Shown here piece after piece: positions 1 to 64,000 of a stretch of 64,000 bases of DNA. A program made the translations under genes and the position numbers. The notes beneath the pieces were generated by a model. The model saw only the letters and a program-made list of their open reading frames with translations, ran no database searches and was not told the DNA's origin. Every line of letters begins with the position of its first letter. The stretch's first letter is position 1. This DNA comes from Octopus vulgaris (taxonomy: Eukaryota), in the NCBI GenBank assembly GCA_951406725.2, contig OX597825.1:2356001-2420000 (forward strand), in the 5' to 3' direction.

Positions 1-195
1 GCTTCAAACCCAGCTGTCATAAATATAATCGATGTCCAAAGACCCGACCTTCCTCGCCTCACATCGAACCAATAAAAAAAAAAGAAATATTAGCGTTCGA
101 GAGAGAAATCAGAAATCATTTCGGTGATCAGCTGGAGGGCCATCGATCATTGATCTTCAAGCAATCTTCTCTGCCATAAGAACATGACGTTCACG

Positions 196-236
<41 letters not shown>

Positions 237-391
237 ATCTACTACCACCACCTCCACGATTATTACTACCTCCACTACTACCACCACCACCGCCACCACC
301 ACTACTACTACTACCACCACCACCACCAACATCAACACCAACACCACCATCACTACTTCTACTACTACTACTACTACTCCTACTCCTACTC

Positions 392-433
<42 letters not shown>

Positions 434-483
434 AACTACTACCACCAACAGCACCACTACCACTACTACTACTGCTGCTGCTG
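196..483. repeat. Compound (ACT)n/(ACC)n trinucleotide microsatellite
   Basis: Directly visible; explains the poly-Thr and poly-Val ORFs at 147-522. Confidence 0.95.
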
Positions 484-1452
484 CATTTGCTACGTCCTTA
501 CAATTTTTACTGCGTTGCATAACAAAGGCTAAAACAAAGGCGAAAATGGTTCAGCTGCCCCCCCCCCTTTTCCCCCCTATGATCCTACGATGTGTTTTTG
601 GGATTAATCGCCAAAATCAGGAACAGCAAAGATAAGTGGATGCTATCGGTTGCCTTGGCCGTCAATTGATATCGATCGGTGAATTTACAATTTTTAGTAA
701 CATAAAATTTTCAATAACAACAGTTCACATTGTTTTATGTTTATTGTTGTTTACGAACATTATTTTGTTATGTTTTTGATGAATTTAAACATAATTTGCA
801 TTAATTATACATAATCTGATTAAATGAATGTCTGATACTAGAAATATAATTCATATGTATATGTGTACACGTGTATGTATTTGTGTACCAGTGTATATAT
901 AAATGTGTAAAACGTATGTGTGCTTGTTTCATTGTGTGTATGTGTGTGAAGACCTATGTGAGTGTATTTGTGTAAATCTTGTTTATATCTGCTTTCTCAC
1001 TGTTGTGGTATAATGTTTTTTTGTGTATAAGGATATGTATATGAGTTTGTATGTGTGTATGGTCATAAATACGCGTGAAGCGGTACGTGAGTGTATTTAT
1101 GTGGTTGGTTTATGCGTTTGAGTCTGTGTGCGTGATATGTTGTGTTCGTTGTTGTCTGTTATGAATGAAAGAAATTTTGTTCACATTTTAAGTCCATTTT
1201 CCATGAATGATTGTAAATGTAATAAAGCAAAAAGAAAGATCGCTACACATACAAACACCAAGAACTAGCTTATTCTGTTTGCCGCCGAACGCATTCGTAC
1301 TGACTCACACGCACAAACATCAACACAGAACTACGCACCACAACATATACACAATGTAAGCACGACAACAGCCGTACAAACAAAACACGGGCACTACTAA
1401 CATTTCACACACATGCACACGTGGACAAACACATACGCAAACATTATCACAA

Positions 1453-1534
1453 TACACACACACATACATACATATATATATATATATACATACATACATA
1501 CATACATACATACATACATACATACATACATACA

Positions 1535-1570
<36 letters not shown>

Positions 1571-1572
1571 TG
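1453..1572. repeat. (CA)n/(TA)n/(CATA)n microsatellite
   Basis: Directly visible tandem units. Confidence 0.95.
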
Positions 1573-2860
1573 CACAGACTGTATATTGTTATTAGAAAAT
1601 ATCCGAAATATTCTATCATTTGTTGATGTCTTCTGCTTATCCGTATTTTTTTCTTTTGGGCATTTGCTTTTTTTTTCATAAAAAAATACAAAACAAAGCA
1701 AAATTATTGTATTGTTTTGCAATCTGTTAGATTTCATATGAAAACAAGGAATCTCTGAAATAAATCAGAAAGAAAAAAAGCAAGAAATGATGGAACATCT
1801 TCTATGCAGCTGTAATAGTTCAACTGATTTTCTTAGTAAGAATAAATGTAACTAAAAAGAAATAGAAAAAATATATAAAGTCCACCAGATTTGAAGTTCT
1901 ATAGATTTTTTTTACTTCTAATATCTTTAGACACTTCATAACGTGATGTTTCATATTAAGATACTGTAACTATCAGGACATATTTTACCTTGAAATTCTT
2001 GACATATCGGTCTTTTACTCCAGTTAAGGATTGAAATTACCAGGAATAATCTTTTCTACATCTTCTGACCTCTATCTTATTGGAAATCTTCGTTTTAATT
2101 GAATCTATATCCATCTAGAATCAGAAGCTTTAAGAGAGCGAAAGCTGCACAGAAGTGAATTTTAAAGGGCAGATAACCTAGTGGCCCGTTTCTCGTTTCC
2201 AATTATGTTGCCCGTTGGCTTCTCTGTGAGAACCTCACCCGTCGAATGACAGCTTATATATTTAATCTGGCAGTTGCCAAATACTTGACCTCCAGTTACG
2301 TTGCACTGGGATTCATAACAGCTGTTGCAAGTATAATCGGATCTGATATAGTATTGCATAATTTCCATTCATCTCTAATTTAAAACATAGTTAAATGATG
2401 ATAAATTGTATTGGCAAATGTTCTGCTAAAATTAAAAGGAGCAGCGAAGGAGGATACCTATGTACGGATGTAACACAAATATCAATGATATTATAGAGAC
2501 ATAATTCCGAATCTATAAACCGAAATAAAATGAGTGAAGGTCATACATTTTGACATACATACAGAAGAATATGCGTAGATCAAGAATCCTAATGTCGCAC
2601 TGGTATTTTAAGTGATCTCAGATATATGAATGTTACGATTAACTAAATCAGGATTAAAGTACCGCGAGTACGTGTGTGTGTGTGTGTATATATACACATA
2701 CACACATTTATATATACATATATGTACATATAAACACACACATATATTTGTACATACATAGATATATGTGCACATACGCTTATATATATATTCATACCTA
2801 CCCTATTACGTATCAAGATCACTACCTACATACTAACCTACCTACCTACCTACCTACCTA

Positions 2861-2902
<42 letters not shown>

Positions 2903-2906
<4 letters not shown>

Positions 2907-2945
2907 GCCTGCTCGCTTAGCCAGCGAGGTGGCGTCATTTGAAGG

Positions 2946-2948
<3 letters not shown>
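2903..2948 (+). mobile_element. Short fragment of an unclassified interspersed repeat inside a (TA)n tract
   Basis: TTGGGCCTGCTCGCTTAGCCAGCGAGGTGGCGTCATTTGAAGGCTA matches the reverse complement of about 37969-38013. Confidence 0.75.
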
Positions 2949-2993
<45 letters not shown>

Positions 2994-3177
2994 GTATGTA
3001 TATATTTTCAATGTGTATAAATAGCAAGGAAAATATAAATAAATATTTACCAGGGTAGAGAAAATTCAGTTAAGTGCCAAGTACATTACAACTTATTTAT
3101 AAAGGTAGAAATTCAAGGGTTAACTGAAATGTAAAAATTCGGTTAAAAATGGCTTATTGATGTGTTTTGTTCCTTTT

Positions 3178-3264
3178 TTCCCTGACGAAATGATTTCGTT
3201 GTCTTACATCATTTTTATTCCCTCCGAAATAATCTCCATTCTTCTTTCGAAATATATGTTGGAA
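3178..3264 (+). ncRNA. Degenerate type I hammerhead ribozyme motif in a Penelope-like repeat (element about 3010-3310, between (TA)n tracts)
   Basis: ttcc-CTGACGA-long stem II (aatg/catt, atttcg/cgaaat)-GAAA-tatatg-TT-ggaa. Stem I ttcc/ggaa is intact; the stem II base is broken and the stem III palindrome has one mismatch. Confidence 0.5.
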
Positions 3265-3305
3265 GTATAAATGATTTGAATAAGACCTGCGTTTGACTCC
3301 ATTTC

Positions 3306-3363
<58 letters not shown>

Positions 3364-4294
3364 TTGTTTGATAAACTCAGGATATATTTCTATGTACTAC
3401 TATTAGTTTACTGTGCTGAGATTATGACAAACAGTCTTTTTAACATTTCTGGTGTCCTAGAGCAATTATCATATACTGCCCACATACTATAACGAATTGA
3501 AAATTGAACAATACGATGAGAGAAAAATGCGGATGTAAAAAGTGAAAATTTGAAAAAGAAGAAATGGAAAAGACCATCAGAAAGAAGAAAACGGGGGAAT
3601 TAAAGTTATTTCCCATTACACCGTAAAATACAAGGTTGAAAATATAGTGGCTTAGTCTGTCTGGTACAGTTATTCAACCCGGACAGGGAGACACTTTCCA
3701 ATTAACCAACAGGAACTTATCCATATACTTACAACTGCTGAATATTTCGGACCTAGAATTCATCAGTGAGTTAGAATTCTTAGATCTGAAACTGATCTGA
3801 AGCTATGCGTAGCTGAAAGAACTCAGATCCAGAATTAAGATGCTTTTATAACGTTTACGTAAATTATGTATAAACAAACCCATGCAGACAGACAAACACA
3901 CACACGTATATACATAAAACGTCACAAAAAAAACTGTAGAACGGTTCACAGTCCCATAAATAATTATGGAAAACGAACATTTTCTACGCTAAAAATATGC
4001 CGAAATACGATGTAGGAATACATCTTGATTATTTGAGAGGGGCTCAGCGACACATTACACGTATTTCTTCTGCAAACAATAACCCTGATCGGCTGCTAAT
4101 ACAGGAATGATGAACAAGGCTAGCAGCTTGGTGCACAGAATATTTAATATAAGTGTTAATAACAAATCAGCAGTAATTATATAGTCTTTATTTATACACT
4201 ACAAAATATCTGAATTGAGTATAAACAGTAAAATATAAACAAATAACAATTTATAGTTCTTTAAAATGAATGTAAATTCCCCTTTTCTATTTTA

Positions 4295-4874
4295 TCGATG
4301 CTGGGTAAAAACCCTTGCCTTAACCATTTCAAAGATTCTTCATCAACTGTCTTTTACAAAAACTCTACGTGTAGGACTTTCTCTTCCCAATTAATGCTTT
4401 TTTTTGTATTAGTCCTAATATTATACTCCTGGAGAGTCTCACCACTTTCACACATCCCTTCACTCAGTGCAGCCAGCAACATTCTTTCACCACTATTCCT
4501 CAGATAAGCATGTCAGCATTTGATCTCCTTTACAACACTATCCTCTATTCCGCTTCATTATTTCTAGTATGAAGCCATCCATGCGTAGCTATCCTTTTCC
4601 TTGTTTTTCTATGTTGGCAAGTCATTCCTTTGCCCATTCCACAACTCATGCGTAGTCACATGTCACCTGCAGCTCACAAACTGAAGCCTCTAAATAGGTG
4701 CCCTCCATTCAGCTTACATCTCCACAGCTTTTATTACTCTCCTGATATATTCGGGATAAATTACATCGTTCATCTTCCAGCGGATGAAAATGTACCCCTG
4801 TATCTCCATGTCTTTGAATTACTATTTCACTTCATGAGCCAGGGTTCCATGTTGGTTTGTCTGAGATTCTCTGA

Positions 4875-4875
<1 letters not shown>
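4295..4875 (-). mobile_element. Decayed R4/Dong-like non-LTR retrotransposon fragment (late RT and post-RT region)
   Basis: Manual minus-strand translation gives EYIRRVIK, KLNGGHL, IEDSVVKEIKC, YLRNSGERMLLAA, NWEEKVLH and SLKWLRQGFL, resembling R4/Dong/Rex6 motifs; many stops and frameshifts. Confidence 0.6.
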
Positions 4876-4955
<80 letters not shown>

Positions 4956-4959
4956 CAAT

Positions 4960-5200
4960 CTTTTATTTCTTTTCAGTTATTAGACTTCGGCTATGATGGG
5001 TCCCTGCCTTCAAGAGATTTTAGTCGAATGGATAGATCCCAGTACTTATTTTTTGGCAAGGCCGGTGTGTATAACATCTATCTTCATTATCATAAATATA
5101 CTTTTTAAAATAATATAATATTAATATTATTCAGAGATATTATGTCGCACGGTATCATGGACTGGAATTGAACCGGGAACCAAGCGATTGGGCAGCAACA
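4960..5200 (-). mobile_element. Degenerate, internally deleted tRNA-derived SINE (family of 28948-29447)
   Basis: Reverse complement carries the head (gttcccggttcaattccag) and the 3' end (ataagtactgg...cgactaaa...ccatcatagccg). Confidence 0.55.
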
Positions 5201-5944
5201 TATATTTACATACAGGCGCGCATATATATTTACGCTACCAACTTAACGTGATGTCAATTATTTGAAATTTCACAGACGCAGAGGAGAACCCCCAAATACC
5301 ATAATTATGTGGGTGTGTGTGCGAAGTATATATTCTGTGTCGAGTGTATATGATACACTGTTTAGTATTCCTCACATTCGCCATAATTTCATACTTCAAA
5401 TATGAAAAAAGAGACTGTAGCTCTTTTTGCCCCAGTAGACGGTTACATACCGAATTATACTCACAAATATATTCCTTCCTTGTCATATTAATTTGCGAAT
5501 AATATTCTTCAAAATCTTCTTACCTGTCCAAACTCGTTTTTGATGAGTAGCCTCTGGCCATTCTTACTCAAGTTGGCAGTAATTCAAACCATGAAATCCT
5601 AGACTTCATTATCATATGTATATTTCTTAAAATAAAATAAAATAACTCTAATGTTAATCTCAGGTTTAGCTTCAATTCGAATTAGCTGATATTCTAACAT
5701 GCTTGCTACCAAAGGTAGATATTTATTATCAGACAAAGATGCTCTTATGACACATCGGTCGTTCTCTCAAAAGTATTTCTCTATTTTTCAAGATAGCGAT
5801 TCTTCATATAAAATTTTTCTTCCGATATTAGTTGTTTGTCTATCATTAGTAGTTTGAAAGTATTTTTGCGATAACACATTTCTTATTCTTACGATTTGCC
5901 GTTTTCTTTCGTTTGCAAACACAGTTCCGATGTATCTTTTATAT

Positions 5945-6380
5945 TTTATTCTCTCCTTTTTCCAATCATTAGACTGCGGCCATGCTGAAGCACCACTTCG
6001 ATCAATGATTTTGTCGAATGAATCAGCTCGGTATTTATTTCTTGGCACCTCTCTTCTACTTATTTGATCGGTGACTTTTGTCGAACCGCTAATGTTTAGG
6101 GAGAGGGGTCGTAAAAACCCCAACATCGGTTGCCAAGCAAAGGTAGGAGCAACCTCAGACACACAGACAGACAGACACACACACACACAATCTCTCTCTC
6201 TCTCTCTCTTTCTCACACATACATATGTACGACTGGTTTCTTTCAGTTTCCATCTAACAAATCCTGTTACAAGGCTGGAGGCAATCCTGTCAGTCGGCTG
6301 GACACAATAAGAAAAGACAATGGCCCAAGGAGACATGCGGGGGGAATCAATCCGAAATTATGTGGTTGGGAAGTAACCAA
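5945..6380 (-). mobile_element. tRNA-derived SINE with internal microsatellite (family of 28948-29447)
   Basis: Colinear with 28948-29447: ttcccaaccac head, ccttgggc core, ggaaactgaaagaa, internal (GA)/(GT) tract, gcggttcgacaaaag, gtggtgcttcagcatggccgcagtc tail. Confidence 0.8.
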
Positions 6381-7974
6381 TATCTGCAAAATATAGGTCG
6401 ACGTGGGCCATGATTTCTTGATGATATTTAAATTCAGCCGCAACGATCCTAGTTTCTCTCAACAATAATTATCCTGAGCTATATCGCCCACTATGTGATT
6501 TATAAACAGGAATGTGTATTCCGAGGAATATTTGACTGTTCTATCTAGCACGACGATCGGGTTGACAAAAGCTCTATCGTTGACTCAGGGTTATATTCGG
6601 ATTAAAGCGGAGTCGCTAGACATCCAATAACAATGAGAATATTTTTCTTTAGATAATATCCTTTAAAAGATTATTAGAGATAATAGCTTGACGTTGCATT
6701 TCTGGAGATTTAATGGCAGCACTGAATGTTTTAGTAGCTTTATCACTCGATCATAAATTAGTGTTTAGAAGATAGAAACTAAAACTTAGTATGTGTTCTT
6801 TTTGTTCATTATTATTTTTCCTTACTATTCGTTTAAAATAATTTTCCGTTCCGTTCTTCCTCATTCTGTAATTTCTATCGTTGTAATGACATATGTGAAA
6901 TCAGAAAATTTTCAATGTTAAGCTTCATAAAAATAGCGGTCAATTTAAAGTTTCTGTTTCTAGTTCAAAGATAATAATATATAATTAGCATCATTATAAT
7001 CAAATTTTTTTTTATCGGTTTTGGCCTGCAAAAATAAATTATAGTGATTCTAACGATACACAGTTCGTGCAGCAGGCATATTGGAAAGTATTGCATTTAT
7101 GAGAATAGTTACTGGCGTTCATCTGAGAGTGGTGTACACAATTTATATCATTTTGAATATTATTTTATCATATACCACACATACATACATTATTACATAC
7201 ATACTTACATATATACTACATACTTATATACATACATAAATACATGTATACATAATGGCTTAACTATACACAAATATATAATATTGGTAGACTTAATTTG
7301 CCGTCCGATTTCACACCACAGCATAACTCGTGGAGACCATATGCTGAGTAGAGGATGGGGTAAAAACTAAGGCCAGGTCTCCACTTAGAAGCAATTTCTT
7401 GGTAACATATTTTAGTGTATTAACAGTGTGCTATTGGCACTGCTCTGCATCCATTCTGTTCGCCGAAATTCTCTGAATGTTTGTGTGTAAATCTCTACCT
7501 CTCTCCATCTACTTATATCCACATACATGGTAAGTGGTCCTTCTTCACACATGATATATATGTGCGTGTATATGTGTGTGTATGTATAAATGTGTGTGCA
7601 AGTATATGTATGAATATATTCATACATACGCAAACACATACGTACAAACACGCATGTATCAATATATATATATATATTAGATGCGTTTGAATGTATACAA
7701 CTTGAAACTCATTTCTGTTTGTGGAAGACCTTTAAACGTCGATGCTCGACGAATAGAATCTGCGACACATTCAATATAAAGCATAAAGATATGTTCTGAT
7801 GACCACATGATCCAGTAAAGCCACCGGTTTATTTTACGTAAGCATCTGTCTGTTAAGTATACAGCTTCTTCCATGTTAATTCAAGGAGAAGATTTAGGAG
7901 ATTGATAGACAGAAAAATTCATCCTCGAAAGATATCGAGATCCATTACGCGCAACATCCACACATTCAACACAA

Positions 7975-7976
7975 CA

Positions 7977-8039
<63 letters not shown>

Positions 8040-8060
8040 AAACACACACAAGCACACGCA
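7975..8060. repeat. (CA)n microsatellite
   Basis: Directly visible. Confidence 0.95.
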
Positions 8061-8457
8061 TGTCAAGTATCAGTTGTGTCGAATTATGCAAACACGGCAC
8101 AAGCAATGCTCTAGCGAACGGTTGGCTGTGATGGCTAAAAGGAATTCAACAAAAGTAATTACGTTAGCACAGATAAAAACACAGTTTTCTTTCCTTTCCT
8201 CCAACGTCCTTTTCCTCCTCTCACATATTTAATCATCACAGTTACGTTTCATCCAAACACATTAGTCTGGCCAACGTTTCTCAAATCATTCCTCGGCGGC
8301 AGTTAATGCTATGCAATCCCGTCATCCATATTTTCACCTACTTCTCACCGTCATTGATCTGTCAATATCAGGGGGGTGGATGGCCTTCACATTTAATGTT
8401 TGCCGTCTCTATTTTACTGATTATACGTAACTGAAAAATACACCCACACACACCTTC

Positions 8458-8502
8458 CATACATACATATATACATGCATACATACATATACATACATGC
8501 AT

Positions 8503-8562
<60 letters not shown>

Positions 8563-8604
8563 ATATGCATATATACATATACACACGCATATGTACACAC
8601 CCAC

Positions 8605-8672
<68 letters not shown>
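8458..8672. repeat. Compound (CATA)/(CA)/(TA) microsatellite
   Basis: Directly visible. Confidence 0.95.
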
Positions 8673-8674
<2 letters not shown>

Positions 8675-8689
8675 TCTTAAACATACTAT

Positions 8690-9160
8690 TTTGGTACCGG
8701 AAAGCGATTTTCGTCACTACTTCAGGGAGTCCCGGGCTCGGCTGACTCCGGCTGACAGTACCCGGTATGGGCCCCTGTACAGGGTTACGGAAAGGGGACA
8801 ACCTTGAAAGAAATCCGGTTTAGTGTTCGATTCAACACTCTTCCGGCAGCTCCTGCAGCCAAGCTGGTGCCAAACGTAATGCTTCGCACTCCTTTAGACT
8901 ACATCAGCAAGGTCGAGAGAGGAATCCTGACGATTGGGCTACCCAGGATTTTCTTACATCTAGCCCAGGCCTGCGCAAAACTGGAGAGGAAACTGGAGAG
9001 GACATGGAATTTAAAAACCAGACTGGATGAGTTTATGCGCAACTCCATTGTATCCCGAGACAAAGGGATGCCAACAATTTATTATTTTATACTAAAATAC
9101 CGTAGACAGTGACCTCGAAGTTTCGGTCAGCTGCGCCAACGTAGGAATGCCTGTCTTTAA
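8690..9160 (+). mobile_element. 5'-UTR fragment of an RTE-clade LINE or non-autonomous derivative
   Basis: GC-rich island; 8864-8995 is colinear with the body of the SINE at 9448-9585 (ctggtgccaa, gagag.gga, tgggc, gccc.gg, ggag). Ends in VSCANVGM, weakly like an APE N-terminus. Confidence 0.55.
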
Positions 9161-9292
9161 ACATTCTTGAATATGTATAATAAATTTGTACCCTACAAAA
9201 GAATAGAGTAACCCGTGAGATTAAAGTAAAATTGTTCTTATTATAACTCATCATAAAAACAAAAACTAATATACTTAGCATGTATATATATG

Positions 9293-9634
9293 TGAAGGCT
9301 CATGGCTCAGTGGTTAGAGCGTCGAGCTTACGATCGTGAGGTTGTGAGCTCGAATCCCGGACCGGGCTGCGTGTTGTGTTCTTGAGCAAGGCACTTTATT
9401 TCACGTTGCTCCAGTTCACTCAGCTGTAGAAATGAGTTGCGACGTCACTGGTGCCAAGCTGTATCGACCTTTGTCTTTCCCTTGGATAACGCTGGTGGTG
9501 TGGAGAGGGGAGGCTGGTATGCATGGGCGACTGCTGGTCTTCCATAAACAGCCTTGCCCGGACTTGTGTCTAGGAGGGTAACTTTCTAGGTGTAATCCCA
9601 TGGTCATTCATGACCGAAGGGGCCTTTACCCTTT
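9293..9634 (+). mobile_element. Full-length tRNA-derived SINE: tRNA head + CORE-like domain + RTE/Ceph-like body + ctttacc tail
   Basis: A box TGGCTCAGTGG (9303-9313), B-box-like GCTCGAATCC (9348-9357), CORE-like gtgttcttgagcaaggcactt...cagctgtagaaatgag, and tatatatatg on both flanks as a probable TSD. Confidence 0.9.
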
Positions 9635-9916
9635 ATATATATGTGTGTGTGTGTGTATGTTCATTTGTGTGAGTGTGTATATGTGTGAGTGTATATTTAT
9701 CTATATGCTTGCATATACACATACGAGCACACATATACGTGCATGCATACGCATAAACTAAGGTACTCATAAATACTGATCGAAACTCTCCCGCTGTCTC
9801 TTTTCCGGAAGCGCATGGTAATATCCGTCAATATTTCACGCCATCATATAAATATAACGTAGATTATTTACATTATTTACATTTGATGGATATTTGTCCC
9901 CATCTTGTTTGTTGTT

Positions 9917-9962
9917 AACACAACGTTTCGGCTGATACACCCTCCAGCCTTCTTCAGGTGTC
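9917..9962 (-). ncRNA. Minimal type I hammerhead ribozyme
   Basis: Reverse complement: gacac-CUGAAGA-a-ggcug-gaggguguau-cagcc-GAAA-cg-UU-guguu. Stem I 5 bp, stem II 5 bp, palindromic ACGU stem III. Confidence 0.85.
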
Positions 9963-10000
9963 TTGGGGATTCTCATTCCTAAGGTTCGAAAATTCCTCAA

Positions 10001-10046
10001 GACACCTGATGAAGGCTGGAGGGTGTATCAGCCGAAACGTCGTGTT
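10001..10046 (+). ncRNA. Minimal type I hammerhead ribozyme
   Basis: gacac-CUGAUGA-a-ggcug-gaggguguau-cagcc-GAAA-cg-UC-guguu; predicted cleavage after C10041 (GUC). Confidence 0.88.
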
Positions 10047-11779
10047 AACAACAAACAAGACGAGGACAAATATTCGTGAAATGTAAATAATGTAAATAAG
10101 TTACACAATTCCTCTTTACTTAAATATAGAACTGTATATCCATAAAACAATATTATTCACTATTTAACAGAAAAGCAAATCTAGCACTTCCAAAACTGCA
10201 GTAACAAAATACATCATGCGTTTTGGTTTTAAAAATAGAAACGTAAAATACATATTTCCTATTAAAAGCTTCATCATCAGGACCCTCGTCAGACCTGGGC
10301 GTGCTTCAGAATATTATGGGTGGGAGCAGATTCGTAATAATGCTGCAGTGATATCACCCTTAAGTTTTGCGAAAATATTGTCAATTTAATGTTTCAAAGA
10401 TTGTTTACAAACAGGTAAAAATAGTTGTTCAAAATTTCTATATTTTTGAGCCCCTCCGCCTCTTAATGCCTCAACCTCTCCCTCGGTCCCTTGTTGATTC
10501 TTGATCTCTTATGAACATCCTTTCAAAATTGTTTTAAACACAGGAGATGTTGATTATCCAAAAGATGCTTTCCATCTTTGCCTCCTCGACTCTCCTCTGT
10601 TTTGAAGCATGTAACAAGGTCTAAATTTTAAAGATTACGGCTTTGTGCTTTAGGGTTATGGTATAGGTTTAAGGTGACCAGGCTTAGAATTTATGGTTAG
10701 CGTTTTGAGTTAAGTGAAGAAGAGATGTACTTCTTTCGCAGTATCACGATCTTACTTGTTTTAGACAGAAATATAAAGACATTGTTAAAATATAAATAGA
10801 TTATAAACTCCACCAATTCTAAAACATCGTAGTGTATTCAATTACTATTATCGCACATTATTTTATGAAATTTATCAATTTTAATAACATTATTTTAATC
10901 AATATATGAGCAAACTATTAGGTCTGTCCTATATTTAAACCAAACATATTATAACTTCTGAAGTTTGTGCTGATACTGAAAATTTACGAAATTTATAACA
11001 TTGCTGTAAACGAATTTGATTAACTAACACAAATATTATATTCATAAAAATTCATTAAAATAATTGTAATCTTCTTGACGTAGAAAAGAAATGTTCAAAA
11101 AACTTTTCAATTTCGAATTTTATTTTGTGTATGAAGCTGTCTATGAATGCGCGTATCAAAATGTTGCTATTTCATTGATGCTTCAGAGAACGTTGATAAA
11201 GTGTAAATATGTAGGCCAATGTGGAGATGAGTCAATGTAGGGAGATAGGACTCGCAAGAAGCCTGGCTTTCAGCAAAAAAAAAGTAGATATTTGGTAAAG
11301 TAGTCTTAAATGAAGATAATGAAGACCAGAACTGATACCTACAGAAATAATATTTTCTGAAAGGTAACGTTTAGCAACACTTAGTTCCTTGTAGATTATG
11401 CTGACCAAATACTTTATAGTCACGAGTTCAAAGGGAGGTGAAAATTTTGAAACTACTAAGATGCTTCTGATTCAGGAGGCAAAGATTCCACACCTGTTCC
11501 AATACAAATTATCAAAAGCACCGCGTAAATAGGATTAAAAAGTAAAAGTAGATATTTGTTATAAGATTGACATTATTACTGGTGATTGTGTAATATATTC
11601 TGGACCTTTATGAGTGTGGTGAGGAATAAAACGATCATCTTTTAAATTAATTGTCTCAGCCAGAGAGAAGATGCGCTGAGATTTTCTCTTGTCTATTCTG
11701 ATTCCTTTCAAAATAAATATTCAATACACTAAAGTATAAGACATATTCATTCAGAAGTGCAAAAAAGGACGTAAAAAGA

Positions 11780-12420
11780 AAAAAAATCACTGTAGTGACG
11801 TAGTGACAATTTCTTTATTGCTTGAAAAATCAATGGCATTGAATATAGATTTGGGGCTAGTAACCTGTTTCCAAATAGCACTTGCCTCCGTTCTGATGTT
11901 TATGTCATAACTGTCGTGCTCTGCATCTCACATCACTTCTAAAGTTGTATAATTTCATTTTGCATCATAACAGTTGTCTACGACTCCTTTTTAGGTACCG
12001 TCGTAAGTATTTCTATTAAGTTAGAGTCTTTTGTGAGAGAATATTCAAAAAGCCGTAAAAACAGTCTAGAAATTTTCATTTTCATTATCGTTGTCATGAC
12101 AACTGGAATTTTCATTGCCATCACACTGAAGTGCAACTTAACTAACTTCTACAATGCATCGTAAATAAAAGCGACTGTTTCCAGTTCTTCATTGTCAATT
12201 CTAGATGCTTTCCCATTAGTCGTCCTGCGTTTCTACCTTTCACTACAAGCTACATTTTTTGTGGGACAAAATTCTCATGCCTGCTAAAATCTATGTTTTT
12301 GACAAAGCATTATTCCTGTTAATATATCTTTCAAATTTATAAGTATATTCACCATTCTAAGATGTACAAAATCATTACAACAATAGCAAAATAGAGAATC
12401 CTAAACAGAGTCAGCCACTG
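11780..12420 (-). mobile_element. Possible very old mariner transposase relic
   Basis: Minus-strand GKASRIDNEELETV resembles the mariner GRPxxxDNDELxAIV segment also present at about 19720; the rest is barely alignable. Confidence 0.3.
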
Positions 12421-13357
12421 AACCACGAAGTAGAACAGTCTCACTTTATCTTTTTACTGCATTGTTTAGGATGGTACAATGATAATTTTGGTTGACATAG
12501 CCTCATATCAAATCCATATAAATGAAGTCTGGGAAAAACATGAGGTTCTATAGGTTACGTAACATGAGAGGTTGAAGAATTTGAAGGATGATGTAATGTT
12601 GCAGATGCAATTAACTCTGGTTGATTTGAAATGGTAATCTTTTCGGTCTCGTCATTTTCCCAGGCTTCGGAGACTTTAGAAGTTCCGATCGAAAACATAG
12701 ACAAGATTGATCTTTGTCGTTTTATAGCTTTTTAATTTGAATAAAATGCAATTTTTTTTAGTTCATGCGAAATGAAATAACATTGCTTTAAAGAAAAGCA
12801 AACTATAAATATTTATTATTTTGAAAAATAGAGTGTCCAGGGAATTTTCTCATAGACAAGCCGAAATGTCTGTTCCGACTTTATATTTTTTATGTTGCGG
12901 CATGATTTTGAACGGAGAGATCACGTCATAATTCAAATTGTGTAGGCAGAATATAAGCTATTGATAATCTGGAGAAGTCCTTACCTTTTTCGATGACAAT
13001 CAAAAAAAAAAAAAAGAACGTAAATTTGTCATTGCTAAGAGAATGAGATTCTGAGAGGAACTAATCACTTCCGATATCTCTTTTTATTTGTATGTGTGTG
13101 TAGGTTTGTGTATATATGTATATACACAAATATTTATGTGTACATATATATTTCAAGTGACACCAAACGTTTTGCTTCTTCATTCTTATTTTAATCTTTG
13201 TCTTCCTGCTCAAAAACAAACGACTTCCATCCGCCTCTGGTCCTCAGTCTCCGCGTTACACTCTCAGGAGCAGTTCAAACCGGAGTTTTAGTGGTAAAGC
13301 AAATCGGGTTTACCTGTTACCTTACATCAGTTGACGAAAACACCTTATATATTCTGT

Positions 13358-13359
<2 letters not shown>

Positions 13360-13409
<50 letters not shown>

Positions 13410-13428
13410 ACACTCACACACACACACG
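13360..13428. repeat. (CA)n microsatellite
   Basis: Directly visible. Confidence 0.95.
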
Positions 13429-14534
13429 CTCAGATATTGTGTTTTTATTTGATTGTGCGCGCGCATGTGTGCATGTGTGCTTGTATGTTTGTACACAGAA
13501 TATCGCCTTGGTGAAATGGTAAATTTTTACGACTATACAGTGTGCAGCTGACACGAAATTCTATTACAAATTTTTCTGCCTTCTTTTGTATTTCATATAT
13601 AGTGACGTTAATGTTAGAATTGTTCATACATAAAGTGATATATACCACCAAACAGATATAGGTGAATTATCAATGCTTGTTGTAGACCCGTTATTGTTAT
13701 ATGGACTGAGTTGACTAAAATTTTAATTGTTGAAATTTGCCGTGTATTGTAACTCCTAGACACATAACTACAAATATATGGATAGCGTGTCTTTGTGCGT
13801 GGTTGCCTGCCGATGTTTCTGTATATAAATTATTGTGTACAGTTTGTTGTCAACTTCTTCTGAATTGTATAAATGCAAATACAGTGCTAAAATAGCAAAG
13901 AGAGAAGCAGTCTATAGTGTGATGGAAAACATCTCAAAGGTTGGAAACGCCGCCCAGATATTTAAATACATTGACGAGAAAGGTGCCTCATGTTGTGCAA
14001 GAAAAGAAGCATGTCTAGACATCTTTTGTTCGGTACCAAAGCTAAATCAACTCCAGGAATTCTAATTAACACGACGATAACTTTTGCGGTAAATGCATCG
14101 CCGCTTAAGTATGACATTTACTTTTCAATCGTCAGACTTAGGTCGGTGTAAAAACTTCAACGTCAGTATCTTTATCATATTGATTAATGATGTTATCTCC
14201 TAATCACATTGGACTGAACTACGATCAAAGCATGTCTGACGATAAACTATTCCATTCTTTTCTCCTGTAGAGTGCACTGTAGGCAACTTTAACCGATGTC
14301 TCTCCTAATTTAAGTAGGTATTCTATGTGTTGAGCAGAATAATTGAATGCTTCTCTTTTTTTTCTTTGAATAATTAGAATAAAATACCGTATTATCGTTT
14401 ACTTCCACACCCTCCCCCCAAAACGAGAAAAAAGAAGAAAAAAGAGAAAAATAAGATTGCGTAGAGTCCATTTGAAATATAAGCAATTCATTTAATAGAA
14501 GTGTCTTCGATAATTTGACAAAATAGTATATCTA

Positions 14535-14670
14535 CCGGACGAAATTACCTGCGACATGCTTTTCACTTCCCTTATGTCCTGTGTTCAAATTATGGTGAAC
14601 ACAACGGTGCAATTACATCCTTCAGGTGTTCTCTTCAAATATTGGTTTCGACGTAATTGAATCATAGTAT
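14535..14670 (+). mobile_element. Highly degenerate SINE copy (family of 25622-25790)
   Basis: ccggacgaaat...tgtgttcaaatt...catccttc...ggtttcgacgtaattga is colinear with the family. Confidence 0.35.
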
Positions 14671-15649
14671 TGAAATTCATACTTCACTCGGTGATAGAAT
14701 ACTGTTGTGAATCCCGACCAAATATTTTTATTAATACTAGTAGTCTTGACTATAACCTGGCGATTTGCGGCGACTGTGGATGTTATTAGTATTAAAAGGC
14801 ATAAGCGGTGGGCATTCCCACAGTGTAAATCTTTTATAACTGTACTCAAAGCAAGTTTAAACATTAAAGGTTGTATTCTCGTATTTTGAGTTTTATACAC
14901 ATTTAATATGTATAATATAACAATTATTAAGGAGTAAAGCCTAAGGTTATATCTATGAACATTTGGAAAACTAGGTAACTTGTAATGAAGTTCCCAAAGT
15001 TGAGCAATTCCACTTTATGAATCTAATCTGTTTGCTTGTCATCGATAGTTGAAAACTATTAATAAAAGAAGCAGAAGCATAGATTTGCTGGTGAGAATTT
15101 AGCAAATGGAAGTCGTAACTAATTACACTGGAATCAAACGGTAGAATAATAAATTAGTTTACTACACGAAACTAATTTTAAATGTTTCAAACAATATGTA
15201 TATGCTTGTGAAATTAATTACATTAAGACACGAATATTCTTTACAACCATTGGTTGCTCATTTTTCATATGGATAATTTCTGAATTAATCCTCGTAAGAC
15301 ACGAAAAGTTTGATTACAACATGACAATAACTGCCGTAGGCTTGTTAAACTCTTACGCAACTGTTAATGCTGAGGTACAATATGTGGGTTTTTAAATTAT
15401 TAACTAAAGTTTAACATCTTTTCAATTTAAGATATATTAAAGAAATGTCTGCAAGTGATTTCTGATTATAAATGAGTGTATCTCGACAAAAAAGAAAATG
15501 TTATGCTCTGTGCATCGAAGCATGTGTTTACAGACACGTATATATACAAAACACTCGTAAATAATATATATCACACTGTCACCCATACCGACACCGACAG
15601 CACGCATACAAACACGCATTTTTGAGAGATTTGATCATTGATGATGGAA

Positions 15650-16060
15650 CGTTTGCGGAGTAGCTAGAAAGAAGTAACATGAGCAAGATATTTGGGATGC
15701 ATAACAAAGCTGACGAGTACTGATATAGAGGGCGCTAAACATCAACAACATGTGTGAGTATATGAAGATGTGATTGGATATGCTTATAAGAAAAGCAGAC
15801 GAATGGGTTCTTAGAAAGTAATTTGTGCTCATGGTCAGAGAATGTGGAACGCTTGCATTAGGGTTTTGGTAGACGTATTTGAGTTATTTCAGCTTCATAT
15901 ATTTTATTCAACGAATGAACAGAGTGCAAAGAGTCCAGAGGATGTGGGAAAGAGGGATAAAGAAAACAAAATATATAAAGATTATCTGCGAAATGGAGAC
16001 CGTGTCGGAAATATATTTACCTACAGAGAGGCATGCCAAAGCCAGGTCTGTGTCCTAACG
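15650..16060 (+). mobile_element. Possible decayed 3' part of an RTE LINE
   Basis: Purine-rich tract translating to fragments such as LERSNMSKIFGM and MLIRKADEWVLRK, loosely like the RTE C-terminal region; no intact motif. Confidence 0.25.
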
Positions 16061-17775
16061 GCAGTAATATATTGTATACTAGCCTCCTCCACACTCTGGC
16101 ATAAGCACAAATACATATTACATTTAGCATCATTTATCGCCCTTTACTGAATCTCCTTAAGCTGGAGGCAAATAACAAAGACAGTAGTTTGATAATTTTG
16201 TAACGTTTGTAAGATAAAGAAATACTTGTAATTAAACTGTTTCTAAGGAAACCGTTTTAAGTCTCACCAAATATAAACCAGGACATAGATATTTCCACAT
16301 TTTAAAAATATTTATTTAACGCTCAAAATAGAAGTAACATAATTTTTCACAAACATTACATGTTTTCAGATTACTGTTGATTCTTATCTCTGAATGATTT
16401 ATTACAATTCCATATATATTAAATTGTCTTTATGATTCAAAATTTTCCTGAATATTTTCAAAACATTTCTAACAGAAAATTATGTAATACATATCTAACT
16501 GTAATACAATAAATATGAGAACCAATTCATAGAATCTTACTATACGGCGTAGGGTATTCGTTTTGAAAGCGTACAACTTTAGTCCTCTTTAGAAAGAAGC
16601 TTGATACCTAAACACTTCCACATTTTATCTTACTAAACTTTCATAAGGTAATCATATATTTGTCTCATCGGATTTTATGTCTTATCAAATTACCACCGAT
16701 ATTCGTATATGAATGGTATATTATAGAAGACAAATTTGATATCTACGAAATAGCTTTTGTTTTTAAAACAGTCTTAAAAAATTTCTAACAGAAGCTTAAG
16801 AAATCTATATTTAGTCTTACGTCCCTATATAATATGAGTAAAAATCCTTGAATCCTATTTACGGCACCGAATGTTTGATTAGCAGAACTCATTTGATAGA
16901 AAAGCATCAAGTTTCAACACTGATTGGATTACAGAAAAAGCTCATTATTTTCACGAGAGATCGTTTATCAGTAGATAAAATAGCATAACCATTCCAGATG
17001 CCCCCTTAAATTTATTTCGTTGCCACATTCTTATTCACTCCCAAGTATAAGATAATATTTGCAATTCTTTTTGATAAAAAAGTATATAAAAATAAATAAT
17101 TTTTTCACTAGAAAATTTACCGAAGCACATCTATATTATTGTTGAAAATAATGGTTTCTTGAATGTTTTCCTGTTTTCAAAGAATTCGCAGATAACTTTT
17201 CGTTGTAATTAAGTTACATGTGTCTAAAATGAAACCAAAATGACAAAAATTGTAATCAAGCCTATAAAATGTAGATTCACCTCTGACTTCGCAACAAGCT
17301 ATATAATGATAGAATCGGTTTTATTTATTTTCGTTCTTGCGCTTGTTGATGTTATTCACGTTGATGTTGTTGCTGTTGTTGTTTTTCTCGAAGAAACCAA
17401 TAAATAACCAAATGAAACATTTCATCAATCAAAACAAAAGTTCACATTAATAGTCTAGAGGGCTTTTCAAGTAATTTATATCTCATAGTCTTTCTGTGTT
17501 CAAAATATCTGATTTCTATATTAGGAAATAACGTTTTTTTGTTTTGCTTTTAATTTTTTTTTCTTTTATGGTACGATTTTTTTTTCACTTTCCATCACTG
17601 CTTCTGATGAGATTTAAAAAAAAAGAAGAAAATGAAAAAAAATTATATATATAAAATTGATAAATAAATACAAAAACACTGGGCCCTAAATTAATCAATA
17701 AAAGTCTTCTGCATACAATCCATTCTACTATATCATCAGTGAAATATATTTCTACTCTCCATGGTTAGCACCATT

Positions 17776-17949
17776 CCATACATACATACATGCATACATT
17801 CATACATACATACATGCACACATACATACATACATACATACATGCATACATTCATACATGCATGCATACATACACACATACATATATAGATACATACATG
17901 CAGACATACATGCATGCATACAAACATACATACATACATGCATACGTAC

Positions 17950-18013
<64 letters not shown>

Positions 18014-18120
18014 GTGTGTGAGTGTGTGTGCGCATATTTGTATCTATATATACATACTTACATACGTAATACATATATAAATATATATATGTGTATATAT
18101 GTATATATATATATATATAT
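17776..18120. repeat. Compound (CATA)n/(TA)n/(TG)n microsatellite
   Basis: Directly visible. Confidence 0.95.
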
Positions 18121-19109
18121 GAGTGGACAAACGAAAGAAGGGCACTGAAAGAATTTATTGGGAGTTGCGTATATGAATCAAACGAGTTTGATTCAAATTC
18201 GTTGCCACTCTTGATTTTGAAACGTGATGCTAGTTGTCAGCCATTTCTACTCTCTTGAATGAAACTGTTTATATACGCATTTATATACGCATACATAGGC
18301 ATAGACAAACACAGGAGTGAACATACTTGTTGTTGGATTACATCCGGAGGCCATCCTTCATGAAAGAATTTTTAAATCAGTGGAGCTCGCCCAAGAATTT
18401 CCTAATTTCTTTCAGAGCAATCTGTATCTGGGATTATACGTATCTAGCGATTACTCAATTTTGAGACGGTTACATTTTATCGATGTAAATATTTGAAGGT
18501 GTTCTTAACTTTCAGTTCTACCATAAAATTTAAAACATTAGTTCCCAAATATTTTCAGACTGCTGCCCCCTTGGCCCCAGGACATCATTCCTAGCACTCC
18601 CTCACACTCTCCTCCACAAATGTAGACCACTTTCTGCAGAAAATCCAAAGCAACTATATCTTACAAATAAAACTTAAACTTAATTAACGTATTAATATTT
18701 TTTTGACATCTATCACCGCATTTCGGCCAACCCATTATCAACCCACTTTTCTTCAACGTCTCCTCAGATTTTTGCACCGCCACTAAGGGGGCAGTAATGC
18801 TCACTTTGAGAAGTACTGAATTGAACGCTTTGTAAGTACTAACTGAAATTTTGAATTATGTCGCTTGGATAAGGGGAGTTTAAAATAGCTGAAAGTGTCT
18901 CGACTAAAAAAAAATATATATATATCAGCGATTCCGAAGCAGCAGGAAACGACCGGCCATTGTAGTTGCATCAGAATACACAAAACGTGCATACTCGGAA
19001 TTTCTCTACTACGCAAATGGTTGACAAAACTTCATTAACTAGTTACACCACTCTTTGTCTTGTGTCTATAATTATGCATGCATTTAAATGTGCATACACA
19101 CGCACTCAC

Positions 19110-19348
<239 letters not shown>

Positions 19349-20030
19349 TTAGGTCGTCAAGTATGAAATTTGTAGTAAAGTATATGGTAAGCTTTGACAG
19401 CGGCTGATTTTACGCCATTATTATATTTTGAAAATCTTTATTTTTTGTTAGAAAGCTAACACAACTATCGTTCATTCTAACTCATTTTGCGCTTTATAAA
19501 GTTTATTTTATATCGTTTTTTGTTACTTCTTTTTAGAGATGGATATGTCGGAAATTAGTACAGTTTTGAAATATGAGTTGTTTCTTGGAATACAGCATCG
19601 CATACAGCTCGGAATATTAATGGAGTATTTCATTCTAATGTTCTTACACAGCAGACACTATCAAATAGGTTTGCAAAATTTCTTTCTGCTCATTTTGAAC
19701 TTAGAAATGAGCAACGCGGTCGACCAGAAACAAAGTTGGATAATGACGAACTGAACGCCATCGTAGAGTCAGATCCATCTCAAAGTGTCCGTGAATTACT
19801 GTTGTTGTTTGGTGTTAGCAAGCAAACAACATTGACTCAGTTCAAATTAGTAAGCAGAAACATTTGGATAAGTGGGTTCCATATGAACGAAATGAAAATC
19901 AGAAACAGCAACATTATTCTACTTTCTGGTCACAAAAATGAACAATTTTTGAATCAAATAGATCCAATACAACAACCGTAAACGTTCAGCACAATGGTTG
20001 AACAAACACGAGATACCAAAACACAAAATA
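19349..20030 (+). mobile_element. Mariner element, 5' half with left TIR and decayed transposase
   Basis: TA followed by TTAGGTCGTCAAG (mariner-type TIR start). Joined frames read MDMSEISTVLKYE...TARNINGVF...QRGRPETKLDNDELNAIVESDPSQSVREL...WVPYE...YNNRKRSAQWL, including the WVPHEL-type motif. Catalytic domain deleted. Confidence 0.85.
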
Positions 20031-20184
20031 GAGGAGGATCAGTTAATTATGATTTTATCCAACGTATTCCAATCTCAGAATCACTCACTTATAGCAGTTT
20101 TTCTTCCGTTTTTCCAAGCCCTGTAAAAGAACTCGGAAGGTGGGGTCTCCAACCAGACCTTTCGTGATACTCTTAAATACATAC

Positions 20185-20220
<36 letters not shown>

Positions 20221-20296
20221 ATAATATATATATGTATATATGTATTCATTGATATATATACATATATACATATATAAGTGTATGTATGTATTTATT

Positions 20297-20327
<31 letters not shown>

Positions 20328-20329
20328 GC

Positions 20330-20490
20330 ATATACGACGAACTTGTTTGAGTTTCCGTCTACTGAATTCACTGGAAAAGATTTGGTTAGTCGCCGACTGT
20401 AGAAGACACTGCTCCAGTTACTGGCAGTTGGATCGAACACAAGGTCTCTTGCTTGGGAACAAGCTTCGCCACCACACAAACACGGCCGTG
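20330..20490 (-). mobile_element. 5' half of tRNA-derived SINE (family of 28948-29447)
   Basis: Reverse complement: gcgaagcttgttcccaagc...gttcgatcc...cagtgtcttctacag...gtagacggaaactc. Confidence 0.65.
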
Positions 20491-21044
20491 CCTTATCAAT
20501 GACTGTTGATTTGTGTTAGTTAAGTCGCACAATATTGGAACTGTATTAAGACTTGTCTCGTCATTTGGTGTCGAAAAACATTGCACTGTATAGCATTCAT
20601 TGGCCTTATATTGTAAAGAGGAAATTATTTCAGAGAAATGTTATCTAAAACAAACAACTATAGTAATCGATAAGTTCTGTTACGAATATTGACAGTTTAT
20701 TTTTAAGCTCATGCAAATTCCATTCCTGTTATTTATATTACTTCATAGCAAAGCCAGACAACAAATGGGAAAAAGTGTTCGTATTTATGAGATATTAAGT
20801 ATAAACACACAACCATTCATAGATTTACAGCACACTTGACTATACAACCTACACCATGTACAAATATTCTAGAGTGCAAGGACCTGTTGTCTAAGTATAT
20901 TTTTAATGATTAACTCACAGAAAGTGTCCAGAATATTAGAGAAAAATCACGCAGTATTTAGAAAATAAATCCACAATACTTTTCATTTTAAAGTACAAGC
21001 GATGTTTTAAGTTGTTCCATTGTCTGATCCAGCATTAAAGCGAA

Positions 21045-21185
21045 CACACACACACACACAAGCACACATACACATGCACACACAGGCACATTCACGTACA
21101 TACACACACCCTAAGTCACACACAGATTTACACATGCATATGTTTATATAAAAACATGTCCATAAGTATTTGCATGTGTATATTC

Positions 21186-21248
<63 letters not shown>

Positions 21249-21470
21249 CATATATATATGCACACACAAGCATTAATATAATACATACAAGCATACACAT
21301 ACGAATACATATGTGTATATATGTATATGCATGTGTTTATGTATACGCATATATATGTATACAAACATACTTGCATATATACTCATATACATATATATGT
21401 GTACACACACACACACACATACACACACATAAATAGATATATATATGAATGCGTGCATGTGTTTGTATAA
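21045..21470. repeat. Degenerate (CA)/(TA) microsatellite tract
   Basis: Directly visible. Confidence 0.9.
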
Positions 21471-21924
21471 GATGACGGGAAACACGAATCGACCCTAGAA
21501 GTGCTAAAGATTAAAACGAGTTAATGGCAACTAATATATTGGCATCTGTAAAAAAGTATTATAAAAAAAAAAAGTATTGATATCTAATGAATCCTTCAGA
21601 AAGGTTGCGAGGGGCAGAGGGAGATATTTAAACCTCTGACATAGCTTACCATGTGTTCGGCCGGTATTCATATCACGTTCACGAAAGATTTTCCTTTCCT
21701 TCGAAAGAAAAAAAAATGCTTGAACGCAAATAAAATAAAGTAAAATAAATAAATGAATACATAAGCAGCAACAGAAACCATAAATACAAGAAATAACTTA
21801 AAGGCAATAATAGAAAACAATAAGGAAAATTACAATAACATCTTTACTATTGACTATGAATGCTGAAGAAAATCAAACGGCTGTTATAGCATCTAAACGT
21901 CCAGTCACACATTGCTTTTATGAG

Positions 21925-22009
<85 letters not shown>

Positions 22010-22011
<2 letters not shown>

Positions 22012-22238
22012 CGGAGATGTACTCGCATAGCAAGTAATTTGATCTGAGATCGTGTGCTGAAACGAAAACAATTGCAGCGTGGGAGGTGTTTATAAGCCAT
22101 TTAAGAAACACACAAAAGCCGTTCGATTCACTCCAACATTTAAGTTTAATTTGTCAAAATATTTTCGTCGCTAAAATCCGCGACCTGTTCACTGACAAAG
22201 TCCGTGCTGCATCTAAGAAAGTAACAGTTAGTTCGTCA
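22010..22238 (-). mobile_element. Penelope-like pseudo-LTR-type repeat abutting a long (TA)n tract (21928-22009)
   Basis: Unique-complexity insert between microsatellites, with a hammerhead-fold motif followed by about 140 nt of 3' sequence. Confidence 0.6.
22150..22199 (-). ncRNA. Type I hammerhead-fold motif with variant core GUGAACA (G3:C8)
   Basis: Reverse complement: uuuguca-GUGAACA-g-gucgc-ggauuuua-gcgac-GAAA-auau-UU-ugacaaa. Perfect 7-bp stem I, 5-bp stem II, palindromic AAUAUU stem III. Confidence 0.75.
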
Positions 22239-22722
22239 TATATATGTATGTACGTATGTATGTGTGTATGTATGCATACATGTGTGTATGTATGTACGTA
22301 TTCATGTCCGCACATACGCCTGTGTATGCATGTATGTATGTATGTATGTATGTATGTATGTATGTATATATGTATGTGTGTGTATAAGCACGCACATACA
22401 CTCTATAAAACATAAAGTTATAAACCTGTAGCGATGGATGGATGTTGAAGGTTGTATACATATTTACATATATGTTTGTATAGACGCACACATATATATA
22501 TATGTGTGTGTGGGTGTGTGTTTGTTCCTCTCATCATCGTCTAACCGTGAATTATATATATATAATTATATATATATATAATTATATATGTAGCTACATC
22601 TATACTGACGAGTGCACACACAAATTCAGACGCAGATTCTCTCTCTCTCTCTCACACACACACATACATACAAGAGATATGAAACAATGGCAGTTATTCA
22701 CATCTAGAGACGCGTCTATGTA

Positions 22723-23046
<324 letters not shown>

Positions 23047-23065
23047 CAACCATCTCTTCGTCTTC

Positions 23066-23102
<37 letters not shown>

Positions 23103-23155
23103 TATATATGTGTGTGTGTGTGCATATGTATGTATATATATGCTTACACACACAA

Positions 23156-23188
<33 letters not shown>

Positions 23189-24009
23189 CGAACATATAAG
23201 GTCTTATATTCATAGATACAGATATAGACATATATATATGTAAAGGCATGTGTGTGTGTAAGTATGCAAGTGTGTGTGTGTGTGTCTATATATGTCTTTG
23301 TAAATATATGTATATATGCGTGCATATGATTTCGTATCTGTGTATAATTATATAATTATGAGAGAAGGACAGTGAGATGTCTATACTGGATTCCCGTTCC
23401 TTGCTATGCTCCTAGTAATTGATGTTCAGTCGTTACATTAGTTGGTGACTAAAACAAGAGAACTGTCTTATCAAATCCGCTAATATTTTGCAATGAAAAT
23501 AACGATTAAATTAATAATTACTCGAAGATGAATTTCAAAGAAACATTGGGAAAAGAAAATGAAATAAAATAGACGACACAGACGACGGAGATGATTTCTA
23601 AGCTAAAACAAACAGTCGATAATACGAACGAATCTTGTTTGAAGTTTATGTGTTTTTTTCCCTTAGATTTGCAAAGAAAAATATTATACAAACACGCGCA
23701 AGCCCACACGCACACTAAGACACACACAAACGCATACACTTATACAACTACATAGACAAACACTAACACACGGACGCGCACACACTCGTACACACACATA
23801 CGTAAGTTCAAATAGAACTTGCAGCAGGAACCATTATAGGGTGGTGCGAATATAAAAGAATCTTGTTTAAACAAATAGGTTATATAATAATAACTTCGAA
23901 ACTGCTATTTTTAAAACTGTGTTTAATCATATCCTACATTGAAATATAGTAAATGGATATGCATGTTGTAGCTGATACATGTAGCTGGAAACGTACACAC
24001 GCACTTACA

Positions 24010-24061
24010 TGCCTACATATATACCTATATATGTATATGTATGTATACATACATACATACA

Positions 24062-24096
<35 letters not shown>

Positions 24097-24245
24097 CACA
24101 TATATATATATATATACGTATATATATATATATGTATCTATCTATCTATCTATATATCTATAGTTATATATATACGTATATATATATCTGCACACACACA
24201 CACACACACACACAACCATATATATATATCTGTATGCCTGTATAT

Positions 24246-24319
<74 letters not shown>

Positions 24320-24470
24320 GCGTATAGGTATTTATATATGTGCTTATGTTTGCGTATATATATATACACCTTTTTTCATGCATATGCCTTTCTGTGTGTT
24401 TTTTGTGTGTATGTGTGTGCATGTGTGTGTGTGTGTGTATGAGCGTGTGAGTGTGTTTACACGTACATAA
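24010..24470. repeat. Compound (TA)/(CA)/(TG) microsatellite tract
   Basis: Directly visible. Confidence 0.9.
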
Positions 24471-24714
24471 TTCCATCAAATATTTTCTTTCAAACACTTT
24501 TCTATAGAGAACATCATTTTTGATATAAAACATCTAAGTTCTTTGTTAAATCAAAATTCTAAGAAAAGCAGGTTAGAAAAGAAAATGTATTTAGTTATTA
24601 GGATAAATGCGAATATCTTTCAAAATTCAATTTGCGCTTGTAAATTTTTATGCTTAATGCTATGTTTCTAGATTTAATAGCATGTTTTTTTCCCCAATTT
24701 CTTGTTGTTGCCAA

Positions 24715-24787
24715 TATTGTTATTATTATTATTATTACTATTATTATCATTATCATCATCATCATCATCATCATTATTATTATTATT

Positions 24788-24819
<32 letters not shown>

Positions 24820-24917
24820 TATTTTTATTATTATTATTATCATCATCATCATCATCATCATAATCATCATCATCATAATCATCATCATCATCATTAATAT
24901 TACTATTATCATTATTA

Positions 24918-24975
<58 letters not shown>

Positions 24976-24999
24976 CAATAGCTTCATCATGATGATGAT
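24715..24999. repeat. Compound (ATT)n/(ATC)n trinucleotide microsatellite
   Basis: Directly visible; source of the poly-Ile/His/Met ORFs. Confidence 0.95.
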
Positions 25000-25621
25000 G
25001 TTAAAAATATGCTTTATGCCGTTTATTTTTTATGTACTTACTTCTGTAAAGAAAAGAAATAATAGTTTTCAGCAAATGTTTCATTTATTCAGAAACTTGT
25101 ATTAAGATGTCGTACAATAAATACGGTTTTGCAAGATGATAAGCATATTGCTTTTGACTGCTGTAGGTCATTCAGGAAATTGACAGAGATATGTGTAAAA
25201 AAATTATAATAACATTTAAACTATAGGAAAAAACAATACCGAATACAGATATATAAATTGAAATTTGGAGGTGAACCTAACTAAGCTATGAAAATATGAT
25301 AAAAAATTTTTGGTGAGTTATTATAGTGGTTTTGAAATTAACATAGAAATATGTAGTTTTGCTAAAGCTGTAGAGACACGGGTAACAGAGAATTGTACAA
25401 GAACGGTCAAAATGTAGTGCCACATATATGATGCCCACATACTATACAATTATTGTGGGTGGGCATCATTTAACAACAATGCTGATGGACTTCGCCATGA
25501 ATTTAAATCTCGTGAAAAGGCAATGGCGTGAGTTCTGATTAGATATTTTTTATCATGGTAACTGCAGGGTGAAAACTTATTTCGTTCTGAAATAGAAGGT
25601 GCGGACGGTATTTGAGGTATA

Positions 25622-25790
25622 TAAGGCAGCGAGCTGGCAAAATCCTTTGCACGCCGGGCGAAATGCGTAACCATATTTCGTCTGCCGTTATGTTCTGAGT
25701 TCAAATTCCGCCGTGGTCAACCTTGCGCTTCATCCTTTCGGGGTCGATAAATTAAATACCACCTAACGCACTGGGGTCGATGTAAATCAA
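25622..25790 (+). mobile_element. tRNA-derived SINE with Deu/Nin-type domain, 3'-truncated
   Basis: aggcagcgagctggcaaaat head, B box gagttcaaattcc, domain cttcatcctttcggggtcgataaattaaatacc, then ctggggtcgatgtaa. Confidence 0.8.
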
Positions 25791-25830
25791 CTTCGACCCA
25801 GCGTCGAGGCGGTTATTGATGCTTGTGGTG

Positions 25831-26990
25831 AGTAAAGAAACAGGGATTTGGAGTCACATGCAGATTTTATTCATTATTTTATTTGACTAATTTTTATTGA
25901 ACTTCGATTTCAGAAAATAACAATGAGTGGCCCTATGATTACTGATGAAATGAAAATGCATTCAGTGATTGTGCCTTTCGAGGCTAAGCATGGATATTTA
26001 GAAATTTCTCGTTTTCTGAAAGTTGCAAGAACTTTTGTCCACAAAATTCGGTGTGAGTTATAAAAAAGAAAAAAAAAAATTGCAAACGATCTGATTCTAT
26101 GAAGACATCTGACTTTATTCAAGAAGTTAAGCAAAACATTGAAGATAACCCAGGAAAATCAATGAGGAAAAAAATCGTGTGTCAGAAAAAAACAAAAAAC
26201 AATCAGAAATTTCGTTCATGAGGACATCAGATACAAATCTTATGTGATGAGGAGAGGTCAATTCATGTACAAAAACAACAAAAGAAAACCGTTTAATCAA
26301 ACCCAAAATATTTTAAAGCAAACTTTACAATCTATCAGAAGAGGTGTGATTTGGTTTTACTCAGATGAGAAAAACTTTGATCACGACCAGTAGACTAACA
26401 GAAAAAATGACAGATGGATATGTGCAGACCCTTCTGAGGTTCCAAGAGTAATGCATATAAAATGTCCTGCAATTTTCATGGTTTTGGGTGCTGTTGTAAT
26501 GAAGGACATGTGATGCCGCCTCAATATTTTTCCAGAAGACCTTAGGATGAATGCTGGATAAAATTGTTAAACCCTGGATCAACAGTGAATGCAAGAAAGC
26601 GACAGGTGGTAGCAATCGTTAAGTCACCAAGGCTCAAAATGACACAAGAATGGATGGCCGACAGTTTGCATGATCTCATGCAATATTTGACGTCCTAATT
26701 CTCCAGCTCTCAAACCACTTCACTACTTTATATGGAGCACTGTTGAGAAAAATTGACAATGAATACCCCCAGAGCTCCAAAGATTCTTTGAAAGCCGCCA
26801 TAGTTCGTGTCATGTCCGATATGATCAAGGACCACCTAATCCAAGCTTGTAAACAATTTCGACCCAGCGTCGAGGCGGTTATTGATGCTTATGGTGGTTT
26901 TATTAAATGAAATTATTAAATTGATAATTTAGCTTTATGTTATTTTTTTCTGTTATTATATAAGCGTTTTTTTTATTAAACCATAATTCC
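25831..26990 (+). mobile_element. Decayed Tc1/mariner transposase, maT (DD37D)-like
   Basis: Joined frames: LEISRFLKVARTFVHKIR...IEDNPGKSMRK...VHEDIRYKSYVMRRGQFM...WFYSDEKNF...NRKNDRW...EGHVMPP...MTQEWMAD...PNSPALKPLHYFIWS...SLKAAIVRVM...FRPSVEAVIDAYGGFIK*. The second catalytic D segment is missing, so spacing cannot be confirmed. Confidence 0.85.
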
Positions 26991-27699
26991 ATCCTCAAAT
27001 ACCGTCCACACCATGTAGTGACAACATGCTCTAGAAATATTTAGTGTATAGGTTACTGAGGGTTCGAATGGGGTAACCGACAAAGTATGGATCGGTAGAG
27101 AAGTTTGAATATTAAAGATTGCTGCAGATTTCACATTCAGCCATATTTTCCATATTCGTATTTGCCAATCAAAAAGAGAAAAAAGAACAAAAACAGAAAC
27201 ACCTTCTCCTATCTCTAAATATGCGACTGAGATTACAATATCTACAACAAAAGATAATACATATTTAGTGACAAATCCTTTCATAGACGGAACTTATTAA
27301 ATTAAAGCTTCTAAAAAAAACTACAAATGTATACAGTGAAGTGCAAGACAGCTCAGCACGTTGGAGATTCGTGAAATAAGAATACGTTCGTGAACCATTA
27401 TATTTTTGGCAGAAATTATTTCTTAAAATTTAGGAAACAAGCAATTGTTCCTCATACTGGCACAATGCCAGGAACTTGTGAAGCGATGATACGTTGATTA
27501 ATTCACCCTCAGAAATTGGAAGGCTTTTAGTTTATCAAGCCTGGAGGTATTAATGATTATAGATATAATATTTATAGTATTTATTATCAGAACGCTGTGA
27601 CATCGAAACAATTTCGAAAGCCAAGTATTTCGAAACGCTAAAGTGTGTCTGCCATTCGTCCGCTTTGCAAAACGTATCTGTATGTAATATGAGGGGAGA

Positions 27700-27912
27700 C
27701 AAGAAAGCGACAGGTGGTAGAATCGTTAGGTCACCAGTCAAAATGCTTAGTGGCATTTGTCGTTACTTTCAGAGTTCGAATTCTGCCGAGGTCAGCTTTG
27801 CCTTTTTTCCTTTCGAGGACGGTAAGATAAGTACCAGTTGAACACTGGGGTCGATGTTATTGACTTACCATTTCCCGTAAAATTGCTGGCCTTGTAGCAG
27901 CTTGAAACCGAT
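27700..27912 (+). mobile_element. tRNA-derived SINE with Deu/Nin-type domain
   Basis: gagttcgaattctgccgaggtcagctttgcc...cctttcgagg...ataagtaccagttgaacactggggtcgatg...aaattgctggccttg. Confidence 0.8.
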
Positions 27913-28947
27913 ATAAGGAGATATAATGGACATACCATTCGTTAATAGGTAACAGAGCCATTCCTCTCATTAAACGTAGAAATATGTTTTTGCTATTCAT
28001 ATGGTTGAATCTAATGCTTGTTTTAGCAGTTATCGGTTTTGAAGTTCGATATTATCGCTTGATATTATTCTCTATTTCTTACGATCAATGCAACCTATTG
28101 ACATATTAATGGTGTGATTTTCAAAAGAGAAAACAGAAATAAAACATTTAAAGACATAAGGAAAAAAAGAGTTATGACAAAATACCACAAGCTGAAGAGG
28201 ACGTAACGAAAACATCAGAGACGGATTTTATGACATGCCATTTCGAACAGATATAACATAATTTATTTGGTCAAATATGCAAAGTAATAATGATACCAAG
28301 GAAATAGAATTTGGAGTTGTGTACATACAAATCACACGTTAAATGAAGCCTGGCGTATTACCAAATACTGTTTCGTTACCAGAATATTCCACGATTAAGA
28401 TTATACTTAGCCGAATGAAAAAGTTAGCTCCAAAGAAGGTAGCTCCAAATTCTTAGGTTATGTTTCAAAGCTAACTAATGACAATGATATTCAGTTACTC
28501 GTAATCACTTCCCTTCGTTCTTCGTTCAGATGGAATATATATAAACTTGCCTTATTGAAAGTATCATGGCCCATTTTAAAGAGGCTAGGGTGTAATTGTT
28601 GGTTCTTTTCCTAGTAGAACACACACAGTTCATCTAGAATATAGCACGTCTTGTTTTTGCTATTTAGCATCTATTCAGCTTCGATTGCGTAAGCAATGCT
28701 CTTCTCTGTCGAGTAACTAAAATGCCTCTATTCAAAGTGTTCTTCATACTTCAAGTGCTGGAGTGTGATTTCTGTAATGTTTGGTGTATATTTATGGGAA
28801 GTCTATCGAGCTTGGAGAAGGTGTCTGCAATAAAACTTAATCTATGCTATACTGAAATTGTACGTTAAACGGAAACCTATACCACTAACTGGCACCGTAT
28901 ATCACTGATACCCCCTGAACCGTGTTAATTATAATATAATTTTAAAA

Positions 28948-29100
28948 CCATGGCTGTGTGATAAAAGGCATGCTTCCCAACCACGAGGTTCCAGGTTCAG
29001 TCCGACTGCGCGTCATCTTAGGCAAGTGACTTCTATTATAGCCACGGGTCGACCAAAACCTTGTAAAGGGATTTTGTAGACGGAAATTGAAAAGCCCGTC

Positions 29101-29159
<59 letters not shown>

Positions 29160-29447
29160 TAGATATATAGATAGATTGATAGATAGATGTGTGTATATAT
29201 ATACATATATAAAGATAGATAGATAGATGTGTATATATTTGTGTGTTAGTGTCTATGTTTGTCCCTCCACTATCCACTGACAGCCAAAATTGTTGTGTTT
29301 ACGTCCCTGTAATCAGAGGTTCGGCAAGAGAGATCGATTGAATATGTATCAGGTTTACTAAGAATAAGTCCAGAGGTCAACTTCTTTGACTAAAGAGGCG
29401 GTGCTCCAGCATGGCGACGGTCTAATGACTGAAACAATTAAAAGAAT
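28948..29447 (+). mobile_element. Near full-length tRNA-derived CORE-like SINE with internal microsatellite
   Basis: tggctgtgtg head, ggttcagtcc B-box-like, cttaggcaagtgacttctatt CORE-like, internal (TA)/(GATA) at 29102-29240, tail gcggtgctccagcatggc...aatgactgaaacaa; multiple copies in the window. Confidence 0.85.
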
Positions 29448-31119
29448 GGGGTCGGGAGCTCGGATTCTGTATGCAATATAGACTGCATTTAATGACAGAC
29501 GAAATGCAAAACACCCCTTGATATTCAAATTTATGGTTCCCTAATTGTTATCGCTATTTTCCTTCGAAGTTTACATAATGTATTGAAATTTATATTGGAT
29601 TATATAACATCATGAATGCGTGTGAGTATATGTGTATGTGTATAAACTGTAGACGCAGAAAATGCGTGTGTTCCCATGCTTGAATTTCCTGGTGACCTGT
29701 GTGACTAAGGGATTGGAACACAACAGCTGCTCTCATCTTACAATAGCGTTTCTGGCCTGCTTCGCTTTGGGGCTGTACAAAGTAATCGTAACTAAATTTG
29801 CAATTCGTTGATCTCTCTAATATTATTACCATTGTCAGTGTCATCGTTATCTTCCTCGTCTACGAAATGAAATATTTCACAATAGAATTCTTTAGAACTC
29901 ACTGTAAAGTTGAACTGAAATTACTAATTTCTTTGATGAAATACCATCTTCTGTAGCTATAATTATTAATGATCAACTAACAGTATATTAAGTATTTTAA
30001 ATTTTTTCTTCTCATTTTTTTGATGTTTCTTTTTATCTTATGTTCCTGTTCATGATGTATGACCAAAATAATATTTTGAGACAATGGCAATGATTATAGC
30101 TTCAAGCTACTTCCCGCTTGAACATTTTCACCAAGAAAGGAGATAGCAAAACATTTAAGAAAGTTATAAGAAATATAATAATATATTTTCGTTATTGGTG
30201 TTCTGTATAGCTTAAAAGTCTTGCTGAGCTACATTTACTCGATCTCGATACCACTTTACAAACCTGGTAACAAAATCACTGCTGCCAAACACATAATTAT
30301 CGTCTTCTCCAGACCCGTGCTTTTTTTTTCTCTTTTGTCTTTAAGCATTCGATAGTGGGGTACATCGATCACGTGAACAGTTTACCCTTACTAAGACAAG
30401 CGCAGGGAATGACTTAAAGCACAGCTATCCAAGCTACAGCTGTGTCCACTACGTATTACTATACCTGCTATATTCACACAACTTTGTACATATTGTAATC
30501 TAACGTAGAAATAGAGCAATAATATTCGTTAATAAAAAATTCCACATCTAATGCCACTTACGTCTTTAAATGTAAACGTAACGTTATGTTTTAGTCAAAT
30601 GCAGAATAATCTAATTTATCTTAAATTAATCTACAATGTTTAAAGTCAGAAAACAATTATCATTATAAAGACTCAGTTACGTCAGGTTTTGTTATCCGAG
30701 ACGAGTCCTGTGTAGACAGGTTTATGATCAAATATATTCTTCTCGTAACATCCGAGTTCAGTTCTACGCAGAGAGTCTTCAATTGTATTAACTAAGGTGT
30801 CCATCGATTGACTGTAAAAACCTCGTTACACCTATTACGTTTATTTTATTACTTATTTATAAAACTATTGAAGTTGTAATTACGTTGAAATGCAAGTTAC
30901 CTTACCGAGTTTATACACACATACACGGCCATTCACATACGCACACACATCCACACACATCCACACAAAAACACATACACACAAAAACACATACACACAC
31001 AATTAGGCAGATTAATGGATGATTTATGTTTTTCGCATGAATATCGAATTAGTGTGGTACGCGAGTCCTAAGATGACCATCATTAAGTATTTTAGATGTG
31101 TTTCAGTAAACTTAATCTC

Positions 31120-31420
31120 TCTTTGCTTAGTGGTTAGGATTTGCAAATCACGATCGTCTGGTTGCGTGTTCGATTCCTGGCGGCGCGTTGTGTTCTTGAG
31201 CGAAACACTTTATTTCCCTCAGCAGACAAAAATGAACAGTACATTCAATGCAAAGGGCCAGTCTTGTCCCCTTCAGTGTTATACGGAATATCCCTGAGAA
31301 CTACGTTAAGGATACACCTGTCTGTGAAACACTCAGCCACTTGCACGTTATTTTCACGTGCAGGCTGGTCTGTTGGTCTGATCAACTAGAACTTTCGTCT
31401 TCATAACCGACGTAGTTTCT
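31120..31420 (+). mobile_element. tRNA-derived CORE-like SINE, head shared with 9293-9634 but different body
   Basis: gcttagtggttagg...cgatcgt...gttcgattcctgg...gcgttgtgttcttgagcgaaacactttatttc. Confidence 0.7.
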
Positions 31421-31769
31421 GGAACCAATAGCTCGTTGTTTTCGAGTCCCTCGTGTACGAAAACCCAGCATTTTCCCCTCCAGGGCTTATATGCCCCCAT
31501 ATTAGACCATTTTGTTTAGCCATTGCACGGTGACCGCTTTAACCCTATGAAATATTATTATCATCATTTATATGTTTATAAAAATCGACCTTACCACAAA
31601 CTATCGCATATATAATGTATAATATATGTGTGTGTGTGCATGTATACTTACGTGTATATATATATAAATATGTATGTATGTATATATATATAAATATATA
31701 TATATGTATGTATGTGTGTATGTATGTATGTATGTATGTATGTATGTATGTATGTATGTATGTATAAGA

Positions 31770-31968
31770 CATTGGTATCTAGAAGACCCAATGTGTGGTG
31801 GGTAACGCTAAGTAACTCAAACATTTACCTCTATTTAAGAATCTCACATCGTCTCTGAAGAAGGGATATACATAATATCCCAGAAACAGCTGTAAGACTG
31901 TATCTCTTCCCTTATAAATAACCTGAAAACTCCTCACAGCCTTGGCTTTGTTATATCTTTTTGTCTAA
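31770..31968 (+). mobile_element. Penelope-like repeat between (TATG)n and (CATA)n tracts
   Basis: About 200-bp unique insert in microsatellite, carrying a hammerhead. Confidence 0.6.
31851..31898 (+). ncRNA. Minimal type I hammerhead ribozyme
   Basis: gucu-CUGAAGA-a-gggauau-acaua-auauccc-a-GAAA-cagcug-UA-agac. Stem I 4 bp, stem II 7 bp, palindromic ACAGCUGU stem III, GUA site at 31892-31894. Confidence 0.8.
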
Positions 31969-32037
31969 TACATGCATACATACATACATAAATACATATA
32001 CATACATATATATATACATACATATAAATACACACAT

Positions 32038-32084
<47 letters not shown>

Positions 32085-32656
32085 TGACCAAGGCACTGAA
32101 TAAATGAAACTGAATACAGTATACGTTTACAAATCCATCAGGAGGGCGGCCAATATTCTTTTATTCGCCGCTGCTGCGCTGGTGATTCTTCGACTTCGTT
32201 CTTTTTCTAATCTATTCCATCCATCTATTGAAGCCGAATTAACATAACACATCTTCCATACATGCAACTATTTCTATCCCGATTTTAAAATAATCTTTAC
32301 ATAGGACACTGTTGTTGTATGCTGATGTATATATGTTGTTACACAAACACTGTCAGTAAAGACGACCACTTTCAATTAGCCTTACCAATGTTTGATCTTG
32401 TCAATACCAAACCTTTTATAAAGTATTTCACTTCCCAAATGGACAAATGTAATTATGTGTTCTATCGTTTTATTGCTTCCCTTGGTTTTGCTCCTCAATC
32501 AGTTTACCAAATGTTATTTTCATGTTTGACTAGTTTCGCTCATTCCAACCGCCATTGCTTCTGGCTCCGTTCCTTTCTTGGATCAGATTCAAAGATTCTG
32601 TGAAGACTACCGGGTCATCATCGAAATAATAAAATGTCATTCTTTATCTTCCGAAA

Positions 32657-32714
32657 ACAACAACAACAGCTCCGCCGCCGCCAGCACCACCATCACCACC
32701 ACCACCATCACCAC

Positions 32715-32782
<68 letters not shown>

Positions 32783-32798
32783 ACAACAACAACAACAA
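32657..32798. repeat. Compound (AAC)/(GCC)/(ACC)/(ATC)n trinucleotide microsatellite
   Basis: Directly visible. Confidence 0.95.
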
Positions 32799-34649
32799 AA
32801 TGAAAAACAAATAATCAAACGAATATTTATCGAAAGTTGTTTATTGAATTAAGAATGTAACGTACATATCTAAATACGAATTTTATTCATGTTATTGTTT
32901 TTTATTTCATCTTTTCAAATGGAATATAAAAATCAATATCATGTAACAAACGATTCTAATTAGTTCTAAAATAGTGTATAATTAATTTATTTCAATTAAT
33001 TTTAAACTTAAAGAATTATATTAGATTGTAAGTAAAATCTTATTTTAATCTTTCGTTTAGCTAAATTACGAAAAGAAATTAATGAATATGAAAAGACATA
33101 GGAATATTCTAAAACATATAGGAACTTTCTTTTCTCTGAAGACCAATTCTTCATTTAGATAACAAGATGTCTCCTTACATTCTCTACTATTACATTTGAT
33201 TTTGAACAGTTTTCCTTGGCCATCAGTTTATCTTTTCTTTTTTGCAAAGAATATTTCTTCCAGGATGCTATTCATCAATCTTCTTTCTAAATACATATTG
33301 TATCACATTTTCCCAGGAGTTATTTTGGAAGAAATATTTTTCTCTTCATTGAATTTACCAGTTGCTTTCACTCCAGCATGAACAATGTTAACACCGCCAC
33401 AAGCAATAACTTGATTACCACTACAACTACATCACAAGCAATGCCAACTCCATAGCCTTCACTTACATTTCTCTCCGTCGTCATGAAAGTGACAATCTCG
33501 TTATCATCTTCAACGTCAGAATCGCGTCTTATTTGTTGTCAACGGTTTCACAGCCGCCACAATTATCATCACCGCTTCAGCCATTTTCATATTAATTACA
33601 ATCATCGTGATTTTCATCATCGATGACGTTAATTCTTTCACAACCTTCGGAGCACAAATAGCTCCTCACGAACTCAGTTCGTCAGATGGTTGTAATCTGT
33701 AAACAGTTTCTAGTAGGAACCGGAAAAGAAGAATGGACACACAATGCGCATATGCGCACTGAATTCGTAAAACGGAAGAGAAGAATATAAGCGCAATGTC
33801 AAACAAGTCATATAATGGCCTGCGTGCCACGTTTGATACTCCTGTCACGCAGCTTTGCTGCAATTTTCTTGGTTTACCATAGTATTCTTTGCTAATTTAG
33901 TCTGCATGTTTCAGAAATCCACATATAACCCATTAATTACTATGTGCATTTCACTTCCAGCTAAGCACAAAAACATTATATCTCTGTATTTCTAACATAA
34001 ACATTCTTCTATTTTTCTAGAAGACCTTATAGATGCATCGTTCAACATTTGGGGTGGGGGTACAGATCCAGTTTCCCAGCTGAAACAAAAATCAATTTCC
34101 GCAAGTTTCTTACAAACTATCTACAGCCATGTTTGTACACTTTTCTTCAGGAATACCGTCTCGACCTTTACCAATTTGAATTTTATCCTTTACTCAATGG
34201 ACATATATGTCTGATTCCTGGCAAAATGAAATCCCCGCATTGTAACTCCGAGGCAAAGCTTACACCGCGACCCAAATTACATTCACGCATCCAAGGCAAA
34301 TACGTGCAGCTTCATATTTTAAGACTTTCTAAAACATTTAGCCCTTCCTTTCAATCACTCATACGTCGAAATCGACGGAATTTACCGTCATTATTAATAT
34401 TTTCTACCGGCACAGTTACTGTTGCCTTAGATTTCAAAATCCATATCTAAATATGGATTTCGGAACCTAACACGCCTGTAGCTGTTCCGGTAATCTATAT
34501 TGATAATAACATTCAGCTTTAATGATTATACACGACGTTGGTCTTTTACTCCTAACTTTCGATGTAAAGTTTCTTTAGTACCAATTTATGCGTACATACA
34601 TATATACATACAAACATACGTACGTACCTACCTACATACCTATCTATTA

Positions 34650-34685
<36 letters not shown>

Positions 34686-34758
34686 AGCTATCTGTCTATA
34701 CATACATACATACATACATACATACATACATACATACATACATACATACATACATAAT

Positions 34759-34801
<43 letters not shown>

Positions 34802-34864
34802 GTTTAAATATTTGTTGTGCAATATGACCATTCCGAAATATAACAATGTATATATATATATACA

Positions 34865-35070
34865 TATAACAAAAATCAGAGTGGATGACAGATTTTAGTA
34901 GGCCAAGCTCATTTATCATTGGAATGCAAACATACAAACTTCATAAAAATTTCAACGAGATGTTATCTTTTAAACCTAACATCTCGATTACTTTGTTTAT
35001 GTACTTCGTATTCCAATGTTAAAGGAATTTGACCTACGAAAATCTGTCATGCACTTTCATTTTTGTTATA
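34865..35070. mobile_element. Foldback/MITE-like imperfect palindrome, about 205 bp
   Basis: tataacaaaaat...atgacagatttt-agtagg pairs with cctac-gaaaatctgtcat...atttttgttata; inner attggaat/attccaat and cgagatgtta/taacatctcg; TA at both ends. Confidence 0.75.
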
Positions 35071-35129
35071 CTTTGCTCATATTGAACACTAATTAGGTAC
35101 GCTGCAACAAAGGTTTTCCTCTTTTCTTA

Positions 35130-35172
<43 letters not shown>

Positions 35173-35235
35173 TCTAGCTGTCTGTCTGCCTGTTCGTCCA
35201 TCCATCCATCTCTCCCTCACTCACCTTCTCTCTCC

Positions 35236-35315
<80 letters not shown>

Positions 35316-36559
35316 TTGCACATGCAAACCTACAAGCATCTTACACGCAAAAGGATAAACAGAACAGAAATAATTCGAGAAGCCAATGAATAGAAAGTAA
35401 AATACAGGGGGAATTAATGGATAGGTTGAATTTGAACCGACCATAACACCATTTAATCGTTTCTCAAACTCTCCACGGCTGCAACCAGACGTATTAGTAA
35501 GCATCTTTTACGACGGTAGCTGTTGAGAAATATTAGTGCTTTTAGGTTGTTGACTTTACAGTTAGGTTTAATGTATTAGTTTTAATATTTTTTAGCAAGT
35601 TTTATTCCGAACCTAAATGCTTTTGCTTTATTCTGAGTTCATCAAAAGAGTTCGTGGCACCATAGACGCAGAATTTTTTTTCGGTATGTACTGTTTATGA
35701 CTTTTGATGATCGTTGAATATTTTTCTTGTGCATCCGTTTTATTTCTTCATTATTAACTCGGTGGGGGGTATCATTGTTCTGCTGAAGAAATTGCTTTTT
35801 CTCACCCGATGTTTGTTTATTTATGATAAGTCTTCTCTCTTTGAGATATTTTCTATCTTCTTCCATTCGTGTTTTCACCGATGGATAATAGCTTTTCATC
35901 TGAAGTTATTATTTCTTCCTAACAGTTATGCTGGTATTGTACTACGACTTGGCACAGTCAAAGAATGCAACGTTTGTTCATCTTTTTTTTTATATTGAGC
36001 ATAAATACATTTTAATTTGTCATCTTCAGATTTTTGTCTGAAAGTCGCCTGGAACGTGAGTTTTGTTATACATTTTACTCTTTTCGTTATCTTTACATCT
36101 TCATTTTCCAATTTTGGCGGTCTACCAGCTATTCCATTTTGCGGTGATTTTAAACATGATTTGTATTCGACCCCGAATAAGTAAATCTTAATGGCAGTGG
36201 AATTTGATGTCAGGGCAGAGATAGCCAGAATGAATGATCCACGGCAGTCTATATAACACTCAAGTGATGTACTTCTTTGTTGCCATGATCGTGATATTAC
36301 GAAGTATGGCTGTTTTTTCGGCAAACATGCTTTAAATATTTTAATTCCATGTTTCATACAATGTTGAGAATTGGTTTGAGTATTATCCGCCTGTTTCACG
36401 GGGTCCGCTTCAATGATGCTTGCGTTCACAGAAACTGTGATGCCAGAGCCATAAATCGAAGCTATCAACTTTCAGTTATGGAGCAGATATGATTCACAGA
36501 TCCATACATTTCCGATAGGACTACGTGTTAAGAGAGAAAGTCTGAGCACAAGATCCGGT

Positions 36560-36900
36560 TAATCGAGATAGTAAAAACAATAAATAGTTTGTGATAAAAA
36601 CAAATTTGAAATGACATAAAGAAGAACATAGCAATGTGGCTTGGACGATACAATATACAACCTGTGTGAAAAACCACAAGTAGAAAAGCCAAGCCGACTA
36701 GTCAGAGCTCGTTGAAGAGGATAAGTTAGTTTATGAGTGGTAAAAACACTAGTGCTAAGAAAATATCAAAGTTCTTGGCAAATTTACATGAAAAATGTCA
36801 TTGATCAACCTAAAGAACAGCAAACTGGCTCAAGTGAATGGCTACAAAAGTGCTCTCCTATCAGACATGTTCTGCTAATATTGATTGGCAACGATGTTTA
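36560..36900 (+). mobile_element. Decayed 3' fragment of an R4/Dong-like retrotransposon
   Basis: EHSNVAWTIQ/YNLCEK resembles RHDNVAxxxHWxLCEK; LQKCSPIRHVL resembles the C-terminal LQKxxLLG segment. Confidence 0.4.
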
Positions 36901-36979
36901 TTGACTGTATATAAGTATTATTGAAATAACAATGACATGAAGAGATATTTTTGTATCTTACCAATAAATGATAAAGTTA

Positions 36980-37023
36980 TGCCTATTCAATATGTTAATA
37001 TAATTAATCATTGAGTCTGTGTA

Positions 37024-37077
<54 letters not shown>

Positions 37078-37380
37078 TGTGTGTGTGTGAATTTGTTACT
37101 TTAACTCCTTCGAGACTATCCAACCGAAATTCATGAAACTTGACACGTGTGTGGGGATCATGCCCATGCGGTCACTTACGAAATTTTTAATCAGCATCGA
37201 TTTTCAAAAATCAATAGGACATTTCAATGCAAATTCTCATATGAATTTTATTTTCTGCCATAACATTTAAAGTTTTCAACCGATTTTCTTGAAATTTTAT
37301 ACATACATGGAATATAGGCTAAGAGTGAGTTGAAACGAATAAAGTTTTACCCAGTTCACTCAAGCAAAGCGTAAGAGGAT
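36980..37380 (+). mobile_element. Helentron-associated non-autonomous element (HINE/DINE-1/pearl-like)
   Basis: (GT)n tract followed by two copies of a core motif: taactcc...caaccgaaattcatgaaacttgacac (about 37102-37146) and taacatt...caaccgattttcttgaaattttatac (about 37261-37302). Confidence 0.6.
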
Positions 37381-37890
37381 TTTTGATTAACTGATTAACA
37401 AAATTTGGCTTCTGGGGTTAGAATGTTCATTAATTATTGCAGCATTCTTAGGTTTCTGTAACTTGGATTTTCTTAACACCTGTACTTAAAATTGTCGGTT
37501 TTAACCGTTGCAATAGATATTTCATTCTTACGATCACTGAGACTATACTCTGGAAGCACCGTCGTCAAATTAAGTGACTTTTCTCTAAATAATACTTTAT
37601 TTACATTTCAAGCATTTATATTGTTTTTTTCCCCTTTACAATTCCCTTCTTCATGTTTCCATTGGATAAATACTTGCAGCTTTCCACTAATCTGACTACA
37701 CGATAGTTTTTTTTCCAACTCCACAAGTTTTATTTGCACTATTGTTTCGTGATTGAGTTTGCTTACACCTTCTATTATCCTATGCCTTGATTTCATTTTT
37801 TGTCTGAGAGAATTTAGGCATTGTAATAAGTACTGGGGATATCTCCGCTCCCGTGTATTACGAGACACATCAGCTAGTACATATATGTAT

Positions 37891-38009
37891 ATCACCGTGA
37901 TCACCGTGACAGACCAGGCCATCAGATGTTACTAAACATCGCTGGTCACAATGCGTTTCTCATTGTTTTAGCCTTCAAATAACGCCACCCCACTGGCTAA
38001 GCGAGCAGG

Positions 38010-38013
<4 letters not shown>
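37891..38013 (-). mobile_element. Short (about 120 bp) unclassified structured repeat with (CACGGTGAT)2 tail
   Basis: Second copy at 2903-2948; internal hairpins; terminal 9-nt tandem; abuts (TA)n. Confidence 0.7.
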
Positions 38014-38050
<37 letters not shown>

Positions 38051-38114
38051 TCATACATGTATAAATACATATTTATATATACATATATATATGTATATAT
38101 ATCTATATATTTAC

Positions 38115-38208
<94 letters not shown>

Positions 38209-38218
38209 TATATATAGA

Positions 38219-38276
38219 CATCAGGTGTCTTGGGTAAATTTCGAACCTGGGTTCTCATTCCTAAGGTATTTTTTGA

Positions 38277-38280
<4 letters not shown>
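38219..38280 (-). mobile_element. Fragment of the 9864-10135 Penelope-like family, truncated inside the hammerhead core
   Basis: catcaggtgtcttgggtaaatttcgaacctgggttctcattcctaagg shares the arm and spacer sequences of the palindrome. Confidence 0.8.
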
Positions 38281-38310
<30 letters not shown>

Positions 38311-38319
38311 GAAAATCCT

Positions 38320-38432
38320 CCGAATCGACTTCGCCTTTCATCATTCGATTTTAATGAAATAAGCACTGGTTGTGCAGTGAGGAAGATGTAAACCGAGACC
38401 CTCCCTCCCCTAAAATTTGAGATCTTGAGTTT
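38320..38432 (+). mobile_element. 3' fragment of Deu/Nin-type SINE
   Basis: tcgacttcgcctttcatcattcg...aaataagcactggttgtgca...taaaatttg. Confidence 0.5.
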
Positions 38433-40499
38433 ATTGTACAAAGGAGTGTTGTCAGTGCCGTTGTTATCGTCGCAGATGTTTTTTTTTTCTTTTGCATATT
38501 ACGAACTATTCATCGTGTTTTGAATTTGAAAGTTTCAAACTACTCTTCCTCAAATATTATTCATCAATTCCATTTTTAATTGCTACATTGATTAAAAAGT
38601 GTATAGAGATTAATACGCAAGAGCCAAAGTTGCATTAACCTGCGAGGGATTTGGCTCTAAATGAATGCACTCAACTTATTACTTTCTAAACCTACCGCCT
38701 TCTTTCACAACAAGGGATCTCATAGACGCCAATTTCTTCTATACGATACAGTAGCAACCCTTTTCACGTGACATCTTGCATTAAGTATAAACGGATACAT
38801 TAGACAACGTAGCTTTCTCCAATAGAAAGTTATTGAACGCTCAACAACGTATAGGTTTCCGTTATCGATCCTGTAGCAAATCATAGATAGATAACAAAGA
38901 TTTAAATGGCACAAATGACCTCAAGCTCATAATCCTTAAACATTCTGCGAGATCCAAAGTATCAATAAGAAATATTGAGGTATGATAGCTGTCGTGTTCT
39001 GATTCCATCCAAATTGTTCATTCCTGATATCGCCAGCCATAGCACATACAGGTTTAAATCAAGACCAAATGAAGAATGGAGCGCAGCTTGTTTAGTGAAT
39101 TACACAATCAATTACATGTATCTCTCTTCAGAATGAAATTATGACTTAAATAAATATATTTTTCATAACTAGTCCCGACCGTATGTGTAGCCGATCATGT
39201 ATGACATCTAGGAAAACTTACAATTGCACAGTGAGAATTCCAGTTAAAGAAGTGATAGTTTTACGGGTAAATCATAGCTAGAACGAAATTAATACAAAAT
39301 CAAGTAAAACGAAAAGAGACAACAGAAAAATATTTAGGCGTGGATAAACTTGCAAGAATCCCTTCAATTACCTCTTAAAAGACCCCTTGGAAAATGTAGA
39401 CAGATATATAAAATATGGTCATTAGTGGACTGGCCATAACCTTTCTCTATTACAACTGACCTAAGGCGGATGAAATTAAATATGAGCACTATGTATATTC
39501 TTATGAAAGTATCCTACCAAATTAAATTGTCCAACACGTGAAACACTAAATAATGCTTGTCGGCAGAACAAATATTTGAAGATAATTCGTAAGGAATTCC
39601 ATGGCCACAAAAATAGAAAATAAATAAGAAGTAAAGTAAAAACTATGCATTATTAATATTTGCTTACAAAATATCATTTCGTATTGTACCACCTTCTTGG
39701 ATTCTGTAAATACTGAACAGGAAATACCATAACATTAGAAATATCTGAGAACGAGTGTGTCACAAAATCCATGAAAAGACGAACAAGATATATCACACGA
39801 ATACACAACAAACTCTTCAGTGTTAGACGTATTTTCTTTCGCTCTTTCAGCTACTTCCCTTGCTACAATGTCTATGTATCAGGTGCTACACTAAACTATA
39901 CGAGAACAAAAATACTGCGCTTCTTGCTTAGTTCTAAATACCAATTCGTGTTATTCTACATCGCACAGAATGTGGTGTAAAATATTTCGATTTTTACGAA
40001 ACACTAGCATATCTATGAAGATTATTACACTAATGTGACTGTCTATGCAATAAAATATTGCGGTTCCTGGTACCTGTAAAATACTTATGTAGATTATGCT
40101 ACACCAGACTGCTTGAGGACAAAGAAACATCCCCGAAAATCTCTAAAGAACATCAGAATTACCATGTGTTATTTTAAACCAAAATGTAGTTTGGTTACAA
40201 TACCAAGATTTTTGCTTAAGTGTACAGAATCCATATGTATTAAGCATAAAACTGACGGTTCTTGTTAGCTCTAAACTAACAGCTATATATGTTACATCAA
40301 ATAGTCTCTGAAACAAATATAAATAAGGGAATGAATTTTGTTTTACATACTTCAATACGGTATATTATATTATATCAAACCGACAGGGGACATCGCTCTT
40401 ACGCATTTGCTTTCGCTCTAAACATCAATATATATTAAATAGGCACAAACTGCCTGAAAAAAAAAAACAAGGATTTTTTTTCTATTTACTCTGAGACAC

Positions 40500-41090
40500 A
40501 TATGTATATTATGCTATAATAAATATGACTTGAACAAGCATACGATGAGATAGTCGTAAAAAAGTTTCATATTTAGGAAATTTTAAGTTGTATATAGAAA
40601 GCAATAAAGAAGCGGACACCCTATTACAACTAGAAAACTGTTCGTTAGATACATTAGTATGAAAAAAGAAAATGGTGTAAACTATATGATGCAGTTGTCA
40701 GATGAAAGGCATATGAAAAGAACGTGGATATTGTGATATAGAAATACGTCCAAGAGTTTCAAGTATATATAAAGGGAAAATAGGAGACAGAATTCTCAAT
40801 TGCAGAATAGAAATGATATTTCAGGCGACGACATTATACGATATATGAGTTATAAGATTGGTAATTAGGAACGAATCAAATGCTATGAATAAAGGCATAA
40901 ACATTAATGCATTAGACATTAGCAGTAGTAGAGTTAAGTTATAGCGTTTATGAAATTAACTGCGGAAAGAATGACATAATATGCTTAGTAGGATAAAATA
41001 TACGAGGAAAGTAAAGTCAGCATCGGGAATAGGCTGCTGTGAGGCAGACATTGATGGGGCATATTTAGCAATTTATATGAGACATCCATT
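40500..41090 (+). mobile_element. Heavily decayed R4/Dong-like RT fragment
   Basis: SFKYI...TESNAMNKGININAL...LSYSVYEINCGKNDI resembles YKYLG...TELNAKNKIxAINxLAxPVxxYSFxIINW. Confidence 0.4.
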
Positions 41091-41208
41091 CATATATAAC
41101 TATCTATATCAATACAATCTCTATCTACACACACACACATATATATATTTAGGCAGATAGATGCATATAAATATATAGAAATGTATAGAAATACATATAT
41201 CAGTATAT

Positions 41209-41254
<46 letters not shown>

Positions 41255-41399
41255 TTACAAGGCTGACACAGACGTTGCACGTCTCATACATATAAATTAT
41301 AATATATAAAAATATTTTCACATAAGTATTTCGTATGCAAAACTTATGCATCGAGGCATTTGTTATGGATATAGAATATTAAGCTCACCTCTCAACGAT

Positions 41400-42120
<721 letters not shown>

Positions 42121-42431
42121 TAAACAGGCATGTCACAAATAGATAGACACCCCTATAATCATTAAAATATATTTAAATCTGATATTATACATTTAAATTA
42201 TTGATTAATTATATACGTTATAACATTATATACACATATACACATATATACATATGATTATTTAATATTTAGTAGATATGTCCATTGCATTTTTATATTA
42301 AACAGGCATGTCACAAATACATAATCATTAAAATATATTTAAATCTGATATTATACATTTAAATTATTGATTATGTTATAACGTTGATTGTTTAGATAAC
42401 GAATATTCTCTTAGATAACGAATATTCTCTT
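42121..42431 (+). repeat. Local direct repeats: 42121-42207 repeated at 42299-42373 with an internal deletion, plus a 19-bp tandem pair at 42392-42431
   Basis: taaacaggcatgtcacaaata...ataatcattaaaatatatttaaatctgatattatacatttaaattattgatta twice; ttagataacgaatattctc twice. Confidence 0.9.
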
Positions 42432-43200
42432 GCGGAACTCCTTGCCAAGTTTCATGCAGGAATCTAAGATCTGACATTGAAGACGCTTTCTTGTTTTTTT
42501 GTATCAAGTGTCCTGTCCATTATGTCCCAGAGCTGTTCAATAGAGTTTATATCTGGTGACTGGCTTGGCCATGGGAGCTTTTTAATGCCATTCTCATCCA
42601 ACAAATCTTGGGTCGTGCTAGCCATGTGACAAGACGCCCTATCTTCATTAATAAAGTGTCTTCTTTAGTCATTTCACCACTGGAGAAGATTGGAGACAGT
42701 ATTTTCTGCAATATGGACACATATTTATCTGAGTTTATATTTCTCTTACATTATTTATTTTTTTAAAATCAAGCTGTTATCATTTCTCTTACATTGAAAA
42801 GTAATTAGGTGCTTGCATGCTAAACTGTTGATCAAGAGCTGTTTCATTGTTGACTGCAATATTTTCACATTAGGTGCTGATCACAGAGTTTCCGGACCCA
42901 CACTCGACCACTGTCAGAAAATACAGCAAAACCGGACTCGTCAGAGAATATGACAGTGTCCCAAACTGCTAGTGACCTCTCCACCATCTGGCTCAATCTT
43001 TTTCTGTTGCAGGGTTGCTTTTTCTGGAGACTAAATGTACAAAGTATACTCAAAAACAATACATCTTTACTTTCTACGATACTTGATTTAATGATCTGCA
43101 ATACATTGGCATATATTAACCGTCTTGGATGTAGATACAACTTCTTTTGCAGTTTTATTTGTGACTCCAACCATACAATACAGCCTCGAAGTAGATAGTT
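42432..43200 (-). mobile_element. Decayed Tc1-family (DD34E) transposase
   Basis: WDTVIFSDES...GRVWVR, then EDRASCH...LPWPSQSPDINSIEQLW with exactly 34 residues between D and E; frameshifted. Confidence 0.9.
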
Positions 43201-43614
43201 ACAGGGTTTCTTTTGTACGTGGCATGACTAAACTGTCACATATAGAACTGGAAATATAGAAATGTCAATTAATAAAAAAAAATATATTACATATAAATAA
43301 TATTACGATATATATTTCTCATATATATGTATATCGTGATCCACCAAACAACAACATAACACCACACACACAAACATACATGACTGTTATAGAATAAACA
43401 TATATTATATTTGACACATAACATCAAACATATATATTAAACAGCTATTCACAGATGTTAACTTTATATTTAAATACTGATAGAGATACAACTCTTGAAA
43501 TTTTCGATTATTCTCATAACATAATATTTTGATTTCTCTTTGAAGCAAATACTTTTAGGTGTTACGGTTAGATACGCAGATACTCTTCAACTCGTTGCCA
43601 AGTTTTGGGAATCG

Positions 43615-45120
43615 GCTAAAGGGAAAGTACTGAACAGATATGCTGTTCTCATATATTTTGTATGTGTCATGTCACTTAATGTAATGTTGCGGACATTTTA
43701 ATTAATGGTATGTATGTATGTATGTATGTATGTATGTATGTATGTATGTATGTATGTATGTATGTATGTATGTATGTATGTATGTGTGTAAATGTAAGAG
43801 TAGGACCATCTGTGCATACGGATAAATACGATAAATATAGATGTTGTATGAGTAGAATATTTGTTAGGCAACGGAATTTGTATTAATGAGGCAAAACACT
43901 TTAGCATTAATATAATTTATTTTCAAAGAGTTCAAGAGAGAAGCCTCAACCTATTCAAATGATTTAAAATTGATGCGATACAAGAGCAATGATACCAACC
44001 TTAACATCTGCCGATATATTTCTAATTCATTCAGCTTTCTCAACGAAATATAATGCAATTCATACATTCCAGGCTCTTACTGCCGTTCACGTTATTGTTT
44101 TAAACAAAATTCTTCACATGTTAGCCTGCTTTAACTATACTTCTATGTTTTCTATTTATCTAACATGAGCGCTGGCTATTATCCTACACACTCCTCTTAA
44201 CAAAGTGTAGGGTCCTGTCAGAGGGCCCTGATTAATCTGGGCGTGGTGATGTGGACTCATTCCTCTCTCTGGGAAATTGCACAATCGCTCTCTTAACCGC
44301 TGAAAGTGGGATCACGTGGTTGTTAAGAAGTTTGATTCCCAAACTCATGGTTCTGGATTCATTCCCGACGCGTAGCACCTTAGTCAAGTGTCTTCTACTT
44401 CTACTATAACCCCAGGCTGACCACAGAACTCTAAGAGGACTTTGTAGAGAGAAACTGAAAGAAATATATTTGCGTGTGTTTGTACCTGTGTTGTCCACGA
44501 CCACCAGCACCATTACTTCGGAGCCGGTGTTGGTTACAACAACATAAGTGCTGTGATGAAGAATAAACAGCTTCATAGTAAAATACTATGTCGACACAGT
44601 TTACTTGGAAACCCTGCTTTCGGTAGAAAAAGAACGAGCGATTTGCAGGATCAGTTCTTACATCTAGCGGACGAGCCGACGTTATATAAGACTTTCTTTG
44701 GATAAGTGGGAAAATGGAAGAGATGCAATCAATGAGCTTGCAAATAGGAACGACACGAGTAAACTTAGAAAGGTAATAAGCACTTTGCAGTTGTCCACGC
44801 TCACTAATCAAGCGCTATATATAGAAATAAGGATTAACTGATTGATTAAGTTTGAGCATCTGAACTTTGTTAATTGTTTCCCGTTGAACACTTTTCTAAA
44901 ACCTGTGCTAAAGGGAAAGTACTGAACAGATATGCTGTTCTCATATATTTTGCCATAAGAGAGGGTTTTTGTTCATGGTCACTTAAGTGAGTTTCTCTTT
45001 GAAGCTAAAACATGTTGCGGACATTTTAATTAACGTAAAGATGGTATGTATGTATGTATGTATGTATGTATGTATGTATGTATGTATGTATGTATGTGTG
45101 TATGTATGTATGTATGTATG

Positions 45121-45153
<33 letters not shown>

Positions 45154-46306
45154 GTAAGAGTAGGACCATATGTGCATACGGATAAATACGATAAATATAG
45201 ATGTTGTATGAGTAGAATATTTGTTAGGCAACGGAATTTGTATTAATGAGGCAAAACACTTTAGCATTAATATAATTTATTTTCAAAGAGTTCAAGAGAG
45301 AAGCCTCAACCTATTCAAATGATTTAAAATTGATGCGATACAAGAGCAATGATACCAACCTTAACATCTGCCGATATATTTCTAATTCATTCAGCTTTCT
45401 GAACGAAATATAATGCAATTCATACATTCCAGACTCTTACTGCCGTTCACGTTATTGTTTTAAACAAAATTCTTCACATGTTAGCCTGCTTTAACTATAC
45501 TTCTATGTTTTCTATTTATCTAACATGAGCGCTGGCTATTATCCTACACACTCCTCTTAACAAAGTGTAGGGTCCTGTCAGAGGGCCCTGATTAATCTGG
45601 GCGTGGTGATGTGGACTCATTCCTCTCTCTGGGAAATTGCACAATCGCTCTCTTAACCGCTGAAAGTGGGATCACGTGGTTGTTAAGAAGTTTGATTCCC
45701 AAACTCATGGTTCTGGATTCATTCCCAACGCGTAGCACCTTAGTCAAGTGTCTTCTACTTCTACTATAACCCCAGGCTGACCACAGAACTCTAAGAGACT
45801 TTGTAGAGAGAAACTGAAATAAATATATTTGCGTGTGTTTGTACCTGTGTTGTCCACGACCACCAGCACCATTACTTCGGAGCCGGTGTTGGTTTGTTTA
45901 AGTCCTTGCAACATAGCGGTTCGGCAATAAGTGCTGTGAGTGTCAGTACCAAGCTTCAAAAAAGTAAGTACTGATGTCGAATACTTGGAAACCCTGCTTT
46001 CGGTAGAAAAAGACACGAGCGATTTGCAGGACATTTCTGGGGAGTGAAGTACTCATTATTGACAGAACGGACGAGCCGACATTATATAAGACTTTCTTTG
46101 GATAAGTGGGAAAATGGAAGAGATGCAATCAATGAGCTTGCAAATAGGAACGACACGAGTAAACTTAGAAAGGTAATAAGCACTTTGCAGTTGTCCACGC
46201 TCACTAATCAAGCGCTATATATAGAAATAAGGATTAACTGATTGATTAAGTTTGAGCATCTGAACTTTGTTAATTGTTTCCCGTTGAACACTTTTCTAAA
46301 ACCTGT
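43615..46306 (+). repeat. Head-to-tail tandem duplication: copy 1 43615-44906, copy 2 44907-46306
   Basis: Both begin gctaaagggaaagtactg and end ctaaaacctgt; near-identical outside three short divergent blocks and the (TATG)n length. Confidence 0.95.
45665..45985 (+). mobile_element. tRNA-derived SINE (family of 28948-29447); duplicated at about 44305-44600
   Basis: aagaagtttgattcccaaac...gcaccttagtcaagtgtcttctact...gaaactgaaa...ccggtgttggtttgttta...gcggttcggcaa. Confidence 0.75.
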
Positions 46307-46999
46307 CTGTGAATATGGAGAATTAATTTCTAATTCCTTCAGCTAAATGTAGCTAATGGCCAAGTGATGATTTTAAATCTGGTGGACACACTCTGCCATT
46401 CAAAATGGATATGCTAAACATTTAATCATATCAAGCTTATGAGTGATATACTTTGACATATGATAATAAGAACATAGTCATTATACACTGGGATTTCAAT
46501 AATCAAGTTGACAAAGAACGGATTAAATTGTGGAAATTTAGTTTAAAGCTAATGGGTTGGGTGTAGCAAATGAAAAATAGTTAAATATCTTAAGTGCATC
46601 GGTGTAATTTAACTTTTAAATCCAAGCAGTTAATTAGTGTGTTGCTACTGAAATATACATTACAGCCATATTGATTTTTTAAATTTCTCAGCAAACAAGG
46701 AAAGCATATGTGAACACCAAATCTGTGCTGTACGAGGAATGTTTATGCTAAAGTAGATTAGTGCTTAACAACCATCCATGGCCGAAGAACAACAAGGAGC
46801 GAAGGAGGTGAACGGAATGTATAATTATATGAAAGTTAAAGGATTTCTCTGAGACATGAATCTAAATAACATTAGATTAGAATTCTTTCTACGGAAAGCG
46901 TGTTTTAGAAATGTTATAACTGATAAGTATTTTGGAAGTCATAAAAAGACAATTTAATTATAAAGAAACCTCTGACCGCATATTTCAGATGTTTCACTA

Positions 47000-48810
47000 A
47001 TGTTAGTTTGTTAGTTAATTTGGCTCAAAAGCAAACAGCAAGGCCATGTAGGGGGACATGGAGGTTATGTACAGGGTGGTGTTCATGTAAAGAGTTCAGG
47101 CCACTTGAGGTCAAGGGAGACTTTGAACAAAGCGGTCGTCGGCATCTTCACCATCTCGTCTGGCAGCTTGTTCCACGGATCCGCAACCCGGACGGAGAAA
47201 GCTCCTCCCCTTTGATTGAGATGAAATCGTCGCAGGTAGAGCTTTTCGGAATGACCCCGCAGCCGACGCTCTGGAGCAGGAGTGAAGAACAGCTCTTTCG
47301 AGAGGTTACACTTTCCGCTTATGATGTTGTGAGCGAGAATGAGATCATCCACGGCGGCGTTTTTCTAGAGAATAAAGGTCGAGCGTCCTCAGCCTTTCTT
47401 CATAAGACAGATTTTTGAGACCATGAACCATGCGGGTAGCCAGCTTCTGGACTCTTTCGAGATGCTGTATGTCTTTGAGGAGATAAGGAGAAGAGGCTTG
47501 AATCCCGTACTCCAATATTGGTCTCACCAGCGTGACATAGATTGGTAGGAATATGGCTGTTGTGAGCATTCCGAATGACCGTCGAATCAAGAACAGAATT
47601 CCGCGTGCTTTGTTGGCAGCATGGACGCACTGGGCCGAAGGCGAAGAGGAGGAATCCACCAAGATACCCAGGTCCTTTACCTGATCGGTCCTCTCCAGCA
47701 GCAGACGACCCGGCTCGAAATCAAGTTGAGTTGCAGGTGGAGAGCCAACAGGCAGATGACAGCATTTTGACACGTTCAGACATAGGTCCCATTCGTTAGA
47801 CCACCTCCAAATTTGGTGGAGGCATCGACGAAGATCCTCTATATCACCGCGAGGAGCGACCAGTTTGACATCGTCGGCAAATAGAAGGGTGTGTTGCGTG
47901 AGGTCGTCGGACAAGTCATTTATGAAGACTAAGAACACTAAGGGCCCAAGCACTGAACCTTGAGGCACGCAACTGCTCGCACTGGAGACGTCGAACCGCG
48001 AACCATTAACTTGGACTTGGAAGGAGCGATCTGAGAGGAAGGCACCAATCCACCGTACAATATCCGGATGGAAACTATATGCTTGAAGCTTGACAAGTAA
48101 TAGGCGGTGGTCTACCGAGTCAAAAGCTTTGGCAAAGTCCAATAAAACGATGTCAACAGCATCACTATCATCGAGGATGCGCGTCACCAATTCTTCCATT
48201 ACCAGTAAGTTGCTCAAGCATGACCTCTTCGGCACGAAGCCGTGTTGGGAATCAGAGATAGAGGCTGTGTTTTGGAGGTGGGGTGGAGCATCATACTTTT
48301 CTTAAGGATGGTTTCGAACATCTTGCTGATTATTGATGTAAGGGAAACCGGTCGGTAGTTAAGCGGGTCTTCGCGGCTCTCTTTCTTGAAAATTGGGCAG
48401 ATTATCGCTGTTATCCAGTCCGCAGGTATAACACCCATCGCCAATGACATGTTGAATAGACGTGTTAAGGGCTCGCAGATGACCGGAGCCAACGCTTTGA
48501 TAACCCGTGGGTGTATGCCGTCAGGGCCGTGACCCTTGTTGACATCGAGGCCTTGAATAATACGTTTGACTTCGTCCCGCGTGATGACCAATCGAAGCAT
48601 TGGAGGTACCGATCTATCAAATGGAGGGGGTTCACGACCATCATCTTGTTTGAAAATAGTTGAAAAAGCCTCGGAAAATAATTGACTCTGTTGATAAGGG
48701 TCCTCAATCGATACGCCTGTTGAGTCTACCAACGTTGCAATTTGGTTGTTCAAGCGGGAATTCCGTTGGACATGGGCAAAGAAGGTTTTTGGATTGCTAC
48801 TGGCAATCTA
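47000..48810 (-). mobile_element. 5'-truncated CR1-clade LINE, RT domain through 3' UTR and simple-repeat tail
   Basis: ORFs 48214-48753, 47345-48235 and 47083-47352 join via two frameshifts: GPDGIHPRVIK, NYRPVSLTSIISK, LLDFAKAFDSV, VPQGSVLGP, LFADDVKL, LERVQKLATRMV, LSYEERL, LRGHSEKL, FSVRVADPWNKLP. Minus-strand tail aattaactaacaaactaac; endonuclease domain absent. Confidence 0.95.
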
Positions 48811-51730
48811 AGTTTGTATATTTGATGATTTGCAAAGTTTACAGTGTTAGAATAGGCTGAAGTATGGTTAGCAAAAGGAGGTGTTAGCAAAAGTATTATT
48901 AGGGAATGGCGAAAGCATTAGTTTGCTACCTTATTACCTAACAGCATAACCTAATCAGTTTAATCTAGACCTACAATGTTTTCTTTTTTCTGGAGTTCAG
49001 AGAAGTGGAAATGATCAAATGTATCGCTTTATTGCCAAGCATAACCTGTTGCTTTTCACTAACCATCTCTTTAGATGCAATTGAACTACAGAAACAAGGC
49101 AGCTGACTTAGTGATGGAGAAATATAGCGGACAGAGCTATAAAACCAGTGTAACTGGGAAGAGCAGCGGGAAACGTAGTAACAATAAATAATCGTAAAAG
49201 CTAGTTTTTCTGTATTGAGAGAAGGTATAATCTTCGAACAAAAGAAATGTGTTTCTGCGAAATACCCGAGTAAGCAAAAATGTAACCAAAACGACACTAG
49301 AGCTCAGCGGTAGGTACAGGCCTGCGGTTAAACATTTCCTAGTTCCAAATATTTTACTTACTTTATCATGGCTAGCATTATTACGTTGACACTATAAATT
49401 TATTTATTATATTATCTTGCCTTTTAACAGTTGGTTGCAATAATCTTCACATGGACACCCCTGTATAAAATGCATTTGATGAATTTCTGGTATGTTTGAA
49501 TCGAATTTTCCTCTGTTGGTAATTGCTTCCTTCACAGTATTTTTTTATCTTCCAGGAAAGACTCCAAATTGAGTAGAATTTATATAGAAATTTTGTTGTC
49601 TTCAAAACCGTTAATCAAATATGTTATAGCAGTAGTAAAAAACGGAAACGTTTATTATAAATGCATGTTTGTTCTTGCAAGCACGAAACAGTAGCAGTTG
49701 AGGTGCAACTTGCTTCATTACTGTTAAAGAATTCAACAACCTCCAGCTATGAACAGCTAATGTACTCTTCTTTAGAGAAGTATAGCACGGCCCAGTATTA
49801 AGACAGGCTTGAACTTACTTTAAAAATGCATGAAAAGTGTCGTTCATAAATTCATTTCACAACAATAAAGTTACGGAGAGGAACATCTTGAGAATCACCT
49901 AACAAAGCCGGTCAATCGGCAGCAACATTTAGTAAAACTCTGCTAGATTCAGGTGAAATTTACAATGAAATATTAGTCTCACATCTGAGACTGTGCTGTC
50001 GCTTTGAGTCTCTCCAGAGATTGGCATAAAGTCATCCGTTGAAACTCACCAGCTCTTAGTGCACCGATTCCCCACCTCTTCGTGGATTTCGCTGATTTCA
50101 TACCACCACCATCACTCAAGCTTTCCCATGCTACTCATTTCTTCTTTTCTTCACAAACGTTGCATGTCCAAACCTGTAGGTCCTATAGAATGATCACGCC
50201 TTCATTTACATAACATGGGCCACACTGGAATTCATTCTCTGCCTATATATTGTCAAGAGGTATTAAGTTATGAAACTTGAAGAGGTATACTAATGCCATC
50301 AATCTCACCAGCCTAGGATTGCTTGCAGCAAGCTTAGGTATAATCTTACCTTTTGGATTCAGATTTTGAAAAGAATAAAATCAAGCCTCCTTACACGAAC
50401 AAGATGAACACTGATTTAAGAACTCAAAATAAAACAACGCTAACCTTAAGGGAAAGGACACAGACAACATAAAAACCGATTGCAAGAATTTTTCTATGAG
50501 CAAGAAAATTCCCAAATAATCCGATAAAAATTAAATGCGATTTTCCCCCTGGGAAACGGCAAATTGTCACAACCTACCATATCATTTTGACTTAGAAAGC
50601 CAGGACTCTGATAGAAAATGATCCAATTATTTAGTGTAAAGAAGTACCCATATTTTTTAATATATTGGTACCAGATCCGATATTATGCAACTTGTCGCAA
50701 TTGCCAAAGCCTAGATTAGTTAGAAGAATCTTGCTCACTTTAGCAACGTACAAGATATGTTAATGCATTATGGAGTAGATTTATTTACCTGTGTCATGCC
50801 TGCTTAGGCATGGGAAGAAATATCCTGTCGAAAGAGATGCGTCTAATTAAGAGATAAACCGATTAATTCTAAAGTATGTAAGCGGATAATGAATACCTCG
50901 CCAAGTTCACAAGTGTTAAATGGCAACAGCCTTCTGTACAATTCCAAAGAGAAGAATTGCCTTCAAAAAGTGATGATCTTCGATGCGAGTAATATTGCTT
51001 CAATGTTCTAGGTTGTCTGTAGCAATTGACAGAATATAACAGGTGTAGCAAACAGCTTCACTGAAAATAGCTCCCGGTGAATCAGTGCACACTCGACAAT
51101 AAACAATGCAGACAGGCCAGAAAAACTATCAGCGATGTGGACACGTGATTATGAGCTTATAATAGGTATCGAAGAGCATGTAATAACTGTAGCAAATCTT
51201 CCGTGAATACACCATGTCTCTACAATAACAGACCCTTATAATTGTATAGTGAGAAAGACGTCTGGAGAAATGTCTTCATCGAAATATCAAATTACATAGT
51301 CACACAAAGGTATAATGAATGTGTGAGAATGAAACACGTATTTGTTACTAATAAAGGAAAATCCTCGAGATAAATGCGGCAAGAGGTACGGGGCGTTAAA
51401 TGATGCCACAGGCAAATGTTACACCATCTTCCCACATCTTTTCGGATCAGAGCTGAATTTAATCTCCATTCGTTTTTATTCTTTCATAAAGTATATTTTT
51501 TTTAAAATTAGTCATTCATATATCGGCAAACGGTGAAAACGGTGTTTTGCTCCTGCTCCTTATTCATAATCCTTTATTCCTAGCTTCTAACCCTCACACA
51601 CACACAAACACAGACACGCACAAACACATATGTGCGTGTGTTTTTTCCTTGTGTATGTGCGTGCGTACTTGTGTATGTGTTTGCGTGTGTGACTGTCTGC
51701 GTGTATGAAGATGGTTTTTACCCATATACA

Positions 51731-51768
<38 letters not shown>

Positions 51769-52744
51769 TACATATTACCTTTGTACCTTGGGAAACGTTC
51801 CATGATTTTTACCTATGATCTGCTCTGAGCAACGCACAATTTGGCCATTTCTACAAGAACTGTTATGTTGTGTGGATAATGAGTGGGAGAAAAATAAGGC
51901 TGGAAGCAAATTTAAGCTAAAAAAGCAATGGTAAGTCCTTACAGATCTATAAATATAATTTTCATAATATTAGCATCAAGCAGGGTCACGACTTTTGAAC
52001 CAAAGCATATTCAGTTTGGCAGGATCACATCATGATAAATATATATATATATATATTTTAAGTATTCTTCCAAAAATATAGAATCTTTGGTTATTTTGAT
52101 AAATAACATTTTTTTCAATCTCCTTCGTTTATCTCATCAAATCCATATTTCCGTTTTAAATATATGCATTCGTATGTTCATATGAAAGCCGGTATGTTTT
52201 ATAAGTATGTATTTATATGTACTTTTATGTGTGCCTGTGTGTTAATATTATTCTTATTGTCAACATAACGTGCTGTATTGCATACCAGGATGTTATCAGA
52301 CAGTCGTAGTGTCATATCCCTTTTTTTATGTGGTAAACTATGCTGCTATTCTCATGATCGACTGTTCTCCACTTCTGGGATAAGGTGTGCGTCGTTTAAA
52401 CAATCCTACAATGAAATCTCTCCCTCTCTCTGCCGCCGTTATTGTGTCTCCGTTGTATATACGGGTGTGTGTTTATGTTTATAGGTACAATATATTATAA
52501 TATGCCTTATACGAGACAGCATTTTTGTAATACTTTCAAAGCTGTGTACGAGATGAATTTGTAGAAATGGTTGGTTGCGTTAAATGACTCATTGCATTTA
52601 GCTGTTGCTCTTAACATTCGCATTCTCGAATTAATTACGAGGCTAGGGCTACGGAATTATTAAAAAAACATTGAGAAAATAGCCGTGGTTTTCAACCGAT
52701 GCAAGACATAGCAACAGCAAGAAGAATAATAGTTATAATAATTC

Positions 52745-52950
52745 TTTCTACTATAGGTACAGGGCCTGAAACTGCGGGGTAGGGGATACTCGATATCAGT
52801 GTTCAACTACTATATTATTTTATGAACCCCGAAAGCACGAAAAGCAAATTCGACCTCTACGGCATTTGAACTCAGAATTTAAAGAGAGACGAAAGGCCGC
52901 TATGCATTTTGTTCGGCGGGTTAACAACTATTCCAACACAACGCCTTTAA
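52745..52950 (-). mobile_element. Deu/Nin-type SINE, degenerate (a + strand 3' fragment follows at about 52990-53100)
   Basis: Reverse complement contains ctgagttcaaatgccgtagaggtcgaatttgcttttcg...tttcggggttc. Confidence 0.65.
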
Positions 52951-53434
52951 TAATGCAGCTAATAAAAAATAATTACTATATTCATATTTCCGTGTTAGTC
53001 ATCTTTGTATTTCATCCTTGCGGAATCAACAAAATAAGTGAAGCACCCCTTAGCATTCCTATCAAAATTGCTAGCTTTGTGTCAATATTTGAAACAATTA
53101 TAATAATTCAATAATAGTTATAATAATTATCATAACTACCATTTCTTACTATATTAGTAGAAAAAAGACTCCTTTAATATCTTGCTGCTTTCTGCCACTG
53201 GATTTTATTCTGCAGAAGCCTTATATTTTAAATACAATCTTTATATATCCGCATGCCCTTACTTTACTGACATTACAATGATAAACATCAACTGGGCTTA
53301 GGATTTAATTGCGGAGTATGAATAACTTAGAAGTATTTTATTCGACGCTCTTCCGACCGAGTTGTTTCGTTCCACATATATTATGTCGATTATTGTTGCT
53401 ATTAGGATTCTTGTTCTTGCTGTTTAATTCTAAT

Positions 53435-53650
53435 ATTGGTCTCAAATTTTGACACAATACCAGCAATTTTGGTGTAGAGGACGTCAGTACATCGACAATA
53501 TTGCACAACTGCTACCTATTTTATCCATCCCGACGAGATGGAATGCAAAGTCGGCCTCGGCAGAATTCGAACTTATAGCCTGAAGGCGGACGAAATACCA
53601 CTATGCATTTTATCCGGTGTGCTAACGGCTCTGTAAGCACGCTGCCTTTG
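53435..53650 (-). mobile_element. Deu/Nin-type SINE, degenerate
   Basis: Reverse complement: aggcagcgtgct...gttagcacaccggataaaatgc...gttcgaattctgccgaggccgactttgcattccatc. Confidence 0.75.
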
Positions 53651-54297
53651 TTTAATACGAATATTGTGTCCCAGCTATGTTCATCACATATATTCAAATA
53701 CACTACATGTAAGATTATATTCGCTCCTTGTATTTCTGTTACAACGTCATGTGATTTGAGTCTTAGTTGGCTATCATTTCTAAGATAACGAGAAGCCATG
53801 CAGTGCTATAGTGTCAGCATGAGCATTATGATTACTGGTTTTGATCCTGTTTCAAATTAGGCGGCCCTCGACTGAGCAAAGGCATCTAAGAGTGTAATGG
53901 GAAGGCATTTAACTGCTGTGTCTATATTGTAAATGAAGAGCGAGAGACCTTCTAATCGGCTTCTGACGATTATCATTCACTGTTGGCGGTGTTACATCGA
54001 CCTTTTCAAATATGCAGCATTCCAAACACTTCGCTATTAAAGTTTATTTCTGGAATATTTCATGTGCTTAATATTGCTGTGTTTCTTGCCTGCCTCCAGA
54101 TCTAACTGCAAAAGTAGAAAATATTAAATATTATCATCAAAAAGTTATTTTTTCTTGCCACCCATCTTATCTGCTTGTTGAAAAAACTATTTATTTCCAA
54201 ATTGGAAAAGAGGAAATTACTTTTTTTCATGTTATATATTCACCATTGCAGATTAAAGCAGAAAGATAAAAAAAAAAGAATGCTTTTTCACTTTCTG

Positions 54298-54373
54298 AAT
54301 AATAATATTAATAATAAAATAACTTTAATAATAATAATAATAAAATAACTTTAATAACAACAACAACAACAAC

Positions 54374-54435
<62 letters not shown>

Positions 54436-54462
54436 TCATAATCGTAATCATAATTATAATAA
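54298..54462. repeat. (AAT)n/(AAC)n microsatellite
   Basis: Directly visible. Confidence 0.95.
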
Positions 54463-56257
54463 AAAACACGGTATTTTGAATATTTTACTACCAAATGGTT
54501 TTACCGAATTTTTCCATACAGCCCGAGGATACATTAATAATCAATGCCAATCTGAATCATATTTATTTCTTATTCGTATGTTCTCTTTTTACTTCATCCA
54601 TTACGCTAAATGATAGAGAAATAAATTCCTAAATTTAAGGTGAACTTGAAAAGCATTCTGCTCCCTCGCTTTTTTATATATCTTCGACGATGTCACTTGT
54701 TTTAATTTTCTCCCATGCTGTTCTTTCGCTGTAATTTATCAACAGGAGAAGTCTGTTAAATACCTTTTTTGATCCTTCATTGATTGCTTCATTGTATTTG
54801 TTAAATCTATTTTTGGACATCTAAATAACATTTAAAATATTTCTATTTTAAATGATTTCTGAATCCCAAATATTTCTCATGCATCTACCAAGATATTAAA
54901 TCTTTGAAGCTTGCAAAAATAAATAAGAAAATTAAAAAATAAAAGAAATTGCAGAACCTGTAACGTTTAAAATCATTTTAAATAATATGTTAATTTTAAA
55001 ATAATTCCTTAACACGTGCACCACATGTTGAATTTTTGTAAGTCTAAGACATTTCTCGGGCATTTAGACGTGCATGAAAAAAACTGAAATATATATTGCT
55101 CATTGAACATCTACGTTTAAGATATTTCTCAGTAATCTGTACCCAATTGATAATCTACAAAATTTCTATAGAATTTGGATCCAGAACCTGATGTTGCAAT
55201 GCTTCGTATACGAATACATCAATATAAATAATTCGATGCGGCCAGCCATGTTATGGACTGTCTACGGTTTGTTGAAGTCTATTCACTAAATACTTACTCG
55301 GTTTCTCTCCCTAGTCATATATCTATAAATAGCAATCATACATCTTACAGGATAGCCTAAACTGCTTATTTGTGACTTTGATTGTTTGATATACAATGAA
55401 ATATATACGTTGAGTCCATCAAGAGATTTTACTTCCTTTTTTCCTGCACATCCAAAGCATTGAAGTTACGTGTTTGTATTCTTAGTTTACCTAAAGTAAG
55501 CTCTGTCGTATTTGAGTTTCCTTGGGAGTCACATTTAAGCAGAGTCACGTGCTTAACAACTACACACGTCTATACACATCCACGCGCACAATTATATGTA
55601 CATAACCGACATACTGTCTGAACTACCGTGACCAGGTTATTGAATGAAATCTGATAGTTCCTCAGACAAGATTTAGAACAAGTTCCGACATGTCAGCACC
55701 ATGTTCTTCCTGCCGAACGTAACAAACGCATCTAAACAAAATTTTCACTTAAAAAACTTTGGCTAAAACAGACCACCACTACTGTCATTGGTTTCCACAT
55801 TTCTTTTATTCTCGCTTATTATATGTTTATGGACAGACTAAGTCTTAGAGGGGGGATGAGAGGGGGAGAAAAAGAGAGGGTGAATACTTGCCTGCGTAAT
55901 AACAGGAACTAAAGCCTGAAAAGGTAACTAGTTTTGCTACTGCTGCTGAGGATCCTGGTAATAGTGTTTATTATGATAGAGATTAAGGATATGCTTTTTG
56001 TACAACTGCCACTAACGCTGGTTATTATAATGATGTGAATGATGATACTACTAATAATGCTACAACTGTTTCTCAAGCTAATGATGCTATCACCAATACT
56101 GTTCTTGCTGATGGCGTAAATGTGATGACCACAGCGATAACCATAATGATCTGGCGTGTTACTGCACTGTTTACTATAAATATCATTGCAATTGTCTTCT
56201 AATCTCTCTTTAATGACTGATATGTCATCAAGGATTTACATAATTTTCTGTTGGCTT

Positions 56258-56362
56258 GAGAGAGAGAGAGAAGAGAGAGAGCAGAGAGAGAGAGAGGGAG
56301 AGAGAGCAAGAGAGAGCGAAAGAGAGTGAGAAAGAGTGTGAGAGAGAAGGAGAGAGAGAGAG
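56258..56362. repeat. Imperfect (AG)n microsatellite
   Basis: Directly visible. Confidence 0.9.
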
Positions 56363-56607
56363 CTGCATGACAACAATCTTAAAGTTCAATACTCTGAAAT
56401 AAGGAAATTAAACCTCATTAAATCCTGAACGAACAACGTTTAGACATCTGAAAATCCTGGATTTAATTATTCTATCAGCTAGAAATAGCAACAGCGTCTC
56501 ACTGATATGCTACACAGAGAGGAAAAATCGATTATACATACAAACGTGCATACATACGTACATACATACATTACATGTATATAAGTATGATATGTATATT
56601 ATATATG

Positions 56608-56671
<64 letters not shown>

Positions 56672-56719
56672 TACATACATACCATCTACATGATATCTGT
56701 TTAAGTATATATATCATAA

Positions 56720-57125
56720 TGTTGTGGCAAGATGTTGACCAGCCCCCAATTGGTTAGAGGTGGGCTGACACATTGTTATGAATTAAAGAACTGTGGGCGA
56801 TTGATAGTTCGGGTTGGGCAGCAGTTGACTGTGAGCCGTCAATAGACAAGCGGTGCGTGATTTTGACACTTTCAAGAGGGCGTTGAAAGAGGCGAACAAT
56901 GAAGTTATGGACGACCTTGCACTGCAACAACTTCTAAGTGTGTACCGAACGTAATCCGTTGGGAATGTCGGGAATGTCACCCCCAAAACTGAAGTTTGCT
57001 ACATTATCCGCCAATTAGGGGAGCAGTGCAGATGTAAGCCGAAAAGATTGTTGTCTTAAATAAAGCTTGTAGTACACTCTGTCTTCCGTATTAATGATTT
57101 AGAAGACAACCAACGTGCAACAACA
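56720..57125 (+). mobile_element. Probable solo LTR of an LTR retrotransposon (about 406 bp)
   Basis: GC-richer island starting TGTTGTGGC and ending GCAACAACA (TG...CA, 8/9 inverted match), AATAAA about 60 nt before the 3' end; flanks cataa/tatag only partly match as a TSD. Confidence 0.6.
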
Positions 57126-58489
57126 TATAGCAGCAACTGTGGCTACATATTGGATTGTAATGATGGAACAAGCAGTTGTACTTCAAGAGGAAACAGCTGT
57201 CAGACTTAAGAGACTACCATACATCTGTGATAGTTCAAACACGTAGATATCAACTTGTAGCTATGTTCAGTTACGAATAAAAACAACATTATAACCTCGT
57301 CAATTTCTATACTCCTAACATATCAGTACAAAATTAAAATACTACTTGCATTTAGATTTAAAGTCAAACGCCAAGATATGCCTTCACTACAATTATTTCG
57401 GGGATATTCAGTAAGTCACAACATCAGAAGTGTGTCATAAGACATTTTCACAATAAATATTTGACGATAATGTTACTTACATTACGAAAGTGTGCATACT
57501 CGTTTGAAGTGTCTTCAAAGGACAGCTATGGCACACACAATCTGTATAGACAACACATGACCTAAATAAACTAATTTTATAATGAATCAACATGAAGCAA
57601 GGCAGTGATGCTTCAGGAAAGAAGAATACTACAGAAAAAAAATCGATAGAAAAGGAAGATATTTCTAAGCAAATATAAGCATGGCTATGTTTCCTTTAAA
57701 TTATGATATTCATTATAGCATGTTTGTTTATGATATTTGTTGTCGCCTATTCCTCCCAATTAGAAAGGAAGAAATATTTAAAGATAAGTAATGAAGGTCA
57801 GAAATCTTGAACTATGAGCTGCATATGCATTATCATCAAAGAGATTAAGATTAGAAGGTGTAATATTAGTTTAGATTTGGATGGTGTGTTTACAATGATT
57901 ATATCTACGTCTGAAGGATGACACAGAAAATGACTCTGATTCTGTTTGAAGTAGGACGAGTTAAAGTGCCATAAGGAAGAGTCGAATTTTAATTGGTATC
58001 AAAGTGTTAGAAACGTGGAGATGAGATTCCAGATAACAGGAGGAAACTTGTTGCTGAAATAATCATTTGAACATTAAAGGAATAATTACTTGCGTTGCTA
58101 AAAGATTCTGTAGGAAATAGATAATTTCTGTTTAAGTGAAACTGTATTTTGTGACTCAGCAGTGAAACATTTACAGTATATGTGATCAGTTTCGATGTTT
58201 TAGTCTTTAATTAATTATTTTACAATTTGGTTTTTATTTTTGCTTTAATTCCTTAAATATTTGGACAAGGAATTTTTTCTTTTCAAGTGATATTGTAGCA
58301 TAGTGAGAGAAGGAACAGAAGCGGCTCTGGTTTCCTTGAAGGTATGTCTCCTTGGTTGATCCAAAGATGGGAAATAGTCATACTAACAAAAGTGAAATTG
58401 CGCAAATGTTTACAATAGAGTAGATATCGCTAACGACATCCTAAGGGCAGATTGTGCTGTTAAACCACGTGATAGATGAAATCGACCAT

Positions 58490-58640
58490 TCACCCCCCTA
58501 CCCGTCACTACAGGGGACTTTTGTATGATTTCCACCAACCAAACTTCAGTAAAAATGCTTTATCTTTTCGATGGCATGATTGGATAGGCGCAAAGTTCAA
58601 CAGAGTGGGTTCGAACTCGAAACCAAGGCGTGAGGAATTA
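58490..58640 (-). mobile_element. Degenerate 5' half of tRNA-derived SINE
   Basis: gtgggttcgaactcgaaacca and ttccaccaaccaaacttcagt resemble the reverse complement of the 28948-family head. Confidence 0.4.
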
Positions 58641-60884
58641 TGTCTTTGTCTGTGAGACATTCCTTCACCAAGAGATCTCAATTATGAAACGAAGTGTACC
58701 TATAGATGCAGTTAAGGTCTTTAGCTGGAACAACCTGATAACCTGTTACAAAATTAAGAGATTATACAGTCAAAAATTTTGCATATAAGTACTGTGTTTA
58801 GATTATTTATCTTTTGCTTCATCGTCGTCTGTAATATATCTTTACCAATCTACAAGGGAGATGATGAATTCTAAAAGCTTTTAGTTTCAACTGCATTTAA
58901 AAGAAAATCTTCATTATATATTAATAAATATACATTTACCGATTCGGCATGACATCTAACCATAGATACTCTGTCTTCTCTCATGGACTTTCTATCTAAA
59001 CTAAGGGTTTCTCATAACGGTAGCTAGATATATATCACCGACACTCAAGCAATTCACCTGTTCTGATTAGATCTATCGTATTGTTTTTCTACAATAAGGA
59101 CTAATCGTGTACTAAGCCTAATTACTTTGTCGAGTATTGCCCCCCCCACCGATTTGTTTCGTTGGTTTATATGTATAACGAGCACAATGTGAGCCAGATT
59201 ATTCTATTTGGTTGTCGGTCTCTTATTTATGACTAAGCAGCTTTACATGATTTGTTTTCATGTGATGACTGTGAGGAGTCTGTGATATGCTAGGATATTG
59301 TTGTGACTCTTAAGTGGGGATTCCGTTGTGTGCTTTTCTAGTTGTGGGATCATTGTATTAAGTATATACTGTATGTGTTGTGTAGTGACACCTGTATCGT
59401 TTGCATATTTGAGCTAAATTATTTTCGGTAGCATTGGAGGATGTTTTGCGTGAATTAGTGGGGTTTATAGTTGTAAATGCTTTGTTCATTATCATGCGAA
59501 TTTATTGAGTCAATGATTTCATTCTCATATCCCTCATATTTCTTATTTCAAATTAATTTCAAACAAGCCTGACCCACGTCCAGTCAGAGACTTGATTAAA
59601 TCAGATCTGGATATTTATAGAGAACCGGTATCTTCATTCAAGTCATTATTTAATATATAAGGACAGTTTCAGTTTAATCGTTGACAGTCCAGATAAGTAT
59701 CTCCTAGGGGATAGACTAGATCGTTATCATTTACTGTATTTTGTGCATACATTTAAACACTTCTTGCCCGTGTTTCCGTTGAAGTGTTGGATTACAGTCC
59801 AGTGGACATGGCTCTCTATTCCACAGGGACTGTGGACATACTTGCAACGTACAAGGGATGGCTGCCAAAAAGAATGTGTCGAGTGTTATTGCACTGACTG
59901 CACTGAATTCAACCGATGTAATGCACTGCATAAAATTCCTCTGCTCTAACGATGTTGATGCTTTTGATGTTATTATTATCGTCGTTTTCACGACTCTAGG
60001 CAATATACTCTCTCTCTCCCCAATCATCACTATGTCTATATTTAACTTTCCTAGCGTGAAAATGCATTTTAAATTCTTTTTGCGAAACGAAATTTCTGTC
60101 AAATGAAATTTCATTGGCACTTGAATACTTTAAAAAAGCGTAATTGTTTCAAGAAGCATTCTGCTTGTCACGTGGGTGTAGATTACAGAAAATATGTTTC
60201 GTTCACCAGCTTCGGAATTTGTATTTACACATGCTAAAATTTCATCTCTCAAATTACAATGCAAGTCAAAACGTTACTATAGCAAAACCAAATCCCTAAC
60301 GTAAACACGCCCCACAAAATGTAGAAGAAGAGAACGAAATTCAACAGTTTAGATACAGATTAATATAAGATATACCTAAATACGCAAATTAATAATATTA
60401 AAAGCAGCGACAGCAATTGCTGTAGCTGTTGACTGACTTTAAATGCATAACTCTATTCGTGTAAAAATTGTGTGATGACTTATATCTGAAATTTGTAAAA
60501 GTATCGCCGTTTGAATTCGGTGTCAGAATTTCGCAAAACCGAAAATCCTTTCATTGCGACAGACGCCTCTCCACGAGAGAGCAAGGACAAAAAATTAGAA
60601 AGTTTTACATATGAAAATGTGGAAGTAGATTAAAGCTGCATTCATGACAAATAATAAAAATGGACAACTCAGTCGAAACATGTTTAAATCATTAGAAATA
60701 CATCTCTCTATACATTTGTGCCCCCCCCAGTATATGAGACAAAGAAACACAGGAAGTGAGGCCTGGCCTGTGCTTACTGTAGTTGCTGCTTATGGTGGAG
60801 GAGAGTCAATTTCTTTCTCAAATCAATCGTTTACTCTCCGAAAATTGCTGTGTATGTGGTCTTGTGGAAAGATAACGAAGTTAA

Positions 60885-61310
60885 CATGATAACGATAAGA
60901 CGATATAATGAGAGTAAGAATGGCGGTAATGATTATGATGACCATGAAGAGAAGGAAGAGAGTTAACATGCTGAAGATGGATTTATTGATAGTTGTAGGT
61001 ATTAGAATATGACGACGATGGCGACAATGATAGCGATAGCGGTTATTTTAAAAATGAGAGGAGAGCTGCTGATAATTTTAACGATGAAAATGATTATGGT
61101 GGTGATGGTGAGGATCAAACATAATGATGCACCTAGTAAAGATGATGATGATGATGATTATAAGGACGGCGATGAGGAAGATCGTGATGATGATGATGTT
61201 AATTAGGATGACAACTACGACAACGACGACGATAGTGACGAAAGAGCTGGTAATGAAAAGTCGGTTTTATGAATTACGGGGAGAGCGGACATGGCGATGG
61301 CTGCCATAAC
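60885..61310. repeat. Degenerate (GAT)/(GAC)-rich low-complexity tract
   Basis: Decayed trinucleotide periodicity; gives spurious acidic and Met-rich ORFs. Confidence 0.8.
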
Positions 61311-62162
61311 GATGCTTACATTTATATTTACTAAGCGACATTACATGTGAACATTACAAACAACGAAGTTATCTCTGAAATGCCCTTCAGGTCCCCGTAA
61401 GGGACAATTAATAAAACCGTATGAGTTAATTACAATGCAAAACGGGTTTGTTATTGATACATGTTGTAAACTCTTTTCGGTGGGAGGTCGAAAGTGTTAG
61501 CTCGCATCTGATTCCAAATCGATATTTAGCTAACGGTTGATAAAAAAAGAAAACCAATACTTTTGCCGGTTCTGTTTAATGCTACTTGACGAGTAGCTGT
61601 ATTGGTAGATAAAGAGGCAGTGGAATGGGTTCGGCGGAAGAAGACATGCATTAGAAATGTTTCTTAGTGCAAAATATATTATTGGATAGCTAAAGTGATA
61701 TTTATTTTCATGCTTCATTTCATGACGGGGAAAAATATCTGCATAAATACATTCAGCTTCAACTGGGCGCCGCTCATTCCTCTCTAACACAATCCTTCTG
61801 TTTCCTCCTCTATATGAAGTGTAGAGCTACTTATGTAGGTGGGTCTTTGCGTTTATATATGAATGTATGTATATATGTCTGTCTCGTTCTCTCCTTCTCT
61901 CTACCTACCTTCCTCTCTCTCTCCCGTTCTATCTACCAATATTTACAAAAACATAATGAGAGGAGTTGATAGATTCCTAGGCAGAACATTTAAAAGAGAT
62001 ATAAATGTACAGATACGCACCTATCTTTCTAATTTTATAAGTGTCCATGTGTGCATGTCACTCTCTCACTCTCTCCGTCTCAACGTCTAATCTTCTTTCT
62101 CTCTCCATTAATGTACACATATATGCATAAACAGGTATATATTTAAACACACACGCACCAGT

Positions 62163-62210
<48 letters not shown>

Positions 62211-62334
62211 ATATATTCTCAGATGAATATGTCACTTAAGTTGAAAGCACCAGAATTTAGTATTGTATTATCTATATAATTTTAAAATAAGGTGATTATT
62301 TTGATTATATATATATATTATATATATAGAATTG

Positions 62335-62450
62335 CATTGACGATCATTAGAACATAGTTTCAATTCTCGAGTGGCACGTTTTGTTCTTGAGCAAAACACC
62401 CTTTTTCATGTTCTCCCATTCCACTCAATAGTAAATTGGTAAAGATTATT
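62335..62450 (+). mobile_element. Degenerate CORE-like SINE head (family of 9293/31120)
   Basis: cgatca...tttcaattc...ttgttcttgagcaaaacac...ccattccactca...gtaaattgg. Confidence 0.5.
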
Positions 62451-62566
62451 GACCTGTCCGCCTAGCAAGTGCTTTGTAACCGGCGACGTAAAGCAATATA
62501 CGATAGTCTAGTCACTATCGTAATAAGCACACACACGCACGAACACACGCACACACACACATACAC

Positions 62567-62599
<33 letters not shown>

Positions 62600-62609
62600 C
62601 AGATATTCT

Positions 62610-63185
62610 CTCATTCTCTTACTTATTACTCTCAGTTCACTGCGGTCACGCTGGAGGATTGCCTTGGTAGGTTTTAATCGCACAAACTGACGTCAACCCT
62701 TATATTTTTTTAAAGTTTAGTACTTATTGTATCGGTTTATTTTGCCGAACAGTTAGGTTACAGGTTTGTTAACTCACCAACACCGGTTGTCAAACGGTGA
62801 TCGAGGGACGGACACAGACACAAAGAAGCTGTCGTATATATATATATATATGTATATATTTGTGTGACTGTGTATCTGTGTTTGTCCTCCCCCGCCGCCA
62901 TCGTTTGAAAACCGGTGGTGGTTTCCCCGAAACTTAGTAGTTCCGCAGAACAAACCGATAGAATAAGTCTTCGACCAACACTTTTTAAGGTGGTGCTCCA
63001 GCAAGGTCGCATTCAAATGACTGAAACAAGTGAAAGAATAAAAGAATACATCGGGCTTCCACATTGACTTTCTTAACCAAGTTCATTCAGAAGAATTTCA
63101 CCAGCACCGTGGCACAGGACAAGGCACTTGGCGAGGGTGTCACTCAGTGGAACCCAACCTCAAATCACTTGATTGTAAATGAGAC
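62610..63185. mobile_element. Nested SINEs: + strand 3' half (62823-63046) inside a minus-strand copy (62610-62822 and 63047-63185)
   Basis: All three pieces align to the 28948 family; the minus copy is split at its internal microsatellite. Confidence 0.7.
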
Positions 63186-64000
63186 GTCCCTCTTGGGTGT
63201 GGACTTCTCATTTTGATTGTGCTCCTGATTTGTTCGGCCTTTCGCAGTGTTCTATTGTCTACATCTTGTTTGGGTGGCCTTTTGGACTTCTGGACTTTGG
63301 CCTACGGAACTTTGATGTTTCATACGTTTTAGTTTAATGTGCCTGATTAGATTTGTTAAGAAGTAATAAATATAGCAACCCCCATAGTCTTTTTACTTGA
63401 TGCATTTTCTTTTTGGTGAGGAAGTATTATTTTGTACAGGCTGGAGATATTATATTATGGATGTACGCGTTGATGACATGCACCATGCTATATATGATGT
63501 TAAAGATGCCGTATTTAATATCAACATATATATTCATTTAACAACTGTAATCTCAATATATAACTCAGCATATCTTCACGATATGTTTAAAGTTTCTTTG
63601 AAGTGTAATTCTATATAGTTCATGGCAGTTTTTTACTCCACATTTCCAGAGTCTAAAGGGAAATGCATCTTAAGTCCAAACATATAAAAACAAAATATAG
63701 ACGAATATTTAAATTAAAAGGAGAAAAAAAATAAAGATAGTTATTTTCTTTAATATCACTGCCATATGATTTGGATTGTTTAAGTGAGCATACTGACAAA
63801 AAAAAGAAGAGCATAAAACACACAGTGGTGAAAATGGACTCCGATCTATGTTCCTTTTGTGCCTTTGTGTCGTAAAAAATATTTTTCTTATTTCATTCAT
63901 TTTGCAATACTGATCAATCTTAGATTTATTTATTTTGTATTATTTTTTTCTTTTGAATTTACAGTGATATTGAATTTCCTTAACACAATGGCGATGACTG

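What the first reader, a model, noticed from the sequence alone, without database searches (positions are those of the whole stretch)
22150..22199. Hammerhead-fold motif with an apparent compensatory G3:C8 core swap
Seen: the minus strand has complete type I hammerhead architecture (7-bp stem I uuuguca/ugacaaa, 5-bp stem II gucgc/gcgac, GAAA, palindromic AAUAUU mini stem III, UH site), but the core reads GUGAACA rather than CUGANGA. Established: C3 and G8 form a tertiary Watson-Crick pair in the active fold, and engineered compensatory swaps rescue activity. Inference: only those two positions differ and they remain complementary, which suggests selection for function rather than decay. Searches requiring CUGANGA would miss this family. 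I cannot tell whether it has already been reported.
Basis: partly seen in the sequence, partly recalled or inferred. Interest (0 to 1): 0.85.

Follow-up and report, generated by a model that had tools for sequence, protein, structure and literature searches.

The report
Swapped-core hammerhead in Penelope-like retrotransposon
Thousands of copies of a jumping gene in this animal genome carry a hammerhead-shaped RNA motif whose two paired core letters are swapped (C-G to G-C); it is likely a weakened but still working self-cutting RNA that standard searches miss, though cutting has not been tested.

Summary
Confirmed, with one correction: an extra G sits between A9 and stem II, a known mark of Penelope-type hammerheads. 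The motif lies in the terminal repeat (pLTR) of a young Penelope-like retrotransposon (RT plus C-terminal GIY-YIG); the window holds a 5'-truncated copy inserted in (TA)n. G3:C8 is the family state, not decay: 1,301 of 1,343 exact-flank copies, 5,269 copies in one stem context, about 8,500 net genome-wide. None of 100 listed non-G3 copies is C3:G8. Related families in the same genome carry the homologous motif with C3:G8 and compensatory stem changes. The swap is one evolutionary event, kept through several subfamilies. Copy ends put the motif in the likely capped 5' leader, 57 nt before the start codon. Most copies derive from uncut RNA, so cutting is probably slow and conditional (dimer or protein). 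Against strict need: 181 G3:G8 copies and a young sister family with A9C. Natural U3:A8 is published and engineered G3:C8 partly rescues; I found no published natural G3:C8, but key papers were unreadable. This scan noted G3:C8 earlier in phages and a protist element.

The parts
22150..22199 (-). Type I, Penelope-type hammerhead motif with G3:C8 core
22186..22192 (-). Core strand GUGAACA: G3 = 22192, C8 = 22187, A9 = 22186; followed by the inserted G at 22185
   Evidence: family counts
22167..22184 (-). Stem II (5 bp) and 8-nt loop II; the loop varies between subfamilies, the stem does not
22158..22163 (-). Palindromic stem III segment AAUAUU, predicted to pair between two molecules (double hammerhead)
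   Evidence: precedent
22156..22157 (-). Predicted cleavage site (after U17); untested
   Evidence: hammerhead numbering
22212..22214 (-). 5' wall of most genomic copies; likely transcription start at 22214 (extra G before it in 9 of 14 non-inverted copies). A branch-point/pyrimidine/AG-like sequence ends at the same place
22010..22100 (-). Start of the element ORF (ATG at 22100) carried in the pLTR; two 3' end points at about 22068 and 22010 define a roughly 57-bp tail
22010..22552 (-). Whole window copy: 5'-truncated 3' end of the Penelope-like element, in two pieces (22552-22446 and 22448-22010) with about 510 bp of the 3' UTR deleted
   Evidence: 100% and 98.6% identity to L038
21928..22009 (.). 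(AT)41 microsatellite at the insertion site

Best explanation
The motif is the hammerhead of a young Penelope-like retrotransposon family in which the tertiary 3:8 pair is G3:C8 instead of C3:G8, and it likely still cuts its own RNA, slowly and only as a dimer or with help from the element's protein. Shown here: the element (RT, CX3CxxC linker, C-terminal GIY-YIG, tandem pLTRs, inverted 5'-truncated copies, tail, (TA)n targets), the fixation of G3:C8, and homology to C3:G8 motifs of related families with compensatory stem changes. Inferred: transcription starts at 22214, which puts the motif at +16 to +65 of a capped leader and the ATG at +115. Reverse transcription starts inside the ORF start at two sites and usually runs off the uncut 5' end, making roughly 150-205-bp copies. 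A monomer cannot form stem III, so cutting would need two RNAs or two tandem pLTRs. Cutting would decap the ORF-coding RNA or release unit-length RNA from tandem transcripts. A partly active G3:C8 core would be tolerated, or favoured, because the uncut RNA is the main template.
For: Fixation: 1,301 G3:C8 vs 30 G3:non-C8 and 12 non-G3 with identical flanks. In one stem context 5,269 G3:C8 vs 186 non-G3, with 0 of the 100 listed being C3:G8. Generic pattern 9,239 vs 683 control. Subfamily-level variants fall on 1 of 42 core or paired sites (U-A to U.G, compatible) vs 10 of 52 free sites, Fisher p=0.02. In four public runs labelled organisms A-D no other letter reached 4% at positions 3 or 8. Related families keep the same stems with C3:G8. 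On 17 hand-picked representatives the 3:8 pair is CG 11, GC 6, unpaired 0, and 8 of 15 pairs change on both sides (0 of 500 shuffles). Forcing stem III in a monomer costs 5.4 kcal/mol, while the double-hammerhead dimer (-27.2) is within about 2 kcal/mol of two monomers. An engineered C3G/G8C double mutant partly restores cutting in a PLE hammerhead, which needs the PLE protein (PMC11167929).
Against: No cleavage data. The swap is one event, so the shuffle control overstates it (relatedness). G3:G8 copies number 181 (3.4% of the G3:C8 count), far more than the reciprocal C3 change (14 of 100 listed non-G3 copies), which suggests some source copies with a broken pair were still copied. The young sister family has A9C in all 15 motif matches of one form, although an A9U change is reported in a functional natural ribozyme (PMC10085705). 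Only 4 of 101 copies begin within 5 nt of the predicted cut. In the anole PLE, ribozyme mutants did not affect insertion in vitro and no reads ended at the cut site.
Confidence: 0.68

Rival explanations
1. The fold is real but catalytically irrelevant: a hammerhead-derived structure kept for another job (protein binding, translation control of the leader, RNA pairing), with G3:C8 fixed by drift in one successful source lineage.
For: Copies come from uncut RNA; G3:G8 excess and a G8 clade in the ORF tree; A9C in the sister family; cleavage was not needed for insertion in vitro.
Against: Two transversions that exactly restore a tertiary pair, with no subfamily-level change at any of 13 core sites, are hard to explain if catalysis geometry does not matter. 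U3:A8 motifs also occur in this genome (2 loci), again complementary.
Confidence: 0.24
2. The sequence is constrained as DNA, as part of an internal promoter downstream of the start site; the hammerhead look is inherited from ancestors.
For: The motif lies 15-65 nt downstream of the inferred start. Drosophila Penelope has an internal promoter with initiator and downstream element (PMC2377424).
Against: Double-sided changes in stems I, II and III between families and a U-A to U.G change within the family point to RNA pairing.
Confidence: 0.05
3. It is a non-autonomous retrozyme or SINE that cuts tandem transcripts into circular RNAs.
For: Most copies are short and lack the ORF; type I hammerheads define non-LTR retrozymes.
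Against: No head-to-tail array at the window locus. Copies are solo or head-to-head inverted and end in the ORF start; they are pieces of an ORF-bearing element.
Confidence: 0.02
4. Chance match or a decayed single copy.
For: No Rfam hammerhead hit.
Against: 0 of 300 shuffles; 40 of 40 best genomic hits are 100% identical over 227 bp. Rfam also lists no hammerhead family for the canonical motifs at 9957 and 10006.
Confidence: 0.01

Closest known systems
Hammerheads of metazoan Penelope-like elements, variants with a small palindromic helix III (Cervera and de la Pena 2014, PMC4209133; main text parts 1-2 of 4 and supplement parts 1-2 of 3 read)
   Same: Type I, in the pLTR, extra nucleotide between 9 and 10.1, G10.1-C11.1, palindromic helix III, predicted dimer.
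   Different: Their alignment rows that I saw have C3:G8 or U3 (U3:A8 in two Schistosoma rows, U3 with G8 in one); none has G3:C8.
Natural U3:A8 core covariants (Perreault 2011, PMC3088659, section 8 and passages read; Schistosoma Cercyon PLEs, PMC4209133)
   Same: Watson-Crick exchange at the 3:8 tertiary pair with the rest of the core intact.
   Different: Here the pair is inverted purine-for-pyrimidine (two transversions) and fixed in about 8,500 copies.
Anole Poseidon (PAc) hammerhead and its engineered C3G/G8C mutant (Frangieh 2024, PMC11167929; parts 1-2 of 4 and passages read)
   Same: PLE with C-terminal GIY-YIG, hammerhead next to the ORF start, two internal RT start sites giving a tail, AT-rich targets.
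   Different: There the swap is engineered and the ORF starts inside stem II; here it is natural and the ATG lies 57 nt after the cut. This element has a CX3CxxC linker, a Neptune/Nematis trait (PMC8557442, passages).
Non-LTR retrozymes (PMC7229834 passages; bioRxiv 10.64898/2026.07.22.740005 part 1 of 5)
   Same: Type I hammerhead with weak helix III in animal repeats, proposed to derive from PLE pLTRs.
   Different: Retrozymes are head-to-tail non-coding tandem repeats; these copies are solo or inverted pLTR fragments of a coding element.

Membership tests
Hammerhead ribozyme (type I) | Three helices around the core, open at stem I | tested here: met
   Stems I and II fold and covary; stem III only as a predicted intermolecular helix
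Hammerhead ribozyme (type I) | U4, G5, A6, A9, G12, A13, A14, A15.1-U16.1, H17 | tested here: met
Hammerhead ribozyme (type I) | Literal C3 and G8 (CUGANGA) | tested here: not met
   G3 and C8 in 1,301 of 1,343 exact-flank copies
Hammerhead ribozyme (type I) | Watson-Crick complementarity of positions 3 and 8 | tested here: met
   CG 11, GC 6, unpaired 0 of 17 representatives; one evolutionary event
Hammerhead ribozyme (type I) | Self-cleavage after H17 | not testable with these tools
   No assay; contigs cannot show RNA ends
Hammerhead ribozyme (type I) | Loop I / loop II tertiary contact | not tested
   Loop II varies between subfamilies; no contact was modelled
Rfam hammerhead families | Match to a curated covariance model | tested here: not met
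   No hammerhead family among 3 matches at E<=10; none for the canonical motifs at 9957/10006 either
Penelope-type hammerhead (Cervera 2014) | Extra nucleotide between 9 and 10.1; G10.1-C11.1; palindromic helix III | tested here: met
   G at 22185, G22184-C22167, AAUAUU (definition)
Penelope-type hammerhead (Cervera 2014) | Located in the pLTR of a PLE | tested here: met
   Same-strand motifs at L079 3242 and 7503 around ORF sequence; downstream of the ORF in L038
Penelope-like elements (EN+, C-terminal GIY-YIG) | Single ORF with RT and C-terminal GIY-YIG endonuclease | tested here: met
   YVDD, VYQI...YIGET motifs; nearest Atlas clusters carry HTH_animal, RVT_1, GIY-YIG at 0.97. A direct Pfam scan gave 0 families
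Penelope-like elements (EN+, C-terminal GIY-YIG) | pLTR tandems, inverted 5'-truncated copies, optional tail, microsatellite targets | tested here: met
   3' ends 41 of 101 at L038 7527-7536 and 55 of 101 at 7582-7592
Neptune/Nematis clade of PLEs | Zn-finger-like CX2-5CxxC linker and phylogenetic placement | tested here: inconclusive
   Linker present at P0001 residue 525; no reference PLE sequences were available for a tree
Non-LTR retrozyme | Head-to-tail non-coding tandem repeat units each with a hammerhead | tested here: not met

The most novel reading that the evidence does not exclude
G3:C8 is a natural, catalytically active but rate-tuned hammerhead core, here the commonest hammerhead of its descriptor class in the genome. 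It works as a protein-triggered double hammerhead: the element's dimeric RT-endonuclease binds two RNAs near their ORF starts, brings the palindromic stems together, and switches a capped mRNA off only after assembly. The low-rate core was selected because uncut RNA is the retrotransposition template.
Probability: 0.25. Interest if true: 0.8.

Novelty: new variant of a known kind. Interest (0 to 1): 0.56.

Why it matters
Positions 3 and 8 sit at the catalytic centre (the G8 2'-OH is essential, G8C alone costs about 10^5-fold and C3G partly rescues; review PMC8495972). A G3:C8 pair fixed in a large, recently active animal family would be natural confirmation that geometry, not base identity, is what is conserved. 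It also shows that CUGANGA-based censuses undercount: in this genome the same descriptor gives about 8,550 net G3:C8 matches vs about 4,300 net canonical ones. The genome supplies a natural series (G3:C8, G3:G8, C3:G8, C3:G8 with A9C, U3:A8) in related scaffolds, which makes the open question of what PLE hammerheads do directly testable.

Tried and rejected
Rfam scans: only microsatellite or hairpin look-alikes, no hammerhead model. Pfam scan and PDB search of the ORF piece: 0 hits. RNA evidence: no RNA holder listed; the laid runs are contigs with guessed type, so they say nothing on expression or RNA ends. Copies starting at the cut site as a footprint of cleavage: 4 of 101 within 5 nt, no clear peak. 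G3:G8 as a fossil intermediate: G8 copies are more diverged (4.2% vs 1.8% and 0.8%) and 11 of 15 carry the oldest diagnostic letter, but the ORF tree nests the G8 lineage among G3:C8 copies with weak deep support and a distant root (20 loci plus outgroup, L141 dropped for lack of ORF), so the order of events is unresolved. Three off-family G3:C8 pattern hits (L143-L145) had no matching stem I and were dropped as chance. Splicing as the cause of the 5' wall: no constant upstream exon sequence precedes the copies, so a start site with a copied cap G is preferred, but not proven. Papers not held, so not read: Lunse 2017, Martick and Scott 2006, Scott 2013, Weinberg 2015. The claim of no published natural G3:C8 rests on searches, on the Perreault supplements as text (0 hits; figures not visible, and sequence files there may not be held as searchable text) and on the Cervera supplement parts 1-2.

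Full report
Observation. The minus strand at 22199-22150 holds the motif as described: 7-bp stem I, core GUGAACA, 5-bp stem II with an 8-nt loop, GAAA, the palindrome AAUAUU and a UU site. One letter was missed: an unpaired G at 22185 between A9 and G10.1. Stems I and II are the predicted fold (z -3.4). A descriptor that accepts any complementary 3:8 pair found this site and nothing as good in 300 shuffles of the window. Rfam gave no hammerhead match.

What carries it. The 227 bp around the motif has 2,124 first-look candidates in the 2.8-Gb genome; all 40 scored are 100% identical. In 28 of the 30 loci read, the copy's 3' end runs into a TA-rich microsatellite, and many have inverted partner copies with a shorter 3' end. 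[quoted passage not shown] Pfam and PDB searches of the 654-aa piece were blank, but the nearest Atlas clusters carry HTH_animal, RVT_1 and GIY-YIG. L079 shows same-strand motifs about 4.3 kb apart with the first running into the ORF start. This is a Penelope-like element (PLE), probably of the Neptune/Nematis type (linker trait from PMC8557442; not tree-tested). The window copy spans 22552-22010 with an internal deletion of about 510 bp. The host is a large animal genome; I did not determine the species.

Is G3:C8 the family state? Yes. With identical flanks: 1,301 G3:C8, 30 G3 with another base at 8 (17 G, 10 U, 3 A) and 12 non-G3 (9 A, 3 U, all C8). With stems fixed and loop II free: 5,269 G3:C8, 181 G3:G8, 186 non-G3; G3:A8 and G3:U8 were not counted in this context. 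Of the 100 non-G3 copies listed, 90 keep C8, 8 have G8, 2 have A8, and none is C3:G8. A generic G3:C8 pattern gives 9,239 matches against 683 for the reversed control; the same pattern with C3:G8 gives 4,962 against 654. In 101 copies picked by an anchor downstream of the cut site (the first 100 listed on contig C1 plus one partner; inverted arms and some duplicates make them not fully independent), variants above 10% fall on 0 of 13 core sites, 0 of 10 stem II sites, 0 of 4 stem III sites, 0 of 1 inserted site and 1 of 14 stem I sites (U-A to U.G). They fall on 10 of 52 leader, loop and UTR sites after dropping the 17 anchor sites and one fold-back artefact (p = 0.02). Contigs of four public runs labelled organisms A, B, C and D show the same pattern, with no other letter at 4% or more at positions 3 or 8.

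Relatives show the ancestral state. A sister PLE (58-59% amino-acid identity, 1,312-aa open frame) has the homologous motif at the same place with C3:G8. Further families have CUGAAGA or CUGAUGA followed by the same inserted purine and GUC-starting stem II; L210 and L213 share the inner stem I with the window motif. On 17 hand-picked representatives, 85% of cells pair, 8 of 15 pairs change on both sides, and the 3:8 pair is CG in 11 and GC in 6 with none unpaired. The six GC rows are one lineage, so this is one swap event, not six. The outer pairs of stem I hold in the G3:C8 family but mostly not in the relatives (70% paired over the helix). Two single loci carry U3:A8 motifs.

Where it sits in the RNA. 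Of the 101 copies, only 4 carry the sequence upstream of the leader; 36 start at L038 7383-7389 (window 22217-22211) and 18 more alignments stop at 7401, where subfamilies differ by an insertion. Among non-inverted copies starting at the AG of this wall, 9 of 14 have a G in front that the element does not encode (p = 1.6e-4 against 18% G). I read this as a copied cap and a transcription start at 22214; the link between an extra 5' G and cap copying is recalled knowledge. The ORF starts at 22100 (39% identity to the sister N-terminus). The two 3' end classes (41 and 55 of 101) lie about 30 and 90 nt into the ORF, matching the internal RT start sites and tail described for the anole PLE. So most copies are reverse transcripts of the uncut 5' leader. 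Only 4 of 101 start within 5 nt of the predicted cut.

Mechanism. Shown: architecture, fixation, homology, copy ends. Inferred: a monomer cannot close stem III (penalty 5.4 kcal/mol), whereas two molecules can pair their palindromes at -27.2 kcal/mol, close to two monomers (-26.6 in the same fold, -29.4 at minimum energy). PLE hammerheads cut weakly even as dimers. The anole one cuts only with its protein, is killed by C3G or G8C, is partly rescued by the double change, and is not needed for insertion in vitro. The most likely reading is a slow, conditional ribozyme that decaps the leader or trims tandem transcripts, with a core that can be weak because uncut RNA is the template.

Evidence against. 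There is no cleavage assay. G3:G8 copies are too common for simple decay (181, of which 26 of the 100 listed cluster on one contig arm). They are older on average, and an ORF tree places a G8 clade inside the family, so broken-pair sources were probably copied. The young sister family has fixed A9C, while its older copies have A9. Both facts say catalysis is not under absolute constraint.

Novelty. Hammerheads in PLE pLTRs, the inserted nucleotide and natural U3:A8 are published. G3:C8 appears in the papers I could read only as an engineered rescue. The searches listed under Tried and rejected found no natural case, but Lunse 2017, the most relevant survey of PLE hammerhead variants, was not available. 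Earlier unchecked notes of this scan report G3:C8 in phage hammerheads and in Penelope-type tails of other genomes; none covers this family or genome. A 2026 octopus repeat annotation does not mention ribozymes in its main text.

Verdict. A real, high-copy, new core variant of a known kind of ribozyme in a known kind of element; function likely but unproven. Interest 0.56.

Noticed in passing
window 9903-10060: Head-to-head inverted pair of canonical minimal hammerheads (C3 at +10006 and -9957, C3:G8, inserted A, 2-nt stem III segment) from a different, abundant family.
   Followed up: partly
window 22232-22213 (minus strand): A branch-point-like ACTAAC, pyrimidine tract and YAG end exactly at the 5' wall of the copies and are conserved in older subfamilies (CAG or TAG); could be a 3' splice site as in Drosophila Penelope, overlapping the inferred start site.
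   Followed up: partly
L082-L087, L201 (sister PLE, 1,312-aa open frame): The young, near-identical sister family has A9C in its hammerhead core; older copies keep A9.
   Followed up: partly
L051:1971 (+), L145:2094 (-): Two hammerhead-like motifs with U3:A8 and palindromic 4-nt stem III segments.
   Followed up: no
G000 C16 about 1.2-9.0 Mb; L226-L255: Excess of G3:G8 copies, enriched in the oldest subfamily, with a cluster of 26 of the 100 listed on one contig arm.
   Followed up: partly
L098, L113, L126, L231, L244: In 5 of 16 inverted pairs examined (a sixth, L139, lies 117 bp apart) the two arms differ in loop II type or diagnostic letters, as if copied from two different RNA molecules; later mutation is not excluded.
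   Followed up: partly
L038 7467 and 7517: Letters of the youngest subfamily (40 of 40 top hits identical) are nearly absent from the four public runs laid, suggesting a very recent burst in this lineage.
   Followed up: no
window 48807-47348 (minus strand): Two open frames (197 and 318 aa) that look like pieces of a LINE-type reverse transcriptase; label from recalled motifs.
   Followed up: no
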